Source: Nibricoccus sp. (lineage in GTDB: Bacteria > Verrucomicrobiota > Verrucomicrobiia > Opitutales > Opitutaceae). Taken from it: a DNA stretch of 64,000 bases. The stretch covers positions 1,472,001 through 1,536,000 of the forward strand of contig JASGHG010000001.1 in assembly GCA_047602425.1 (NCBI GenBank), read 5' to 3'. The position numbers and the translations under genes are program-made. This document shows, one piece after another, positions 1 through 64,000 of this stretch (positions are counted from its first letter, which is position 1; each line of letters begins with the position of its first letter). The notes under the pieces were generated by a model. It did no database searches, had not been told where the DNA came from, and was given only the letters and a program-made list of their open reading frames with translations.

Positions 1-2926
1 TCATGCCTTCGGGTTCGTCTTCGGCACGCCAGAGCAAACGCTTCCAATCGAGCGTGGCGATATCCGCCTGGAACTCGTGGGAGACTTCGTCGGTGAGGAA
101 TTGCGCGCGGGCGCGGCTCTCGGCGAGTTTCACTTCGCAACGGCTGAATTCCGCCTGCGAGGTCTCAGCTTCGGTGCGAAGGCCGTGCTGTGTGGCCTCG
201 ACCGCATTGATGTCGCGTTCGATGTCGACGAGTTCCTTGCGGATGATCTCCACCTGCTGTTGGGCGACAACGAGTGTTTCGGCAATCTGTGTGCCGCGGT
301 AGCGCTTCGAGTCGGTTTCGTGCTCGAGGTTGTTGATCTGCTCAGTCCATGCTTCGATTTCCTGCTGGCGTTGCACGAGAAGTTCGCCGAGCTGGCCGCG
401 GCGGCGTTGCATGTCGGCGATACCACGGTCGAGCACTTCGACTTTTTGGCGGTGTTCGGCCAGTTCGAGACGGGCCTGACCCAAGGTCTCACGCTTCTGG
501 TCGCGATCGGTGCGGACTTCGACGATGCGTGTCTCCAGTTGTTGGATACGCTCGCGGCCCTGCGTGACGGTGCTGTCGGCTTCGGCCAGTTGGGCCTGGG
601 CTTTTTCCCAGCGGTTGTGAGCCTCGTTGCGCGCGGCTTCAAGGGCACCGACTTCGGATTCCTTGCGGGTGAGACGCGTGGCGATCTCTTCGAGCGTGCG
701 CTGGGCGTTGCGCTGCTCGGCCTGCACGGCGGCGAGTTGCTGCGTGGCCGTGAGCACTTCGGCGCGCTTGGTTTCCACCAAGGCCTCGGCCTCGGCGATG
801 CGCGCGTTGAGCGCATCCATCAGCGCCTTTTGTTCGTCGTGCTGGCGTTGATCCTCGATGAGGGCCTTGCCGGTTTCGCGCAGGTCGATCTCGCGCTGCA
901 CGATGCTGTGCGAGGATTTTTTACCCGCGTGTCCGCCGGAAACGAGACCGCGACGGTCGACGACCTCGCCCTTGCGCGTGGCGACGGCGAGAAACGAGAA
1001 TGAAGAATTCGCTTTCCAAAATTCGAGAAACGCGCCGAGGTCTTCGGCGACGTAGCAACTCGCGAGCAGGCTGTAGACCGGGTGATTCGCGTCCGCGTGC
1101 GTGAGAATCGACGTCGCGGGTGCAAGAAACGCGGGCAAATCTTCCGCGCCGGCTTCCGTTTTCGGACCTCCGACTTCCGTGACCTGAAGGCAGACGCTGC
1201 CGATTTGTTCGTTTTCGAGTTGCGCGAGAATCTTGTGCGCCGTGCCGAGGTCGGCGACCGAGATCGCTTCCACCGCCGAACCAAGAAACGCCTCCAAGGT
1301 GCGGCCGAATTCCGGTTTCACCTCGATGCCCTGCGTGACCGGCAGCGGTTTCGCGCCGTTGAGCAAGCCGTCGAGGCGGCCCTGCAAAATGGCTTTCGCG
1401 CCTTCGCCGAAGCCTTCGAGTTTTTCCTGGAGCTGCTGGAGCAGTTTCAACCGCGCGGTGCGTTGCGCGACCTGGCGGTCGATTTCCTGCAGCTTGCGCT
1501 GACCGTCGCGGAACTCGCGCGTCATGTTGACGACGGATTGCTGCGCTTCGGACGACTCCTGATTGGCGCGGGATTTCGCGGTGAGCGCTTCTTCGACGCG
1601 AGCTTCGAATTCGGCGACGACTTGCGCGGCGGCGCTCTGCTGCTGGCGGATGCCTTCGATTTCCTGCAACAGCGAGTCGTGTTTGTGCACGCTCGTCTTC
1701 TGGTCGACCTCGTAGGCCGAGCAGTCGGTGCGCAAACGCGCGACCGTGCTTTCCAGCGTGAGGAGTTGGAATTTCGACTGCTGCAGCTCCTGTTCGAGCT
1801 TGCCGAGTTCGCCTTCGACGATGGCGAGTTCGCGGTTGCGGTTTTGGAACGAGGCGTCGGACGAGCCGAGCAGGCTCAACTGCATCTGTTTGTCCTGCGC
1901 GCCAGTGTCCACTTGCGCGGCAAGTTCGCGGAGTTGCATTTCGGTTTCGCCGAGATTCTGGCGCGAGGCCTCAAGGCGGTCCTGCAAACCGGCGCGTTTG
2001 ATCTGCGCGAGGTTGGCGGCGTTTTCCGATTGTTCTTTTTCCGAGCGAAGATCGAAGACGGCCTGCTGCGCGTCCTGCACGCGCTGATTGAGGCGGCTGC
2101 GCTCGGCCTTCTTTTCCTCCAGCGCGCGATTTTCCTCCTCGAAACGGGTTCGGCGCGTGTCGGCCTCGGCGCGAAGCACATTTACGCGGCCCTCAAGTTC
2201 GCCCAACGTCGCAGCGAGTTGCTGATAATGGAAACCGCTGTGCGCAAGACTCTGGTGCCGCAGGCGGTGGCTGAGACGCTTGTAGCGCATCGCCTTCGCG
2301 GCTTGACGGCGGAGCGAGCCGATCTGGCGTCCGACTTCGCCAATGACGTCGGCCACGCGCGCCAGATTCTGGTCGGTGAGCGTGAGCTTGGCCAGCGCCT
2401 CGCGGCGTTGGCTCTTGTAACGGGTTATACCCGCGGCCTCTTCGAAGACCGCACGGCGCTCCTCGGGCTTGGACGAAAGGATCTGATCAATCTGGCCCTG
2501 CGCCATGATCGAGTAGCTGGTCCGGCCGATGCCGGTGTCCATGAAAAGCTTGTGGATGTCCTTCAGGCGGCACGGCTGGCCGTTGAAAAAGTATTCGCTC
2601 TGTCCGTCGCGATACACGCGGCGCATGATCTCGACCTCGTGAAATTCCGTGCCGAGTTGTTTTTCGCAATCGGTCAGAAGCAGCGAGACCTCGCACATCT
2701 GCGCGGGTTTGCGCGTGTCGGCGCCCTCGAAGATGACGTCCTGCATCTTACCGCCGCGCAGAGCCTTGGCGCTCTGTTCGCCCAGCACCCAGCGGATGGA
2801 ATCCGCGATGTTGGACTTGCCGCAACCGTTGGGTCCCACCACGGCGGTGACGCCAGGCTCGAAACGAAGCGTGGAAGGATCAGCGAAGGATTTAAAACCG
2901 TGCAGCTTGAGCGCCTTGAGATACAT
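1..2926 (-). CDS. smc: Chromosome segregation protein SMC (5' part, runs off the left edge)
   Basis: Not in the ORF track because it has no stop in the window. Reverse complement from 2926 reads MYLKALKLHGFKSFADP..., followed by Walker A VVGPNGCGKSNIADSIRWVLGEQSAKALRG and a long coiled coil. Confidence 0.95.
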   Translation of the reverse strand, partial: MYLKALKLHGFKSFADPSTLRFEPGVTAVVGPNGCGKSNIADSIRWVLGEQSAKALRGGKMQDVIFEGADTRKPAQMCEVSLLLTDCEKQLGTEFHEVEIMRRVYRDGQSEYFFNGQPCRLKDIHKLFMDTGIGRTSYSIMAQGQIDQILSSKPEERRAVFEEAAGITRYKSQRREALAKLTLTDQNLARVADVIGEVGRQIGSLRRQAAKAMRYKRLSHRLRHQSLAHSGFHYQQLAATLGELEGRVNVLRAEADTRRTRFEEENRALEEKKAERSRLNQRVQDAQQAVFDLRSEKEQSENAANLAQIKRAGLQDRLEASRQNLGETEMQLRELAAQVDTGAQDKQMQLSLLGSSDASFQNRNRELAIVEGELGKLEQELQQSKFQLLTLESTVARLRTDCSAYEVDQKTSVHKHDSLLQEIEGIRQQQSAAAQVVAEFEARVEEALTAKSRANQESSEAQQSVVNMTREFRDGQRKLQEIDRQVAQRTARLKLLQQLQEKLEGFGEGAKAILQGRLDGLLNGAKPLPVTQGIEVKPEFGRTLEAFLGSAVEAISVADLGTAHKILAQLENEQIGSVCLQVTEVGGPKTEAGAEDLPAFLAPATSILTHADANHPVYSLLASCYVAEDLGAFLEFWKANSSFSFLAVATRKGEVVDRRGLVSGGHAGKKSSHSIVQREIDLRETGKALIEDQRQHDEQKALMDALNARIAEAEALVETKRAEVLTATQQLAAVQAEQRNAQRTLEEIATRLTRKESEVGALEAARNEAHNRWEKAQAQLAEADSTVTQGRERIQQLETRIVEVRTDRDQKRETLGQARLELAEHRQKVEVLDRGIADMQRRRGQLGELLVQRQQEIEAWTEQINNLEHETDSKRYRGTQIAETLVVAQQQVEIIRKELVDIERDINAVEATQHGLRTEAETSQAEFSRCEVKLAESRARAQFLTDEVSHEFQADIATLDWKRLLWRAEDEPEGM

Positions 2927-3091
2927 GAAAACCGGGGAGTTGAGCGGCGCGCTTTTGACACGGCAATTGGAAAAAATTTCCAGTTGTTCACAGGGTATTC
3001 GCAAAGGCGGGCCTGATATTGCACGCAAATGAAACGGCTTGTCGGAAAAGCGCCGGGCAACCAGCCTCCGTCAGAATATCCGTGCCCCTGC

Positions 3092-3892
3092 ATGAAATCC
3101 CCTCTCGTCCTGCTTGCAGCTGTTCTAATGCTTTTGCTCTGCGGCTGCGTCTCAACGCCCGATCCAGACAAACTCAAACTAGGCATGTCGAAAAAGGAAG
3201 TTTCGAAAATCATGGGGGCACCTCGCTCGACTGACACCGATGGCGAAATTGAATACTGGAATTATTCCATAAAGGACGGTGCAACTGTTCCACTTACAAG
3301 CGCGACCACTCCTCCCGACGGTTCCAAACCATCCTACGACGCCGTTATTTTCGATCGATACTCTGCCGATCCTTTGAGTCGCTCGGCGAATAAATACAGC
3401 CCCTCCGATCCAACCGCCGACAACTTCCAGTCGACAACCACGAGACAGGGGCCAACTACGTGGTCAAGGTCCTTCCCGTTTACGATCGAGTTTTCCAACA
3501 ACCGCTTAACCGGTGCCGGATCAAGTCAAGTTTACGGCCTTAGGCGATTTACGGTCGATGGAGCTATCCAAGTTCTTTCCAGCACCGTTTCCTCGAAAAC
3601 GCACGATCCGACCAAAATCACGTTGAAAGTACGCTACAAATTCAGGAGCAAAAACGGGGGAATCTTGCAGCTCGCGTTCAATGTCGATGGACCCAATTCC
3701 TTCCGCGTCCTTTCCACTGAAGAGTTAAATAACGCGGAGGGAGAAATCGAAATTTCCGCGACAACAACCCCAAAAGACTGGGATGAAGCGTCACCGTTCA
3801 GAGCTGTCGTCTTGTTGCGGGAAGGAACCCTATCGAACAAAGGCGACGTACTCGGAACCAAAACGCACATCATCAGACCCGCGAAGCCTTAA
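3092..3892 (+). CDS. Lipoprotein with an N-terminal SmpA/OmlA (BamE-like) domain
   Basis: Lipobox LLLCGC, then KLKLGMSKKEVSKIMGAP...EYWNY, typical of SmpA/OmlA. Confidence 0.7.
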   Translation: MKSPLVLLAAVLMLLLCGCVSTPDPDKLKLGMSKKEVSKIMGAPRSTDTDGEIEYWNYSIKDGATVPLTSATTPPDGSKPSYDAVIFDRYSADPLSRSANKYSPSDPTADNFQSTTTRQGPTTWSRSFPFTIEFSNNRLTGAGSSQVYGLRRFTVDGAIQVLSSTVSSKTHDPTKITLKVRYKFRSKNGGILQLAFNVDGPNSFRVLSTEELNNAEGEIEISATTTPKDWDEASPFRAVVLLREGTLSNKGDVLGTKTHIIRPAKP

Positions 3893-3909
3893 ACGGCAAA
3901 AAGAGCGTA

Positions 3910-4293
3910 TCACCCCAACAGCTTCGTATACGCCGCGGCGTCGAGCAGGGTCGCCGCACTTGCGGCGTCGGCCAGCTTGATCTTGAGCATCCAGCCAGCG
4001 ATGTACGGGTCCTGATTTAATACTTCGGGAGCGGCATCCAGCGCGCTGTTCACTTCGAGCACGGTGCCTGCAGCGGGCATATAAAGATCGGAGGCAGCCT
4101 TAACCGACTCGACCACACCAAAGGTGTCGCCAGCCTTGAGCGACGCGCCGACCTTGGGCAATTGCACGAACGTGATGTCGCCGAGGCTGCTTTGCGCGTA
4201 GTCGGTGATGCCAACGAGCGCGGTGCCGTCGCCTGCGGGCTTCAGCCATTCGTGGGATTTTGCGTAGCGGAGTTCGGAGGGAACGTTGCTCAT
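3910..4293 (-). CDS. gcvH: Glycine cleavage system H protein
   Basis: LRYAKSHEW, GITDYAQSSLGDI and lipoyl-lysine motif VESVKAASD. Confidence 0.97.
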   Translation of the reverse strand: MSNVPSELRYAKSHEWLKPAGDGTALVGITDYAQSSLGDITFVQLPKVGASLKAGDTFGVVESVKAASDLYMPAAGTVLEVNSALDAAPEVLNQDPYIAGWMLKIKLADAASAATLLDAAAYTKLLG

Positions 4294-5390
4294 GACGTCT
4301 TCTTAAGTTCGATGAAGGGAGGTTTGACGGATTTCAGTGAAATTTTCGCGCCGCGAATGTCGACCTGTAATTCCTGCGACGCCGCCGAGGTGCCAACGAG
4401 TGCCGAACCAATTGCTTCGTTGAGCACCGGCGACAACGTGCCGGACAGTACCGTGCCCACCGTGGACTCCGTGTCGTCGAGCACCGGAGTGCCGGCGCGC
4501 ACGATGCGGCGGTCGCCGGTCTTAAAGAAGACGACTTTCCGCGGAGCACCGACCTTCGCCTCATGCGCAAGCGCGTCGCGGCCGATGAAACCGCCGGCTT
4601 TGTCAAGCTTCACCGTCCAACCGAGGCCGGCCGTCAGCGGCGAAATGAGCTCGCTCAGCTCGTGTCCGTAAAGCGGATAGCCCGCCTCCAGGCGCAAGCT
4701 GTCGCGTGCACCGAGCCCGGCAAGTTCGAGTCCATGGGGAGCGCCCGCTTCCATCAACGCCGTCGTCAGGCGCTCGGCGTCGGCAGCGGGATGATAAAGC
4801 TCAAAGCCATCCTCGCCCGTGTAGCCCGTGCGGCTCAAGATGCAGGGCACGCCCGCAACCGAACCTTCGGCAAAGTGATAATATTTGATCTTCTCAAGGT
4901 CGTCGTTGGTCAGCGCCTGCACGATCGCGACAGCCTTCGGGCCTTGCACGGCGACGAGGGCATAGTCGGCCGAACGGTCGGTGATTGTGACGTTATATTT
5001 CGCAGCTTGTTCGCGAATCCACGCGAGGTCCTTGTCGATGTTGCCAGCGTTGATGCAGAGAAAATAATTATCCGCGCCGCGCATGTAGACGAGCAGGTCG
5101 TCCACCACGCCACCCGTCGGATAGCACATCGAGGAGTAGAGCACGCGCCCGGGGAAGAGTTTCGCGACGTCGTTCGTCACGAGTTGATTCAAAAATTTCA
5201 GCGCCTCCGGCCCTTTCACGTCGACCTCGCCCATGTGGCTGACGTCGAACAGACCCGCTGCACGACGCACGGCCTTGTGTTCCTCAAGAATGCTCCGGTA
5301 CTGCACGGGCATTTCCCAACCGGCGAAATCGACCATGCGGTCGCCACGGGCAACATGAAAGGCAAACAAGGGCGTGCGCTTGAGACTCAT
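4290..5390 (-). CDS. gcvT: Glycine cleavage system aminomethyltransferase T
   Basis: LKRTPL, FAGWEMPVQY, GLFDVSHMG, SRTGYTGEDGFE, GARDSLRLEAG. Overlaps the gcvH start by 4 bp. Confidence 0.97.
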   Translation of the reverse strand: MSLKRTPLFAFHVARGDRMVDFAGWEMPVQYRSILEEHKAVRRAAGLFDVSHMGEVDVKGPEALKFLNQLVTNDVAKLFPGRVLYSSMCYPTGGVVDDLLVYMRGADNYFLCINAGNIDKDLAWIREQAAKYNVTITDRSADYALVAVQGPKAVAIVQALTNDDLEKIKYYHFAEGSVAGVPCILSRTGYTGEDGFELYHPAADAERLTTALMEAGAPHGLELAGLGARDSLRLEAGYPLYGHELSELISPLTAGLGWTVKLDKAGGFIGRDALAHEAKVGAPRKVVFFKTGDRRIVRAGTPVLDDTESTVGTVLSGTLSPVLNEAIGSALVGTSAASQELQVDIRGAKISLKSVKPPFIELKKTS

Positions 5391-5510
5391 GGCGACCACT
5401 ACGAGCATCGGCCGGACAGTCGGCAAGCATAGTTTTGGCCGCCGGGGCGGTGCGGCGGGCTTCACGCAATATATGTTCGTAAAACCACCACCTTGGGTAA
5501 ACTAGCCGCC

Positions 5511-6581
5511 ATGCAATGGTTCATTCTCGCGGTCGCCGTCACCCTCCTGCTCGTGTTTTTCTGTTCGATGCTGGAGGCCATGATCTTCAGTACCACCGTC
5601 GCCGACATCGAAGCGCTCAAACGCTCGTCCCCGCACGCCGGCGAACGACTCGAAAAGCTCAAACTCCGGATGGATGAAACGATTTCAACCATCCTCACGG
5701 TCAACACCATCGCCATGGCCTTGGGTTCCGCGCTGATCGGCGCGATTGGCGCGCATACGTTTGACGAACACGAACTCGCGATCGTCATGCCGATTTTCGG
5801 CATCGTGCTGCTCATCTGTTCCGAGGTGATTCCCAAAACCGTGGGCTCCACCCATCGCAAATCGCTGCAACCTTCCATGACGCGGCCGCTTTGGATCATG
5901 AGCCGCGCCCTCCGGCCCGTGACGTTTTTTTGCAATCTCATCGTGCGCCTCGTCATCAAAGAATCGTCCCACAAGGAAAAATCCGACGAGGAAATCATCC
6001 TCCTCGCCGAACGCGGTGCCCAGCAAGGCACTCTCTCCAAAAGCGAATCCAGCATCATCGCCAACGCGCTCTCGCTCGATGACATTCGCGTCAGCGAAAT
6101 CATGACACCCCGCACCGTAGTCACCATGCTGCGTCGCAACGCCACCGTCGGCGAAGTCTTCCGCGAATTCCCCAACATCCCGTTTGCCCGCATTCCTGTT
6201 TACGGAAAAAACATGGACGATATCGTCGGACTTGTGCGCCGCCGCGATCTCCTCAAAGCCAAGGCCAATGACCAGGACCTCGATCTCGTCGAGAAGCTGA
6301 TGCAGGAGATCAATTTCATTCCCGAAACAGTCACTGCCGCCAACGCCCTTCAGCTCTTTCTGAAAACGCATCAGCAGCTCCTCGTCGTGGTCGACGAATT
6401 TGGCGCCACCGCCGGCGTCGTCACGATGGAAGACGTGATGGAACATCTCCTCGGCCGCGAAATTTTCGAAAAGGACGACGTCGCCGTCGACATGCGCGAA
6501 CTCGCCCGCGCCAAGCTGCAAAAACAAAACCGCGCACGGCGTCCCGGCGAAGCGGGCGGACCGGCGGTTGGCAAAAGTTAG
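5511..6581 (+). CDS. CNNM/DUF21 plus tandem CBS domain protein (CorC/TlyC-like)
   Basis: FFCSMLEA, SEVIPKT, IMTPR, ARIPVY, VVDEFG..G.VTMEDVME. Confidence 0.9.
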   Translation: MQWFILAVAVTLLLVFFCSMLEAMIFSTTVADIEALKRSSPHAGERLEKLKLRMDETISTILTVNTIAMALGSALIGAIGAHTFDEHELAIVMPIFGIVLLICSEVIPKTVGSTHRKSLQPSMTRPLWIMSRALRPVTFFCNLIVRLVIKESSHKEKSDEEIILLAERGAQQGTLSKSESSIIANALSLDDIRVSEIMTPRTVVTMLRRNATVGEVFREFPNIPFARIPVYGKNMDDIVGLVRRRDLLKAKANDQDLDLVEKLMQEINFIPETVTAANALQLFLKTHQQLLVVVDEFGATAGVVTMEDVMEHLLGREIFEKDDVAVDMRELARAKLQKQNRARRPGEAGGPAVGKS

Positions 6582-6624
6582 AATCGGCTCGGTCTGATCT
6601 CAGGCTTTCCCCCGGCCAGGGCTT

Positions 6625-6653
6625 AAAAAGGGGGCCGACTCCACGTCGGCCCC
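6625..6653 (-). terminator. Intrinsic terminator for the BON/DUF1328 genes
   Basis: GGGGCCGAC-TCCAC-GTCGGCCCC hairpin preceded by AAAAA on + (U-tract on -). Confidence 0.7.
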
Positions 6654-6708
6654 ACCACTTCCCACCTGCCATCGGTCTCCGCCCGTGGTTGTTGTTTGTC
6701 GATCAGGA

Positions 6709-6876
6709 TCAAGCAACGGGAGGACGCCGCCCAAAAAATAACGAAACAACGAACAGCACCAGAAACAACAGGAACAGGATTTTCGCGAAGCCAATCGCGG
6801 TGCCCGCAATTCCCGTGAAGCCGAGCAGGCCGGCAAGGATTGCGATGATCAAAAAAGTAATGGACCAGTTTAACAT
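6709..6876 (-). CDS. DUF1328 (YtjA-like) small membrane protein, 55 aa
   Basis: Manual translation [55 protein letters not shown]. Lies next to an OsmY-like gene, the usual context. Confidence 0.92.
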
Positions 6877-6980
6877 AACGAACGGAGGTTGAGTTCAGGA
6901 GTGATGGTGAAGAATGGCTGGTTGGCCGATGCCATTAGGGGCACCGGCCAACCCGGCGATTTTTTGTTTTTTGAGGGCGG

Positions 6981-7772
6981 TTAATCGGAGCCCGCCATGC
7001 TCCTCGAAATGACCATCTCGTTGTGCACATCGCGCACGCCTTCGACGCTCTTGGCGAGCTTGGTCACGAGGTCTTTTTCCGCGGAATTCTTGGCTTCGCC
7101 TCGGACGGTCACGACGCCGTTTTCCGTGGTCACTTCAGTGCGCAGTGCGCTGGTGGCGCGTTCCGCACCGAGCGCATATTTGATCTTGGCTGTGATCGCA
7201 CCGTCATCGATTTTCTCGCCCATGGAGCGGTCCGACGCCGAAGCGGAGGATCGATTCTTGTCGGGTTCGACTTGGATATTGTTAACCACGCGTTTTACGC
7301 CCCGGACATCGGCGGCGTACCTGGCGGCCAGCGATTTTTCGGCTTCGCTCTCGGCCGAACCGGTCAAGGTGACCACGCCTTCATTCGAGGACACTTTGGT
7401 GTGAATGAGGCTGACGTTCTTGTGCAAGAGCAGCGCACCCCTGACTTCCGTCGCGATGCGTTCGTCGGACGGCTGTTTGGCGATGCGCATTTCGTCGTTG
7501 ACGCGTTGCACACCGGGAATGTCGCGCGCGGTTTCGAGGGCGATGTTCCGCTGTTTTTCGTTATCAATTTCGCCCTTGAGCGTTACAATGCCGTTTTCCG
7601 AATCGATGGAGACGTCGGCGCTCTTCAGCTGGGTTTGGTAAGCCTCGGAGTTCTTAAACGTCTTTTCGATCTGATCGTCTTGGTCCGCCGCGAGTGCCGA
7701 AAGGGAACCGGCCATGCCGGCAATCGAAACAAGGGCAACGGCGACAAGTTTTCGTATGATATGTGTATTCAT
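6981..7772 (-). CDS. OsmY-like periplasmic protein with three BON domains
   Basis: Signal peptide and three repeats of the (E)NG[IV]VT[LV]xG...A..[IV].GV..V.N motif. Confidence 0.9.
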   Translation of the reverse strand: MNTHIIRKLVAVALVSIAGMAGSLSALAADQDDQIEKTFKNSEAYQTQLKSADVSIDSENGIVTLKGEIDNEKQRNIALETARDIPGVQRVNDEMRIAKQPSDERIATEVRGALLLHKNVSLIHTKVSSNEGVVTLTGSAESEAEKSLAARYAADVRGVKRVVNNIQVEPDKNRSSASASDRSMGEKIDDGAITAKIKYALGAERATSALRTEVTTENGVVTVRGEAKNSAEKDLVTKLAKSVEGVRDVHNEMVISRSMAGSD

Positions 7773-8136
7773 GTTGATGGGTTTTAACTGTCGTTTTTGT
7801 TGGCGGCGTTGCAGGTGTGGGATACCCAGCCGCGTGAACCCCGCCTATTAAGCCGCATCGATGCCACCACGGTCGTAAAATCACGTTAGTGATTATACGG
7901 TAAACGCATGCTAAGAATTTTCAAAATGGCCCTTCGATTGGGCTCCGCGGGCCGCAATGCGCTTTGCAATGTCACTGCCGTCGCAAATTGCAGATAACAC
8001 GATGACCGGCGGGACAAAATTTCGCGCAAAAATGTTCGGCGCCTAGGGTTTGTTTTTTGTTGCTGCCACCCCGGCCCTCCTCTTTCTGCTTTCCTGCAAC
8101 AGGGGATTTTCGACTCCGGTTGCGCGTTCAACCATC

Positions 8137-9675
8137 ATGTCACTCCTCCCCTTCTCCAGCCAGCTCATCGCTGATGTCGGTATTTCTCTCGGCGACGAGG
8201 GCAAAGGCCGCCTTATCCCCGAGGTCGAACACGAGCTTCGCGGCACCAAGTCGCCCGTCTCCGTGGTCCTGAAGGTCAACGGCGGCGCCAATTCCGGCCA
8301 CACGGCCGCTGGCATCAAACTCAACCTCCTGCCCGCGGGCGTGGTTGAAAAGGAGATCGCGCATCTCGCCATCGGCGCCGGCGTCGTCGCCGATCCGCGC
8401 AAGGTCTGGTGGGAAGCCCGCCCGCTCGAACGCAAGGGCTACGCCGTCCAATCCCGCCTGCTCATCGACGAGCGCACCCTCGTCTCCGACCTTTGCCACC
8501 GATTGCTCGATCTTTCGTGGGAAGATTACCGCACCAACGTCTTGAAGGAAGAACCGCGCGGTTCCACCGGCCGTGGCATCACGCCCGCCTACGGCGACGA
8601 AACCGGCCAGTGGCAGATCACCTACTCGGATTTCCTCGGCTCCCGGGAGTGCTTCGCCAAAAAACTCGCGCAGCGCGCCAATCGCGCCTGCCGAACCATC
8701 CAGTATGTCTGCCAGATCAGTGAGGCGACCTGGTACTCCTTCTTCGACAAGCTCACCACCGCCGAACTCCGCGCCAACGCCGAGGCCATCGAACAAGGCG
8801 TCTTCTCCAAGGACGAATTCGATTTCGTGCGCTTCAAGGGCGCCGCGCCGTTCACGCTGAATCTCGATGTGCTCACCGAGGTTTACTGGCAGGCCGGCTC
8901 CGCCCTCGCGAAAAACATCGGTGAGGTCCGCGAACTCATTCTCCGCGAAGTCCGCGCCGGCCGCACGATCATCGGCGAATTTGGGCAGGCCTATTGGTTG
9001 GACAAACGCCACGGCTTCTCGCCCAACGTCACCGCCTCGCACACCTACACGCCGGAATTTTTCGAAAGCGCCGGCATCCCCGTGCAGCCGATCCACACCT
9101 TCGGCGTCGCCAAGGCCTACGACACCAAGGTTGGCACGCACACGTTCATCACGCAGATGGACGATGCGCACCCGCTCGCGGTGAAGTTGAAGAAACTCGA
9201 ATTCGGCACCAGCACCGGACGCCAGCGCATGGTCGGCTGGTTCGACGCCGTGGAAAAAGGCGACGCCCTCCGCTACGGTGGTTATCAGGACGTCATGATC
9301 AATAAAGCCGACGCCCTCACCCACGCCGGCGACTGGAATGGCGATCTGCTCATCTGCACGCACTACGTCGACGCCACCGGCAAAGTTTTTAATCACGTCC
9401 CGCGCAACGAAGCCGTGCGCAAAACCCTGCGTGCCGTTTACGAAAAACACGCCGGATGGTCCGAGGACATTTCGGTGGTGCGCAAATTTGCCGATCTGCC
9501 GAAAAACGCGCAGAAGTACGTCGCCGCGATGATGCGCGCCACGCTCAACGTCGCTTATCACGGCGAGAAATGGCCCGCCACGTTGCCCAACCTCCGCTAC
9601 CTCGGCGTCGGCCCCGAACCATCCCAAATCATCAAGGACGTGCCCGCCACCGCCGAGCTCGTGAAGCTCGTCTGA
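8137..9675 (+). CDS. purA: Adenylosuccinate synthetase (long, divergent)
   Basis: [44 protein letters not shown]. Confidence 0.92.
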
Positions 9676-9699
9676 GTCGGACCGCCACGCAAATCTCTC

Positions 9700-9726
9700 A
9701 GGCCTGACCTCGGTCAGGCCTTTTTT
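9700..9726 (+). terminator. Intrinsic terminator after purA
   Basis: AGGCCTGACC-TC-GGTCAGGCCT hairpin followed by a T-run. Confidence 0.85.
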
Positions 9727-9766
9727 GTGCCAAGCTTCGGAAATCCACTCGAACCTGCCAAAAGAA

Positions 9767-9852
9767 GGTAGGGACGACCCGCCGGGTCGTCCGTCAACGT
9801 CGCTTACGAATGACTCGTTAAAAACCGAACGGCCCGGCGGTCCGTACCTACC
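9767..9852. repeat. GTAG-type REP doublet (REPIN-like)
   Basis: GGTAGGGACGACCCGCCGGGTCGTCCG ... CGGCCCGGCGGTCCGTACCTACC, an inverted pair with GTAG/CTAC ends. Confidence 0.7.
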
Positions 9853-9978
9853 TCCAAAACCTCAGAGGGGGTTATGCATTTGAAAGAAGAAGGTATAACC
9901 CTTTCTCCCTTTCAGCCTCAGATCCATCGCTCGCGGGATTTGACTGAACGAACAAATCACACATCCGTAAATCCCATC

Positions 9979-10494
9979 ATGCCACGTTACGCCGCCTTTC
10001 TCCGCGGGGTCAGCCCGATGAATGCCAAGATGCCCGAACTAAAAAAAGCTTTCGAGGCCGCGGGCTTCACGGACGTGAAAACTCTTCTCTCCAGCGGCAA
10101 CGTCGTCTTTTCCACGCCCGCCAAATCCGTCGCCGAGATCGAACGCAAGGCCGAGGCTGCGATGGAGAAAAAACTCGGGCGCACGTTCTATACCATCGTG
10201 CGGCCAGTCGATGCGTTGCAAAAAATCCTCGAAGCCGACCCATTTGCCAGATTCAAACTGCCGTCCGAAGCCAAACGCGTCATCACTTTCCGGCGCGCGC
10301 CGCGAAAACCTATCCCGCAGCTGCCCATCGAACTGAGCAATGCACGCATCCTCGCCACGGACGGATGCGAGGTTTTCAGCGCCTATGTGTCCGGACCCGA
10401 AGGTCCGGTGTTCATGACCCTGATCGAAAAAAATTTCGGCAAAGACGTGACCACCCGCACATGGGACACAGTCCGCAAGTGCGCCGGAGCCTGA
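9979..10494 (+). CDS. DUF1697 family protein
   Basis: RYAAFLRGV, M.ELKKAFE..GF.DVKTLLSSGNVVF and C-terminal TTRTWDTV. Confidence 0.9.
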   Translation: MPRYAAFLRGVSPMNAKMPELKKAFEAAGFTDVKTLLSSGNVVFSTPAKSVAEIERKAEAAMEKKLGRTFYTIVRPVDALQKILEADPFARFKLPSEAKRVITFRRAPRKPIPQLPIELSNARILATDGCEVFSAYVSGPEGPVFMTLIEKNFGKDVTTRTWDTVRKCAGA

Positions 10495-10503
10495 GCTCAC
10501 ATC

Positions 10504-11055
10504 ATGGGCGTCATCACCACCGAAAGACTTTCGCTCCTGCCGATGACGCCGGAGTTTCTCGAATGCACCGCGCAGGGACGCGAGGCCGATGCGCGCAAAA
10601 CTCTCGGACTGGAAATCCCGCCGACGTGGTTCGAGCACGGTCCGTTCGCCGCCGTGCGGCTCAAACAATTGGCGGAGGGCGTCACCGCGTTGCCTTGGTT
10701 GCCGCGCGCCATCGCATTTCGTGGCGGTAGGGAAATGATCGGCTACATCGGTTTTCACACTTCGCCTGCCCCGGAATATCTCAAAGACCTTAGTCCGCAT
10801 GGCGTCGAACTCGGCTACGAGATTTTCCCGGCCTTCCGCCGCCAACGCATCGCATGGGAAGCCAGTCTTGGCTTGATGGATTGGGCGCGGTCGCAATACA
10901 GCGTGAAAAACTTCGTGGTTTCCGTGAGTCCGCAAAACGCCGCCTCGCTCTCCTTGATTGCCAAGATGGGCTTCCGCAAAATCGGCTCCCACGTCGACGA
11001 CGAAGACGGCCCGGAGGACATCTTCGAATTGGTCCTGAACGCCAAACAAGCCTGA
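10504..11055 (+). CDS. GNAT/RimJ-RimL family N-acetyltransferase
   Basis: ITTERLSL, VELGYEIFPAFRRQRIA, N.ASL.L..KMGF. Confidence 0.88.
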   Translation: MGVITTERLSLLPMTPEFLECTAQGREADARKTLGLEIPPTWFEHGPFAAVRLKQLAEGVTALPWLPRAIAFRGGREMIGYIGFHTSPAPEYLKDLSPHGVELGYEIFPAFRRQRIAWEASLGLMDWARSQYSVKNFVVSVSPQNAASLSLIAKMGFRKIGSHVDDEDGPEDIFELVLNAKQA

Positions 11056-11079
11056 CAAGCAGGACTGGCGTCAACGCGC

Positions 11080-11135
11080 TTCGTTTTCTCCGTTCCCTTC
11101 TGTTCAAATTCCCGATCATTTTAACAGGAGGAAAT
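11080..11135. repeat. Dispersed imperfect-hairpin repeat (copy 1)
   Basis: CTCCGTTCCCTTCTGTTCAAATT at 11088-11110 is identical to 15739-15761. A partial third copy lies near 14221. Confidence 0.7.
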
Positions 11136-11471
11136 AGCATCTAGCTTCACCAATCTCCCTTACACCGCTTCGGTGCTTCGTGTTCAACCGCGCCCGCATC
11201 GCTCCGACTGATTCAATGTAGAGTGTGTAAAAATTCGCGCCGCGGGCCATACCGCGGCATCGCAACCCAGCCTGTATTACCAGTGGAAATCCCTTAACTT
11301 CCAGTTAGCAAACAGCGTGCGTGTCAGGACCCTCCGGTTCCGAATCGTTCAACATATAAGCTGACTTTCAAACCGAGCTTTTCCCGCTAACGACCAAGCG
11401 ACGCAGGTCGTTTGCGATTTACTCTCCCATGCACCTTCGGCATTTTCGCTTCTCCAGTTTCATCCCGCGAG

Positions 11472-14195
11472 ATGCCCGCTATAAAATCATTTTCAGGGTC
11501 TTTGCCAAAAGATCGGAAATCTGTGGCATCCATGCCTCCGGTGGCCTCCGGCGTGAGCTGGTTGTTCTTGTTGTTCGGCCTTTTCCTCTGGCCGCTGTGT
11601 GTCCAAGCCGAGTCTGACCAGTCCGCCGTGCGCCGTCCGTTGGTGCTCACCCTTCACTCTTATTCGGCGAGTCCATGGGACAACGAACTTCAAAATGGCA
11701 TCAATCATGAACTGATCGACCCCGGCAAAATCGACATCTACGTCGACTATATGGATGCCAAGAAGCTGGAGACGCCCGAGTACCTCAACATGTTCTGCGA
11801 GGTCCTGAAGGTGAAGTACCAGCACCTCAAATTCGATCTTGTCATCGTCTGCGACGAATCGGCTTACCAATACGCCAGAACCAATCACGACCAGCTTTGG
11901 CCGGACACGCCGGTCGTTTTCTGCGGCGTCAACGAGTTCCGGCCCGCCGAATTTTCCACGCTCAAAAACATGACGGGCATCGCGGAAAACACCGAGCTCA
12001 GCGATTTCGTTGCCTCCTTTCGCACCCTCCTGCCGCGACTCAAGAAGCTCTACATCGTCCGCGACGATTCAACGTATTCGCAGGCCACGTTGCCTCGTTT
12101 GATGGAAGCCATTTCCAAGGAACTGCCGAAAATCCAGGTGGAGGAGCTGACCGATCGGCTTTCCGCCGTCGAACTCGCCAACCGGCTGGCGGGACTTCCC
12201 AAGGACTCCGCGGTTTTTTATCTCTCTTTCTGGCGGGAAAGCGGGGGCAGGATCATCAACAAAAGCGAATTGCAGCGCGTCATCCAGCAAAGCAACGCGC
12301 CCGTGTTCACCACCCATCAGAGTTTGATGGGAAATGGCGCAACCGGCATCTGCTACGTCGACGCTTTCCAGCACGGAGTTTCCACCGGCAAGATCGCCCG
12401 GCAAATTCTGGAAGGAGCCGATCCTGCCTCCATCCCAGCCACTAGGGACAAAACGCGCCAGATGGCGTTCGATCACGCCTACCTCAAACGTTACAACATC
12501 CCGCACAGCGTCCTGCCCGCCGGCAGCATCATTTTCAACGAACCATCGTCTTTCTACCAAAAATACAAAACGCTCGTCTGGGCAACCAGCCTCGTTTTCG
12601 CGCTCCTGCTGGGTTTGCTGCTCCTGCTCGCCTTTACGATGATCCAGCGTCGGCGCATCACGCTGCAATTGGCCGAAAGTGAAGAAAAATTCGCCCGCGC
12701 CTTTCACGACGCTCCCGCCGGCATGTTCATTTACGACACCGTCAGCGGTCGTTGCATCGAAATCAACGAACAGGGCCTCGCGATGCTCGGTTGCACGCGG
12801 GCCGACGCGCTCAACCAGACATGGGGGCAAATCGGCCTGCCTTCAGGCCAGTTTAGCGAAAATCCCGCGGACATGCGCGGCGATCAGGAGATAAAAATCC
12901 AAAGGAACGATGGCCGAACCATCTTCTGCACCCATTCCTCGCACGCCATCAAGATCGGCGGACGCGAACGCCTGCTCGTGATCCTCGTCGACATCACGTC
13001 CCACAAGCACGCCGAGGCGGAGCGCAAGAAACTGCAGACTCAGCTCAACCAATCGCAAAAAATGGAGTTGATCGGACGGCTCGCCGGCGGCGTCGCCCAT
13101 GACTTCAACAACATGCTGACGGCGATCCAGATCAACGCCACCGAGGCGAAGCAGTCCGCCATCCAGGGCAAGCCGGCCTCCGGCAACCTCGATGAAATCG
13201 TCAACTGCGCCCAACGTTCCGCCGCGCTCACCCAGCGCCTTCTCGCCTTCGCCCGGAAACAACCCATCACCCCAAAAATTCTCGACCTCAATCAGACCGT
13301 CGAAAGTTCGCTCGGCATGATCAAGCGCTTGATCGGCGAAAAAATCGAAATCGAATGGAACCCCCGCGCCGACCTCTGGCCGGCCAAACTCGATCCAAAC
13401 CAAATCGACCAGATCCTCACCAACCTTTGCGTCAACGCCCGCGACGCCATCGCCGAAAATGGACGAATCATCATCTCCACCCTAAACGCAAAATTCGACG
13501 ACGACTACTGCCAGCGCAATCCCGATTACCTCAAGGGCGAGTTCGTCCGCCTGATGGTGCGGGACACCGGCTGTGGCATGAGCCGCGAGATCCGCGAGCA
13601 CATTTTCGAACCTTTCTTCACCACTAAAGAAGTTGGCAAGGGCACCGGGCTCGGACTTCCCACCGTCTACGGCATTGTGCAGCAAAACAACGGCTTCATC
13701 CTCGTCGACAGCGACGTCGGCCGCGGGACGACCATCCGTATTTATCTGCCATGCCATGCCGCCGCCGAAGCGACAACTGAAAATAAGAGCCGCCATCCCT
13801 CTCCCGTTCGCGGCGGACATGAGACGATCCTCCTCGTGGAGGATGAACCCAGCATTTTGCAAATTACCGAGAACGCGCTGCGAAATCTCGGGTACACGGT
13901 GATCGCCGCCAACACGCCTAAAGAGGCTCTGCGCCTCGCCGAGCAGCACTCGCGACGCATCGATCTCCTGGTCACCGACGTTGTCATGCCCGGCATGAAT
14001 GGACGCGAGTTGGAAGCCCAAGTGTTGAAGAAACACTCCCACATCAAATCTCTCTTCATTTCCGGCTACACTCCCGAAGTGATCATGCATGAAGGCATCC
14101 TCAACAAAGGAGTTAACTTCCTGCCCAAGCCCTTCACGGTCGAGGATATTGCCCGCGCCATCCGCGAAGTCCTCGGCGAACTCAGCGCCGTCTAA
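11472..14195 (+). CDS. Hybrid sensor histidine kinase (ABC-substrate-binding-like sensor, PAS, HisKA, HATPase, REC)
   Basis: H-box GGVAHDFNN, NLCVNARDA, DTGCGM, FEPFFTTK..GKGTGLGL, REC ILLVEDE...LLVTDVVMPGMNG. Start uncertain (11472 or 11532). Confidence 0.92.
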   Translation: MPAIKSFSGSLPKDRKSVASMPPVASGVSWLFLLFGLFLWPLCVQAESDQSAVRRPLVLTLHSYSASPWDNELQNGINHELIDPGKIDIYVDYMDAKKLETPEYLNMFCEVLKVKYQHLKFDLVIVCDESAYQYARTNHDQLWPDTPVVFCGVNEFRPAEFSTLKNMTGIAENTELSDFVASFRTLLPRLKKLYIVRDDSTYSQATLPRLMEAISKELPKIQVEELTDRLSAVELANRLAGLPKDSAVFYLSFWRESGGRIINKSELQRVIQQSNAPVFTTHQSLMGNGATGICYVDAFQHGVSTGKIARQILEGADPASIPATRDKTRQMAFDHAYLKRYNIPHSVLPAGSIIFNEPSSFYQKYKTLVWATSLVFALLLGLLLLLAFTMIQRRRITLQLAESEEKFARAFHDAPAGMFIYDTVSGRCIEINEQGLAMLGCTRADALNQTWGQIGLPSGQFSENPADMRGDQEIKIQRNDGRTIFCTHSSHAIKIGGRERLLVILVDITSHKHAEAERKKLQTQLNQSQKMELIGRLAGGVAHDFNNMLTAIQINATEAKQSAIQGKPASGNLDEIVNCAQRSAALTQRLLAFARKQPITPKILDLNQTVESSLGMIKRLIGEKIEIEWNPRADLWPAKLDPNQIDQILTNLCVNARDAIAENGRIIISTLNAKFDDDYCQRNPDYLKGEFVRLMVRDTGCGMSREIREHIFEPFFTTKEVGKGTGLGLPTVYGIVQQNNGFILVDSDVGRGTTIRIYLPCHAAAEATTENKSRHPSPVRGGHETILLVEDEPSILQITENALRNLGYTVIAANTPKEALRLAEQHSRRIDLLVTDVVMPGMNGRELEAQVLKKHSHIKSLFISGYTPEVIMHEGILNKGVNFLPKPFTVEDIARAIREVLGELSAV

Positions 14196-14297
14196 CCCTA
14201 TTCTTTCGGTAAAATTTAAACCGATCTATTTCACAGGAGAAAACTGAGCGAGCTGAGTAAAGATCCTCGGGGCAAGCCCCGAGGCATTGCCGAAATT

Positions 14298-14356
14298 GTA
14301 GGAGCGGCTTTACGCCGCGATTTTTCCGAACCATCGCGGGATAAACCCGCTCCTAC
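14298..14356. repeat. GTAG-type REP doublet nested in another palindromic element
   Basis: GTAGGAGCGGCTTTACGCCGCGA ... TCGCGGGATAAACCCGCTCCTAC, preceded by the CCTCGGGGCAAGCCCCGAGG hairpin at 14265-14284. Confidence 0.75.
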
Positions 14357-14670
14357 AACTCACCAAGCCGAAGCGAACTCCGGGGCATTTGGACCCACAG
14401 GGAGTCAAATTTCAAGGCCCCTCGTGCTGTGGTGAAATCTTCACGTTCACGAGATCCGAAATACTCTTCTTTAGCCTCCTCGGATTCTTCGCCAAAAGGA
14501 ACCTTTGCAGAATTTCCTCGAACGATGGTTAAAACCGACCAAGCTCATACGCACAAACTCCATGGCGAAAGTTTCCCTCAAAGTTTCCGACCAGCGTTGC
14601 CCTGGAACTCGTCATCGATCCTAGAAAACCGCTCCCCGATATTCACGAACTCGCGAAAACGCTCATGCGT

Positions 14671-15141
14671 ATGAAAAACCTGCTCTGGTTTCTTTTCCTC
14701 ATCAGTTTGGTACCGGCAAATGTCTCGCTCGCCTCCGATGCTTCCGCGAACGGGACCGCCGCCGATCCCGATGCGACCGCAAAAACCAAGGCCCTTTCCG
14801 CCGCTCGTTCACTTTGCCCTGACTATTTTGGAAAGCGGTATCAAGCCGTGGGCGAAACGCTCAAATGCAGCCTGCAATTCGAAAATCCCACCGCGGTGGA
14901 AGGCTGGCCCGGCCGTTGGAGGATGCGAGGGACCGCCACCCTCGCCCATTACCGGGATCCGGCCGTGGATCAAAGCCTGGTCACGCGTGAACAGGAGATC
15001 CAGAACAACCCGAACCTCACAACCCGCCAAAAAAAGAGCCGGATCGACAGCCTGTACTTCATCCGCTCGGAAATCGTCGAATTCGAAGTCGAAGTCTCAA
15101 ACCTCGACACCACTCCCGACATCAGCATGACCGTCCGTTAA
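14671..15141 (+). CDS. Hypothetical secreted protein
   Basis: Signal peptide MKNLLWFLFLISLVPANVSLA. No recognised domain. Confidence 0.7.
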   Translation: MKNLLWFLFLISLVPANVSLASDASANGTAADPDATAKTKALSAARSLCPDYFGKRYQAVGETLKCSLQFENPTAVEGWPGRWRMRGTATLAHYRDPAVDQSLVTREQEIQNNPNLTTRQKKSRIDSLYFIRSEIVEFEVEVSNLDTTPDISMTVR

Positions 15142-15206
15142 AACGTATGGGGTTAAATCGACATAGGTGATCCCAAGGCAAAAATTTTCCACAAGCTGAA
15201 ACAAAA

Positions 15207-15665
15207 ATGAAAAAACTCCTTCTTCTTTCCGCTTTCGCGATCGTCCTTTCCGGCTGCATGTCGACAGTCTCTCCGGGCACATCGCGCATCTGGGAAGAGC
15301 GTGCCGTGACTCATGCAAACCATACTCAAGGGTTGGAGCTAAAAGAGCCGTTGAACTGGTTCGCGAAGGAATTCTTCGATCGCTACGATGTTTTCCTTCC
15401 CGCGGGGAAATACGTTTTGGAATCGGAAGACGCCGACTACCTCTATTTCGGAGCGCCAGAGAAAGTCGGTTATGTCGTCGCAAAGTCGGGCGTGGCTCCG
15501 GACAGCCGGCAACTCGCAGGCGGCATCTTCCTCGCCAAAGCGGATCGCTCGCCCTACCCGGCCGGCGCCTACATCGAGTGGGAAGGCGGCAAACGACTCC
15601 TGCTGATGCGATTCGACTTCGCGTTCACTTCCCAAAAAGGCAAGCGATGGTTTCTCACCCCATAA
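15207..15665 (+). CDS. Hypothetical lipoprotein
   Basis: Lipobox MKKLLLLSAFAIVLSGC. Confidence 0.75.
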   Translation: MKKLLLLSAFAIVLSGCMSTVSPGTSRIWEERAVTHANHTQGLELKEPLNWFAKEFFDRYDVFLPAGKYVLESEDADYLYFGAPEKVGYVVAKSGVAPDSRQLAGGIFLAKADRSPYPAGAYIEWEGGKRLLLMRFDFAFTSQKGKRWFLTP

Positions 15666-15730
15666 CCCAGCCGTCCGCCCAAAGGCGTAGCGCAAGAGCG
15701 TGACACAACCTTAGCAAAAAAAATCGTCGT

Positions 15731-15800
15731 TTCGTTTCCTCCGTTCCCTTCTGTTCAAATTTTCCGATCTATTTTATAGGAAGAAACTGAGAAAGCAGAG
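15731..15800. repeat. Dispersed imperfect-hairpin repeat (copy 2)
   Basis: Shares 23 identical nt with 11088-11110. Confidence 0.7.
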
Positions 15801-15923
15801 TCAGGTTGCGCATGGTCCTTTGCATATGAAAACTCGCGCCCGATACTTGTTTTTGATCTTTTGGTTTCATTTTTTTCCAGTGCATCTGCACCCTCAAAAG
15901 ATTCTGCGCCTGACCACCTATCC

Positions 15924-16757
15924 ATGAAACCCCTGCTTGCCTTTTTCGCCCTGCTCGGAGCTCTCGGCCTGACCCGTGGCGAAACAATTGATCCCTACAC
16001 GAGCAAGCCGCATGTGGATTTCCACATTTTCGGTTCCGGTAAAACTCAGTTGCTCGTCGTCGGCGATTCCCGACTGCGGAATTCTTCGCAAGATTTTTGG
16101 AATTCCACTTTCGGATCCACTGGTTGGGGCGAATGCCTGGGCAAAGTGGAGGCATTGAAGTCATATCGGATCGTCAATTGCGGTATCGGCGGCACGAGCC
16201 TTCGTTCCTATATCAATCGCGGTTATTGGAATCGGGTGCTGGCGTTGGTGAAAACAGAAGACATCGTGATCTTCTATTTCGCGGGAAATGACCTTCGTCC
16301 AATCGAGGATCAGAAGCGAAGCTGCGGCGAACTGCACGGTCTCGGCGACAAAAGCACAACCATCTACAATCCCTATCTTAAGTGCGACGAAACGGTGCTG
16401 ACTTATGGCGCGTACTACAACCGGGTCATATCCGAAGTGAAAAAGGCGGGAGCGATTCCCTACATTTGCACGTATTTCTCAGGACAGTTGTGGAAAGACG
16501 GACAGCATCAGCCGGGACCTTCGCACATGGTCAACGCATGGATTCATCTCATCGCGACCGAAAATCAGGTGAAGCTCGTGGATTTGTATACATTGATGGA
16601 ACGGGAACTGGCCGTGCGCGGAGAAAAAAAGAGCGCGGAGCTCTTCGTAAAAGACGGTTTCCACACCAGCTCCAAAGGCGCCTTGCTGGTGGCCAACTTG
16701 ATCGGCGATATCGTCAGCAACAACCGCTTCACCGAACCAGTTCCTCCTCAACCCTGA
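15924..16757 (+). CDS. SGNH/GDSL esterase, rhamnogalacturonan acetylesterase-like
   Basis: Signal peptide, VGDS, GWGE, N.GIGG.S.RSY, F.GND, DGFHT...GA. Confidence 0.85.
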   Translation: MKPLLAFFALLGALGLTRGETIDPYTSKPHVDFHIFGSGKTQLLVVGDSRLRNSSQDFWNSTFGSTGWGECLGKVEALKSYRIVNCGIGGTSLRSYINRGYWNRVLALVKTEDIVIFYFAGNDLRPIEDQKRSCGELHGLGDKSTTIYNPYLKCDETVLTYGAYYNRVISEVKKAGAIPYICTYFSGQLWKDGQHQPGPSHMVNAWIHLIATENQVKLVDLYTLMERELAVRGEKKSAELFVKDGFHTSSKGALLVANLIGDIVSNNRFTEPVPPQP

Positions 16758-16973
16758 TTTCCACGGCTCAGCAAAGTTCGGCCTTCTTATCCCAAACTTT
16801 CAACGGCCGTCTCAGCTCCAATAGTTTGGTTGCCGTCGCTTACATCCATGAACCGGCGCGAGCCCAAAAGGATTTTTTTTGTCAGGAATCGCCCGCCCCT
16901 GTCGCGTTACCCGCACCTCCCTTCGTTGTGTCCGATTGAGCCCTTCCAGTCGCGAATGAAATACTTTGTGGCC

Positions 16974-17372
16974 GGTGTTTGAGAAAACGAGACCGGGTAT
17001 TAACGGCAGTCAGCCGGTGTTTATTCCTTCGAAAGCGGGCAAAAGTCTTTGGAAACTGGGTATTGATGCTTGGAATCAGGGTTTTGGTCTTTCGAAACGG
17101 AGTTTTAGTCTTTGGACGGAGGGTTTTGGTCCTTTGAACGAGGGTTTTGATCCTTCGAAGTCGGGTATTGATCTTTGTTGACCGGGTTTTGGTTGTTGGA
17201 AGCCGGGTAAAAGGAGTTGTTCGACGGGTTTTGATCTTTGGAAGCTGGGTTTTGGTCCTTGGAAAGCGGGTTTTGGTCTTTCGAAGACGGGTAAAAGTAA
17301 TTTTTCAGCGGGTTTCAGTTCTTGGAGACAGAGTTTTGATCGTTGCTGACGGATTTCCCGTCATCGGAGACC
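16974..17372. repeat. Degenerate tandem array, 21-nt period, ~18-19 units
   Basis: Units such as GGGTTTTGGTCTTTCGAAACG, GGGTTTTGATCCTTCGAAGTC and GGGTTTTGGTCCTTGGAAAGC start every 21 nt (16974, 16995 ... 17079 ...) with no indels. Confidence 0.85.
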
Positions 17373-17776
17373 GGAATGAACGCACCGAAACCAGACATCA
17401 GCGCTCAGGCACCGGCATTCACCACTAATCTGGAGCCAAGGAGCCCAAAACCGCCCGCCAAACGATCTGTGCCGCCAACGAACAGCCTTTCCCCTCGCCT
17501 TTTGCCCGAAATTTGTACCAATCAGGTCATACCTGACGCGCGGCGGTACAACGACGGCCCTTTCAGCAAAAGATTCAACCCGCCCGCCCTACCTAACATC
17601 CAGCAACTTTTAACTGCAGTTGAGCTTTCCGCGGAAAAAAAACACCCCGCAAAACATCAACCCAACCAATCCGCCCCTACCCTTGAAATACTTCCACAAA
17701 AATTCCCCCGCTTTCCGCCCTCCGGCAAAAGCTCAACTCAGTTGGTACGAATAACACTGTTCGGCAAAAAAAGAAT

Positions 17777-18175
17777 ATGGCGTGGCAAACGTATCCTAAT
17801 CGTTCTTTCGTTCCCGACGAAAATAGTGCGTACGTTGTTAGTGCCCGGGTGCGACGCACTATTGCCGTGCTTGAGTTAGTTCGCTCGTTCGTAGGTATAG
17901 GTCTAGTCATTTGCTTGATGTTTGTTTGCCTCATCGTGTACGTACTTTTCCGCCCTTCCGAAGTGTTTTGGTATGCCGCGTCGGCAGCAATCTTCGCTGT
18001 TCTTATTGGCCTCGTATCGCAGCTCCCGTTGTTGCAGAAAGCACCGCTTAAGTGTTCGCGATGCGGCGCTCGTATGTCGCGTGAGCTACATCCGATAGGC
18101 GGTGAAACCTCGGTGTTCTATGTGTGCCAGAATTGTCGGTGTTATGTTGACGTCGAGAGCACATCGACAAATTGA
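17777..18175 (+). CDS. Cassette ORF: two-TM membrane protein with a C-terminal zinc ribbon
   Basis: Two hydrophobic helices, then CSRC...CQNC. Visibly lower GC. Preceded by GTTCGGC (17759-17765) and followed by GCCGAAC (18190-18196). Confidence 0.75.
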   Translation: MAWQTYPNRSFVPDENSAYVVSARVRRTIAVLELVRSFVGIGLVICLMFVCLIVYVLFRPSEVFWYAASAAIFAVLIGLVSQLPLLQKAPLKCSRCGARMSRELHPIGGETSVFYVCQNCRCYVDVESTSTN

Positions 18176-18227
18176 AGTGACATGAATCAGCCGAACCAGC
18201 CGCTCCCCTTTAGGTAAAATCAAGGGG

Positions 18228-18590
18228 TAAGTTTGATTTTGCCGTCAGGGGGGAGAGGGGCGAGTCCGAGAATGGGCCTCCAGCTCGTCGGAGGACGAGC
18301 CCCGGGGGGCAGGATGTAGCAGGTGGTTTTGGTTACATGAGATGGATATGGTTTTGGCGCTTTAACCAGGAGCCCGGTCCTCCGCGACGATCCCCATGAG
18401 TTGGTCCAGCTTTTGAGGGCTGGCCCGGACGATACTTAAAGGGCGGTAAGACCGGGAGGCCCGCCGTCGGGGCTTTAAAACATACAGTTGAGCATCAGCG
18501 AGGCTGTGCGGAACGGCTGGTGGCCCTCAAGCGGCGGGTTTCCCGGAAAAGCAAAAGTTAATGTCGGCTAAAATAGATCAAGGAAGTGGT
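18228..18590 (-). ncRNA. Candidate IS1111-type bridge/seekRNA region
   Basis: ORF-free region downstream of the transposase, where IS1111 elements encode their guide RNA. RNA boundaries are not determined. Confidence 0.55.
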
Positions 18591-19856
18591 TTAGGCGGCG
18601 GAGCGGAAAACGCGCTTCGGGTCGAAGGGTTGGGGCGAGCGTTCAAGGCCGTGGAGCAGTTTGAGGAACTTGCGGGCGACCGCGGTCATGGCTTTGCCGC
18701 CGCACATGCCGGTGTCGCGTTTGGCGTGGTAGTATTGCCCGTAGAGTTGTCCGTGCACGACGCGTTTGAGGACGGCTTGGGCGAGGACGTGGCGCAGGCG
18801 GGCGCGGCCGCGTTTGGCTTGGCGGAGTTGGCCTTGCATGGTGCCGCTTTGGCGGGGCCGCAGGTTGAGCCCGCCGTAGCGCCAGAGTTGGCGCACGTGG
18901 GCAAAGTCCCGGAGCGGTCCGGTCTCGGCGAGGACACGGGCGAGCATGAAGGGGCTGATCAGGTCGGGATGGGCTTGCAGGCGGGTGGCGCCGCGGGCGC
19001 GCAGGCGTTCGACCAGGGCGATCATTTGCTGGCGGGTGTTGGTTCGGCGGGTGCGCAGCACGGTGAGTTCGGCAAAGAGGGCGCGCAGGTCCTCGGCGAG
19101 CAGGGCCAGCCAGTCGGGGTCGGAGTCGATCAGGGCGCAGCGCTGGGCGTCGGCGAAGAGTCGCTGGATGGTCTTTGGGCCAACGTGGTGGTTGCGCAGT
19201 TTGGCGGTGCAGCGTTCCAGGCCGTCGGCGAGGATCGCGGCGGCGTTCAGGCCGTAGAGTGCGATCGTGGCTTGGGCGGCGCGGCCTTCGAAGAGCCAGT
19301 CGTTTTTAAAGCTCAATTCGGGGAAGAGCGAGAGGAGCAGTTTATGAATCCTGTTTTTACAGCGGGTGGAGTCGCGTTCGAGCCGGTCGTAGCGGGCGTT
19401 GAGTTCGCGCAGGAGCAGCCACTCGCCTTGGAGGGGACGATCGGTCAGGGTTTTGTTCCATTTGGCCAATAGTAAAATCGTGCGGGGATCTTTGATGTCG
19501 CTTTTGCCGGTATCGTTGTTCTCGACCACTTGCATCTGGTGGACGGCTTCGCCGTTGACCAAGGCGGTGGCGCAGCCGAGTTGGCGGGCCGCGCGCAGCA
19601 GGCGCCGTTCGTATCCGCCGGTGGGTTCGCAGAGGATGCGCACGCCGCCAAGGCCGTGCTGGCGGGCGTGGGTGTTGAGTTGTTCCAGCCATGAGAGGAT
19701 GGCCTCATTGCGATTGGCGATATGGCCTTGGTGCGCCTGGGCCCCGAGTTCACCGTACCAGTCCAGTGCTTTTTGCCCAACGTCGACGGCGATATCCCAG
19801 CGAGTTTCCGGTTGCCCGGAGTGCGTTCTGCCATTAAGTGCTTTGTTCGTTATCAT
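18591..19856 (-). CDS. IS110 family DEDD transposase/recombinase
   Basis: AVDVG (D), CEPTGGY (E), KSDIKD (D..D) and C-terminal GLN...RQSG...KRGRARLR. Confidence 0.95.
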   Translation of the reverse strand: MITNKALNGRTHSGQPETRWDIAVDVGQKALDWYGELGAQAHQGHIANRNEAILSWLEQLNTHARQHGLGGVRILCEPTGGYERRLLRAARQLGCATALVNGEAVHQMQVVENNDTGKSDIKDPRTILLLAKWNKTLTDRPLQGEWLLLRELNARYDRLERDSTRCKNRIHKLLLSLFPELSFKNDWLFEGRAAQATIALYGLNAAAILADGLERCTAKLRNHHVGPKTIQRLFADAQRCALIDSDPDWLALLAEDLRALFAELTVLRTRRTNTRQQMIALVERLRARGATRLQAHPDLISPFMLARVLAETGPLRDFAHVRQLWRYGGLNLRPRQSGTMQGQLRQAKRGRARLRHVLAQAVLKRVVHGQLYGQYYHAKRDTGMCGGKAMTAVARKFLKLLHGLERSPQPFDPKRVFRSAA

Positions 19857-20042
19857 GGTTAGATTGCGGCTCCGGCTAAGGAGTGCCGGTTACGTGCTTG
19901 TCACCGTCTAGTCCGTGCCGGGGCCGCCCCTTATGTTACCTCATCCGCCTATTAGTAGCATAGAGCGCAATGCCATTGCTCACTCCTTTCTGTTTAGCCA
20001 CGTCGCTCATGGCGTGGCTCACCTCTGACGTTGGGCAAAGCA

Positions 20043-20585
20043 ATGCGACTGACGCTTATCTTCGTTTCGCTATGGCTCGCAGCTGTGTCAGCAGCGAAAG
20101 CGGGAGTGACGATGTCAGCCTATGCGATAACCACGGAGCACGCGGCCAGGATTCAAAACGATGAGGCTTTGCTTGACGCCTTAATTCAGGAGGGAAAAGG
20201 AGCCAAGCGTTCGGTAGATTTTGATAAGTCGTGGGATGGAATGCACTATCTCCTGACTGGCGTTGCGAAGCCCGACGGAAGCATTGGGTCGAAGGCGATT
20301 TTTGGAGGCTCTCCAGTGGGAAGCGATCTGGGTTATCCGAAGGCGCGTGTCCTAGCCCCTAAAGAGGTCCAAGAAATCGCAGCGATGCTGGAGAAACTAT
20401 CGTTCGCCACTTTGGCGAAGCACTACGATCCGAAGGAGATGCAGCGCCTGAAAATCTATCCTGAAATTTGGGAGACGAATCCGGTTCAGCTAAAGGACTA
20501 TCTGTCCTCCTACTACCGTCAGTTGGTAGCCTTTTACAAAGAAGCCGCACGCGCAGAAGCCTGTGTCGTGATTCGAATTATATGA
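20043..20585 (+). CDS. Cassette ORF: YfbM/DUF1877 family protein with a signal peptide
   Basis: DFDKSWDGMHYLLTG, DLGYP.AR.L.P.EV, YDP.EM....IYP.IW. Starts 6 nt after the attC core GTTGGGC. Confidence 0.85.
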   Translation: MRLTLIFVSLWLAAVSAAKAGVTMSAYAITTEHAARIQNDEALLDALIQEGKGAKRSVDFDKSWDGMHYLLTGVAKPDGSIGSKAIFGGSPVGSDLGYPKARVLAPKEVQEIAAMLEKLSFATLAKHYDPKEMQRLKIYPEIWETNPVQLKDYLSSYYRQLVAFYKEAARAEACVVIRII

Positions 20586-20595
20586 ATATGAAAGA

Positions 20596-20691
20596 GCCCA
20601 ATACACGCGCCACAGCCAACGCCTATGTCCGTCCCGCCTCCTGCGAGACAGGAAGCGCGCCAGCCATAGTCGTGGCTCACCTTAGCTAGGC
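20596..20691 (+). other. Second attC site (degenerate cores)
   Basis: GCCCAATACACGCGCCACAGCCAACGCCTATG...CATAGTCGTGGCTCACCTTAGCTAGGC shares CGTGGCTCACCT with attC1. The AAC and GTT cores each carry one change. Confidence 0.7.
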
Positions 20692-20698
20692 TAAAAAG

Positions 20699-20940
20699 GT
20701 GAAAAAAGCTGATTACGAAATTAACCTTCCAGACATGAACGCTTGCGCACTTGATCGCAGCCGTTGGAAGGCAGCGCGATCTAGGGAAGCGACGTTCGAA
20801 CCGTATTACGATTAGCGGTTCAATGAAGTTCGGTGTTTGTAGTGGATTCTTCAGTGCGCACCCTTTGTTCAGCTGTTTAGGTTTAACTACTGATTTATAC
20901 CGACCGTCACGGACAAGGAATCGGAGCCTGATGAAAGTGG
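20699..20940 (+). pseudogene. Probable decayed third cassette
   Basis: Low-GC stretch right after attC2. The GTG-started frame MKKADYEINLPD... stops after 38 codons. Confidence 0.35.
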
Positions 20941-21031
20941 TGTGACGGCGCCGGATGTTGCGCGGAGAATGCCGAGGGGGAGCGAGCCGGGAAAGCCGTA
21001 TCGCTTTTCTGCGTTTGAAGCAGAAAAATTG

Positions 21032-23554
21032 TTATACCGGAACCGGCGGCAAGGACCAGATTTGTTCGGCGTATTCGCGGATGGTGCGGTCGCTGGAGAA
21101 TTTGCCCATGCGGGCGGTGTTCAAAATCGCCTTCTTCGCCCACTCGGAGGACTTGCGGTACGTCGCGTCAACTTTTGCGTGACAGTCGACGTAGCTGCGG
21201 AAGTCGGCGAGGACCATAAACGGGTCGCCACCGCCAAGCAAACTCTGGTGCACGAGGCTGAAGGCGTTGTGTTCGTTCGGCGCGAAATAATTCGAGCCAA
21301 GCCAATCGAGCACAGTGCGGAGTTCCTCGTCCTTGTGGTAGAAATCCCACGGGTTGTAGCCCTTGGCGCGGAGTTTTTCGACTTCGTCGACTTCCATGCC
21401 GAAGATGAAGATGTTGTCGTCGCCGACCTCTTCCTTGATTTCGACGTTGGCGCCGTCGAGCGTGCCGATGGTGAGGGCGCCGTTGAGCGCGAGTTTCATG
21501 TTGCCGGTGCCGGAAGCTTCCTTGCCGGCGGTGGAGATTTGTTCGGAGAGATCGGCGGCGGGGATGATCCTCTCGGCTAGCGATACGCGATAGTTCGGGA
21601 GAAAGACGACCTTGAGTTTCCCCAGGATGCGGCCGTCGGAATTAATCTTGGCACCGATAAGGTTGATCGCACGGATAATATTTTTCGCGAGATCGTAGCC
21701 GGGGGCGGCCTTGGCGGCGAAAACGAAAACGCGCGGCACGATGTCGAGCGACGGATTCTGGAGCAGTCGGCGGTAGAGCGCGAGGATGTGAAGCAGGTTC
21801 AGGTGCTGGCGCTTGTACTCGTGGAGTCGCTTGATCTGCACATCGAAAAGCGCATCGGGCGAAACATCGACGCCGCATTCGGTGCGAATGACGTCGGCGA
21901 GATCGACTTTGTTGGCGCGTTTGACGGCCATGAATTCCTTCTGAAACGCGGCGTTGCCCGCGAATTTTTCGAGTTCGCGCAGACGGTCGAGGTCGCTGGC
22001 CCAATCGGTGTGGCCGAGGGTGTCGGTGAGGAGTTTCGAGAGACGCGGGTTGCAAGCGAGCAGCCAGCGGCGCGGTGTGATGCCGTTGGTTTTGTTCTGG
22101 AATTTGCCCGGATAAAGCGCGTCGAACTCAGGGAAGAGCAGTTTCTTCAACAAATCGGTGTGCAGCGCGGCGACGCCATTGACGGCGTGCGAACCGACGA
22201 CGGAGAGGTTGGCCATGCGCACGGATTTTTCGCCGTGTTCGTCGATGAGCGAGCAGGCGCGTTTCTTATTGTCGTCGCCCGGCCACTTGCGTTCGACCGT
22301 TTGCATGAGGCGGCTGTTGATCTCGAAAATAATCTGCAGGTGCCGGGGCAATACACGATTGAAGAGCGGCACGCCCCAGCGTTCGAGCGCTTCTGGGAGC
22401 AGCGTGTGGTTCGTGTAGCCGAAGGTCTGGGTGACGATTTCCCACGCACGGTCCCACGGCATGTTTTCCTCGTCGAGGAGGATGCGCATGAGTTCGGGCA
22501 CGGCGACGGCGGGATGCGTGTCGTTGAGCTGGATGGCGACTTTGTCATGGAAATTTCCCCACGTGTTGATGTTGCCCGCGTGGCGGACGTGACGGCGAAT
22601 GATGTCGCGGAGCGAGCACGCGACGAAGAAATACTGCTGCACGAGGCGCAGTTCCTTGCCGTTCTCGGTCTTGTCGTTCGGATAAAGTACCTTTGAAATG
22701 GTTTCGCCCAGGGCTTTTTCGCGGACGGCCTCCATGTAGCCGCCGGCGTTGAAAGCCTGAAGGTCAAATTCGGCGGTCGAACGCGAGCGCCAGAGGCGGA
22801 GGAGGTTGACGGTCTTGGTGCCGTAGCCCGCGATCGGAATATCGTAGGGTACGCCGAGAATGGTTCGGGTGTTGACCCATTTTGGGCGGCTGTTGCCGTG
22901 GTCGTCGAAGACGTTTTCCACCTGACCATAGACCTGCACCACCTGCGCATATTCGGGACGCATGACTTCCCACGGCGTGCCGAAAATCATCCAGCTGTCG
23001 GGATGCTCGATCTGGTGTCCGTTAACGAATTCCTGTTTGAAAAGGCCGAACTCGTAGTGAATGCCGTAGCCAATCGCGGGATAATCCTGCGAGGCGAGCG
23101 AATCGAGGAAACACGCGGCAAGCCGGCCAAGACCGCCGTTGCCGAGGCCCATGTCGACCTCCTGCTCGCGAACCTTTTCGTAATCCACACCGAGTTCCTT
23201 GAGGGCGCCGGCGGCGGCTTCGACGAGACCGGTGTTGTAGAGATTATTTTCCATCAACCGGCCCATGAGGTACTCGAGCGAAAGATAGTAGAGGCGGCGG
23301 ACATTTTGGTCGTTGTGAACGCCCTGAGTGACGATCAGGCGTGCGAGAACATGTTCGCGCACAGCGAGAGCGGTCGAGATCCACCAATCGCGTGGACCGG
23401 CCGTATGCGTGTCACGCGCCAGTGTGTAAGTAAGATGGCGCAAAATGGATTGTTTGAACTTCGTATTATCGGCACCGAGCCCGATCGCACCAGCGGCGCC
23501 GGACGGAGTGGAAGTGCGGGTCGGACTTTTCTTCGTTTTGTTGGAAGTCGCCAT
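21032..23554 (-). CDS. glgP: Glycogen/starch phosphorylase
   Basis: [35 protein letters not shown] and PLP motif [14 protein letters not shown]. Confidence 0.97.
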
Positions 23555-23667
23555 GATTTAGGGAAAAGGATGAAACCAGAAAGTATGCCAAAGACAATGA
23601 GATGGCACGGAGATTTTAGTCCGCGTGATAATAGCAGGGTGGCAGCGCTGGTTACGTCACAAGCAGG

Positions 23668-25485
23668 TTATTTCTGAAACCGCCGCGCGAGTTCACTATG
23701 GCTGAACTCGATTTGCGTCGGGCGGCCGGAGGGACTCGTGAGCGGCGTGCGGCAGGCGAAAAGCTGGGTGAGCACGCCCTGAAGTTCATCGGCACTGGCG
23801 GCATCCGGCAGACGAATGGCCTTCGCCACGGCGAGACGCGCGAGTTCATCGCGGGCTAGGTCGACATTTTTTTCCTGCAACCGACCCTCGCGCAACGCGC
23901 CAAGCAAATCGCGAACGAAAGGTTCGGCATCGGCCGGCTCCATCCAGACCGGCACACTTTCGATCCGAAAGAAATTGCGGCCAAATTCCACGATTTCGAA
24001 ACCGTGGGCGTTGAAAAACGCGAGTTTGTCGAGCAAGAGCGCTGTGGCGATGGCGTCGAGTTCGACCGGAACCGGCAAAAGCAGCCGCTGGCTGGGAACG
24101 TCGCCGGAACGAAACTGGGTCTGCAAACGCTCGAACCAAATGCGTTCGTGCGCCGCGCGTCGGTCGAGCAGAACGATTCCGGCGGGCGTCTCGAACAAAG
24201 CATAAGCGCCATGCGCAAGCCCGAGGAACCGCCAGGCGCTTGTGGCGCTGCGCATCGGGACCGACGCCTCGGGAAAAGGCGCGCGCGAAGGCGGCACAAC
24301 CGCAATGGCGGGCCGCGAGGGCGGAAGGTCGGGCGCGTTGCCCGCAATGCGCCGTTCCGACGTCGTCACACTCAGGCTTACGACCGTCGTCGCAGGAGGC
24401 AAAATCTGTGGCGCTGGCGCGAGGTTCGTCACAGCGGCCGATGGCATCGGATTCAACACCGTCGGAACCGAAAGCGCCACTGGCGCGGCCTCCTGGCCAA
24501 ACATGCGCAAACGCGCCAGTACCGCGCGAATCACGAACGACCGCACCGACGATTCGCTGCGGAAACGCACTTCGCGTTTCGCCGGATGCACATTCACGTC
24601 GACCGCGGCCGGATCGATTTCGAAAAACACAAAGGCCACCGGGTAACGTCCCTTCGGCAGCGACTCGTGAAAGCTTTCGATTAGGGCGTAGTTAAGGGTT
24701 CGGCTGTCGACCGGGCGATGATTGACAAAGCAGATCATTTCATGCCGCGTCGACCGCCCCACCCCGGGCCGCCCGACCAGTCCGCGCAGTTTCATGCCGG
24801 GTTCGCCGGCCTCCAGCGCGAGCAGGCCCTCGGCGGTTTGTTTGCCAAAAATTCCCGCGATGCGCTCCTCCAGCGTCTCGCACTGCGGCGAGCGAAAAAT
24901 CACGCGGCCGTCTTCGATCAATGAAAAGGCCACCTGCGGAAACGCCAGTGCGTAGAGCCGCACGCCGTGGATGATGTGCGCGGCCTCGGTGGTGTCGGTC
25001 TTGAGGAATTTGCGGCGCGCCGGAACCGAGTTGAACAAATGCGCCACCTCGATGCGCGTGCCAACCGGCCGGCCGCAATCGCGCACGTGGATCATTTTCC
25101 CGCCGTTCACGAAAACCTCCGTGCCGGCATCCGAAGCGTTTTCGCGCGTTTGCAGTGTGAAATGCGATACGCTCGCGATCGACGGCAGCGCTTCCCCGCG
25201 AAAACCGAACGACGCGAGCCGGTTCAAGTCATCAGCCTCGACGATCTTGCTCGTCGCGTGGCGTTCGAGCGCGAGCAGTGCATCGTCGCGCGACATGCCG
25301 CAGCCGTTGTCTTCGATCCGTATGTAAGCGCGCCCACCGTGGCGAAACTCAACCTCGATCCGTGTCGCGCCGGCATCGATGGCGTTTTCCACGAGCTCCT
25401 TCACCACCGCGGCCGGGCGCTCAATCACCTCGCCAGCGGCGATTTGATTGGCAACACGATCGGACAAAACGCGGATTTTAGCCAT
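23668..25485 (-). CDS. mutL: DNA mismatch repair endonuclease MutL
   Basis: NQIAAGEVIERPA.VVKELVENAIDAG, GFRGEAL, DVNVHPAKREVRF, D..AAHERI. Confidence 0.97.
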   Translation of the reverse strand: MAKIRVLSDRVANQIAAGEVIERPAAVVKELVENAIDAGATRIEVEFRHGGRAYIRIEDNGCGMSRDDALLALERHATSKIVEADDLNRLASFGFRGEALPSIASVSHFTLQTRENASDAGTEVFVNGGKMIHVRDCGRPVGTRIEVAHLFNSVPARRKFLKTDTTEAAHIIHGVRLYALAFPQVAFSLIEDGRVIFRSPQCETLEERIAGIFGKQTAEGLLALEAGEPGMKLRGLVGRPGVGRSTRHEMICFVNHRPVDSRTLNYALIESFHESLPKGRYPVAFVFFEIDPAAVDVNVHPAKREVRFRSESSVRSFVIRAVLARLRMFGQEAAPVALSVPTVLNPMPSAAVTNLAPAPQILPPATTVVSLSVTTSERRIAGNAPDLPPSRPAIAVVPPSRAPFPEASVPMRSATSAWRFLGLAHGAYALFETPAGIVLLDRRAAHERIWFERLQTQFRSGDVPSQRLLLPVPVELDAIATALLLDKLAFFNAHGFEIVEFGRNFFRIESVPVWMEPADAEPFVRDLLGALREGRLQEKNVDLARDELARLAVAKAIRLPDAASADELQGVLTQLFACRTPLTSPSGRPTQIEFSHSELARRFQK

Positions 25486-25560
25486 GAACGTTCGCCATCA
25501 TCATCATTCCACGCACAGACGGAAGCGTGGAATTTTCAGTCGATCAACAAACCCTTTCGC

Positions 25561-25709
25561 CAAAGAGAACACAGGGCTCGGACACAGAGACGGCGGGAGG
25601 CCAAAACGTAGGTTCATATCATTCCCGCCGGCGACGCATGACGAATAGGCACAAAGCAAAGATTCAACTCTCTGTGACGTCTGTGTCCGAGCTCCGCGTC
25701 CTCTGTGGC
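25561..25709 (-). repeat. ~150 bp CACAGAG-type inverted-repeat element (copy A)
   Basis: Reverse complement aligns with 57175-57317. Includes an exact 19-mer (25591-25609 vs 57269-57287). Confidence 0.85.
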
Positions 25710-26989
25710 TCACTCTCCGATAGCCGGCCGATTCGCCACGCCAAAAAAAGCCCCATCGCAAAAATCGCCGCCATCAACACGCCGAATGCAGTCACGTTGA
25801 TCGTAGGCAAACCATCGGGTCCGATCCGCTTTAAAATATAGCCCCACGCCAGCGCGGAAAAACCGCCGCCAAGGGCGATCGCGACGGCGTGAAAAGTCAC
25901 CATCAGCGTGCGGCTATCCGGCGGCGTGATTTTTGCGAGAAAATTCAAATTGCCCGCGAGCGTTGAGGCCGTCGCCCCGCCGATGAGCAAATACACCACC
26001 GTCAACAGCGCAAAGTTCACCGCGCCGTGCCAGAGCGCCCAACCCCAATAACTCGCGATCGCCACGTGCGCGAGCGCCGACGCCACCATGTACGGGCGAG
26101 CCCCGTGACGATCCAGCCGCGTCTGCATGAATCCAGCGGCAAGAATCGCGCCGCAATAACGGCAGATTTCCAAAACCATGATCTGCCCTTCCGAAAAGTG
26201 CGGCACCGCTTTCAAATAATAAGCGGAAAACGGCGCGACAGGAATCATCATGCCGGCAAACAACAGCGACAATATCACGTATTCACGAAACAACGACGGC
26301 TGCGAAGCGTGCTGCCACATTGCGCGCAGCGTGCCCGCCACGCTCACCGCCGCTGGCCGCTCGCTGTCGGGCATTTTCCGCAGGTACCAAACCGCCGCGA
26401 TCGACCCAACCAGCGAATATCCGTAAGCCGCCATCAACGCTTCGCGCACCGGCAAGGTCCAAAACAATGCCGTGCAAACCAAGAGCGTGAAAACACCGCC
26501 CACGGCCGCGACATACTGATCCGCCGCAAAGTAACGGCCGCATTTTTCCGGCGTCAGCAGCGCCATGATCCAAGGCGCAAACGCCGCCTGTCCAAACGCG
26601 CGCAACAGGCAAAAACAAAACACGCAAAACACCATCGCATGCACGCGCCAGCCGCCCGCCCCGCCATCCGCCTGGGTCAACCACGCGAGCAGGATTGGCA
26701 CCGCGACGAAAAAAGTCCGCATGCTCCAACCGGAAAGCATCACCTTGCGATAGCCGTAGCGCGGAAATGCCACGGTCGACCCGATCTGCAAGGCCATCAG
26801 CAAAAATACAAAGGAGTACGCCAGCCCGACCTGAAACGACGACGCGCCCAGCCATTGAAGAAACAACACCATGGGCGTGCTGATCACGACTTGCCAGGTG
26901 AACGCATTAAAAAAACCAAAAACCAATCCACATCGGTAAGGATGCAAAATGGGATCGGACTCCTCGGTTGGAAACAGTCGCGGCAGCAT
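25664..26989 (-). CDS. MFS transporter
   Basis: About 12 hydrophobic segments with loop motifs RYGYRK and LDRHGAR. Confidence 0.85.
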   Translation of the reverse strand: MLPRLFPTEESDPILHPYRCGLVFGFFNAFTWQVVISTPMVLFLQWLGASSFQVGLAYSFVFLLMALQIGSTVAFPRYGYRKVMLSGWSMRTFFVAVPILLAWLTQADGGAGGWRVHAMVFCVFCFCLLRAFGQAAFAPWIMALLTPEKCGRYFAADQYVAAVGGVFTLLVCTALFWTLPVREALMAAYGYSLVGSIAAVWYLRKMPDSERPAAVSVAGTLRAMWQHASQPSLFREYVILSLLFAGMMIPVAPFSAYYLKAVPHFSEGQIMVLEICRYCGAILAAGFMQTRLDRHGARPYMVASALAHVAIASYWGWALWHGAVNFALLTVVYLLIGGATASTLAGNLNFLAKITPPDSRTLMVTFHAVAIALGGGFSALAWGYILKRIGPDGLPTINVTAFGVLMAAIFAMGLFLAWRIGRLSESEPQRTRSSDTDVTES

Positions 26990-27396
26990 GGAAACGGACA
27001 GCCTCGCGCAGAAACCAACAGCTGCAATGCCCAACATTTCCTGCCCGACGCCCGACCTCGCAGCCTTCAATGCTGCCCACGAAAGTCGGGGGCCGTTAGC
27101 GAATAGCTACACGACTAATAAACCTAATGCCGCAGGCGGCCATCAGATCGTCAAATCATGTGAATTAATTTATCTTATCTATCTTCGTATCGCCATCGGT
27201 GCGTAAGAGTTTCTGATTTTGTGTCGGTCACGCTTACACTTTTCCTTATCTTAAGCATGCCATAATTTCCTTCGAATAACCGATTTTTATCATGCAAGTC
27301 GTTTAACTACAATGAACATTAGGTAAACTGTTTTGGCTGGCCTCGTTTATGCGAAAGAATTTTCCGTTCAGAAAAACCTAAGTGTATTCCCAGCCT

Positions 27397-28083
27397 ATGA
27401 AATTCAAAAACCTGTTCCTACCTCTTACCCTCGCGGCGCTTTTAAGCGGTCCGCTTCTGCGGGCCGATAATATCTCAGCACTCTTCACGTCGACGAGCGA
27501 TCCGTCGGCATGGACCGTGAGCGTCAATCAATCGGGCGTCGATACCGGCAACGATGCATCGAGATTTCTCACCGGCGCCGAGGATTTCCAAAGCGCGGTC
27601 AAGATCGTCGGCCGCGCCGACTATATTGCCAGCAACTCGACGGGCACAACGGGCAGTTATGTTGGCGATTACACTCAGTTCGTGTTTCGCCAGACGTTTG
27701 ACCTGACGGGTTACGATGCGGCCACCGTTAATTTGACTTTTCAATGGGCCGCCGACGACACGGGCGAAGGTTTTGCCCAACGAGGAACTTGGCTGAATCG
27801 CTTCACCTTGAACGGTGGCGCGTTCCTGGGCGTCGATTCGGGTGGATACTACAATTACGACCCGAATAAAATTGTACAGTTGTCGAGCGGGTTTGTCGCG
27901 GGCCTGAACACCATCGACTTCTATGTGCAAGGCAACGGCGTCACCGATGGTTTCGAACTCCGCGTGTTGAATGCGGAGGCAAATGCCACGGGTACGACGG
28001 TCCCTGACGGTGGCGCAACGATCGCAATGCTCGGCTGCGTTCTCCTCGGACTGATCGCGGGTCGTCGTCGTCTCACAAGCTGA
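27397..28083 (+). CDS. VPDSG-CTERM (exosortase-targeted) surface protein
   Basis: Signal peptide and C-terminal VPDGGATIAMLGCVLLGLIAGRRR. Confidence 0.9.
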   Translation: MKFKNLFLPLTLAALLSGPLLRADNISALFTSTSDPSAWTVSVNQSGVDTGNDASRFLTGAEDFQSAVKIVGRADYIASNSTGTTGSYVGDYTQFVFRQTFDLTGYDAATVNLTFQWAADDTGEGFAQRGTWLNRFTLNGGAFLGVDSGGYYNYDPNKIVQLSSGFVAGLNTIDFYVQGNGVTDGFELRVLNAEANATGTTVPDGGATIAMLGCVLLGLIAGRRRLTS

Positions 28084-28105
28084 GAACTTTCAAGTTTTAG
28101 ATTTC

Positions 28106-28134
28106 AGCTCACCTCACAAGAGGTGAGCTTTTTT
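28106..28134 (+). terminator. Intrinsic terminator
   Basis: AGCTCACCTC-ACAA-GAGGTGAGCT followed by a T-run. Confidence 0.88.
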
Positions 28135-28269
28135 CATGTCTGCGCTCCAGCGAAGGAAGCGCGCCCGGCGCTGACTCGACCAGTGTCGCCGGGTTACCTT
28201 GAACCTATCAAAATAACCCAGCGATATCGTAGATAGATTGTTGGATATAACTTAGACGACCAAACCAAC

Positions 28270-29673
28270 TCACTCCGCCAAAAGTTTTTTCCAGCGGGCG
28301 AATTGTTTTTTCGTCTGGGCCTTGCCGGGCATGCCGGTGCCGGTGCGCTTCGCGGTCGCGTGATCGAGATCGAAGACTTTAACCCAGTCGGAGCCGAATT
28401 CCTTGTGCACGGATTGCACTTCCTCTAGCGGAAGGTTGTTGAGCTTCACCGAGAGTTTTTCGGCGATCTTCACCACCGCGCCAACAGCGTGATGCGCCTC
28501 GCGGAAGGGTACGCCTTTGTTCACGAGGTAGTCGGCGAGGTCCGTCGCGAGCAACGCGGGATCGCTCACGGCTTCGGCGCAATGCGACCGGTTCACCATC
28601 AGGCCGGCAATCGTGCCGGCGAGCACATCGGCGCACATCGCCGTTTGGTCGAAACTGTCGAAGACCGGCGGTTTGTCCTCCTGCAAGTCGCGATTATAAG
28701 TCAGCGGCAGGCCCTTCGCGAGCGTGAGCAACGTGTGCAGGTTGCCTTGCAGGCGGGCGGATTTTCCGCGGAGGAGTTCGCACGAGTCGGGATTTTTCTT
28801 CTGCGGCATCAAACTCGATCCCGTGCAAAATGCATCGGGCAGTTCGATGAATTTAAATTCCGCGCTCATCCACAAAATCAGGTCCTCGGCGATGCGCGAC
28901 ATATGAATGCCGAACAAGGCGCAAGCACCAGCGAACTCGATGAAAATGTCGCGGTCAGCCACGGCGTCCATGGAGTTTTGCGTGACCTGAGGACGGCCTT
29001 TCGCATCGACAAAGCCGAGCAGCGTCGCGGCGTACTCGCGGTCGATCGGGAGCGTGGTGCCGGCAATCGCGCCGGAACCGAGCGGACACCAGTTGGCGTG
29101 CGCGGCGACTTCGGAAAAGCGGGCGCGGTCGCGTTCCAGCATTTCGAGATAGGCGAAAAAGTGGTGGGCGAAATAAACGGGTTGCGCGCGTTGCAGGTGC
29201 GTGTAGCCAGGGACCAGCACGTCGGCGTTGGCCTCCGCCACCGCGAGGATCGCGCGTTGGGCAGCGGCAATTTTGCCGGAGATGACGTTGCAGGCGTACT
29301 TGAAAAACAGCCGCATGTCGGTGGCGATTTGGTCGTTCCGGCTGCGTGCGGTGTGCAGGCGGGCGGCAGCGGGAACACGTTTGGTCAACGCCTGCTCAAT
29401 GTTCATATGAACGTCTTCGAGCTTCGTGTCCCAGGTGAAATTGCCCGCCTCGATCTCGGCAAGAATGGCGTCGAGGCCGGTGTGAATCGCGTCACGTTCC
29501 TTGGCCGTAATGATTCCGACATGGGCAAGCATGGCGGCGTGAGCCTTGCTGCCTTGGATGTCGAATGGCGCGAGGCGTTGGTCGAACGAAACCGATTCGC
29601 TGAACGCGAGCATCAGATCGGCAGGTCCGGCGGAGAAACGTCCGCCCCAGGTCGCTTGTGAGGGTTTGGCCAT
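28270..29673 (-). CDS. argH: Argininosuccinate lyase
   Basis: [41 protein letters not shown]. Confidence 0.97.
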
Positions 29674-30159
29674 GGCGGATAAATGACGCAGCCGACTATC
29701 CCGGGGCAACGCTTTTTAAGCTACTGCGCAAGCCGCGAAAGATTCCTGCAAAGTAAAACGGACACCCTCCGGCGATGGCGCCCGTTTTCTCATTACGGGA
29801 TCAGCTCTGTGCCGAACCGGTTGTAATCGGCCGCGCAACTCTGCCCATGGCCGCCACGCATGCAACGTCGGCCGATATGCGCATCTCGCGCCCGAATTCG
29901 ATCAGAAACTCGGCCCTTCGACCCTAAGGTTTTTGGGCTCTCCGGATCTCATTACTCTTTATAGAACAGCAATTAGAACACCTCTGTATCCACACTGACA
30001 GTACGAACAAGTTTCCTTTCAGACACGTATCCCGGCGGCTTAAGCCCACGCCCAAAAAGCCGATAGGTAGTACATCCTTTTAACATTTCCCGCCGTGCTC
30101 AGCTCCGCCCTCCGGATGGAGCCGCATGTGTGCATCGATTCACCATCCCTTCCCCTCTC

Positions 30160-32097
30160 ATGCGCAAAGTCCAAACGAAGTTGATCGTCCTCAGCATCGC
30201 AGCGATCTCCTGTGTCGTTTGTTTCGCAGGCCTGTTCTTTTACTCGGTCTATCGAGACTACAGCAAACTTTCGGACTTTCAGCAAACCACCCAAGTTTCC
30301 GCCGCCGCGTCCGAACTCGCCAGTAATCTCACGATCGAGCGCCAAACCGCCTATTCCACCGCGTGTTTTCTCGGTGACGAATCCCCGGCGAAACAGCTCG
30401 AGGCCTATCAAGCGCGCATTCAAGCGTCTCAAAGCAGCCTCACGAAACTCCAAACCTTGGCCAAGGCGAACGACGCCATCTTTTCCGATCGTTTCCGCAC
30501 CGGAATCAAAAATGCCATCGAAGCCGAGGCGGGCCTCAACTCGTTGCGCAAAGACATTCTCGACCCTACGCGCCCTCAGGAACGCAACGCCGAGTCGCCG
30601 TTGAAGACCCGCGCCCTCAAAACCTACGACGTCGCACTTCTCACCCAGGCCAATCTTCTTCCGCTCGTTTCCAACGAAAGCGACGACGCCGAACTCGTCC
30701 GCCGTATCGTGACGCAGGACAATCTCGCCCGCTTCCAAAAGGATATGTGGAAGCTGAAAGGCCTCATTGCCTCCGTGATTCGCACCAGCAAGGTCAGCGA
30801 AACCGCTCTCGGTGAAATCAAAACCAAACTCGTCAATATCGACGAACAAGTTGCCCGCCTGAACAGTTTCGCCGATCCCGCGGTCAGCGTCGCCGTCCAG
30901 CAACTCGTCAACAGTCCCGACTTTACCCGGATCGTCGCCATGGCCAATCGCTGCGTCGCCCTCGGCACGAAAGCGACCGATTTCAGCGAATTCGGCGACT
31001 ACAACAGTTACATGGCCGGTTTGAATATCCAGATCGAAGCCCCGTTCAATGCCCTCATCGCCCTCGGTTCCCACCAAGTCGATACCTACACGGCCAAGCG
31101 ACTCGCCTCCGGCCGCATCAACTTAATCCTCCTCGGCAGTTTCAGCGTGGTCGCCGTAATCGGCATCTCCCTTTTTATTCTTTATATCGCCCGCACCATA
31201 ACCCGTCCCCTCTTGAGTGTGAGCACCGCGCTCGGCGAAACCGCCGCCAACGCCAACCAATCCGCCCAAGCCATCAATCATTCCAGCAATCAGCTGAGTA
31301 ACGACGCCTGCGAACAAGCCGCCGCACTCGAGGAAATTTCCGCATCGATGAACGAACTCGCCAGCATGAACGAGTCGACGCAAACCCACATGAAAAAAAT
31401 GGCCTCCATGGCTACGGAAGCCATGGAATCGACGGCGCGCGGTACCAAAAACGTCGAGGAACTCACCGCCGCCCTCGTCGATATTCAAAAGTCCACCGCC
31501 GACGTCGCCTCCATCCTTAAGACGATCGACGAAATCGCCTTTCAAACCAACATTCTCGCGCTCAACGCCGCCATCGAAGCCGCCCGTGCCGGTGAAGCCG
31601 GAGCTGGGTTCGCTGTCGTCGCGGAAGAAGTGCGCAGCCTAGCTGCCCGCTCCGCCCAAGCCGCCCGCGAGACCGCGACAAAAATCGAATCCGCCGTCAA
31701 AAACAGCACGCACGGCAGCGATCTCGGCCAACGCGCCGAAAAACGGTTCTCCCAGATCTCCACCATCACGTCCGAGTATCACAAGATCGTGCGGGAAGTG
31801 GAGCTTGCCGCTCAACAAACCGCGGAAGGACTCGGTCAGGTCAACGCCGCCATCCAAAAGGTCGATCAAATCACCCAACGCACCGCTGGAGCCGCCGAAG
31901 AAAATGCCAGCGCTTCCACCGAGATGCGCTCCCAAGTCGAACATGTTTTCGAATACATCAAGGAACTCGAAGCCATGGTCATTTCCGAGAACCAAACGGG
32001 CGCCCTTGAGAATTCGGCGTCCGTCGCCGCTCTCGAATACGCGGTCCAGCCTCAAGTTGAGCCGCGAAAGGCTTCAAACGCCTCCGTCAAGTCCTGA
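30160..32097 (+). CDS. Methyl-accepting chemotaxis protein
   Basis: Two TM segments flanking a ~280 aa periplasmic domain, then [37 protein letters not shown]. Confidence 0.95.
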
Positions 32098-32335
32098 GAG
32101 GTTCCGTCTTTTCGAACTTAAAAGGGTAGGTTATGGCTGCTCGAGCGAAGAGACCCAATCTCGTTATCCTTAAATTGCTGTTTTTAAATTGATTATACTA
32201 TAATCTTAACTGCGGGAGTCAGGTAAAAACAAGGCCTGCGCCGCCGTTCGAACTTATAAGGCGCAACCCTATGACGGTTTACTGACCGCTCATTTCTGGT
32301 CGGAGCCCGCGGGTTGGAATAGGGTCGGCGGCGTT

Positions 32336-32902
32336 ATGCACCTTGTTCCGCTCATGCCTGACACGCTTGTGGAAACCCAACGCTTGGCCGCAGAACTGTT
32401 CCCGTGGGAGCACGAGCACCAATCCGCGCTCGCCGCCGCCATCGCTCCCGCCCATCACGCCGCTTTTTTCCGCGAGCGCCAACTCTCAACCGTCGAGTTT
32501 TGGACTCCCCTCAACGAAAACCGGGTCGCCGACCTCGCCGGTCTCTATCACTACGCCGATCAACCGCATGAAGCCTGGCTCGCTTGGTATGGCCTGCATT
32601 CCACGGCTCGCGGCAACGGCCAAGGCACGGCGCTCCTGAAGTGGATCATCGCCCACGCCGCCGCCCAACGGAAAAACACACTCCGTCTTTGGACGACCGA
32701 CGAAGCCGAATACGCCAAAGCCCTCTCCCTGTATCAGGCATACGGTTTTCGCACAGAACTCTGGTCGGCCCTTCCCGGCGAAACCTGGCACACCTACGTG
32801 TTGACCCTCAGCCTCGATGGCCACGAACCGCTCCCCTGGTCCCAATGCCATTCCCACCACGAACTCTGCGGCCGCGAAACCCCTCACCTCGTCGCCGCCT
32901 GA
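32336..32902 (+). CDS. GNAT family N-acetyltransferase
   Basis: ARGNGQGTALL acetyl-CoA motif and A.SLYQAYGF. Confidence 0.85.
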   Translation: MHLVPLMPDTLVETQRLAAELFPWEHEHQSALAAAIAPAHHAAFFRERQLSTVEFWTPLNENRVADLAGLYHYADQPHEAWLAWYGLHSTARGNGQGTALLKWIIAHAAAQRKNTLRLWTTDEAEYAKALSLYQAYGFRTELWSALPGETWHTYVLTLSLDGHEPLPWSQCHSHHELCGRETPHLVAA

Positions 32903-32938
32903 CCGCCGCGTTCACTCCGCCGCACCCTCACAACACGC

Positions 32939-33048
32939 TTGTCATCCAATAAATGACAAACCGCCAAAATCCCTCCCCCTAAAAATACCTCCGAGTCTTC
33001 TCATAGCGCAATGCCCCCAAACCAGTTTGTCATCTAATGGATGACAAA
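32939..33048. repeat. Pair of TGTCAT-N7-ATGACA palindromes (locus 1)
   Basis: TTGTCATCCAATAAATGACAA (32939-32959) and TTTGTCATCTAATGGATGACAAA (33026-33048). Confidence 0.8.
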
Positions 33049-33226
33049 ATTGCTGGGCAGGTAGGCGCTCGCGCACTACATTGCGTGCACTTCGGGAGAG
33101 CTTATGCTGCCGAGCGGAACGGGGCTACAAATTTTCCATCTCAGTTTTGCTGACCCGTCGACTACCTTCACCGTCACCCACCCCTCGCACCATGCGTCTC
33201 TTTTGCTGTCCAACTCGCTACCTCCA

Positions 33227-33637
33227 ATGAAAAAAGCTCTTTTGTTTATCCTCAGTCTATTCTTCGCCACGTCTTGCTTTGCTACGGACGGGCTCGATGT
33301 TTTTCGCGCCGGATTGCAAGCGTTTCAAACCAATGGTGCCGATGCCCTGCTGAGCACGTGGTACACGCAGGATGAACAGGAAAAACTCACCGGTCTGCGC
33401 AAGCGGCTGACTTCGATGACCGAACATCTCGGCACCGTCATCGATACGGAGGTCTTCGCGCCGAAGGATCTCGGGCGCCATGTACAACGCCTTTATGGTG
33501 TGATCTATTTCCAAAAGCGCCCGATCTGGCTGCGCGCCGAATATTATACAATCGATGGTCGCGGCGGCTTCATCTCTCTGGAATTTTCCAGGGAAGCGAG
33601 CGAGATCCTGCCCGTCGAAGTGAAAGTCGCGAACTGA
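33227..33637 (+). CDS. Hypothetical secreted protein
   Basis: Signal peptide MKKALLFILSLFFATSCFA. Confidence 0.75.
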   Translation: MKKALLFILSLFFATSCFATDGLDVFRAGLQAFQTNGADALLSTWYTQDEQEKLTGLRKRLTSMTEHLGTVIDTEVFAPKDLGRHVQRLYGVIYFQKRPIWLRAEYYTIDGRGGFISLEFSREASEILPVEVKVAN

Positions 33638-33840
33638 GCAAAAATCGCAGCCGTTTTTCGGTTCGGCTACACCGAGCGTACAGCGAACCACCCACAACTA
33701 GAGATGCATGCTGGTTCGTCTTTGATCAATCACTCGTTTTGCTCAAAAAGTTGGTTTCAGTTTTCTGATCCATTCACGAATCTCCGTCCCACTGGCGTGC
33801 CCTCGTGTAAGTCGTCCGAGGGCAATGTCCTCTACACTGC

Positions 33841-34959
33841 TCAGTCTTCTTCGTCTCCGGCGCGCGTGGGCACGTATTCCTGGCCCGTCAGCGCGGCAAA
33901 CTTTTGCTTAAAATCCTCCCGCTGCAACGACTCGACGACTTGGTCGATCTGGCCCTCCATGACCTGCGGTAGATTGTACAATGTAAGCCCGATGCGATGA
34001 TCGGTCAGCCGATTCTGCGGAAAGTTGTAGGTACGGATGCGTTCGCTTCTTCCACCCGAACCAATCTGACTACGACGGTGCTCTGCATATTTCGCATGCT
34101 CTTCGTCTTCCTTCATCTTCAGCAGGCGCGAGCGCAGCACGGTTAGCGCCTTGGCTTTGTTTTTCAGCTGCGAACGTTCGTCGGCGCATTGCACCATCAG
34201 GCCCGAGGGTTTGTGCAAAATCTGGACCGCAGAGTCGGTCGTATTGACACCTTGCCCGCCCGGTCCGCTCGCGCGGCAGACGGAGATTTCCAAATCCTGC
34301 GGGTCGATCTGCACATCGACTTCCTCAGCCTCGGGCAGCACCGCGACGGTCACCGTTGAAGTGTGAATGCGGCCGTTGGCCTCCGTCACCGGCACGCGCT
34401 GCACGCGGTGTACGCCGCTCTCGAATTTCAATTGTTTATAGACGTCGGTTCCGGTGATGAGAAAAATCACTTCCTTCATGCCGCCGCGATCCGAGCCGCT
34501 GGTGCTCATGGGCTGGATTTTCCAGCCGTGGTTGTCGGCATATTTTGAATACAATCTGAAAAGCTCCGCGGCGAACAAGCTCGCTTCGTCGCCGCCCGTG
34601 CCGGCGCGAATTTCCATGACGGTGTTGCGCGAATCGCTCGCGTCCGGCGGAATCATCGCGGCGAGAATCGTCCCGTGAAGCTGTTCCACTTTGCGCTCGA
34701 GGTCCGGCAATTCCGCTCCGGCCAATTCCTTCAAATCCGGATCGCCCGCTGGGTCCTTCAGCAGCGCCTGCGCCTCAGCGATTTCGCGTTTCGTTTTTTC
34801 GTAGGTGTGGTGATCGTTGACCAGCTGCAAAACCTTTTGCTGCTCGCGGCTGACCTCAGCGGCCTTCCGCGGGTTGGAGTAAAACGACGGGTCGGCCATC
34901 TGCGCATCGAGTTCGTCGAGGCGGCGTTGAAACGGGGCGATGTCGGGCAGTTGATCCAT
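33841..34959 (-). CDS. prfA: Peptide chain release factor 1
   Basis: PVT anticodon-mimic in RVQRVPVTE, GGQ motif, ERIRTYNFPQNR. Confidence 0.97.
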   Translation of the reverse strand: MDQLPDIAPFQRRLDELDAQMADPSFYSNPRKAAEVSREQQKVLQLVNDHHTYEKTKREIAEAQALLKDPAGDPDLKELAGAELPDLERKVEQLHGTILAAMIPPDASDSRNTVMEIRAGTGGDEASLFAAELFRLYSKYADNHGWKIQPMSTSGSDRGGMKEVIFLITGTDVYKQLKFESGVHRVQRVPVTEANGRIHTSTVTVAVLPEAEEVDVQIDPQDLEISVCRASGPGGQGVNTTDSAVQILHKPSGLMVQCADERSQLKNKAKALTVLRSRLLKMKEDEEHAKYAEHRRSQIGSGGRSERIRTYNFPQNRLTDHRIGLTLYNLPQVMEGQIDQVVESLQREDFKQKFAALTGQEYVPTRAGDEED

Positions 34960-35097
34960 GGAAAATTGAAAATGTTCGGCGGACAGTGAGACGGGAGCGG
35001 CGGCAGGCGGGAGGGCGATTTGCGAATTGCGCCAGCGGCACAATACGGCTTGCTTGGGCGAAACGACGTGCGCTTCCCCTAGAGGTGCTGATCCGAT

Positions 35098-36123
35098 ATG
35101 GCTACCACACTTTTCACGCAGAACATCATCGCCTGTATTTGGGACTTCGACAAGACCCTAATCCCGGAATACATGCAGACGCCGCTTTTTCGGCGCTACG
35201 GGATTAACGAGTCCAACTTCTGGGCCGAGACCAACGCCCTAGTCGAACACTATCGCCAGCGTGGCTACCATCTTTCCGGCGAGATCGCCTACCTCAACCA
35301 TCTGCTCACCTACGTGCTCGCCGGCGAAATGCCGAAGTTAAACAACAAAATCCTCCGCGAGTGCGGCGGCGCGATCAAGTTCTACCCTGGCCTCCCGCAG
35401 TTCTTCGACGTGGCGAAGGAATGGGTCGGCGAAAAAGAAATTTACCGCAAACATGAGATCCAACTCGAACACTACATCGTCAGCACCGGCCTCGCCGAAA
35501 TCGTCCGCGGCAGCGCGATCGCCCCGCACGTCGACGGCATCTGGGGCTGCGAATTCATCGAGAACCCACTCCAACCCGGCTTCCTAAAACAAAAGGAAAT
35601 GGATCTCTCCGCCGAGGCCGAGATCGCGCAACTGTCCACGATCATCGACAACACCACCAAAACCCGCGCCCTCTTCGAAATCAACAAAGGCACGAACAAA
35701 AACCCCGCGATCGACGTCAACGCCAACATCGCTCCCGAGGATCGCCGCATCCCTTTCCAAAACATGATCTACATCGCGGACGGCCCGAGCGACATCCCAA
35801 GTTTCTCCGTGGTGAAAAAAGGCGGCGGCAAAGCCTACGCCGTGCACAACCCGGCCCGAACCGACGAATTCGCCCAAAACGACCGCCTGCGCCAGGTCGG
35901 CCGCATCGACCACTACGGCCCGGCCGACTACACCTCGAACAGCAGCACGTTCCACTGGCTCAAGCTGCACATCCAAGCGATGTGCGATCGCGTCGTCTCC
36001 GATCGCGAGATCGCCGTCGCCTCGCGCGTATCCAAACCACCACGACACCTGAATTCCACGCCCGAGGAAGAAGCCGCCAAACGGATCGCCAAGGGACCGA
36101 AGCAGGCGACATTCTTGGAATGA
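35098..36123 (+). CDS. HAD-superfamily hydrolase
   Basis: Motif I WDFDKTL, YIVSTG, motif IV IADGPSDIP. Confidence 0.88.
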   Translation: MATTLFTQNIIACIWDFDKTLIPEYMQTPLFRRYGINESNFWAETNALVEHYRQRGYHLSGEIAYLNHLLTYVLAGEMPKLNNKILRECGGAIKFYPGLPQFFDVAKEWVGEKEIYRKHEIQLEHYIVSTGLAEIVRGSAIAPHVDGIWGCEFIENPLQPGFLKQKEMDLSAEAEIAQLSTIIDNTTKTRALFEINKGTNKNPAIDVNANIAPEDRRIPFQNMIYIADGPSDIPSFSVVKKGGGKAYAVHNPARTDEFAQNDRLRQVGRIDHYGPADYTSNSSTFHWLKLHIQAMCDRVVSDREIAVASRVSKPPRHLNSTPEEEAAKRIAKGPKQATFLE

Positions 36124-36210
36124 GCCTGTGCTAAACCAGGCGTTGCAGCCAAAACGAATGCCCGAAGCTTCCACCGTCCCGCCTGCCCGCGCACGAGGAT
36201 TGTCAGGTGG

Positions 36211-36504
36211 TCTTTTCGCTTCTGCGCCGCCACCCTTCGGCCCGTAGCAAAGTCTTTTCGGTTCTTCGCGTGAACCGTTCGCTGCGTAGCTATTCCCATT
36301 CGCCTGTTCGCTGACTCCATTCGGTTCACAGCCATCTCCGTTTGCTTCGTAGACGGGACTTTTCGCTTCATAGCGCATAGTTTTCGGCCGCTAGCGGAAC
36401 CCGTTCGGTTCGTAACCGGAACTTTTCGGCTTATAGCTGACACTTTTCGGTCCATAGCTAGAACTTTTCGCTTCATAGCTAAGACTTTCCGGTTGATAGC
36501 TAAA
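36211..36504. repeat. Degenerate tandem array, 21-nt period, 14 units
   Basis: Units ACTTTTCGGCTTATAGCTGAC, ACTTTTCGGTCCATAGCTAGA, ACTTTTCGCTTCATAGCTAAG and others, in exact register from 36211. Confidence 0.85.
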
Positions 36505-36753
36505 TTCATTTTTGTCGCCTACGCCCCTATGTGACTGCGACTTATGGTACTTTTCTAGCTAGGATATACCTTCTGCAAACTGAGGCATCTTCAACTCCAT
36601 CCGCCCCCCTTGCAGCACGATGTATCACAACGGCTCAAGTCCAAATATCGTGTTTGGATACAGGTTCTTGTGTAATCGGCGAGACCCGCGAATTCCCAAA
36701 AAATCCCCCGCAAGATGCAGGACCGGGTGCCGATAACAGAAGAGCCAAGCGAT

Positions 36754-39700
36754 ATGAGATCAGGCCTTATCACTTCGACACTGCTGTTTCTCCGCAACAG
36801 TTGGGGAACCCTTTTGGTTTTAGCCGCGTTTTATCTGACAGCGGGCACCTCTGCCTTTGCACAAATCGCCCCCGAATCGCCGACCGCCAACGTCGCTCCC
36901 GCGGCGACTGCCAGCATCCCCACCCCCAGCGTTCCTGCCATCGCATCCGCGGTTGAAAACAAAATTCTCCAATCCGCGGCGGAGGTCCGCCTGCTCAAGA
37001 CCACTCCTCCCGACGGAAATACCAAACCCGTCGCCTTGAAAGGCGTCGTCACCTTTGTTCATGCCGAGCGTCAGACTTTTTACCTGACTGATCCCACCGC
37101 CAGCGTCGCGGTTTCACTGGCCGATGAACGACTGACCCTGCCGCTGGTGGGCGATTTGGTGTCGCTCACGGGAACCGCCGCAACAGGTTCACGAATTCCC
37201 ACGGTCCGCGCCAATGCTATTGTGGTGGAACAAAAGGTTGTGCTTCCGCCCGCGCAGGAAACTTCGTTCGAGTCCGCGCTTTCCGGCAACGAGGATGCCC
37301 AGTGGATCGAGCTCCAGGGCCAATTGCGTCAGGTCGACGTACTCGACAGCTGGGTTCGTCTCAACCTGACGACTGCGACAGGGGACTTTTCAGTCAGCAT
37401 TCCTTCAGGCGAACGCCCTCCCGCCGCCGTCGGCGCCACACTCCGCGTCCGCGGCATCTGCTCGACGTGGATGGTGTCGCGCACTCAAAAAATTGGCGGT
37501 TTCTTTTTGTTCACCCCTTCGGTTTCCAATCTCGACGTCATCAATTCCGTCGCCTCGGACGCGACTTCGCTCACTCAGGTCAACCAGCTGCAACGACTCC
37601 GCGCCGAAGAAGCAAAAGCCGGCCGGTCCGCCGTGCTGCGCGGCGTCGTCACCTTCGCTCATCCCGACCAGCGCATCTTCTATATCAACGACGCAACGGG
37701 TGGCGTGCTCGTATGGATCGACGAATCCACCGTCTCGCTCAATGCAAAGGACCCTGCGGACCGTACCGCGTCGCTTCCCCCGGTCGGTTCCTTCGTCACC
37801 GTGCGCGGCCGCACCAGTGTCGGTGTATTTTCCGCCAGTCTGCACGCCGACGAAATCGAAATCCGCGGCTCACGCCCTTTGCCCGTGCCAAAAGCCATCA
37901 GCCTGGAACAGGCCTACACCGGTTCGGAGGATGGCCAATGGGTGGAAATGCGCGGACATCTGCGCCAGATTGACGTATTCGGAAATTGGCTACGCCTGAC
38001 TCTCACGGCCAACGTGGGCGACTTCCTCGTGAGCATTCCGCGGGCAGCAGGGACCGATGTTAAAATTGGCTCGTTCCTCAAAGTGCGCGGCGTCTGCCAG
38101 CCGTGGCTGAATGAAAAATCCCGCGTGGGCGGAATCTTTCTCTACACTCCGTCGCTGAATAACATCGAGGTGGCCGAGGCCGCCCTCGCCGATCCCTTCG
38201 CCGCACCCGAGGAAACCATCAACAACCTCCAACAATACCGGACACAGACCTTGCAGCAGCAGCAGGTGCTCGTTCGCGGTGTCGTTCTCCACCAAATGCC
38301 GGGCCGCTACGTCGTCGTTCAAAATGCGACGGGCGTGGTGCGAGCCCTCAGCCGCGACGATTCAAGTTTGGTCCCCGGCGACCAGGTCGACGTGGTGGGC
38401 TTTCCCGGTCGTCAGGGAAATCGCTCCGTCTTGCGCGGTGCGGTATTCCGGCGCACCGCCTCCGGGCCCGCGCCGACTCCGGCGCCACTGAGCCCGCAAG
38501 AGGGACAAAAGGTCGACCCGAAGTTGGATGGCCGCCTCGTCACCGTGACGGGGTCGTTGGTCAACCTGTCGTGGCGTCCCGAGGATACGCGACTCATGGT
38601 TCAGGTGGGCAAGGCCGTGATGGAGATTGTCTATCAGGGCGAACTACCCGCCAGCGTCCCGGATCAATGGGAAACCGGAAGCGAAATCACGGTCACCGGC
38701 CTCTATTGGGCCGAATACGACGACAACGATCTACCGACAAAATTTTCGCTTCAGCTCCGTTCGCCGAACGATATTGTCGTCCTAAAAAACCCTTCGTGGT
38801 GGACCGCCGGCCGTGCGCTGACCGGTCTCGGATTGTTCGCCGGATGTCTTGTTCTCGGATTGGCGTGGGTCGCCGTTCTGAAACGCAGGGTGTTGCGGCA
38901 AACCAACGTCATCCGGGAGCAGCTCGAAAAAGAAGCCAACTTGCAGGTTCGCCACGGCGAAATCATTGCGAATGCGAGCGATTTTATTTTCACCACGGAC
39001 CTCGAGGGCAGATTCACGTCCTTCAATCCCGCCGGCGAACGCAGCATGGGATACAGCGCCACCGAGGCGCTTCAAATCGGAATCCGCGATTTGATCGCGG
39101 GCGAAGACGCCGCAATCGGCGACGCATTGCTCTCACTTGCTCACAAGTCCGAGCATACGCCGGCCGCACGGTTTGAAACTCGCTTCAAAACCCGCGAAGG
39201 CAAACTCGTCTGGATGGAAACAAGCGCGCGACCCATTCATGAAGCGGGACGTCCCGCGGGCCTCCTGGGCATCGCTCGCGACATCACGGAGCGCAAACAA
39301 ATCGAGGACGAGTTGCGCCGTGCACGCGCCGCTGCCGAAACAACCACCCAGGCCAAAAGCGCCTTCCTGGCCAATATGAGCCATGAGATCCGCACGCCAC
39401 TCAGCGGCGTGATCGGCATGAGCAACCTTTTGCTTGATACAACGCTCCAGCCGGAGCAACGCGATTTCGCCGAAACCATTCACAACAGCGCCCAATCGCT
39501 GATGACGATCCTCAACGACATCCTCGACTTTTCAAAAATCGAGGCCGGCAAACTTCAATTCGAGAACGCCGCGTTCGACCTCACTTCGCCCATTGAAGAC
39601 TCGCTTTCCCTGCTCACCGCCCGCGCCAGCGCCAAGGAAATTCATCTCCTTTCCGATATCGCGCCCGACCTGCCTCGCTACGTGATGGGCGACCCCGGAC

Positions 39701-40902
39701 GGCTGCGTCAGGTCCTGCTGAACCTCGTCGGCAACGCGGTGAAATTCACCGAGAAGGGCGAGGTGGTCGTCGCCGTCAGCCGCGTCGACGAAACCAACTC
39801 CCATATCCAATTGCGTTTCGAGGTCAGCGACACTGGCGTCGGCATGAGCGAGGAAACTCTGCAGCAACTTTTCAATCCTTTCTCTCAAGCCGATGCTTCA
39901 ACCACCCGGCGCTTCGGTGGCACCGGACTCGGACTCGCGATCAGCAAACAGCTTGTTGAAATGATGGGCGGAAGAATCGGTGTCCACAGTCAATTGGGCC
40001 ATGGCTCCACGTTTTGGTTCACCGTGCGGTTGGAAAAACAGCCGGGGGCCAACGTCGTCGCGGCGCCGGCTCTGGTGGATACGTTCACCGGCAAGCGCGT
40101 GCTCGTCGTCGACAGCCACGCCACCAGCCTGAAGATCGTTGGCCAATATCTCGAAGCATGGAAACTGCGTTGCGATGTCGCCAAATCAAAGGATGAAGCG
40201 ATCAACCTCGCGACGGCCGCCGCCCAGGCCGGGGATCCCTATCGACTCACGATCCTCGACAACGACATGTTCGAAATTGATGGCGTCGCCCTGGCGAAAA
40301 CGCTGCGACAGATTTCTCCGTATCAAAATCTCCTGTTCATTCTCCTCACTTCGCTCGACCGCCAGTTGGCGCGGCAGGAGCTTCCCGCCATCGGAGTGCG
40401 ACGTGTATTGAGGAAGCCGATACGCCAGGATGACCTGAAGCGCGCGCTCCTCCGGCTGCTCGGCGACAATGCCGACGCCGACTCAAATCCGCAGCAAAAC
40501 GCATCTTCCGAACTCCCCGCCGCACCCCAAATCGATTCCAAGCTCCGTATCATTGTGGCCGAGGACAATCTGGTGAACCAACGCATCATCGACATGCAGT
40601 TGAAAAAGCTCGGCCTCCGTACCGACCTCGCCGCAAGCGGCCACGAACTTCTCTCCGCGATGGAAAACAAGCCGTACGACCTCGTGCTTATGGATTGCCA
40701 GATGCCTGAGATGGACGGGTATGAAGCCACACGCCGCATCAGGACCAGCGGACGATTCCCCAGCCTCCGCATTGTCGCCATGACCGCCAACGCCATGCAG
40801 GGCGATCGCGAAAAATGCCTCGCAGCCGGCATGGACGACTACATGAGCAAGCCCATCAGGGTGGATGAATTGCGCCGCGTGCTCGGATTCAAAAACAGTT
40901 AG
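36754..40902 (+). CDS. Hybrid sensor histidine kinase (repeated OB-fold-like extracellular modules, PAS, HisKA, HATPase, 2 REC)
   Basis: [48 protein letters not shown] and an internally duplicated N-terminus. Confidence 0.93.
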
Positions 40903-41070
40903 AGCACATACGATAAAACTGTAGCCGTAAATCGGTATTACAAACCGAGCTGTCTTCGTAGGGGCGCAGTCTTGCTGCGCCCTTTCTGTGGCAAAGCCAA
41001 ACCGGGCGCAGCAAGACTGCGCCCCTACAGCCGAAGTTGTGCGGTTATGACATTTTTAAAAATGCTCTAG
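40900..41070. repeat. MITE-like element (TAGAGCA...TGCTCTA ends) containing a GTAG REP doublet
   Basis: Perfect IR GTAGGGGCGCAGTCTTGCTGCGCCC / GGGCGCAGCAAGACTGCGCCCCTAC (40958-41028) inside the outer IR. Confidence 0.7.
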
Positions 41071-41117
41071 CCCCCATTTCCATCCTCGGCGCTGGCAGGA
41101 AGGCGCCGCTTCGCGGG

Positions 41118-41663
41118 TCAACCTTGGGGCGGTTTTACCGGTTCGGTAACGACTACCGTGCTTTCAACCGGCGAAGGAGCCTGACGACTTTCCACCAGAT
41201 TGGCCACCCGCTGCGCATAATATTTGCTGGTTTCGGAGGCGCGATTGTTCAGCGTCGCATGCAAACCGGCGTTCCATGCGAGGCCGATGTGGTAAGGCGT
41301 CACCTCCAGCTTGTTCCGCTCCAGCCCCCGCTTGATCCATTCGTAGTGGGCTTCGGCCACGATTTTCGCCTCGGCATTGTCCGCCGCGAGCGAGAAGGGT
41401 TTCTTTGTGTAAGCGTACCAAACGGTAGGTCTAAATTGGAACGGTCCTAGTTCCCCGCGCCGGCCGATGCGCGTGGAATTGTGGGGATTTTCCACGTCAT
41501 GGATCGCATCGAGCACCTCAGTGCGTTCCCACGCATGGGCGATCTGAGTCGATCCCAAAAGAGTCATGCCCGCCACAACCAACCGCCACAAACTGACAGC
41601 CCGACGTGAAAGAGAGAATGCACACAAACCAGCTCCGGATTGTGTCTGAGTGCTTGGTTTCAT
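41118..41663 (-). CDS. Small lysozyme/lytic-transglycosylase-like protein
   Basis: Signal-like N-terminus, then LDAIHDVEN...GRRGELGPFQF...W and LAWNAG, an SLT-like motif set. Confidence 0.7.
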   Translation of the reverse strand: MKPSTQTQSGAGLCAFSLSRRAVSLWRLVVAGMTLLGSTQIAHAWERTEVLDAIHDVENPHNSTRIGRRGELGPFQFRPTVWYAYTKKPFSLAADNAEAKIVAEAHYEWIKRGLERNKLEVTPYHIGLAWNAGLHATLNNRASETSKYYAQRVANLVESRQAPSPVESTVVVTEPVKPPQG

Positions 41664-41791
41664 AAGCGCCGCGCGGGTGGGCTGCCTTAAGACAAGTATC
41701 GACAACACCGGTTCTGGCAAGAACCGGGAAAATTTTTACAGCTTAGATGCAAACAGGATCGTCTCTCTCGACCGATACCCTGGCGCAAAGG

Positions 41792-43222
41792 CTATTTTGC
41801 CGCTTGGATCGCTTCGAAACGCTGGAGGAGTTCGACGTATTCCCACATCGGACCACGGACGCCTCGTCGGCGCAGTTTGTCCATCGTCACGAGGAAATCC
41901 GGCGGCGGATCGCCAATAATCCAATTGTGAGATTGCGTTCGAACCTGACTCAAACGCGCATAAACATCCTTCACCGTAAAACCGGGTGCGAGGTAGAACC
42001 GCGGATCGACAAGATAATCGCCGGGAACTTCCCCGTTCTTCTCGGGATTGATTTCCCGCCAAAGCGGCGTGCCGGGATAAACGCGCATGCCAATGGTCGC
42101 GAAATAATACGAGCCGGGCAGCGATTGCGCCCGGACAATCGTTTCCTCAAGCGTCTCCTTCGTTTCGCCGGGGCCGCCCACAATCAGGAAGTGACTGTAA
42201 TTAAGCTTCATGTCGTAGGCGAGGCGGCTGACGTCCTCGATTTCCTTGTAGCAAAAACTTTTCCCGTAGCGCTTGAGGACAGGATCGGAAAAACTATCGG
42301 AGCCAAATTCGACGTGGCGCAATCCTGCATCGCGCATCATCTCGAGAACCTCACGGGTGATCAGGCGGCTCGGGCGGAGAAAACATTCCCATTCGATGCC
42401 GAGCTTGGCGCGTATCAGCTCATTGCATACATCGCGCACGTGGTCCGGACGGGTGTTGAAGACGGAATCGACGATAAAGGTATATTTCACGCCGAGCTCG
42501 GCCATGCGCCGCAGTTCCGCCACGACTTCCGCGCCGGTGCGGTAACGACTGCGTTTGCCCTCAATCAATGGATAGGTACAATAACAACATTTGAGCGGAC
42601 AGCCGCGCTGGGTTTGGACGCCGGGTAGCGAGCCTTCGGCGAGATAGCTCTTCATGATTTCGGGATCATGATAGGGTTCGGCCGTGAAGACCGCGTCGGA
42701 AGGATTGCGCGGCAGATGCTTCGGCTGGCCCGAATTATCGCGATAGTGCAAGCCGCTGATGCCGTCAAAAGTCGAACCACTGATAATCGACTTGATCAGG
42801 CGGGGCAGCGTTTCCTCGCCTTCGCCTTCGATGCCGTAGTCCACCTTGGTCAGCTCGTACAACTCCTTTGGAAAAACGGAAAAACCGCTGCCGCCAAGAA
42901 TGAGCGTGGCTCGCGTCACTTCCCGCACCCGCTTGCAGCAGTCGAGCAATTCGTAGATGAAAGACTTGGGGTTATGGCATTGAACGTTGTCGATATTGCG
43001 CAACGTAAGCCCGATGAAGTTGGGTTTGTACGCCGCGATGCATTCCTCGAGCGTCCGCCCCGGAATGCGCGCGTCCCACGTCTTCGTATCCAATCCGTGA
43101 CTACGCAAGGCGCCCGCCACATAAGCCAGTCCGAGCGGGTAGACCGGATATGGCTGGTCGTACTTGTTCAGGTTTACCAACAAGACCCGGCTGCAGCCGG
43201 AAGTTTCATCGATGGAAATCAT
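41792..43222 (-). CDS. B12-binding radical SAM protein (lipid-biosynthesis type)
   Basis: PYPVYPLGLAYVAGAL and LRNIDN in the cobalamin domain, and QTQRGCPLKCCYCTY (CxxxCxxC). Confidence 0.92.
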   Translation of the reverse strand: MISIDETSGCSRVLLVNLNKYDQPYPVYPLGLAYVAGALRSHGLDTKTWDARIPGRTLEECIAAYKPNFIGLTLRNIDNVQCHNPKSFIYELLDCCKRVREVTRATLILGGSGFSVFPKELYELTKVDYGIEGEGEETLPRLIKSIISGSTFDGISGLHYRDNSGQPKHLPRNPSDAVFTAEPYHDPEIMKSYLAEGSLPGVQTQRGCPLKCCYCTYPLIEGKRSRYRTGAEVVAELRRMAELGVKYTFIVDSVFNTRPDHVRDVCNELIRAKLGIEWECFLRPSRLITREVLEMMRDAGLRHVEFGSDSFSDPVLKRYGKSFCYKEIEDVSRLAYDMKLNYSHFLIVGGPGETKETLEETIVRAQSLPGSYYFATIGMRVYPGTPLWREINPEKNGEVPGDYLVDPRFYLAPGFTVKDVYARLSQVRTQSHNWIIGDPPPDFLVTMDKLRRRGVRGPMWEYVELLQRFEAIQAAK

Positions 43223-43315
43223 GCGCGCGTCTCCTCTGTGAAATGGGCGACGACGTGAGCGGCAAGCGTGAAGACATTCATTGTTGGTGTAAAAAGCATG
43301 GATCCAAAAAGCTGA

Positions 43316-45688
43316 TTATTTTGCCCCACCCTCCCGGTTTTGTCCAATCGCCTCGCGGGAAAATGGCTCAAGCTCCACCACCAGCAGAGCGGTGACCACA
43401 ATCAGCGCGACCATCTGGCCAAGTGCCGAGATCACAGGGATATGGCTAAGCGCAAGTACGCCGAAGGAAGCCGCTGTCGTCATCGCGGAGAGCCGGATCG
43501 AAGGAGGCGGAAGATCGCCGCGCGCGGCATTTTCCGCCGAAAAGATCGCGTAATTGTGGCTCAGGCAGACGCCGAGAAACGCCCCGAGGAGGTGAAACAG
43601 ATTCAAGGTCTGGCCCGCCAGTCCCAAAAGCCCGAAGGCAAACAGGCAACTGCCGGCCGGCAGCGAAAAAATCAACAAGCCGCGCCGCAAGCCATAGACC
43701 ACAAAGACACTCAATCCCACCAATCCAAGTCCCACCGCGCTCAACCAAAGCGCCGACACGCGGTAGCGGCCGAAAAGGTGATTGAACGATTCCAGTTGTG
43801 CCGAGCTGACCGTGGCGAGCGTTGGCGGCGGTTCTGCTCCAGCCGGATGGTTCGTCAAGGTTGCGTACCAACTCGCCTTCGGACCGGCTTCCATCATCAG
43901 ACCGAGCGGGCCCGACAACACGCTTCCGAGTCCGGAAACCAATTCGTCATAAGCCGGACGTTTCTCACGAACCAATAATTCCCGCCACGCCCCAAAGAAC
44001 GGCTCGAAGGCGTCGGCCTCAAACCCTTGCGCGGCCAGTGAGGTCCGCAATGCCGATTCGAAATCCGCCAGCTTCCGCAAATTGTCGTCGAAATGCGCCC
44101 ACTGCTCCGGCTCGGGCAATACCGAACCGACAGACACCGCTGTGCTGCCGGGAAACGCCTGGGCGTGCCATGCGTGGAAGCGACTCAATGCCGCCCGCGC
44201 CTCAGCCGCAGAAGGCCCCCGCGTCAGATAGATCGATTGCGAATCGTTTTCTCCAAAGAGTGCATGAACTTCCTCCGCATTGGCCCGCAATTCCGGCGAG
44301 GAAATATCAAGATCGCGGATGTCGTCTCGCCAGTGCAGCCGCGCAATGCCCACCGCAACCACTAAACATGCCACCAACGCGGCCCAACGCAGCACGTTCT
44401 TTCGACCGGCTCCCGGGAGCCTTGTGTGAATCAGCGCGCGCGTCTCCCACCAAGTGTCCTTCGATTGGGCGTACCAAAGAAAAGCAGCTCCCAGCGCACA
44501 AAGCAGTCCCGCACTGACGAACACCCCGAGTTGCCTGATCAACGGCAGATCCGAAAACAGGAGTAACAAAAAGCCGGTGATGGCGGTCAGCGAACTTGCC
44601 AGCAGCGGCTTCAACAGTCGGCGAGCCTTTTCCAGTGGCGGTTCACCAGCTGCGCGCGGAGGTTGCAGAAAAAGATAAAAACCGTAGTCGACCGCCACGC
44701 CACCCAACAACGAACCGACGACAAAGACCAAAACATGCACGCGCGAAAATACGGTGGTGGTTACAATCCATGCGCCCAACAGCGAAAAAATCAGCACAGG
44801 TGCGAGATTCAAAGCCTTGTAGGGCCGTCGCACCCCGGCAAAACCGATCGCGAGCACCGCCACGAGCGAAAGCAGGTTTAGGCCTGACATTTCGCCTTCG
44901 ATCCGCCGACGGCTCGCCTCGGCGAACCGACTGATGGCGGACCAGCGAAGTTCAAATTTGCCCAGGGCCGCGGCGGCGGTTTCGGCGTCGGCCACCGCTT
45001 TGAAAACCGGCGCCTGCCCTTCTTCTTTCAGGGGTGACGCCGTCGTGCGTGCCCAGATTAATATATTGCTGCCGTCCTTCCCCGCCCCGGCCATGCCGGA
45101 AAATGCCTGCCATGGTTCGAGGGCGCGTGGCACGAGCAAAAGGGGATCGGAGGGAAGCATGTCCTGAAAAGCCATCGCCTCTGGCTTCGCCAGAAAGGCC
45201 GAAAGCTCGCTCGCCGTTTTTTCGGCGGCCCAGTGCGCGAAATCCGTCCGCCTTGGTCCGGTGTCGTATTCGGTTTTCCACGACGCCAGCTTCGCCGGAA
45301 GAAGCAAATCGAGGCGTTGATCGAAAATATGTTTTCCGACCGGTACAAAAGCCTGCGTGTCGCCGAGCCTCACGACTTCGGCAAACGCCGGCGAACCTCG
45401 CAAGGTCTCGATGAACTTGTCCGTCATCCGCTCACGAAGCGCCTTCGCCTCGCCACCGCTTTGTGTTTCCGAAAAACGAAGGACCAGCAGGACAACCCGG
45501 GCAATGCGATCGTTGGCCAGTTGCCTGACCAGCGCCAGTTCCGGCTCGCGCTCGTCGGCGGGAATCAGCTCAAGCACGTCCGTCGAAACCTTGCGATCAT
45601 AGTCAAACCGCCAGAACCAAAGACCTCCCGCCAGTACCAAAAAGGCGAGAACCAGACGTGCAACGATTTTATGACGAGGCGCAGACAT
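43316..45688 (-). CDS. MMPL family exporter (aryl-polyene-cluster type)
   Basis: Two TM bundles, GSLLGGVAVDYG, LPLIRQLGVF, SAMTTAASFG.L. Confidence 0.88.
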   Translation of the reverse strand: MSAPRHKIVARLVLAFLVLAGGLWFWRFDYDRKVSTDVLELIPADEREPELALVRQLANDRIARVVLLVLRFSETQSGGEAKALRERMTDKFIETLRGSPAFAEVVRLGDTQAFVPVGKHIFDQRLDLLLPAKLASWKTEYDTGPRRTDFAHWAAEKTASELSAFLAKPEAMAFQDMLPSDPLLLVPRALEPWQAFSGMAGAGKDGSNILIWARTTASPLKEEGQAPVFKAVADAETAAAALGKFELRWSAISRFAEASRRRIEGEMSGLNLLSLVAVLAIGFAGVRRPYKALNLAPVLIFSLLGAWIVTTTVFSRVHVLVFVVGSLLGGVAVDYGFYLFLQPPRAAGEPPLEKARRLLKPLLASSLTAITGFLLLLFSDLPLIRQLGVFVSAGLLCALGAAFLWYAQSKDTWWETRALIHTRLPGAGRKNVLRWAALVACLVVAVGIARLHWRDDIRDLDISSPELRANAEEVHALFGENDSQSIYLTRGPSAAEARAALSRFHAWHAQAFPGSTAVSVGSVLPEPEQWAHFDDNLRKLADFESALRTSLAAQGFEADAFEPFFGAWRELLVREKRPAYDELVSGLGSVLSGPLGLMMEAGPKASWYATLTNHPAGAEPPPTLATVSSAQLESFNHLFGRYRVSALWLSAVGLGLVGLSVFVVYGLRRGLLIFSLPAGSCLFAFGLLGLAGQTLNLFHLLGAFLGVCLSHNYAIFSAENAARGDLPPPSIRLSAMTTAASFGVLALSHIPVISALGQMVALIVVTALLVVELEPFSREAIGQNREGGAK

Positions 45689-45693
45689 GCGTC

Positions 45694-46335
45694 TTAGCGG
45701 AAATACGCCTTCTTTTCCTCGGGCGTGAATTCCATGCCCTGGCGCGTTTCGCCGATGAAAATTTCCACCCGTTGCATCGCCGAGCGGCGAAATTCGAGTT
45801 GTCGCATCATATTCCCGCTGCCCAAAGCCGTGATTCGCCCAAGCGTGCTCGCAAGTTGTGCATCACGCGGCACGAAATCCAGACGCCACTCGTCGCCTTC
45901 CCGCACGGCATAAACCTGAAAGGCCTGATCCAGCTTCTGCCAGTCGAAGTTTAGAATCGGAAGGAGCGCCGTGGTAGCAGCGGGGGAGTTGGGGTCTACG
46001 GGAATTTCCCGCTGATGGCTGTTCTGATCGCGCAGGAGCAAGCCACGGGAATCGATGACGATCGTCCTTTTCTCCGGATCGGTATAACCAAGACTCATAC
46101 CCAACTCTGGCGAAAGTCGCATCACGCCCTTGAGCACCACGGGGATTTTTTTAAAGGGAAACCAACGATGTTCGGTGAATTCGGATACCACCGAGCGGCG
46201 CGCGCCCAGCTCCGCGAAAAGCGGCAGCCATGCGGCGTCGTTTTTGCCCGCGACCAACTGCGGTCCCATTTCAGGAATCGCGGCCGCCTGCAAAACCAGC
46301 GCGGCAAAGAACAAAAAAATGGAAAATCGTTTCAT
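45694..46335 (-). CDS. LolA-like periplasmic carrier
   Basis: Signal peptide, FTEHR..PF...PV.L.G and WRLDFVPRD. Sits directly upstream of the MMPL gene. Confidence 0.8.
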   Translation of the reverse strand: MKRFSIFLFFAALVLQAAAIPEMGPQLVAGKNDAAWLPLFAELGARRSVVSEFTEHRWFPFKKIPVVLKGVMRLSPELGMSLGYTDPEKRTIVIDSRGLLLRDQNSHQREIPVDPNSPAATTALLPILNFDWQKLDQAFQVYAVREGDEWRLDFVPRDAQLASTLGRITALGSGNMMRQLEFRRSAMQRVEIFIGETRQGMEFTPEEKKAYFR

Positions 46336-47093
46336 GCGGTTTTACGGCGGAAGATCAGCCCAGCCCAGCGGAACAGCAACAGCTGTGTGATAAGTCGCGT
46401 GTGCAGCCAGATCATCCGCAGATTGTCGCGCAGGTAATGAAAATGCGAGATGCCGCCTTCCTCGCGGGAAAGGTAGCGACAGGTCGCAGGGACGTTGATC
46501 GTCGGCGTGCCAGCCCAGACCAGGCGAACGGCGACCTCCGGATCGAAATCGTAGCGACGAGCCCAACGCGTGGAGGAAAGCACGCTCGCAAGCGGGGCAA
46601 GGGGATAAACCCGGAAACCGAAGAGCGGGTCGGCGATCGCTTTGCCGAACGTTTCGAAATGCACCAAACCCACGCTGAGTTTGCGTCCCTGCAGCCGGAC
46701 CTGCGGCGCCTCGGGCCCAAAGACCGGCTGGCCGAGGACGAGCGCCTCCGGACTTTGTTGCGACATCTGCATGAATTCGGCGATGCGATCCGCCGGATGC
46801 TGGCCGTCGGCATCCATGACCAGCGCATGGGTAAAGCCCGCCGCCAGCGCTTCCTGCGCACCGGCAAGCACGGCCGCTCCTTTTCCGCCGTTCTTCGGCA
46901 AGCTGACAATGCGCAACCCCGGAGCGATCTCCTCCATTTCCTCAACCAATCGACCGCTGCCATCTGTGCTGCCATCGATGACAACCCAAACCGGTTGCCA
47001 GTGAACAAGCGCCTCGCGCACCGTCGCAGCGAGGCGTTCCGCCCCGGTGTTGTAGCTGGGAATCAGCACGAGATGGGTGGTCGAAGCGCTCAT
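46332..47093 (-). CDS. Glycosyltransferase family 2
   Basis: LIPSYN, VIDGSTDG, NGGKGAA, MDADGQH, GFRVYPL, RYDFDPE. Confidence 0.93.
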   Translation of the reverse strand: MSASTTHLVLIPSYNTGAERLAATVREALVHWQPVWVVIDGSTDGSGRLVEEMEEIAPGLRIVSLPKNGGKGAAVLAGAQEALAAGFTHALVMDADGQHPADRIAEFMQMSQQSPEALVLGQPVFGPEAPQVRLQGRKLSVGLVHFETFGKAIADPLFGFRVYPLAPLASVLSSTRWARRYDFDPEVAVRLVWAGTPTINVPATCRYLSREEGGISHFHYLRDNLRMIWLHTRLITQLLLFRWAGLIFRRKTA

Positions 47094-47842
47094 GCTGTTG
47101 CTGGAACGCGAAGCGTTTCCGAAATCCTTTTTTCGATTTCCGCCGTCAAAACGGAGGCGTGACGCTCTTCCACGTGCTCCCAACGACGATCGAGCGTGAT
47201 TTCCACGCGAATGGGCATCTCCGCCGGCACCTTCCACCAGGGGCGCCCGCGCGCAGTCGCCTCGGTCATCCGAATCAGAATCAATTGCACCGGCGCCCGC
47301 GATTGCGCTGCGATGATGGCAAAGCCCGGTTTAAAAGGCGCAGGCACGCCTCCCGGCTCAGTTCGCGTCCCTTCCGGAAAAATCAAAATGGAGCAACCCT
47401 GCGCCACCTTCTCCGAGGCAGCGCGAATCACATCGACCCCGGCGTCGCCCGAAACATATTCGGCCATGATGGCGGCGGGGCCGATCACCGGATTGCGCAT
47501 CAGACTGGGTTTGAAAATGCAGACGGCATTCGGCAGCCGGGCGAGGAGGAACGTGGCATCGATCAACGCGGGATGGTTCGCGATATAGACCGTACCGGGT
47601 TTGAGTGGTTCGTCAAAGCCATGCCAGCGCATCCGCACCGCGCGGCTCGCATGCAGCCACTTCAGCCAAAAATCGAACAGTATTCGGATCGCAGCCCGCA
47701 CGCCATTGCCGCGGGCATGCCGGTTCGGCAGCGGCAACAGGCAAATGCAGGCCAGGTTCAACCCCAGCCCGACCGCTCCAAAGAAAAACCAGGAAAGATA
47801 ATAAATAACGACGTAATAGGCGCGTTTGCCCCGGGTGATCAT
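47090..47842 (-). CDS. PlsC-like lysophospholipid acyltransferase
   Basis: ANHPALID (HX4D) and LIFPEGTRT. Confidence 0.92.
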   Translation of the reverse strand: MITRGKRAYYVVIYYLSWFFFGAVGLGLNLACICLLPLPNRHARGNGVRAAIRILFDFWLKWLHASRAVRMRWHGFDEPLKPGTVYIANHPALIDATFLLARLPNAVCIFKPSLMRNPVIGPAAIMAEYVSGDAGVDVIRAASEKVAQGCSILIFPEGTRTEPGGVPAPFKPGFAIIAAQSRAPVQLILIRMTEATARGRPWWKVPAEMPIRVEITLDRRWEHVEERHASVLTAEIEKRISETLRVPATA

Positions 47843-48765
47843 GCGGCCACCTCCGGCTTCGTCGTCGGGTTGAGCGGAATGAAATTAAACCAATGGTACG
47901 GAGACACCCGCAACAGCTCCTCCAATTGCGTGAGGAAGCCTTGAAAATGCGCCCTCGCCCGTTGCAAACCGGCCTCGCGCGATTCGCCCGCCGATGGCTC
48001 GAAACGCGGCGAGGCATGCAGCCAGGAGTGTCCCGGTCCGGGCAAGCCAACCGATAGAATAACCGGACGGTTAAAGATGAACGCCAGGTGATAAATCGTA
48101 AACGGGAACCAGCGTTTAGCTCCAAGAAATTGGAAGGCTTCGGTCTTGGCCGAGAAATCCACCCGGTCGCATTGCAGCGCGATGGCGGCGTCGCTGCGCG
48201 CGGCATCTTTGAGCGCAAAAAGCATTTCCGACGGCTGGTTGATCCAGATGAATTCCAACCCTTTCCCAAAACGCGCGGAGAGACGCTCGGTGTCGTGTGA
48301 ATTGCCCACACGCATACGGACAAGATAAATCCGCCCCTTGTTCATGCCGCCAAGTTGGAAACCCAACAGATCCGACACACCGACGTGAAACGTTCCCAGC
48401 AGCGCAGGTCCGCCCTGCGTGTACCACTCGCGAAACGCATCCGCGCCGGCCGCAAATTGGCACGGATAAGGCCGGCCGTTGGCCACCCGCAGACGTTGCA
48501 TCAGCGCTTCCTCGAAAGCGAAAAAATGCCGGCAGACCTCCAGCCACGAGGGGTCGCGACCGAGCATGACTCGCAAATATTCGCGCGAATGTCGGCGCTG
48601 CGCCGGCATGCCCGCGACGGCAACCGCCGTACCGATTGCTCGCAAGGGCCGAAAAATCATTTCGGGCAAAATCAGATCGGTGATGCGCAGAAACTGATAG
48701 CCCCAGCCCGGGCCGGGATTGCGCGCACCGTGACTTTCCTGCGGCAGTTCCTGCGCCGGCGTCAT
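47839..48765 (-). CDS. LpxL-like acyltransferase
   Basis: GTFHVGVSD, ALQCDR, FLG....FP and C-terminal PYHWFNF. Confidence 0.8.
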   Translation of the reverse strand: MTPAQELPQESHGARNPGPGWGYQFLRITDLILPEMIFRPLRAIGTAVAVAGMPAQRRHSREYLRVMLGRDPSWLEVCRHFFAFEEALMQRLRVANGRPYPCQFAAGADAFREWYTQGGPALLGTFHVGVSDLLGFQLGGMNKGRIYLVRMRVGNSHDTERLSARFGKGLEFIWINQPSEMLFALKDAARSDAAIALQCDRVDFSAKTEAFQFLGAKRWFPFTIYHLAFIFNRPVILSVGLPGPGHSWLHASPRFEPSAGESREAGLQRARAHFQGFLTQLEELLRVSPYHWFNFIPLNPTTKPEVAA

Positions 48766-49424
48766 GATTTGCTCCATACGAGCTGGAGCTTCAGACCCGG
48801 CAGCATTGGGCCATTGTAATTGTTGCGGCTTTCCAGCAAGCCGAACCATTCGTAAAGTGACAACCTGCCCACGGAGTCGGAATCCTCGACCACCGCGACC
48901 CGCCCCACGGAGCCCGCCGCATCGTCGCGCCCCAGCCCGAGTGCAAATGCAAATGTGCGCCCGCTCGCCACCCCTCGTTCGCGCAGCCAGGTGCCACGTT
49001 CCTCGCCGCCGCAAAACAAGACGCGCGCAGCGGGGTTTATCAAAGCGGCTACAAGCGCATGCCCGGCCAGGCCGCCAGCACCGGCAAAAGGGAAAAGTTC
49101 CGGCACGCCGCGCTGACGTCCGATGAGCCCCTGCTGCACGCCGCTGGGATGAATCGAGGTTTGAAACATCGTCGGGCTGGCGCTGGGAAAGCTTTCGAGA
49201 AAAGCCTCGAGCGCGCGACTCTCGCCGTATTCCGACGCGTACACCACGGCGTCGGCCGATGATGGATCGAGTGCGCCCAGAACCGAACCCGTCAACATAC
49301 CCAACTGGGTCATGCGGCGGGCCGCGCCGGCCGGGAAACGGGACTTCAAGCGTTCGCGGGTGGCCGCCGGCTCCTCCAGCCCGGGCGATTCGGTAAAAAC
49401 AGCCTGGATCGTGCGTTCAATCAT
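48762..49424 (-). CDS. Beta-ketoacyl synthase chain-length-factor-like protein
   Basis: ARRMT..G, VVYASEYGE, SPTMFQTSIH. No catalytic Cys motif. Confidence 0.8.
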   Translation of the reverse strand: MIERTIQAVFTESPGLEEPAATRERLKSRFPAGAARRMTQLGMLTGSVLGALDPSSADAVVYASEYGESRALEAFLESFPSASPTMFQTSIHPSGVQQGLIGRQRGVPELFPFAGAGGLAGHALVAALINPAARVLFCGGEERGTWLRERGVASGRTFAFALGLGRDDAAGSVGRVAVVEDSDSVGRLSLYEWFGLLESRNNYNGPMLPGLKLQLVWSKS

Positions 49425-50532
49425 GGGCGAGGAGAAGGGCCGCGTGCGCGCCCCCGAAGGCGTTGCTCGCGCAAAGCACGGCATCGAATTCACGGTTTGA
49501 AAATGGTTCGGTTGCGACGTTCTTCGTGAAGGCCGGCGCCGCCGTGCCGACCGTGCCCGGACTGCGGCCGGCGCGGATGGACTCAACGGCGATAGCGAGT
49601 TCCACTAATCCGCAGCTGCCCAACGTGTGACCGAGGCTGCCCTTCCAGCCGACGAGCGGCGCGTCAGGGAAAGCCGCAGCGAGACGGTTCGATTCAAGGC
49701 GCCCCGCTTCCAGCGTGCCAGTGCCGTGGCCTTTGATCCAAAGGCGCCGGCCGTTAGCTTTTTCCAAAATTGGCGCGAGGCAGGCCTGAAAGCCCGCGCC
49801 ATCCGGCTGATTGGCCGTGAAGTGAAACATCTCGTTGTGCAGGTTCTGCGCGAGGATTTTGAAACCCTGGCCTTCGCGCGATAACACCGCGTAAGCCGCG
49901 CCGTCGCCGAGTCCGATCGAGCCGGTGGCACGATCCATGTAAGGCGCGGGAAAATCGGTGTTGAGAATTTTCAGCGCGTGAAAACCGCCGGCCACGAATG
50001 GACTGATAAAATCGAACGTCGCCACCAGCGCTTCGTCCGCGAGCCCGGAACTTACGATCCGCGCGGCATGCACGAGGCCGAGATGAGCCGAAACGCAGGC
50101 GTGGGAAAAAATTGCGAAGTTGTCGCCCCACCCCTGTTCACGCCTCAACCAATCGACACACGCCTGAGGGGAACCAAAGGCCAGATGCCCTTCATCTCCC
50201 GTTTTGCGAAAAGCGTGCAGACTGCCCACCCCAAAATTGCTGCTCGTGACGAAAATCGGGCGGCGCGCACTGCCCCAGCGATGCCCGGCCACGGGAGCGA
50301 AAAGTTTTTTCACCGCCGCACCCCAGGCCGGTGGATTGGTTTCATCCATCGCTCGACCGGGCAGCAACGCCACGGGCACGAGATCGCCGCCATCCACACC
50401 TGCCACCGGGACGGGTTTCAACGCTTTGTCACCGCGCAAAAGCGCCGCGCAGGTCGCGGACGCATCGCCAAATGGAGTAAGGCAACCGCAGTCGGTGACT
50501 TTGACGGCGTTGGAATCTGCCGGAAAAGGCAT
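49417..50532 (-). CDS. Beta-ketoacyl-ACP synthase (divergent)
   Basis: C-H-H triad SHACVSA, GHGTGT, KGSLGHTLG, plus NAFGG. Confidence 0.88.
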   Translation of the reverse strand: MPFPADSNAVKVTDCGCLTPFGDASATCAALLRGDKALKPVPVAGVDGGDLVPVALLPGRAMDETNPPAWGAAVKKLFAPVAGHRWGSARRPIFVTSSNFGVGSLHAFRKTGDEGHLAFGSPQACVDWLRREQGWGDNFAIFSHACVSAHLGLVHAARIVSSGLADEALVATFDFISPFVAGGFHALKILNTDFPAPYMDRATGSIGLGDGAAYAVLSREGQGFKILAQNLHNEMFHFTANQPDGAGFQACLAPILEKANGRRLWIKGHGTGTLEAGRLESNRLAAAFPDAPLVGWKGSLGHTLGSCGLVELAIAVESIRAGRSPGTVGTAAPAFTKNVATEPFSNREFDAVLCASNAFGGAHAALLLAHD

Positions 50533-50544
50533 GAGGGGTTAAAA

Positions 50545-50820
50545 TCAGGACGGCAGTCGTGACGGATCGGCACGCTGACGAATAAAAGCTGCAAGACCCG
50601 CCACGCTCGACAGCGCCTGTTTCGATTCTTCGCTGCTGCCGATTTTAATGCCGAACTCCTTTTCGAGTTTCACCACGAGCTCAAGTGCATCAATGGAATC
50701 GAGCGCAAGGCCGGTGCCAATCAATGGCTCCGCGTCCTTAATTTCCTCGGGTTTGACCCCTTCAAGTCGAAGGGTTTCAACAATGATGTGTTTCAAGCGG
50801 TTTGTGAGGGGGTCGGCCAT
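50545..50820 (-). CDS. Acyl carrier protein (aryl-polyene type)
   Basis: GLALDSIDALELVVKLEKEFG. Confidence 0.95.
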   Translation of the reverse strand: MADPLTNRLKHIIVETLRLEGVKPEEIKDAEPLIGTGLALDSIDALELVVKLEKEFGIKIGSSEESKQALSSVAGLAAFIRQRADPSRLPS

Positions 50821-50987
50821 ACGAAAAAGTGTCCTTTAGTGAGGCGGCTAGCCCGGTGTGCCGCAAGCCCGGAACTTGCCCTTTTAAAAAATGCGCTCGC
50901 GGAGCCACTTCTGCGGAACCGCAACGTGAGTCAGGAGATATTCCGAGGCTTTGAGCGCCGGCCCGGACCTCAAGGCGGTTCGCAGGT

Positions 50988-52271
50988 TTAAGCCACGGTC
51001 TTCAAAACGTGGCAAACATTGCTGCCACCAAAGCCGCTGCTGTTGTTCAAAACAACATGCGGTCGCACCGCCTCCGTGGCGCGCGGCAGGTTCAGTCCCG
51101 CGCAAGACTCGTCGGGTGTGACCAGGTGCGGATTGCCCGGAATATAACCTTCCTTCATCGCCAATGCGCAAAAGGCCGCCTCCATTGCGCCCGCCAGCGA
51201 AAGCGGATGACCGGTGAGGGCCTTCGTGCTGCTGATGCGGGGCGTCGCGCCTGCGCCGTCAAAAAGCGTCTTCAACGCGATGGCTTCCGCCCGGTCGCCG
51301 ACCGGCGTGGAAGTGCCGTGGGCGTTGACATAGTCGATATCGGCTGGTTTTACCCCGGCGTCGGCCAGGGCGCGGCTCATTGCGCGATGCAAACCCGCAC
51401 CGGCAGGATGGGACATCGCCACGCTGTGTCCGTCGGCCGCCTGTCCCCAACCTGCGACTTCCGCATAAACGGGGGCGCCGCGCGCGGCAGCGAGCGAGGC
51501 TTCTTCGAGAATCATCACAACCGAACCACCTGCACCGACAAAACCGTCCCGCGCCACATCGAAGGGCCTGGAAGCCTTGCCCGGATCGCTTTGCGCCGAA
51601 AGGGCGCGCATCGCGGCGAAGGGCAGCAGTGTCTCCGCGTTGAGCTCCTCTGCGCCCACTACGATGATGCGCTTGAGACGGCCGAGGCGAATCTCGTCAC
51701 AGCCATAACCAATCGCATGGCTGGCGGAGGCGCAGGCCGAGACAAAACCGCAAACGGCGCCGGTGATATGGAAGTGCGCCGCGAGATTGAAGTTCAAGGT
51801 GCCCGCGATCGAACTGACCACGCCCATCGGGTTCCCACGTTCGCCCTTCACGGCATGCATTTGCGCCAGATTGTTATACATCAACATGGCCGAACCGGCA
51901 GATGCGCAAAAAATTCCCGTCTGGTCGTCGTTGGCGATATCCTCTGGTTTAAGACCGGCGTCGGCCAGTGCCTGGGTCAGCGCGCAAAAAGCGTAAACAC
52001 CGTGCGGAGCCATCCCACGCAACGTTTCGCGCGGCAGATCGTAGCGCGCCGGCCAGGTCCAGTCCCGGGGATTCGGACTGTCGACGTTGAAGTCCTTGAC
52101 CGTTCCCGCGACTTTTACCGGGATCGCGGGGTTTCCCAAAAACTCCACGTTCGCGAGGCCGTGGCGCCCCGCGCGCAAGCTGGCATCGACCGACGCGCGG
52201 TCGTTTCCGATCGGCGTGATGAAACCCAGGCCGGTGATGAGGACGCGGCGGCCGCCGGAAATGGAAGACAT
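50988..52271 (-). CDS. Beta-ketoacyl-ACP synthase (FabB/FabF-like)
   Basis: SACASASHAIG, SRPFD..RDGFV, YVNAHGTST, STKALTGH, NSSGFGG.N. Confidence 0.93.
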   Translation of the reverse strand: MSSISGGRRVLITGLGFITPIGNDRASVDASLRAGRHGLANVEFLGNPAIPVKVAGTVKDFNVDSPNPRDWTWPARYDLPRETLRGMAPHGVYAFCALTQALADAGLKPEDIANDDQTGIFCASAGSAMLMYNNLAQMHAVKGERGNPMGVVSSIAGTLNFNLAAHFHITGAVCGFVSACASASHAIGYGCDEIRLGRLKRIIVVGAEELNAETLLPFAAMRALSAQSDPGKASRPFDVARDGFVGAGGSVVMILEEASLAAARGAPVYAEVAGWGQAADGHSVAMSHPAGAGLHRAMSRALADAGVKPADIDYVNAHGTSTPVGDRAEAIALKTLFDGAGATPRISSTKALTGHPLSLAGAMEAAFCALAMKEGYIPGNPHLVTPDESCAGLNLPRATEAVRPHVVLNNSSGFGGSNVCHVLKTVA

Positions 52272-52636
52272 CAGGCGGAAGGTTTATTCTCGGTCAGCTT
52301 CTTGGTGACGAAACCGCGCAGCTCGCCGATGGTGCGCACCGACATGAGTTCGGTGTTCTCGATCCGGACTTTGAACAGATCCTCGAAGAAAAAAACCGTT
52401 TCAGCCACCGCCAGAGAATCGTAACCGAGATCCTCCATCAACTTCATCTCGTCCTTGATTTCGATATTGGTGGCCCCGAGGTTGCGCTTCGGCATGAAAT
52501 CACGCACGGCCGCCAGCACCACAATTCGCAGAGCTTCCGGGTCGCCGGTGGTGCGAAAACGCTCATAAGCATCGCGAGCCTCAGCGGGGTATCGGGCCAA
52601 TTGGGAGGGGGAAGCAGGGAGATTTTCGAAGGACAT
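52271..52636 (-). CDS. Acyl carrier protein with an N-terminal extension (121 aa)
   Basis: EDLGYDSLAVAE...FEDLF and VRTIGEL. Confidence 0.88.
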   Translation of the reverse strand: MSFENLPASPSQLARYPAEARDAYERFRTTGDPEALRIVVLAAVRDFMPKRNLGATNIEIKDEMKLMEDLGYDSLAVAETVFFFEDLFKVRIENTELMSVRTIGELRGFVTKKLTENKPSA

Positions 52637-52769
52637 CTGCCATGAGCAAAGGGAACCTGCGTCCGGGCTCAAGCCTTCGCTATGCTCATTTTTTGCTGAA
52701 AGTGTTAAAAGTTGGTCCGTCGCGATTTTTCTCGCACCGCGCCCTGCGGCCCAAAAACCTCTGCCCTCC

Positions 52770-54089
52770 ATGTCGGAGACGCTCCACGACTTCTGGCTGG
52801 CCAACGTCCGGCAAGCTCCCCACGCCCTCGCCTTGATTGAGGGTGAAAGCGGCCGCATGTGGACGCGCGCCGAACTTCAGCAAGCCGCCAACGCCTGGTT
52901 GCAAACACTGCCCGACCAACCCGCCCTCGCCCGCCGTCGCGTGGCACTCGCCGAGCCGAATGGCCCCAGCTGGCTGACCGCATTCATCGGACTCCTCCAA
53001 GCGGGCGCCGTGATCGTGCCGCTCGATCCAGCCGAACCAGCCGAAGCGCGAAATGCCACCGCCAATGCCGCAGGCGCTAGTTGGATCTGGGAAATGGGTC
53101 AGCTCCGTCCGCTTAAACGCTACGCTCCGGGACGTCGGAAAGACCTCTGCCTGGTCAAACTGACCAGCGGCAGCACCGGCACGCCGCGTGCCTTGGTCTT
53201 TACTCATGCGCAAATGGCCGCGGATGGACGCCAAGTTTGTTCGTCGATGGGCATTCGCCCCGACGATTTGAACCTCGGGATCATCCCCTTTGGCCATTCG
53301 TATGGCTTGGGCAACCTCATCGTGCCGCTCCTCGTTCTAGGCACGCCAGTCGTGACTGCCGCCAGCCCCTTGCCCGCCGCTCTTGCTGCGGATTGCGCCA
53401 GATGGAAACCCACGGTTTTTCCCGCGGTGCCCATGCTGCTCCGGGCGCTCACGCTCACCGGAGTCGAACCTTCTGCCATCGCCAGCCTGCGACTCATCAT
53501 CTCCGCCGGGGCGCCATTGCCCCCCGATGTCGCAACGGCGTTTGCCCGGCATTTCGGCAAACGCATTCATTCTTTCTATGGCTCCAGCGAGACCGGCGGC
53601 ATCACATTTGATCGAACTGGCGAAGCCGCGCTCGATGGTCGCAGCGTGGGCACTCCAATGGATGGCGTGCGCCTGCAATTCCGCCGCGGCGGACGCTTCC
53701 AAGTCGTCAGCAAAGCCGTCATGGGAAAAGGCCACCACTCGCCACCGGATCGCGCAGAATTGAATGACAAAGGCGAACTGGTTCTCCTCGGCCGAACCGG
53801 CCGAACCGCCAAAATCGCCGGCCGCCGGGTCGATCTTGGCGAAATCGAAAAACTCCTTCGCACCGTGCCCGGCGTGACCGATGCCTTTGCCATGCCCCAC
53901 CCGTCGCGGCCCGATGCCCTCGCCGCCGCCATTGCGGGCACAACTGAAGCCTCCGTCGTCCGCCAATCGCTCCGCCTTCGCGTTGCCCTTTGGAAAATTC
54001 CCGATCGCTTAGTCGTGTTACCCGAACTGCCGCGCACCAGTCGTGGAAAAGTGGATCGGAAAAAATTGGCACAGCTGCTCGCGGGTTGA
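52770..54089 (+). CDS. AMP-dependent acyl/aryl ligase (adenylate-forming)
   Basis: LTSGSTGTPR, FGHSYG, FYGSSETGG, LGR...AKIAGRRV, LPRTSRGK. Confidence 0.92.
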   Translation: MSETLHDFWLANVRQAPHALALIEGESGRMWTRAELQQAANAWLQTLPDQPALARRRVALAEPNGPSWLTAFIGLLQAGAVIVPLDPAEPAEARNATANAAGASWIWEMGQLRPLKRYAPGRRKDLCLVKLTSGSTGTPRALVFTHAQMAADGRQVCSSMGIRPDDLNLGIIPFGHSYGLGNLIVPLLVLGTPVVTAASPLPAALAADCARWKPTVFPAVPMLLRALTLTGVEPSAIASLRLIISAGAPLPPDVATAFARHFGKRIHSFYGSSETGGITFDRTGEAALDGRSVGTPMDGVRLQFRRGGRFQVVSKAVMGKGHHSPPDRAELNDKGELVLLGRTGRTAKIAGRRVDLGEIEKLLRTVPGVTDAFAMPHPSRPDALAAAIAGTTEASVVRQSLRLRVALWKIPDRLVVLPELPRTSRGKVDRKKLAQLLAG

Positions 54090-54123
54090 TGGCCGTACCC
54101 GGGACTCGCCGAATTACAGACCT

Positions 54124-55020
54124 TTAACCAGTCCGCACGCCCATCAACGTCGCTTCGATTTCCAAGGTGAGCTCCGCGCGGCAAATATCCGAACGCAAAT
54201 AGCTCACCCGGTCCGTGGGCAACAATAACGTTTGCTCGAGCGCCGTTTTGATCTGCGCGAGTTCGTTGGCCCTGCGAATGTAGACTTTGAAATGCCGCTC
54301 GCCACCCCGTTTCGCACCGAGATTGTCGTCCAGGCCACAAGCCTTCGAAATCAGCCTCAAATTACGCACCGTGCGCTCGATCTGACCGGCGGTATCATCC
54401 GGCGCGACGGTCTCGTGGCCTTCGATTGCGGCCGTGCCCGAGATAAACACGTCCGCCGAACCATTCGCCATCGGCACAAGCGAAGCCCGGGAAAAACTCG
54501 GCGGACGGGGGCCATGTTTTTTCGGGTATTTGTAGGCGGAGACTTGTTCTGGATTTTCGAAATGCCGGGGCTCGGTGTCACAAGCTGCAAAAACGACGGT
54601 TAATTCGTCATCTTCCGTGCCCACCGCCGACGCCGACGGCAAACGACGCTCAAAACCGGCGCCAAATGTTTTCTCGAACGCCAACGAGCGTCCGTGACAA
54701 AACGCGCGGTAGTTTTCCAGTCCTGCGGAATCCGGTTCATTAATGCGTGGCACGTAATGCCAGACGCGGCAGAGATGCAGTTTTTCGAGCGCCAAAAACA
54801 AATTTGCATAAAGCCGGTCGGTGGCCTGCTCCAGTCCATCGGCGATGGAAACCGCAATCCGACCGACTCGCCAGGGCCCAGCCTGTTGGAGCTCGAAATT
54901 GCCCACCGTTCCAGCGGGTTTGGCTTCACGAAAGAGCGTCTCCTCTTTTTCGCCAGCGAGCACGGGCAAACCGACTGCGCGGCGCGGTTTGATGGTAAGA
55001 GCTGGTTCGAGGATATACAT
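54124..55020 (-). CDS. FkbO/Hyg5/XanB2 family chorismatase
   Basis: RVWHYVPRIN, ENYRAFC.GR, PSASAVG, ENPEQVSAY.YP..HGPRPPSFSRA, FISGTAAI.GHET, DICRAEL.LEIE. Confidence 0.88.
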   Translation of the reverse strand: MYILEPALTIKPRRAVGLPVLAGEKEETLFREAKPAGTVGNFELQQAGPWRVGRIAVSIADGLEQATDRLYANLFLALEKLHLCRVWHYVPRINEPDSAGLENYRAFCHGRSLAFEKTFGAGFERRLPSASAVGTEDDELTVVFAACDTEPRHFENPEQVSAYKYPKKHGPRPPSFSRASLVPMANGSADVFISGTAAIEGHETVAPDDTAGQIERTVRNLRLISKACGLDDNLGAKRGGERHFKVYIRRANELAQIKTALEQTLLLPTDRVSYLRSDICRAELTLEIEATLMGVRTG

Positions 55021-55112
55021 GGACCGCATTTTCTCTGCGGAAGTGTTGCCAGAGCTTCAAGCTTCGTTCGCTCGCCGCAAGCGCTTTTCTGCGCCGCGGA
55101 AGGGAGGCTTCG

Positions 55113-55751
55113 TTAAGGCTTGATCCGCCAGAGAATAAAGTCTGCCACCGCCCGCTTGGGAGCCGGGCCGAAATCGTGCCTGGCACCGGCCTTCGCGAAC
55201 ATCGTCACCGCGTTGTCCTCCGCGTCCATTCCCAGCCCGGGCTGGCTCACGTCGTTGGCTACGATCCAATCGAGTTTTTTTTCTGTGAGTTTTCGCTGTG
55301 CGTAGATTTCAACGTCACGCGTCTCCGCCGCAAAACCGACGACCGTCTGTTGCGGTGTCTTGGTTGCCGCAAGCGTTTTCAAAATATCGATCGTTGGCTC
55401 CAAATCCAACGTGAGCCCGCCGGTGGTCTTTTTCGTTTTCTCGGCCGAGCGAAAACGTGGCTTGTAATCCGAGACTGCCGCCACCGCGATGAACACATCG
55501 CAACCGCCAAAAAGCGGGAGGCACGCCTCGTACATTTCCTGCGCCGTGACCACGCGGGTGAGACGCACGCCCGTGGGCGCGGCCAGCGAGACCGGTCCGC
55601 TAACCAAATCGACCAACCAACCCCTTGCTACGCCAGCCGCAGCCAGAGCGTAGCCCATTTTGCCACTCGAACCATTGCTAATGAACCGCACAGGATCCAA
55701 AAACTCGCGTGTCGGGCCGGCGGTGATGAGGCAGCGGATTGGTTGGGGCAT
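55113..55751 (-). CDS. coaB: Stand-alone phosphopantothenate--cysteine ligase
   Basis: [44 protein letters not shown]. Confidence 0.93.
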
Positions 55752-55834
55752 ATATCGGTCATGACAACTTCCCTTCCTTTTGTCCACCTATCGATAAATC
55801 GTCCGCACTACACTTTGGATGTACCATTATGTTA

Positions 55835-55934
55835 TGTCATCCATTAAATGACAATGGATTGAAGCTCAGAGCGTCTGCCACCGCGACTGGGATTGACCAT
55901 TTCCAAACACGTTTGTCATCTAATAAATGACAAA
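55835..55934. repeat. Pair of TGTCAT-N7-ATGACA palindromes (locus 2)
   Basis: TGTCATCCATTAAATGACA (55835-55853) and TTTGTCATCTAATAAATGACAAA (55912-55934). Confidence 0.8.
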
Positions 55935-56009
55935 GGTGTTATCACAGCACCTTTGATGAGATGAGCGCTGGCTACAAATCGGACCCAGCATCCTCAACTG
56001 CAAAATGGA

Positions 56010-57152
56010 CTAAGCAAGTTGGCGCAGGAGCCAGTCGGAGGCGCTTCCTTTGGCGGGCTGGTGCAGAACTTCGCGGAGTTTTTCCGCACGTGCGGCAGTT
56101 TCTTCGCGGCGCTTCGGATCGTGCAGACACGCGCTCAATTCTTTCGCCAAAATCTCGGGCGTCGCGGCGCCTTGGATAAATTCCGGGTACATCGACTCCT
56201 TGAGCAACAGGTTCGCGATTCCGAGAAACTCTACCTTGATGATCAACCGGCCCAGCAAATATTCAATCGGCTGAGCGATGTACATGACCACGCCGGGAAT
56301 TCCCGCGAGCGCACAGCGCATCGACATCGTGCCTGAACTTGTCAGCACCGCTGACGCCGCCACCGGTTCACCCGCAGGACGAAGCTCAACATTCGAAGGT
56401 GGATTAGCGGCACTTAATATGGCGAGAATCTCCGGACTGGGATACAATGCCACAGCATCGCGTTCGCCGAGCTTTTCGTACGCCTTGAGCATAACCGGAA
56501 ACATCCGGCGAACAGCCGAACTACGGCTTCCAGGCAAGAGCAGGACCGGCCCGTCCGGGTCAAAACGCACCGGCGATACGACGTGCGGAGCCAGGAATGG
56601 ATGTCCGACGAATTCTACAGGAAGTTTCGTGTCGGCGTAGACCTCCGGTTCGAAGGGAAAAATCACAGCCAATCCGTCGAGGTATTGCGCCATCTTAAAA
56701 CGCCGTTTCGCACGCGATGCCCAAATCTGCGGACTGATATAATAAAGCGTTTTGATTCTGCCGCCGGCTTTCGCCGACAGCCCACGCTCAAACATCATTT
56801 TCGCAATGCGCAGGTTCAGACCCGACGAGTCGACGAAACAGATCGCCTTCGGCTGAAATTCTTCGATCCAGCGGAGGATTTCCCGAAACAACGCCTTGAA
56901 GTAAGAAATGTTTTTCAGCGTGTCGACAAAGCCGATGACCGATCTCGCCGTCATATCGCGCAGCAGTTGCGCGCCAGCCGCAGCGAGCCTCGGACCTCCG
57001 AGCGCTGCCACTCGCAAGTCCGGGCACTTTGCCAAGACGCCGCTTAACATCCGCGCCGCATGCTCGTCACCCGAGTGTTCGCCCGCGATGATCAGCAAGT
57101 CGACACGACCGCCAGTCGGAGGGGGAAGCGAAAGTGGAACGAGCGCGGGCAT
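56010..57152 (-). CDS. lpxB: Lipid-A-disaccharide synthase
   Basis: IAGEHSGDEH, YYISPQIWASR, IFPFE, FVGHP, LLPGSR, SGT, PEFIQ. Confidence 0.95.
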   Translation of the reverse strand: MPALVPLSLPPPTGGRVDLLIIAGEHSGDEHAARMLSGVLAKCPDLRVAALGGPRLAAAGAQLLRDMTARSVIGFVDTLKNISYFKALFREILRWIEEFQPKAICFVDSSGLNLRIAKMMFERGLSAKAGGRIKTLYYISPQIWASRAKRRFKMAQYLDGLAVIFPFEPEVYADTKLPVEFVGHPFLAPHVVSPVRFDPDGPVLLLPGSRSSAVRRMFPVMLKAYEKLGERDAVALYPSPEILAILSAANPPSNVELRPAGEPVAASAVLTSSGTMSMRCALAGIPGVVMYIAQPIEYLLGRLIIKVEFLGIANLLLKESMYPEFIQGAATPEILAKELSACLHDPKRREETAARAEKLREVLHQPAKGSASDWLLRQLA

Positions 57153-57174
57153 GAAAGTGGTCTCAGTTTTTTCC

Positions 57175-57317
57175 GCCACAGAGGGCACAGAGCTCGGACA
57201 CAGAGTTCACAGAGAATCCAAAGAAAGCACATATCGAGTGACAGAAGCGGCCGGCAAGATACACGCCCACGTTTTGGCCTCCCGCCGCCTCTGTGTCCGA
57301 GCTCTGTGTCCTCTGTG
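57175..57317 (+). repeat. ~145 bp CACAGAG-type inverted-repeat element (copy B)
   Basis: CACAGAGGGCACAGAGCTCGGACACAGAG ... CTCTGTGTCCGAGCTCTGTGTCCTCTGTG. Confidence 0.85.
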
Positions 57318-57328
57318 TTCCCATGCCT

Positions 57329-58327
57329 TTACCTTTTCGCCGTGATCGCGCGGATTTGCTCGGTGATCGTTATCGCCACTTCGAGCGCACTTTTGCCGAG
57401 TTCGGCGCCGACCTTGGGTGTCTGAGCCTTGGTGACACTTTCAACAAAATGTGCCAGCTCGATGGCAAGTGGTTCGCCTTTTTCTATCGGAATTTCTCCC
57501 ACCGGGATCGAGCTCACGTCGCCTGGTTTCGCGAGACCGACTTTCAATTTCAGGCCGTACGCGATCAGGTCGCTTTTCTTCACGAGATGACCCTTCTGGT
57601 TCATGAAATCCAGCGAGAGGTAGGCATTTTCCTGAAAGATGCGAATCTCGCGATTTTTCTTCAGGCTCATGCGACTCGCGCTGAGATTCGCGACGCAGCC
57701 ATTGGCAAACTGAATGCGGGCGTTGGCGATGTCCTCGGTTTTGGAAAGCACGTTCATCCCCACGCTGTCGATTTTTTCGATCGGCGATTTCACGAGCGCA
57801 AGCACGATGCCGATGTCGTGTATCATGAGATCGAGCACCACGCCCACCTCGGTGCCACGAGTTTGGTAGGGAGCGAGTCGTTCGGTTGTGATGTAGCCGG
57901 GTCGATCGATTTCCTTTTCGAGGAAACTCATAACCGGATTAAAATGCTCGATGTGCCCGACCTGCACGAGCCGCTGAGCGGCCTGAGCGGCGGCGAGCAC
58001 TTTTTCCGCTTCTTCGAGTGAAGCGCAGAGCGGTTTCTCGATTAGCAAATGGCAACCTTTCGCCAGCAGCGGCAATGCGACTTCGGCATGTTTATCCGTC
58101 GGAACGACGACGGAAACGGCGTCGCACGCCTCGCCCAGTTCTTCGATCGTGGCGAAGCGCTTGCAATTAAACTTCTCGCAAATCTCCTTCGCGCGAATGT
58201 CGCTCGTTTCGAAGATGCCGGCGAACTCGACGTTTTTCATCGAGGCGTAGATGCGGGCGTGGTGCTGGCCGAGAGAACCGACGCCGATCACGCCGCAAAC
58301 GATTTTTTCTTTTTTAAATTTAAACAT
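57329..58327 (-). CDS. Gfo/Idh/MocA oxidoreductase (GnnA-like)
   Basis: GVIGVGSLGQHHAR, VVVPTDKH, LIEKP, VGHIEHFNP, VVLDLMIHDI. Adjacent to lpxB. Confidence 0.88.
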   Translation of the reverse strand: MFKFKKEKIVCGVIGVGSLGQHHARIYASMKNVEFAGIFETSDIRAKEICEKFNCKRFATIEELGEACDAVSVVVPTDKHAEVALPLLAKGCHLLIEKPLCASLEEAEKVLAAAQAAQRLVQVGHIEHFNPVMSFLEKEIDRPGYITTERLAPYQTRGTEVGVVLDLMIHDIGIVLALVKSPIEKIDSVGMNVLSKTEDIANARIQFANGCVANLSASRMSLKKNREIRIFQENAYLSLDFMNQKGHLVKKSDLIAYGLKLKVGLAKPGDVSSIPVGEIPIEKGEPLAIELAHFVESVTKAQTPKVGAELGKSALEVAITITEQIRAITAKR

Positions 58328-58982
58328 GCTGGAGGACTCCTTCGTGGAGGAAAGTTTTGCGGCTGGTTTTGGCAGCATGCGCAACGTTGTGCGTGACGAG
58401 GACGAGCGCAGTTTTCGTTTCGGCGGAAAGACCAAGCAACAAATCAATCACGGCGTCGCCCGTTTTTTCGTCGAGATTGCCCGTCGGTTCGTCCGCGAGG
58501 ATGAGTTGTGGCGAATTCATGAGCGCCCGCGCCACAGCCACCCGTTGACGTTCACCGCCGGAAAGCTGAGATGGCAAATGATGCGAGCGCTCGCCCAGAC
58601 CGACTTTCGCGAGCAATTCGCGTGCTCTCGTCTTTTCGGACGAACCAACAGAACCCACCATGCGCCGGGCCATGAGCACGTTTTGCAACGCGTCGAGTTC
58701 CGGAATCAGATAAAACGACTGAAACACCATGCCGAGAAAAGTCGCGCGCTGGATCGTTTGCGTGACCTTGCGTTCGCTCCAGAGAATCTCGCCGCTATCC
58801 GGCGTATCGAGCGCGGCGAGCAGGTTGAGCAAAGTCGATTTTCCCGAACCCGATTCGCCACGGATGCTCACACTCTCACCAACCGCCACCGCCAAATCCA
58901 CGCCGCCCAGCACCTCGATGCGACGGTCGCCACTGAGGTAGGTTTTGCGCAAGGCGCTGGCTTGAAGGACAATGTCACTCAC
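58320..58982 (-). CDS. lolD: Lipoprotein-releasing ABC ATPase
   Basis: GESGSGKSTLL, LSGGERQRVAVARAL, ADEPTGNLD. Downstream of a LolC/E-type permease. Confidence 0.85.
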   Translation of the reverse strand: MSDIVLQASALRKTYLSGDRRIEVLGGVDLAVAVGESVSIRGESGSGKSTLLNLLAALDTPDSGEILWSERKVTQTIQRATFLGMVFQSFYLIPELDALQNVLMARRMVGSVGSSEKTRARELLAKVGLGERSHHLPSQLSGGERQRVAVARALMNSPQLILADEPTGNLDEKTGDAVIDLLLGLSAETKTALVLVTHNVAHAAKTSRKTFLHEGVLQHV

Positions 58983-60204
58983 TGCGAAGCGCCTCCACGG
59001 GTTTGAGTTTCGCCGCGCGCCAGGCGGGCAACAGTCCCGCCATCATCGAAATCAAGACCGAGCAGATCACGATCATCACGATATCAGATGTCGCGGTATG
59101 CGAGGGCAGCTGGCTGAATTGATAGAACCGTTGCAGCACTTCGTCGCGCTGCGTGATCCTAGTTACAAAAGCGACGAAATCGTTGCGACAAGCAATCGCA
59201 AGGAACCCCAGGCCAAGGCCGAGCGCCGTGCCTACAACGCCGATGATCAGGCCTTGAAAACAGAAGCACGCTGCGACCTGACGTGAATTGGCGCCCAGCG
59301 CCGCGAGCAAACCGATTTCACGGGTTTTGCGAACCACTGAGATGAGCAACGAACTCGTCACCGAAAAACCCGCGACAATCACGATGAAGATCAGGAGGAA
59401 AAAGATCATGTTTTTCTCCAACTGAAGCACCCAGAGGAAATCCGAAAAGCTGTCCATCCACGAAAACGCACGAATGCCGGAGGGCAGGGCGGCATTCAAG
59501 CGCGAGGCCATTTCATCTTCGTTCACGCCCGGTTTGATCCGAACGTTGATGCCGTGCACGCCGGCGCCGAGACCGTACAATTCCTGCGCGAGCCGCAACG
59601 TGCAATAAAGCATGCTGCTATCGAGTTGTTGATGGCCAATGGTTATAATTCCAACCACGCGCACTTCCCGTGGGAGAAAAGCTTCGTCACTCTTGAGCTT
59701 TTCGATCATCAGAGGCGAATACACCTCGATCTTACTGCCCACACTTGCACCAACGGAACTCGCGAGTTGCGAACTGAGAATCACCGAATCGTCGTCGAGA
59801 TCGTCGAGCGAACCGAGCTGCACATATTTGCCGAGTTCCACCACCTTCTCGACGTTGTTCAAGTCGAGCCCACGCATCGCGGGATACGAGGGTTTGTTGT
59901 GGTATTCGATCATGACCACGCCCGAAGCCGTGGGTGTCGCCGCGACGACGCCAGGCACAGTTTGCACCTTTTTCAGCACCTCCGCGTAGTCCATGATGAT
60001 GCCGCCGGATTTGATCTGAATCTCGCCTTCCGTATCCACAATCATGCGACGAATTTCGTGGCCGAAACCGCCCATCACGCTCATGACCACAACCAACAAA
60101 GCCACGCCAAGTCCGACGCCTGTGATCGAGATGAAGGTGAAAAACGGAAACCGTCGCCCGGTCGGGAAAAGCTGCTTGAGGGCAAGGTATAAGTACCAAG
60201 GCAT
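58975..60204 (-). CDS. Lipoprotein-releasing ABC permease LolC/E family
   Basis: SITGVGLGVALLVVVMSVMGGF, KTREIGLLAALGA, PAWRAAKLKPVEALRSE. Confidence 0.92.
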   Translation of the reverse strand: MPWYLYLALKQLFPTGRRFPFFTFISITGVGLGVALLVVVMSVMGGFGHEIRRMIVDTEGEIQIKSGGIIMDYAEVLKKVQTVPGVVAATPTASGVVMIEYHNKPSYPAMRGLDLNNVEKVVELGKYVQLGSLDDLDDDSVILSSQLASSVGASVGSKIEVYSPLMIEKLKSDEAFLPREVRVVGIITIGHQQLDSSMLYCTLRLAQELYGLGAGVHGINVRIKPGVNEDEMASRLNAALPSGIRAFSWMDSFSDFLWVLQLEKNMIFFLLIFIVIVAGFSVTSSLLISVVRKTREIGLLAALGANSRQVAACFCFQGLIIGVVGTALGLGLGFLAIACRNDFVAFVTRITQRDEVLQRFYQFSQLPSHTATSDIVMIVICSVLISMMAGLLPAWRAAKLKPVEALRSE

Positions 60205-60213
60205 CGGAAGAAG

Positions 60214-60325
60214 AAAGACTGAAAGGCTGAAGGGCTGAAAGGCTGAAATGGTTGCGGCTAGCCTAGCTATGACCACCAGCTGCCGGCTTCGTTCAGGCTT
60301 TCAGTCATTCGTTCTTTCAGTCTTT
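60214..60325. repeat. Intergenic inverted repeat built from CTGAAAGG-like 8-mers
   Basis: AAAGACTGAAAG (60214-60225) and CTTTCAGTCTTT (60314-60325), each with tandem 8-nt subunits. Confidence 0.7.
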
Positions 60326-60330
60326 GCCTT

Positions 60331-61803
60331 TTACGCCCCTGGCCTGAGCTGCGGGAAAAGGATCACGTCGCGGATGCTTTCGGCGCCGGTCAGCAGGATG
60401 CAGAGACGGTCGATGCCCACGCCCATGCCACCGGCGGGCGGCATGCCGTGTTCGAGCGCGCGGAGAAAATCCTCGTCGATGTTCTGCTTTTCCTCGCCGG
60501 CCTGCGCTTCGAACATCTGGCGCTGCACGAACGGGTCGTTCTGCTCCGAGTAGGCCGGGGCGACTTCCATGCCGCCGATCGTCAGCTCGAAAACGTCGAT
60601 CGTGGTCGGATCGTCGATCGTGATTTTGGCCAGCGGGCAAAGTTCCTTCGGCAGGTGCGTGACAAACGTCGGTTGGATCAGCGTGGGCTCGATTTTCTTG
60701 GAGAAAATTTCGTTGGTGATTTCGAATTCCTCCCACGCCGGATTGACTCCGCAGCCGAGTTTTTCGGCGCCAGCGATCTTCTCGGCCTTGCTGCGCTCGA
60801 ACCAGTTGGCATCGCCAGTGACTTCACGGATGAGGTCCTTGTACTTCACTTCGCGCCATTCGCCGGCGAAGTCGATCATCTGGCCGCTCGCGGGATGGAC
60901 AATCTTGGTGGTGCCGAGGATTTCCGTGCAGATCGAGGTGAGCAGGTCCTTGATGAGCGCCATCATGCCGCGGAAATCGCTGTAGGCCTGATAGACCTCC
61001 ATCATGGTGAACTCGGGATTGTGGCGACGCGAAATGCCTTCGTTGCGGAAGTTGCGGCCAATTTCGAACACGCGGTCAAAGCCGCCAACGAGCATGCGCT
61101 TGAGGTAAAGTTCGAGGGAGATGCGCAGGAAGAAATCGACGCCAAGCGCGTTGTGGTGGGTATTGAATGGTTTGGCTGCGGCGCCGCCGGCGATGTTTTG
61201 CAGCACAGGTGTCTCGACCTCGATGAACTTGCGCTTTTCGAGGAAGGAGCGGATGTGCGAGATGATGCGCGAGCGGAGCTGCAGGCGCTTGCGTGACTCT
61301 TCGTTGACGATCACGTCGAGGTAGCGCTGGCGGTAAACCTGCTCGGGATCGGTCAGGCCGTGCCATTTTTCGGGGAGCGGATGCAGCGCCTTCGAGACAA
61401 GTGTGAAGGCGTCGACGCGAATGGTGATTTCGCCGGTCTTGGTTTTGAAAAGCGTGCCGGTGACACCGATGATGTCGCCCAGATCGAGCATCTTTTTGAA
61501 AACGCCGTAGCGTTCTTCGCCGAGGACGTCTTTGCGGAAATAGAGCTGGATCTGGCCCTGTTGATCCTGGATTTTCACGAACGAGCTGCCACCCTGCACG
61601 CGGAAGGTGACGAGGCGTCCTGCGCAGGAAACCGTCACGGCGTAATCCTGGCCGTCGACATAAAGCGCTTTGGTGTCGGCCGAGAAATGCGTCGTGTTCA
61701 CGTTGGCCCGGAACGGGTCCTGGCCCGCGGCGCGCAAGTCTTGCAGCTTCTTGAGCCGCACGGCGTACTGGTCGTGGGAAATATCGGTCGGATTGTCGCT
61801 CAT
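60331..61803 (-). CDS. lysS: Lysine--tRNA ligase (class II)
   Basis: LPEKWHGL, YRQRYLD, FRNEGISRRHNPEFT, GMPPAGGMGVGIDRL. Confidence 0.97.
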   Translation of the reverse strand: MSDNPTDISHDQYAVRLKKLQDLRAAGQDPFRANVNTTHFSADTKALYVDGQDYAVTVSCAGRLVTFRVQGGSSFVKIQDQQGQIQLYFRKDVLGEERYGVFKKMLDLGDIIGVTGTLFKTKTGEITIRVDAFTLVSKALHPLPEKWHGLTDPEQVYRQRYLDVIVNEESRKRLQLRSRIISHIRSFLEKRKFIEVETPVLQNIAGGAAAKPFNTHHNALGVDFFLRISLELYLKRMLVGGFDRVFEIGRNFRNEGISRRHNPEFTMMEVYQAYSDFRGMMALIKDLLTSICTEILGTTKIVHPASGQMIDFAGEWREVKYKDLIREVTGDANWFERSKAEKIAGAEKLGCGVNPAWEEFEITNEIFSKKIEPTLIQPTFVTHLPKELCPLAKITIDDPTTIDVFELTIGGMEVAPAYSEQNDPFVQRQMFEAQAGEEKQNIDEDFLRALEHGMPPAGGMGVGIDRLCILLTGAESIRDVILFPQLRPGA

Positions 61804-61862
61804 GATTGGAACCGGTTACCGTGACAACCCGGCGATTGGGGAGCAATGGGAAAACTCAGGCT

Positions 61863-62339
61863 TCAAGCTAAGCAATCGTATATGTAGATGACTCCCTTAT
61901 CCTCCGACCAACGATACCCACCAAGCTCGCAGATATGATCGAGCAATTCCCGGAGAGTACAATTATCCATTTCAAACGCAGAAATGTCGCGGGTACCTGT
62001 GTACTTCAATTGTACCCCAAGATTGGAGATCTCCGGTATTGCCAGAAAGAAGTCAGATGCAGGGCCCGTATCGTGAGAATATGACAGTCTACGGTCCAAC
62101 GACTTCAGATCAAAAATGGTCAGAAAAGTCATTTTAAAGAGCGCTGAATGCTCAATCTCATGTCGATACGAAGTACCTGATAAAAGTTCGCCAATCGCGT
62201 CGTCTAAGTTTCTGGACCTGAGCTTAGCAGTAATCGTGTGCCCTTGAATATCGGCCCCAACTTTTGTTGCTCCGTAAAATGAGCAGACCGTTTCCAACGC
62301 CCTGTCCAATGGTTCATCAACAAAACTAAAGCGTTCCAT
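61863..62339 (-). CDS. Hypothetical low-GC protein with STN-like segments
   Basis: Open 158-codon frame. PLDRALETV, NLDDAIGELLSGTSY and TLRELLDHIC...GYRW resemble secretin/TonB N-terminal repeats. Confidence 0.5.
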   Translation of the reverse strand: MERFSFVDEPLDRALETVCSFYGATKVGADIQGHTITAKLRSRNLDDAIGELLSGTSYRHEIEHSALFKMTFLTIFDLKSLDRRLSYSHDTGPASDFFLAIPEISNLGVQLKYTGTRDISAFEMDNCTLRELLDHICELGGYRWSEDKGVIYIYDCLA

Positions 62340-62374
62340 CTGTTAGCCGAGCGCAGTCATCCTAGGAGCGTTTT

Positions 62375-62938
62375 TCACACCTTCGGCTTCGCCAGCATCT
62401 TTTCCGCCCGCTCGACGATGCCTTCGACGGGCCAGAGACGGCCAATGCCTTCGTAACCGCAGGCGAGCATGCCTTCCTCGGGGCCGATGAATTCAACTCC
62501 CCTCCCTTGCAGCGTGGACACGTTGGCCACGGTCGCTGGGTGAAGCCACATTTTGCCGTTCATCGCCGGGGCGATCAGAATCGGCGCGCGGCAAACGAGG
62601 TGCAATGAACTCAAAAAATCCGGCGCCAGCCCATGAGCGAATTGCGCGATGACGTCCGCTGTCGCGGGCGCGACGAGCAACAAATCGGCTCTGTCCGCCA
62701 GATCGACGTGACCCGGCTGCCAGCCACCTTGGCCTTCGCTCCACTGATCCGCCGCAACCGGCTGGCGGGCGAGTGTTTGAAGCGTGAGCGGCGTGATGAA
62801 TTTTTGCGCCGCAGCCGTCATCACAGGGAAAACCTCCGCGCCGCGTTTGCGCAGCTGGCTGACGAGATCGGCGGCTTTGTAGGCCGCGATCGAACCGGTC
62901 ACACCGAGGACGATTTTCTTTCCGGAGAGGGAGGACAT
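62375..62938 (-). CDS. coaC: Stand-alone phosphopantothenoylcysteine decarboxylase
   Basis: LGVTGSIAAYK, HVDLA, VAPATA, APAMN..MW, GMLACGYEG.GRL. Confidence 0.93.
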   Translation of the reverse strand: MSSLSGKKIVLGVTGSIAAYKAADLVSQLRKRGAEVFPVMTAAAQKFITPLTLQTLARQPVAADQWSEGQGGWQPGHVDLADRADLLLVAPATADVIAQFAHGLAPDFLSSLHLVCRAPILIAPAMNGKMWLHPATVANVSTLQGRGVEFIGPEEGMLACGYEGIGRLWPVEGIVERAEKMLAKPKV

Positions 62939-63106
62939 GTCGGGAACTAACCAATTCCCCCGCCCGCTCGCAAGCGTTGAAAGCGGAGAGAGTAAACCCA
63001 CCAGCTGCAGAAAGCCCTGGGTGCAACGACTTGACTCAAGACGCGTCCGTTCCGATCCGGCGCATTGAGGTCAATGCGCTCCATCTCAGCAGGCGCGCCC
63101 TGACGG

Positions 63107-63421
63107 TCAGTCCAGATGAAATACTTCCTTCAGCCCATGCGACACCGGGCTGTTATCCGGGTTGCTCGGCATGATGTCGCCCATGTACTTCCACCAGCGC
63201 TGGCAGATGGGCGTCTGCGCAACCGCGGCCCAGCGTTCCTCGGACTCGATTTCGACGTAACCGAAAAGTTGATACGTCGTAGGATCGAAGAAGATCGAAT
63301 AATTGTGCGAACCATGCGCCCGCAATACTTCGGCCAGTTCGTCCCAAATGGGACGGTGGCGGCGCTCATACTCGATTTCTTGTCCACGGTTGACCGACAT
63401 GACGAAGGCTTTGCGAATCAT
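63107..63421 (-). CDS. rhaM: L-rhamnose mutarotase
   Basis: [51 protein letters not shown]. Confidence 0.95.
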
Positions 63422-63521
63422 AAGATAAGGGTAAGGGTTGCGGCGAAGCTCGTTGATTTTTTCACCGGTTGCACGCCGATTCAAAACGGACCGTCAAATC
63501 GACGTCGCGCCGCAACACGCT

Positions 63522-64000
63522 TCAACCCGCCGCCCAGCGCAATAAAAGGCAGAAAGCCGCGATCATACCGCCCGATAGCACGCAGCAGGCCGCAAAACCC
63601 ACAAGATCCACGCGATTCCAACGCGTAAATTCCCACGAAGAATTCGGCCCTAGCAGTTTCTGGGCGTCAAAGCGGTGCGGTTCAGCCCGGGTGGCTTCCA
63701 TCGCCCGTGTGTCCTGGTCGGTGGTTTCGCCCACCGGGGTTTTCATTTTGCCAAAAAACAGCGCGGTGTCCTCCGGCTTCCGCGCATGCGTCACGAGGCT
63801 AACCATGATCAATATCACAAAAGGAAAGGCCACGTCCCAAAGAAATTGCGCCGCCAAGCGCCCACTCGAACCGAACCGTTCCACATCGACCCCGAGTTTC
63901 GAGAGCAGGAAAACCTCGATATTGAGGCGTCCCCGGCCTTCGAGCGGACTGGCCAGATCACCCGGCACCGAATGCGCCACGGCGTCGAAATACACCGGCG
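63522..64000 (-). CDS. C-terminal part of a membrane transporter, probably a sodium:solute symporter
   Basis: PFVILIMVSLVT, FFGKMKTPV and a terminal TM helix. The gene extends off the right edge. Confidence 0.55.
   Translation of the reverse strand, partial: PVYFDAVAHSVPGDLASPLEGRGRLNIEVFLLSKLGVDVERFGSSGRLAAQFLWDVAFPFVILIMVSLVTHARKPEDTALFFGKMKTPVGETTDQDTRAMEATRAEPHRFDAQKLLGPNSSWEFTRWNRVDLVGFAACCVLSGGMIAAFCLLLRWAAG

Follow-up and report, generated by a model that had tools for sequence, protein, structure and literature searches.

Insertion sequences of the IS1111 group that reside in integron attC sites, namely ISKpn4, ISPst6, ISPa21 and ISPa25, were reportedly described by Tetu and Holmes in 2008 and by Post and Hall in 2009. 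In the portion of PMC11187229 used here, this group is characterized by a DEDD recombinase of the IS110 superfamily, a guide RNA (seekRNA) in the 3' region and insertion with no target duplication, and the seekRNA presents its top-strand match before its bottom-strand match. The same source defines IS1111 by sub-terminal repeats of 11-13 bp and a transposase of 330-350 aa; transposases of the IS110 subgroup are 395-455 aa, and some IS110-type elements likewise have a 3' region. The part of PMC3001079 on attC places the IS1111 elements near the 5' end of the site and antisense to the array. Group IIC-attC introns parasitize attC in the same manner, near its 5' end and antisense, but according to that part they are reverse-splicing retroelements that enter at R'' and not DNA recombinases. 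In the literature that we searched, a scope that excludes the primary IS1111-attC papers and most subscription journals, attC targeting by IS110-type elements is attributed to the IS1111 group only. The RNA-guided mechanism itself, like the use of attC as a target by IS1111, has been published before.

Here we describe an element within a 64,000-nucleotide stretch of Nibricoccus sp. DNA (contig JASGHG010000001.1, positions 1,472,001 to 1,536,000), referred to as the window. We assign a probability of about 0.8 to its reading as an intact insertion sequence of the IS110 family that has been found at one attC base only, is likely guided by a bridge RNA and belongs to a lineage separate from the IS1111-attC elements. 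The features of the locus are collected in Table 1.

Table 1. Features at the insertion locus, in window coordinates
Feature	Position	Strand	Basis or remark
attI-like site at the head of an integrase-less array of two cassettes	17728..17770	+	86% identity over 43 bp, E 1.4e-6
Cassette 1 gene, 132 aa, function unassigned	17777..18175	+	ORF; no Pfam/NCBIfam match
attC 5' part: R'' (18190-18196), 5-nt spacer, first three L'' bases	18190..18204	+	
IS110-family element	18205..19961	-	1,757 bp, one of 9 copies
Element right end: 4-bp sub-terminal CCTA and -35-like TTGATT at 18218-18223	18205..18223	-	-35 kept in 44/56 elements
Predicted bridge RNA, target-binding then donor-binding loop	18352..18553	-	covariance model match
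Putative guide 4: right end of element and shared base	18390..18395	-	
Putative guide 3: pairs with element left end	18429..18436	-	
Putative guide 2: 4 nt of L'' and shared base, then 2-nt handshake-like extension identical to the first bases of the element	18481..18487	-	
Putative guide 1, of 10 nt: one G-T wobble in its pairing with the attC spacer, the edge of R'' and the shared base	18512..18521	-	
DEDD recombinase, 421 aa, intact	18591..19856	-	D25, E77, D120, D123; S337 in SG motif
Element left end: shared base, -10-like TACTAA with TG, sub-terminal TAGG	19948..19961	-	sequence
attC 3' part: remaining L'', variable stem, L' (20017-20023), R' (20030-20036)	19962..20036	+	
Cassette 2 gene, DUF1877	20043..20585	+	PF08974, E 5e-37
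Decayed second attC closing cassette 2	20596..20692	+	read from sequence; below matrix cut-off

Excision of the element joins 18190-18204 to 19962-20036 and restores a 90-bp attC. The two junctions have a single base in common (T on the plus strand, A on the transposase strand) and there is no target duplication, which bears out the initial annotation of a precise attC insertion at 18205-19961, in reverse orientation, with one shared T. That annotation had proposed the flanks of other copies as a check, and these agree with it. The genome carries nine near-identical copies (protein identity 99.8-100%) of 1,756-1,759 bp, with one exception of 3,064 bp that is interrupted by an IS3-family element. 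All nine have identical ends, interrupt an attC behind the third base of its L'' box and carry the transposase antisense to the cassettes. A specific target, a single orientation and the absence of a true target duplication, seen in 9/9 copies, are features of the IS110 superfamily.

The interrupting IS3-family element (C1:290759-292065, with a 3-bp duplication) lies inside the predicted donor guide of its host copy (L018), which it has likely immobilized; two further identical IS3 copies are found at C1:329777 and 5019981. A second, unrelated IS110-family element is present in single copy (L016/L017; C1:5137663-5138776) and encodes a 370-aa protein followed by a 3' non-coding region. It is placed in an intI array, between two copies of the 421-aa element.

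The names R'', L'', L' and R' are assigned to the attC segments according to the usage of the integron literature. In the rejoined site, these four boxes with pairing arms come after an ORF, and the genome encodes two integron integrases that exceed the TIGR02249 cut-off. On a matrix of two arms, built solely from 23 intact attCs of this genome, it scored 36.4 and 31.2 bits, inside the range of intact attCs. The minimum-energy fold of its bottom strand (-12.3 kcal/mol) is non-canonical, and the canonical hairpin (-11.4 kcal/mol) has an estimated probability of 0.003, the 23 intact sites spanning 0.0001-0.96. Of the two properties on which the initial annotation had staked its attC call, scoring held within the family range and folding proved weak. 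The full set of 44 attCs consists of 39 found with the two-arm matrix and five strong left arms (four of them IS-split), with four weaker lone arms excluded; it supersedes an earlier loose pattern that gave 447 matches, mostly chance.

At the window locus, an attI-like site is followed by an array of two cassettes; the intI genes are about 0.57 and 1.5 Mb distant, and no intI remnant lies within the window. The attI-like site was matched to the one that precedes the first cassette at the intI near C1:919184. This start is common to three integrase-less arrays and one intI array (17728-17770; C1:302942, 920639 and 4129959). At the second attC (20596..20692), contigs of run X1 align and then run on into an end that is R'-like and intact. 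A candidate promoter directed outward, to cassette 2, was rejected, as its single 9/12 match is at chance level. In the second array, a group II intron with a reverse transcriptase (C1:924716-926660), counted here among the group IIC-attC introns, splits the R'' of an attC.

Occupied and free attCs differ in their fit to the predicted guides. All nine occupied sites, four of them counted by hand, are within one mismatch of the guide-spelled 14-nt site, compared with 6/35 free attCs (Fisher p 7e-6), a comparison in which a 90-94-bp attC class of weak folders is a confounder and two occupied sites have a cassette in common. Five of the nine have the commoner spacer, and four of these mismatch guide 1 once. 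The attC of the window mismatches guide 2 at one base. With 9 of 44 attCs split in this genome, the element likely limits the cassettes that the integrase can still move.

The predicted RNA lies in the 386-nt region 3' of the recombinase gene, which can be aligned across the clade of relatives and modeled as three helices around two internal loops. The 20 pairs of this model are paired in 95.6% of cases compared with 68.3% after shuffling, and 18 are changed on both sides, in an alignment that is itself the source of the structure. As a single sequence, the RNA of the window folds no better than its shuffles (z -1.2), and Rfam gave zero matches to 16500-21500. A covariance model built from 25 sequences matches 18352-18553 and 9/11 further clade loci, and none of 18 outside IS110/IS1111 loci. 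The loop segments match, in order, the spacer side of attC, the L'' side, the left end of the element and its right end.

To compare guides with flanks, we scored 34 distinct sets against their own and permuted flanks, giving 5.99 versus 4.42, 6.29 versus 5.11, 5.41 versus 4.41 and 4.41 versus 3.75. The fit to own flanks was reached by none of 1,500-3,000 permutations, among relatives that are not independent of one another. By permutation, the target guides also fit their own flanks inside a single 14-member subgroup. Additionally, in the 31/56 elements whose guide match is unique, the dinucleotide that follows guide 2 agrees with the first bases of the element at 60/62 positions and with the target at 10/62, a pattern expected of the handshake guides of IS621 as given in part of PMC13626964. 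One copy in this genome (C1:5135361) has an altered guide-1 base that fits its own target. In another (C1:5131600, L015), a single change in guide 4 weakens the match to the right end of the element. Guides for both target and donor in a non-coding region, here read computationally, are a further feature of the IS110 superfamily, and the element is likely an RNA-guided recombinase whose guides read the attC of its host.

The predicted fold of the recombinase (pLDDT 85.7) resembles that of IS621/ISCro4 (E 1.5e-12). In the parts of PMC11208160 and PMC13626964 used here, and in PDB 8wt6-9 and 9t56, those systems also have two internal loops, four guides, a handshake-like dinucleotide that favors the post-exchange product and a very short sub-terminal repeat, as found here. 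Their layout of a long guide followed by a short guide and handshake is that of the present RNA when read on the cassette strand. In contrast to IS621/ISCro4, our RNA is downstream of the gene rather than upstream and is inverted relative to it, the core is one base and not two, the protein has about 95 extra residues at 18-19% identity, and the target is attC rather than REP.

By sequence criteria, the element is a member of the IS110 superfamily. The recombinase matches PF01548 and PF02371 above cut-off, with an N-terminal DEDD RuvC-like domain and a C-terminal Tnp domain bearing the SG motif, and its catalytic positions lie in conserved alignment columns; its NF033542 score is 111 bits, under the cut-off of 140. 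The gene is flanked by 105 nt of non-coding sequence upstream in addition to the 386 nt downstream. The initial annotation had called the element IS1111-like, with sub-terminal inverted repeats. This label fails because the protein is 421 aa, the 11-13-bp sub-terminal repeats are missing and nesting within IS1111 is rejected; the motifs of the catalytic region differ as well. Full-length proteins of the clade measure 395-459 aa (median 425, n=123). No perfect sub-terminal repeat of 8 bp or more is present at the element ends, whereas the ISEc11 and IS5075 controls gave perfect repeats of 12 bp, and there is no near-perfect 11-13-bp pair at the IS1111 distances of 7 (or 6) bp from one end and 3 bp from the other. 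The ends contain a TAGG/CCTA pair of 4 bp and, at offsets 20/7, an imperfect repeat of 16 columns, equalled in 1/2000 shuffles and altered in 3/9 copies. This repeat and a self-hairpin at the right end were dropped as candidate sub-terminal repeats since they are not conserved. The IS1111-like traits that the element does share are its long downstream non-coding region and the top-strand guide placed first, as read on the transposase strand.

The recombinase aligns with IS1111-type proteins over short C-terminal stretches alone (E 0.014 at best). Its best BLAST matches are long IS110-group transposases of Bacillota and Alphaproteobacteria (25-30% identity), which are similar in length and motifs; these form separate, well-supported clades, however, and their flanks fail our RNA model. 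In the tree, the clade and IS1111 are set apart, each with support of 100/100. Four placements of the clade nested in IS1111 were rejected (p-AU <=1.7e-6), while a sister position stays acceptable (p-AU 0.09 and 0.11). The careful trees were calculated under LG+G4 with 8 clade members, a mixture model being used for the quick tree alone, and seven other IS1111-type proteins stand in for ISKpn4, ISPst6, ISPa21 and ISPa25. In the part of the PMC11208160 table examined, those four share a single cluster whose motifs are typical of IS1111, and sequences of ISKpn4 and ISPa25 from the PMC11187229 supplement, compared by eye, carry the standard IS1111 motifs that are missing in this clade. None of six clade motifs is present in the portion of the ISfinder-derived file of PMC11187229 that we searched. 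By eye, at least two rows in the consulted part of the PMC11208160 tree table look like this clade, and they are without an ISfinder name. The clade is apparently an unnamed IS110 lineage, for which no ISfinder member was found.

Homologues with 40-81% identity numbered 195 at E 1e-10 among the 8,000 candidates scored, the named ones being verrucomicrobial. Scans for relatives returned 75 loci from genomes and 80 from metagenomes; the element itself was found in 1/100 relatives and 2/400 genomes of the phylum, sets in which many assemblies are fragmented. From 104 distinct 3' regions, 29 were without a callable left end and 19 without a right end, leaving 56 with both. The shared base is A in 55 of these 56. 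The GTT of an attC-type R'' is found at +8..+10 in 48/56 elements, and in 43/51 outside this genome, against a background of 1.6%. The opposite attC arm is present at 12 of 14 pairs in 14/51 relatives (shuffles 1.3%) and at 10 of 14 pairs in 25/51 (shuffles 17%). These counts lean upward, because right-end motifs were hand-listed after the flanks had been viewed and the relatives are not independent.

Hosts with several copies give independent confirmation of the element ends. Host G042 has 2/2 right ends at the attC position with 14 intact attCs nearby, and the position recurs at 7/8 loci in Opitutales MAGs and at 7/7 loci with ends in Geopsychrobacteraceae MAGs. An integron integrase is present at three loci of relatives (L021, L048 and L067). 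Among the named hosts with the attC signature are Thermodesulfobacteriota (8), Verrucomicrobiota (2), and Nitrospirota, Myxococcota and one archaeal bin (1 each), where assignments from single MAGs may reflect binning errors. The initial annotation, which proposed an RNA-guided recombinase programmed against a verrucomicrobial attC family, fits in that the guides appear to read the host attC but was too narrow in its range, as Desulfobacterota, Nitrospirota and other MAGs are included. Hosts in PVC, Desulfobacterota, Nitrospirota and other groups, as well as a clear second, donor-binding loop in the RNA, also set this clade apart from the IS1111-attC group. Relatives that lack an attC signature in their flanks include L119, L150 and L034; L119 and L150 lie in non-attC DNA. 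The guide of L119 fits its own non-attC target at 8/8 positions, likely a case of natural retargeting. L034 has its RNA region in two copies.

Three other explanations bear on these data. Targeting of attC could go back to an ancestor common to this element and the IS1111-attC group, the element being a divergent member or a sister of that group in which the variable region later lengthened and the repeats were lost. The long 3' non-coding region and guide order, both IS1111-type in the part of PMC11187229 consulted, agree with such descent, as do the attC end and antisense orientation shared with ISPa21 and ISPst6 (PMC3001079, in part) and the acceptable sister position. Yet the protein length, the missing repeats, the by-eye motif differences from ISKpn4 and ISPa25 and the four rejected nested placements all oppose it, and the best BLAST matches lie elsewhere, with no IS1111 reference below E 0.01. 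Moreover, most IS1111 members use other targets, so that shared ancestry of attC targeting needs many losses. We regard inherited targeting as unlikely, and independent acquisition of attC targeting by a new lineage, with a known mechanism and a known type of target, as likely on the present comparisons.

The protein might instead recognize the folded single-stranded attC hairpin near its extra-helical L'' base, leaving the RNA matches secondary. Although the insertion point is beside that base in all hosts, and the guide matches are short and tolerate mismatches, guides vary with the flanks even inside one subgroup, the occupied sites here are mostly the weakest folders, and the non-attC target of L119 agrees fully with its guide. 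Hairpin recognition as the main cue is highly improbable. Most improbable of all is that the majority of the nine copies arose by duplication or recombination of one IS-bearing cassette junction and not by separate insertions. Copies C1:293183 and C1:922559 are indeed followed by one and the same attC part and cassette (398 bp at 100% identity), but the other seven differ on both flanks and occupy five separate loci, the nine copies have eight distinct downstream flanks, and relatives in other genomes sit at the same attC position. Duplication is therefore largely refuted, and we retain RNA-guided insertion at attC by a separate IS110 lineage.

By analogy with IS621 and ISEc11, the element would leave, rarely, as a circle whose joined ends would make a promoter driving recombinase and RNA. 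A promoter-like motif at the reconstructed circle junction, with a TTGA-type -35 located 17-18 nt from a -10-like hexamer, is kept in 44/56 elements. The plausible junction promoter of the initial annotation is present in sequence as described; the -10 of the window is weak, with a 3/6 match. Neither the circle nor the empty-site joint was seen in contigs X1/X2, which cover parts of the element and are no evidence either way. The first RNA loop may then open the attC duplex and pair with both of its strands while the second loop would hold the circle junction, and strand exchange would occur at the shared base. The dinucleotide that follows guide 2 would pair with the element end only after exchange, which would favor insertion. 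By splitting L'', an insertion, though it lands between genes, is predicted to break the attC hairpin and fix neighboring cassettes; passages of PMC11616780 describe the experimental support for effects of this kind as limited.

A wider reading, to which we give somewhat better than even odds, is that this deep IS110 lineage reached attC targeting independently and is a multi-phylum integron specialist, its guides rewritten for each host attC family and its crossover fixed at one L'' base, and that its copies freeze cassettes and act as integrase-independent joints that move them between arrays. If so, RNA-guided recombinases have taken up attC as a landing pad on more than one occasion, in addition to its use by group II introns. 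The clade also offers a natural guide-target library, with 34 distinct sets, protein identities down to 37% and a one-base core, in which the tolerance of the guides and the rules of the handshake may be read.

In two arrays (C1:292292-293182 and 924318-927154), an identical attC part and two cassettes follow IS copies. The arrays differ upstream, and their IS copies are alike near the shared end but not deeper inside, the pattern that a crossover within the IS would leave; this single case suggests exchange between IS copies. Elsewhere in the window, degenerate 21-bp tandem units are located just upstream of the attI-like site (16983-17344), with a similar array at about 36210-36461. Lastly, REP-like intergenic inverted-repeat pairs are found at 14296-14358, 25559-25709, 32924-33062, 40958-41028, 57175-57317 and 60214-60325.

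Follow-up and report, generated by a model that had tools for sequence, protein, structure and literature searches.

An Opitutales branch of the aryl-polyene lipid clusters without a ketoreductase of its own

Aryl-polyene envelope lipids are yellow, and in their canonical form the chromophore sits on a GalNAc-phosphoglycerol lipid. The APE/APEL clusters (apeA-R; Escherichia coli CFT073, Xenorhabdus doucetiae, Acinetobacter baumannii) combine two acyl carrier proteins (ACPs), a ketosynthase (KS) paired with a chain-length factor (CLF), a second, FabB-like KS, an aryl-ACP ligase, PlsC-type and GT2/LpxL-type transferases, a LolA-like carrier and an MMPL exporter; the ape gene roles and core gene list followed here are those of a preprint (bioRxiv 10.1101/2020.12.19.423268). 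The xanthomonadin (Xanthomonas pig) and arcuflavin (Azoarcus arc) clusters similarly hold KS/CLF, glycosyltransferase, acyltransferase, LolA and exporter genes and add hydroxybenzoate priming by a chorismatase and an AMP ligase (PMC3949708). They also encode dehydratases and a reductase (FabG3/ArcH) that FabG1 cannot replace, as established in vivo for FabG3 (PMC6859482), and ApeQ is likewise not replaceable by FabG in vitro (PMC8041823). Our literature search, whose coverage of subscription papers was thin, found no study of an Opitutales cluster type lacking a ketoreductase (KR), and a paper on aryl polyenes in Verrucomicrobiota gave antiSMASH counts only.

Gene content and distribution of the cluster

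We analyzed a window of 64,000 nucleotides from Nibricoccus sp. (Opitutaceae; assembly GCA_047602425.1, contig JASGHG010000001.1), to which all positions refer except those prefixed G000, which lie elsewhere in the same genome. The first-pass annotation had described 13 contiguous genes at 41792..55029, and Pfam/NCBIfam and homologue profiles confirmed all of them in the classes claimed, with intact frames and at the limits given below. All genes lie on the minus strand except that for the AMP ligase, which points away from ACP1 across a gap of 136 bp and towards the chorismatase gene across one of 34 bp, so that the cluster is not one operon and comprises at least three transcription units. 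Eight of the genes are coupled by overlaps or by gaps of at most 12 bp, and promoter and terminator scans gave signal at chance level only.

The starter genes encode a chorismatase of the FkbO/Hyg5/XanB2 family (54124..55029; PF21168; best PDB match Hyg5 5AG3, E 9e-37) and an AMP-forming aryl-acid ligase with the XanA2/ArcT/ApeH role (52770..54089; PF00501; benzoate-CoA ligases among the top PDB matches; 24% identity to E. coli ApeH). By alignment count the chorismatase keeps the equivalents of Hyg5 G240, C327 and E334 and has Ala at G173. In a comparison of FkbO- and Hyg5-type residues, this rules out an FkbO-type enzyme and gives agreement with Hyg5 at two of three marker positions. The enzyme is predicted to be the source of 3- and/or 4-hydroxybenzoate.

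Two carrier proteins, two ketosynthases and a CLF follow. ACP1 (52271..52633; PP-binding; ApeF-like role, 29% to ApeF) has a lineage-specific N-terminal helical extension and is a paralogue (30%) of the ACP domain in an ACP-FabZ fusion encoded at another locus, while ACP2 (50545..50820; PP-binding) resembles the starter carrier ApeE of E. coli (49%). Both KS1 (50988..52271; ApeR role) and KS2 (49417..50532) retain the Cys-His-His triad. KS1 found FabB as its best PDB match, a quick tree built without FabB placed its clade with ApeR, and it shares 56% identity with a paralogue at G000:5153075-5154325. It is dispensable in several relatives, and a number of genomes with the cluster lack a separate KS1 gene. 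The best PDB match of KS2 is ApeO (6QSP_A). Its predicted partner, the CLF (48762..49424, with 49424 the most likely start), gave hardly any direct Pfam signal, if any, and was confirmed with homologue profiles, as was the LpxL-like gene below; against the PDB its profile matched ApeC chains only (6QSP_B and 7F28_A). The predicted KS2:CLF complex scored 0.91 against 0.00 for the best control, with contacts agreeing at least 94% between runs and a partner pLDDT of at least 84; the mark it passed is one that 51 of 78 solved pairs reach, compared with 2 of 108 mismatched ones, and since a similar complex is already solved, the pass may reflect memory.

The remaining genes cover lipid assembly and export. 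An LpxL-like acyltransferase (47839..48765; PF03279 in 5 of 11 homologues, H127 and D132 invariant) corresponds to the C-terminal half of ApeJ, which it matches weakly, and a GT2 glycosyltransferase (46332..47093; PF00535; 39% to ApeJ residues 1-235) to the N-terminal half. Between them lies a PlsC/ApeD-like lysophospholipid acyltransferase (47090..47842; PF01553; 29% to ApeD) with HxxxxD and EGTR motifs. Weaker signals were obtained for a LolA-like periplasmic carrier in the ApeL role (45694..46335; LolA_3, E 5e-4; flexirubin LolA2 (LolA2_flexi), E 2e-4) and for an MMPL/RND exporter in the ApeM role (43316..45688; TIGR00921, E 2e-12), the latter being the sole match of ApeM in the genome (E 9e-18).

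The proposed likeness to xanthomonadin and aryl-polyene clusters was borne out, as homology to E. coli ApeD/E/F/H/J/M/O/R together with the ApeO and ApeC structure matches supports an aryl-polyene-type polyketide synthase (PKS). From the canonical ape core, the KS pair, ApeC-type CLF, two ACPs and ApeM transporter are present. In contrast, ApeQ, ApeI, ApeP, ApeB, ApeG, ApeN and ApeA are absent from the genome and ApeK from the cluster, ApeJ is split in two, the cluster has its own chorismatase, a B12 enzyme replaces the class I methyltransferase, and identities are 22-49%. With KS2 as marker, 26 of 61 relatives carry the core, and a survey of 301 genomes of the phylum showed it in no other order; it is an Opitutales-specific branch of the aryl-polyene/xanthomonadin lipid clusters. 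Clusters of relatives also hold flavin halogenases, polysaccharide deacetylase or DarAB, features shared with arc/dar loci. This genome gave no DarA or halogenase match and a DarB match at FabH level only.

The cobalamin-dependent radical SAM enzyme

TIGR04072 (rSAM_ladder_B12) has long been a candidate ring-forming enzyme in the unsolved ladderane pathway. The member found here, a cobalamin-dependent radical-SAM-fold enzyme (41792..43222), scored 363.6 bits against the curated NCBIfam cut-off of 360, with BzaD and TsrM as the next families, and carries a PF02310 B12-binding domain (51 bits, cut-off 32.1). An atlas search returned same-family names only. A second B12 enzyme is encoded at G000:2928693-2930255. 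The CxxxCxxC motif (C208/C212/C215) is invariant in 55 of 55 homologues, all of which also keep R75, by alignment count the equivalent of the lower-axial Arg69 of TsrM. This tryptophan C2-methyltransferase (PDB 6WTE) is the closest solved protein: it leads the profile search at E 3e-56, with the next match at 3e-27, and the fold comparison at TM 0.76. On the other hand, the present enzyme is about 100 residues shorter, sits in a lipid cluster and falls far below the cut-off of the TsrM family TIGR04428 (135 against 500). The site of the cluster-ligating Glu273 of TsrM is Val254 here and Glu in none of the 55 homologues, which leaves room for radical chemistry. A 2026 review files TIGR04072 as 'Ladderane' under other or unknown transformations and describes methylation of an sp2 carbon for TsrM, with the same reaction proposed for BzaD (PMC12931638).

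The enzyme had first been taken for a novel core feature, a view that did not survive the comparison. The family also occurs in KR- and dehydratase (DH)-containing APE clusters, such as that of Ferrimonas kyonanensis (L066), and in lipid or APE-like clusters of several phyla, and it is missing from 15 of the 26 cluster genomes, so it cannot define the scaffold; it is accessory. Compared with the Kuenenia/Desulfotalea-type lipid clusters that harbor the same family, the lineage here is non-anammox and the enzyme alternates with a UbiE-like methyltransferase: 11 KS2-positive genomes encode TIGR04072, 12 the UbiE-like enzyme and none both, and the remaining three genomes carry flavin halogenases at the cluster locus. 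This exclusivity rests on three to four independent changes in the KS2 tree and was not significant in a paired phylogenetic test (p = 1); the uncorrected Fisher p of 4.9e-5 overstates it. Between methylation and cyclisation, the two roles initially suggested, the TsrM match, R75 and the alternation with the UbiE-like enzyme favour a predicted methylation of the head group, and cyclisation is disfavoured. O-methylation is usual in xanthomonadin-type pigments, so the UbiE-like enzyme need not target the same atom as TIGR04072.

Ketoreduction and dehydration

The claim that the cluster has neither a FabG-like KR nor a hot-dog DH held well beyond its borders. Profiles for ApeI, ApeP, FabZ and SDR detected no SDR or hot-dog domain at 30001-64000 of the window, and genome-wide searches found no ApeQ-, ApeI-, ApeP-, ApeB-like or halogenase orthologue (the ApeI/ApeP searches comprised one run without and one with a positive control). 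None of the 26 KS2-positive genomes has an ApeQ-family protein; TIGR01831 exceeded its cut-off in two of the 61 genomes, neither of which has KS2, and the one examined (G008) has a canonical ape cluster. Among 44 KS2 loci (31 from Opitutaceae and 13 from outside), a single one gave an SDR profile match. ApeI/ApeP-like dehydratases were found at none of the Opitutaceae loci and at 6 of the 13 others, from sister families, where they occur without a KR. The absence of a dedicated KR is real and conserved, both genome-wide and across the family, and the dehydratases kept in KR-less sister clusters imply that ketoreduction takes place in trans.

A separate, co-regulated KR/DH would be one source of such activity. 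In a comparison of seven genomes, no SDR of the Nibricoccus genome was common to all four cluster-positive and absent from all three cluster-negative ones (matches with loci compared were 9/9, 21/22, 9/9 and 11/11 in the positive and 10/11, 10/11 and 10/15 in the negative genomes), and FabG was present in all seven. An SDR located about 3 kb from a broken cluster (L145) was considered as dedicated KR and rejected, having no orthologue here (best 33%). Borrowing from primary FAS, as the first-pass annotation had suggested, is the leading option, and reduction probably still occurs via housekeeping FabG and a FabZ-type enzyme. The genome encodes only three FabZ/FabA-type domains (LpxC-FabZ, the ACP-FabZ fusion and an ole-linked FabZ). 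Against the borrowing of FabG stand its published failures to replace ApeQ and FabG3, both in proteobacteria, and the lack of any visible adaptation on the enzyme side, since this genome's FabG and six others compared have Phe, and not the ApeQ-like Leu, at the ApeQ Leu185 site.

Were an enoyl reductase borrowed along with KR and DH, the product would be a colourless, (partly) saturated omega-(hydroxyphenyl)alkanoyl glycolipid. Precedent, both for borrowing from primary FAS in general and for this variant, comes from the undecylprodigiosin RedP/RedQ modules, in which a dedicated KS and ACP rely on primary FabG, FabA and FabI to process intermediates (bioRxiv 10.1101/2025.08.11.669332); those modules differ in having no aryl starter, CLF or glycolipid attachment, and their product is saturated. 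A KS2 homologue also occurs in Rariglobus hedericola, a species described as colourless, which counts against a polyene. ACP2 has an AcpP-like Glu at the ApeE Lys52 site, as seen in 42 of 43 ACP2-like ORFs, but an acidic residue is also seen there in KR-bearing clusters and is thus a weak marker. We regard this outcome as unlikely in view of the resemblance of the KS:CLF pair to ApeO:ApeC, the ApeI/ApeP-like enzymes of the sister clusters and the yellow color of several named relatives, in which the regions called by antiSMASH include aryl polyene but not terpene (PMC12193912 Table 1, Table S1).

Ranked behind it, and rather improbable, is a dedicated but unlinked pair formed by the SDR and ACP-fused FabZ of a paralogous operon (G000:5152241-5155509). 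The ACP and KS of this operon are paralogous to ACP1 and KS1, its SDR is present in 9 of 9 Opitutaceae stretches with the operon, and cluster genomes without a separate KS1 could use it directly. However, in seven of seven stretches from other families the operon has no SDR, and the cluster-positive genome G048 gave no orthologue of it; the clusters there are KR-less as well. The SDR itself is not FabG/ApeQ-like and occurs in cluster-negative genomes too. The FabZ domain of the operon is nevertheless a good DH candidate and is included in our best explanation.

Lower again we place an unreduced version of the non-polyene scaffold raised in the first reading. Here one or a few extensions of the aryl starter would give a lipid-linked aryl-beta-keto, pyrone or resorcinol-type unit, which the B12 enzyme would methylate or cyclise. 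The missing KR (43 of 44 loci) and DH (31 of 31 Opitutaceae loci) and the published inability of FabG to serve ApeE-bound chains (PMC8041823, PMC6859482) would fit such a product. Its disfavour stems from the ApeI/ApeP-like dehydratases of KR-less sister clusters, which would have no substrate, from the patchy occurrence of the B12 enzyme and from the cluster itself, which shows no recognisable cyclase or aromatase gene. It is very unlikely that the cluster is in decay and has ceased to make a product, despite fragmented or scattered clusters in some genomes (G003, G011, G013, G019) and the missing halogenase here: its reading frames and catalytic motifs are all intact, eight genes are coupled and many genera share the KR-less core at 45-85% identity.

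Proposed pathway and its significance

The explanation we prefer, to which we give an even chance, is an aryl-polyene-type type II PKS without KR/DH that makes a methylated hydroxyphenyl-polyene chain with the help of housekeeping FabG and a FabZ-type dehydratase, for a predicted glycolipid destined for the outer membrane. The chorismatase would, judging from its family, form 3- and/or 4-hydroxybenzoate, which the AMP ligase would load onto ACP2. Chain growth would be carried out by the KS2:CLF heterodimer, aided by the dispensable KS1/ACP1; these two may in addition make another acyl chain, a role that has been proposed for ApeF. By exclusion, FabG would reduce the beta-keto groups and LpxC-FabZ, the ACP-FabZ fusion or the ole-linked FabZ would dehydrate them. 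The TIGR04072 enzyme may methylate the electron-rich aryl head from methylcobalamin in the manner of TsrM, filling the job of the UbiE-like methyltransferase in sister clusters. Following the APEL model, PlsC, GT2 and the LpxL-like enzyme would build and acylate a glycosylated glycerophospholipid, and MMPL and LolA would export it.

More tentative is the wider proposal that Opitutales possess an APE-type PKS without its own KR (in Opitutaceae, also without its own DH) that is tied to primary FAS, and that TIGR04072 is a TsrM-like phenol C-methylase interchangeable with the UbiE-like methyltransferase. If true, the widespread aryl-polyene pathway can drop two steps for which enzymes of its own seemed necessary. 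The exchange of a B12 enzyme for a UbiE-like methyltransferase on one scaffold would be a natural swap that could give TIGR04072 its first function; should the family consist of methylases, this would speak against ring formation as its part in the ladderane pathway. The clusters would also point to a family of envelope lipids (methylated, halogenated or resorcinol-linked) in an order that is common in soil and freshwater.

Gene content and aryl polyene-type core

All 13 genes to which the first-pass annotation had assigned functions are intact ORFs (window 41792-55029) in a 5.16 Mb, 99.97% complete Opitutaceae genome (G000), and the assigned functions were borne out. The catalytic Cys-His-His of both ketosynthases (the FabB-like KS1 and ApeO-like KS2), the phosphopantetheine serine of both ACPs and a His-Asp motif in both acyltransferases are present. 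The AMP ligase is encoded on the plus strand, divergent from ACP1 and convergent with the chorismatase, which gives the locus three or more transcription units; the genes from ACP2 to the MMPL exporter are coupled by overlaps or gaps of at most 12 bp. Gene order is identical in the Nibricoccus sp. stretch L042, whose radical SAM enzyme is 85% identical. On the 3' side of the radical SAM gene lies a gene for a putative secreted protein (window 41118-41720, minus strand) that weakly matches RpfC/lysozyme-like proteins (E 0.009), an arrangement shared with the related stretches L001 and L029. The DFP and flavoprotein halves of CoaBC are encoded by two genes (window 55113-55787 and 62375-63001 (-)); the roughly 6.6 kb that separates them contains lpxB and genes for an ABC transporter and a class II tRNA synthetase.

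Compared with the ape proteins of E. coli CFT073, ACP2 matched ApeE (49%), GT2 the N-half of ApeJ (39%), KS1 ApeR (32%), PlsC ApeD (29%), KS2 ApeO (29%), the AMP ligase ApeH (24%) and MMPL ApeM (22%). ApeO was also the top PDB match of KS2, while a profile of 11 homologues of the chain-length factor (CLF) matched only the two ApeC chains in PDB, which bears out the proposed likeness to the APE/xanthomonadin lipid pathway. The predicted KS2:CLF complex scored 0.91 (best control 0.00; at least 94% of contacts shared between runs; partner pLDDT at least 84), passing a mark that 51 of 78 solved pairs and 2 of 108 mismatched ones also attained; as the ApeO:ApeC structure is already solved, this pass shows likeness only. 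The chorismatase keeps equivalents of Hyg5-type Gly240, Cys327 and Glu334, unlike FkbO, and has Ala in place of Gly173 (positions counted from the alignment), a site listed among three Hyg5 markers in passages of PMC7170507; its product is probably 3- and/or 4-hydroxybenzoate. The cluster appears to work like the APE/xanthomonadin pathway as outlined in bioRxiv 10.1101/2020.12.19.423268, PMC3949708, PMC8253772 and PMC8358021. It lacks two core genes of the canonical ape family, ketoreductase (KR) and dehydratase (DH), and is for this reason not filed as a canonical member.

Distribution and absence of KR and DH genes

KS2 matched in 26 of 61 related genomes (G000, 21 of 36 other family members and four of 24 genomes from other families of the order) and in 23 of 301 genomes sampled evenly across the phylum, all 23 within the same order. 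The cluster type is thus specific to Opitutales and recurrent there, and literature searches found no published study of it.

The lack of a cluster KR seen at first pass extends to its relatives. TIGR01831, the ApeQ family, exceeded its cut-off in two of the 61 genomes (G008 and G038), both without KS2, the canonical ape cluster of G008 acting as positive control. An SDR profile matched one (L145) of the KS2 loci from 44 genomes or records, many read as partial 20-kb stretches, and none of the other 43; the canonical controls L041, L066 and L146 all matched. The L145 SDR, some 3 kb away from a cluster that is itself broken up, was rejected as a dedicated KR, having no orthologue in G000. The only G000 SDRs found in all four cluster-positive genomes tested were FabG and one other, both also present in cluster-negative genomes and hence not cluster-specific.

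The missing DH was likewise upheld, hot-dog profiles matching 0 of 31 Opitutaceae loci, and is a trait of this family. Six of 13 other loci matched, with ApeI-like and ApeP-like genes inside the same KR-less cluster; since the substrate of such dehydratases is a beta-hydroxy intermediate, ketoreduction in these genomes would have to come from outside the cluster. G000 has three FabZ-type domains, one of them fused to an ACP1 paralogue and heading a conserved operon (G000:5152241-5155509) with a KS (56% to KS1), an SDR and glycosyltransferases. Among 20 stretches around KS1 paralogues, nine held the Opitutaceae operon (9/9 with SDR), seven an other-family version (0/7 with SDR) and four ACP1-KS1 duplicates. 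KS1 and its paralogues formed one clade (100% support), grouping with ApeR in a quick tree without FabB.

Outside the window, G000:C1:5148416-5155509 encodes the ACP-FabZ, the FabB-like KS, an SDR (Opitutaceae only), a diglucosyl-diacylglycerol-synthase-like GT and two more GT-like genes; this operon, conserved in Opitutales (L107-L114, L116-L122 and L126), is a candidate second lipid pathway. The ACP1-KS1 duplicates (L115:2856-9001, L124:2472-9001, L123 and L125) form a clade of their own, those in L115 and L124 heading a different gene set. FabZ-like and enoyl-reductase-like genes at G000:C1:4480725-4484164 are followed by two genes that presumably resemble oleA and oleB.

B12 radical SAM enzyme and accessory genes

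The B12 enzyme (window 41792..43222, minus strand) scored above the TIGR04072 cut-off. This family occurred in 11 of the 61 genomes, all KS2-positive, mostly directly after MMPL (unlinked in G029), and outside the order in clusters with KR and DH, such as those of Ferrimonas kyonanensis, Limisphaerales-type records and a record from Elusimicrobia. The enzyme is therefore accessory and not compensation for the absent KR, and its earlier standing as a defining new feature was given up. Its ladderane link consists of the family name and the proposal by Rattray et al. of such an enzyme as cyclisation candidate (in part of PMC2649909); an excerpt of PMC12931638 lists the reaction as unknown. Among solved structures TsrM came first both in the profile search (E 3e-56, against 3e-27 for the runner-up) and in the fold comparison (TM-score 0.76; predicted model pLDDT 72.7, pTM 0.70). 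R75, unvaried in 55 of 55 homologues, aligns with TsrM Arg69, which sections of PMC9692996 connect with the methylation of a weak sp2 nucleophile; TsrM Glu273 was kept in none of the 55.

Other cluster copies carry a UbiE/MenG-like methyltransferase (13 of 61 genomes). Of the 26 KS2-positive genomes, 11 had TIGR04072, 12 the methyltransferase, none both and three neither, the cluster in each of these three being accompanied by flavin halogenases. The one methyltransferase genome outside this set, G034 (84% complete), encodes the chorismatase and gave no KS2 match. The mutual exclusion is no more than suggestive, since the KS2 tree shows just 3-4 changes behind it (paired test p = 1). A second B12 radical SAM gene (G000 2928693-2930255) was found in five of the 61 genomes, each of which also has TIGR04072; in three of the five it is a direct neighbour of the cluster, and in L029 it is apparently reduced to a fragment. 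G000 uses cobalamin, as it has a B12-dependent MetH, which is divided between two ORFs with some 3 kb between them (G000:C1:3303918-3310566). A distinct cluster in other Verrucomicrobiota (L053, L055, L056, L061, L062 and L069) combines TIGR04072 and as many as two additional B12 radical SAM genes with KS, its own KR, ACP, ligase and mostly a FabZ-like DH and MMPL.

Many cluster copies (L006, L011, L015, L019, L024, L127, L129, L132, L133, L134 and L139) carry two flavin-dependent halogenase-like genes, a pair that would fit the need of a dihalogenated xanthomonadin-like product; the L019 pair has what we take to be WxWxIP-like motifs. In three same-genus genomes (L022:9516-15130, L029:1-1549 and L144:7431-12600) ACP2 and a DarA/DarB resorcinol module are arranged head to head, joined in L022 and L144 by a BtrH-like gene, which suggests an arcuflavin-like hybrid. 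In relatives the cluster has VTT-domain, polysaccharide deacetylase and PAP2 genes as neighbours; their G000 homologues (41-49% identity) are scattered over other parts of the genome (G000:C1:2880556-2881401, 3110192-3111025 and 3556003-3556767).

Predicted product

Against borrowing from fatty-acid synthesis, ApeQ of A. baumannii is described as not replaceable by FabG in vitro, with Leu185 (Phe in FabG) implicated (parts of PMC8041823), and Xanthomonas FabG3 as not replaceable by FabG1 (parts of PMC6859482); Phe occupies the Leu185 site in all seven Opitutaceae FabGs read. Glu stands at the ApeE Lys52 site in 42 of 43 ACP2-like ORFs, as in AcpP (excerpt of PMC12624758), a weak marker because KR-bearing clusters also have an acidic residue there. 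Portions of bioRxiv 10.1101/2025.08.11.669332 give RedQ as precedent for borrowed primary enzymes; because an enoyl reductase acts there too, a saturated product made with a borrowed enoyl reductase as well stays a live rival to a polyene. The most probable product, to which we give about even chances, is a methylated hydroxyaryl-polyene glycolipid for which FabG and FabZ-type enzymes would be borrowed.

As for colour, the relevant portion of PMC12193912 describes Nibricoccus aquaticus, Horticoccus luteus and Congregicoccus parvus as yellow, each having a single aryl-polyene region by antiSMASH and none for terpenes, and Opitutus terrae as colourless, without an aryl-polyene region. Rariglobus hedericola, with a KS2 homologue at 68%, and Geminisphaera colitermitum have such a region yet are colourless; APE clusters can be silent in culture (bioRxiv 10.1101/2020.12.19.423268). 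KR-less and canonical cluster types numbered 21 versus 1 in the set of 36 family genomes sampled here.

The cluster is real and conserved, its scaffold and B12 family being already catalogued. A ketoreductase step reported as irreplaceable has been lost across the order, and the locus also offers a direct test for TIGR04072.
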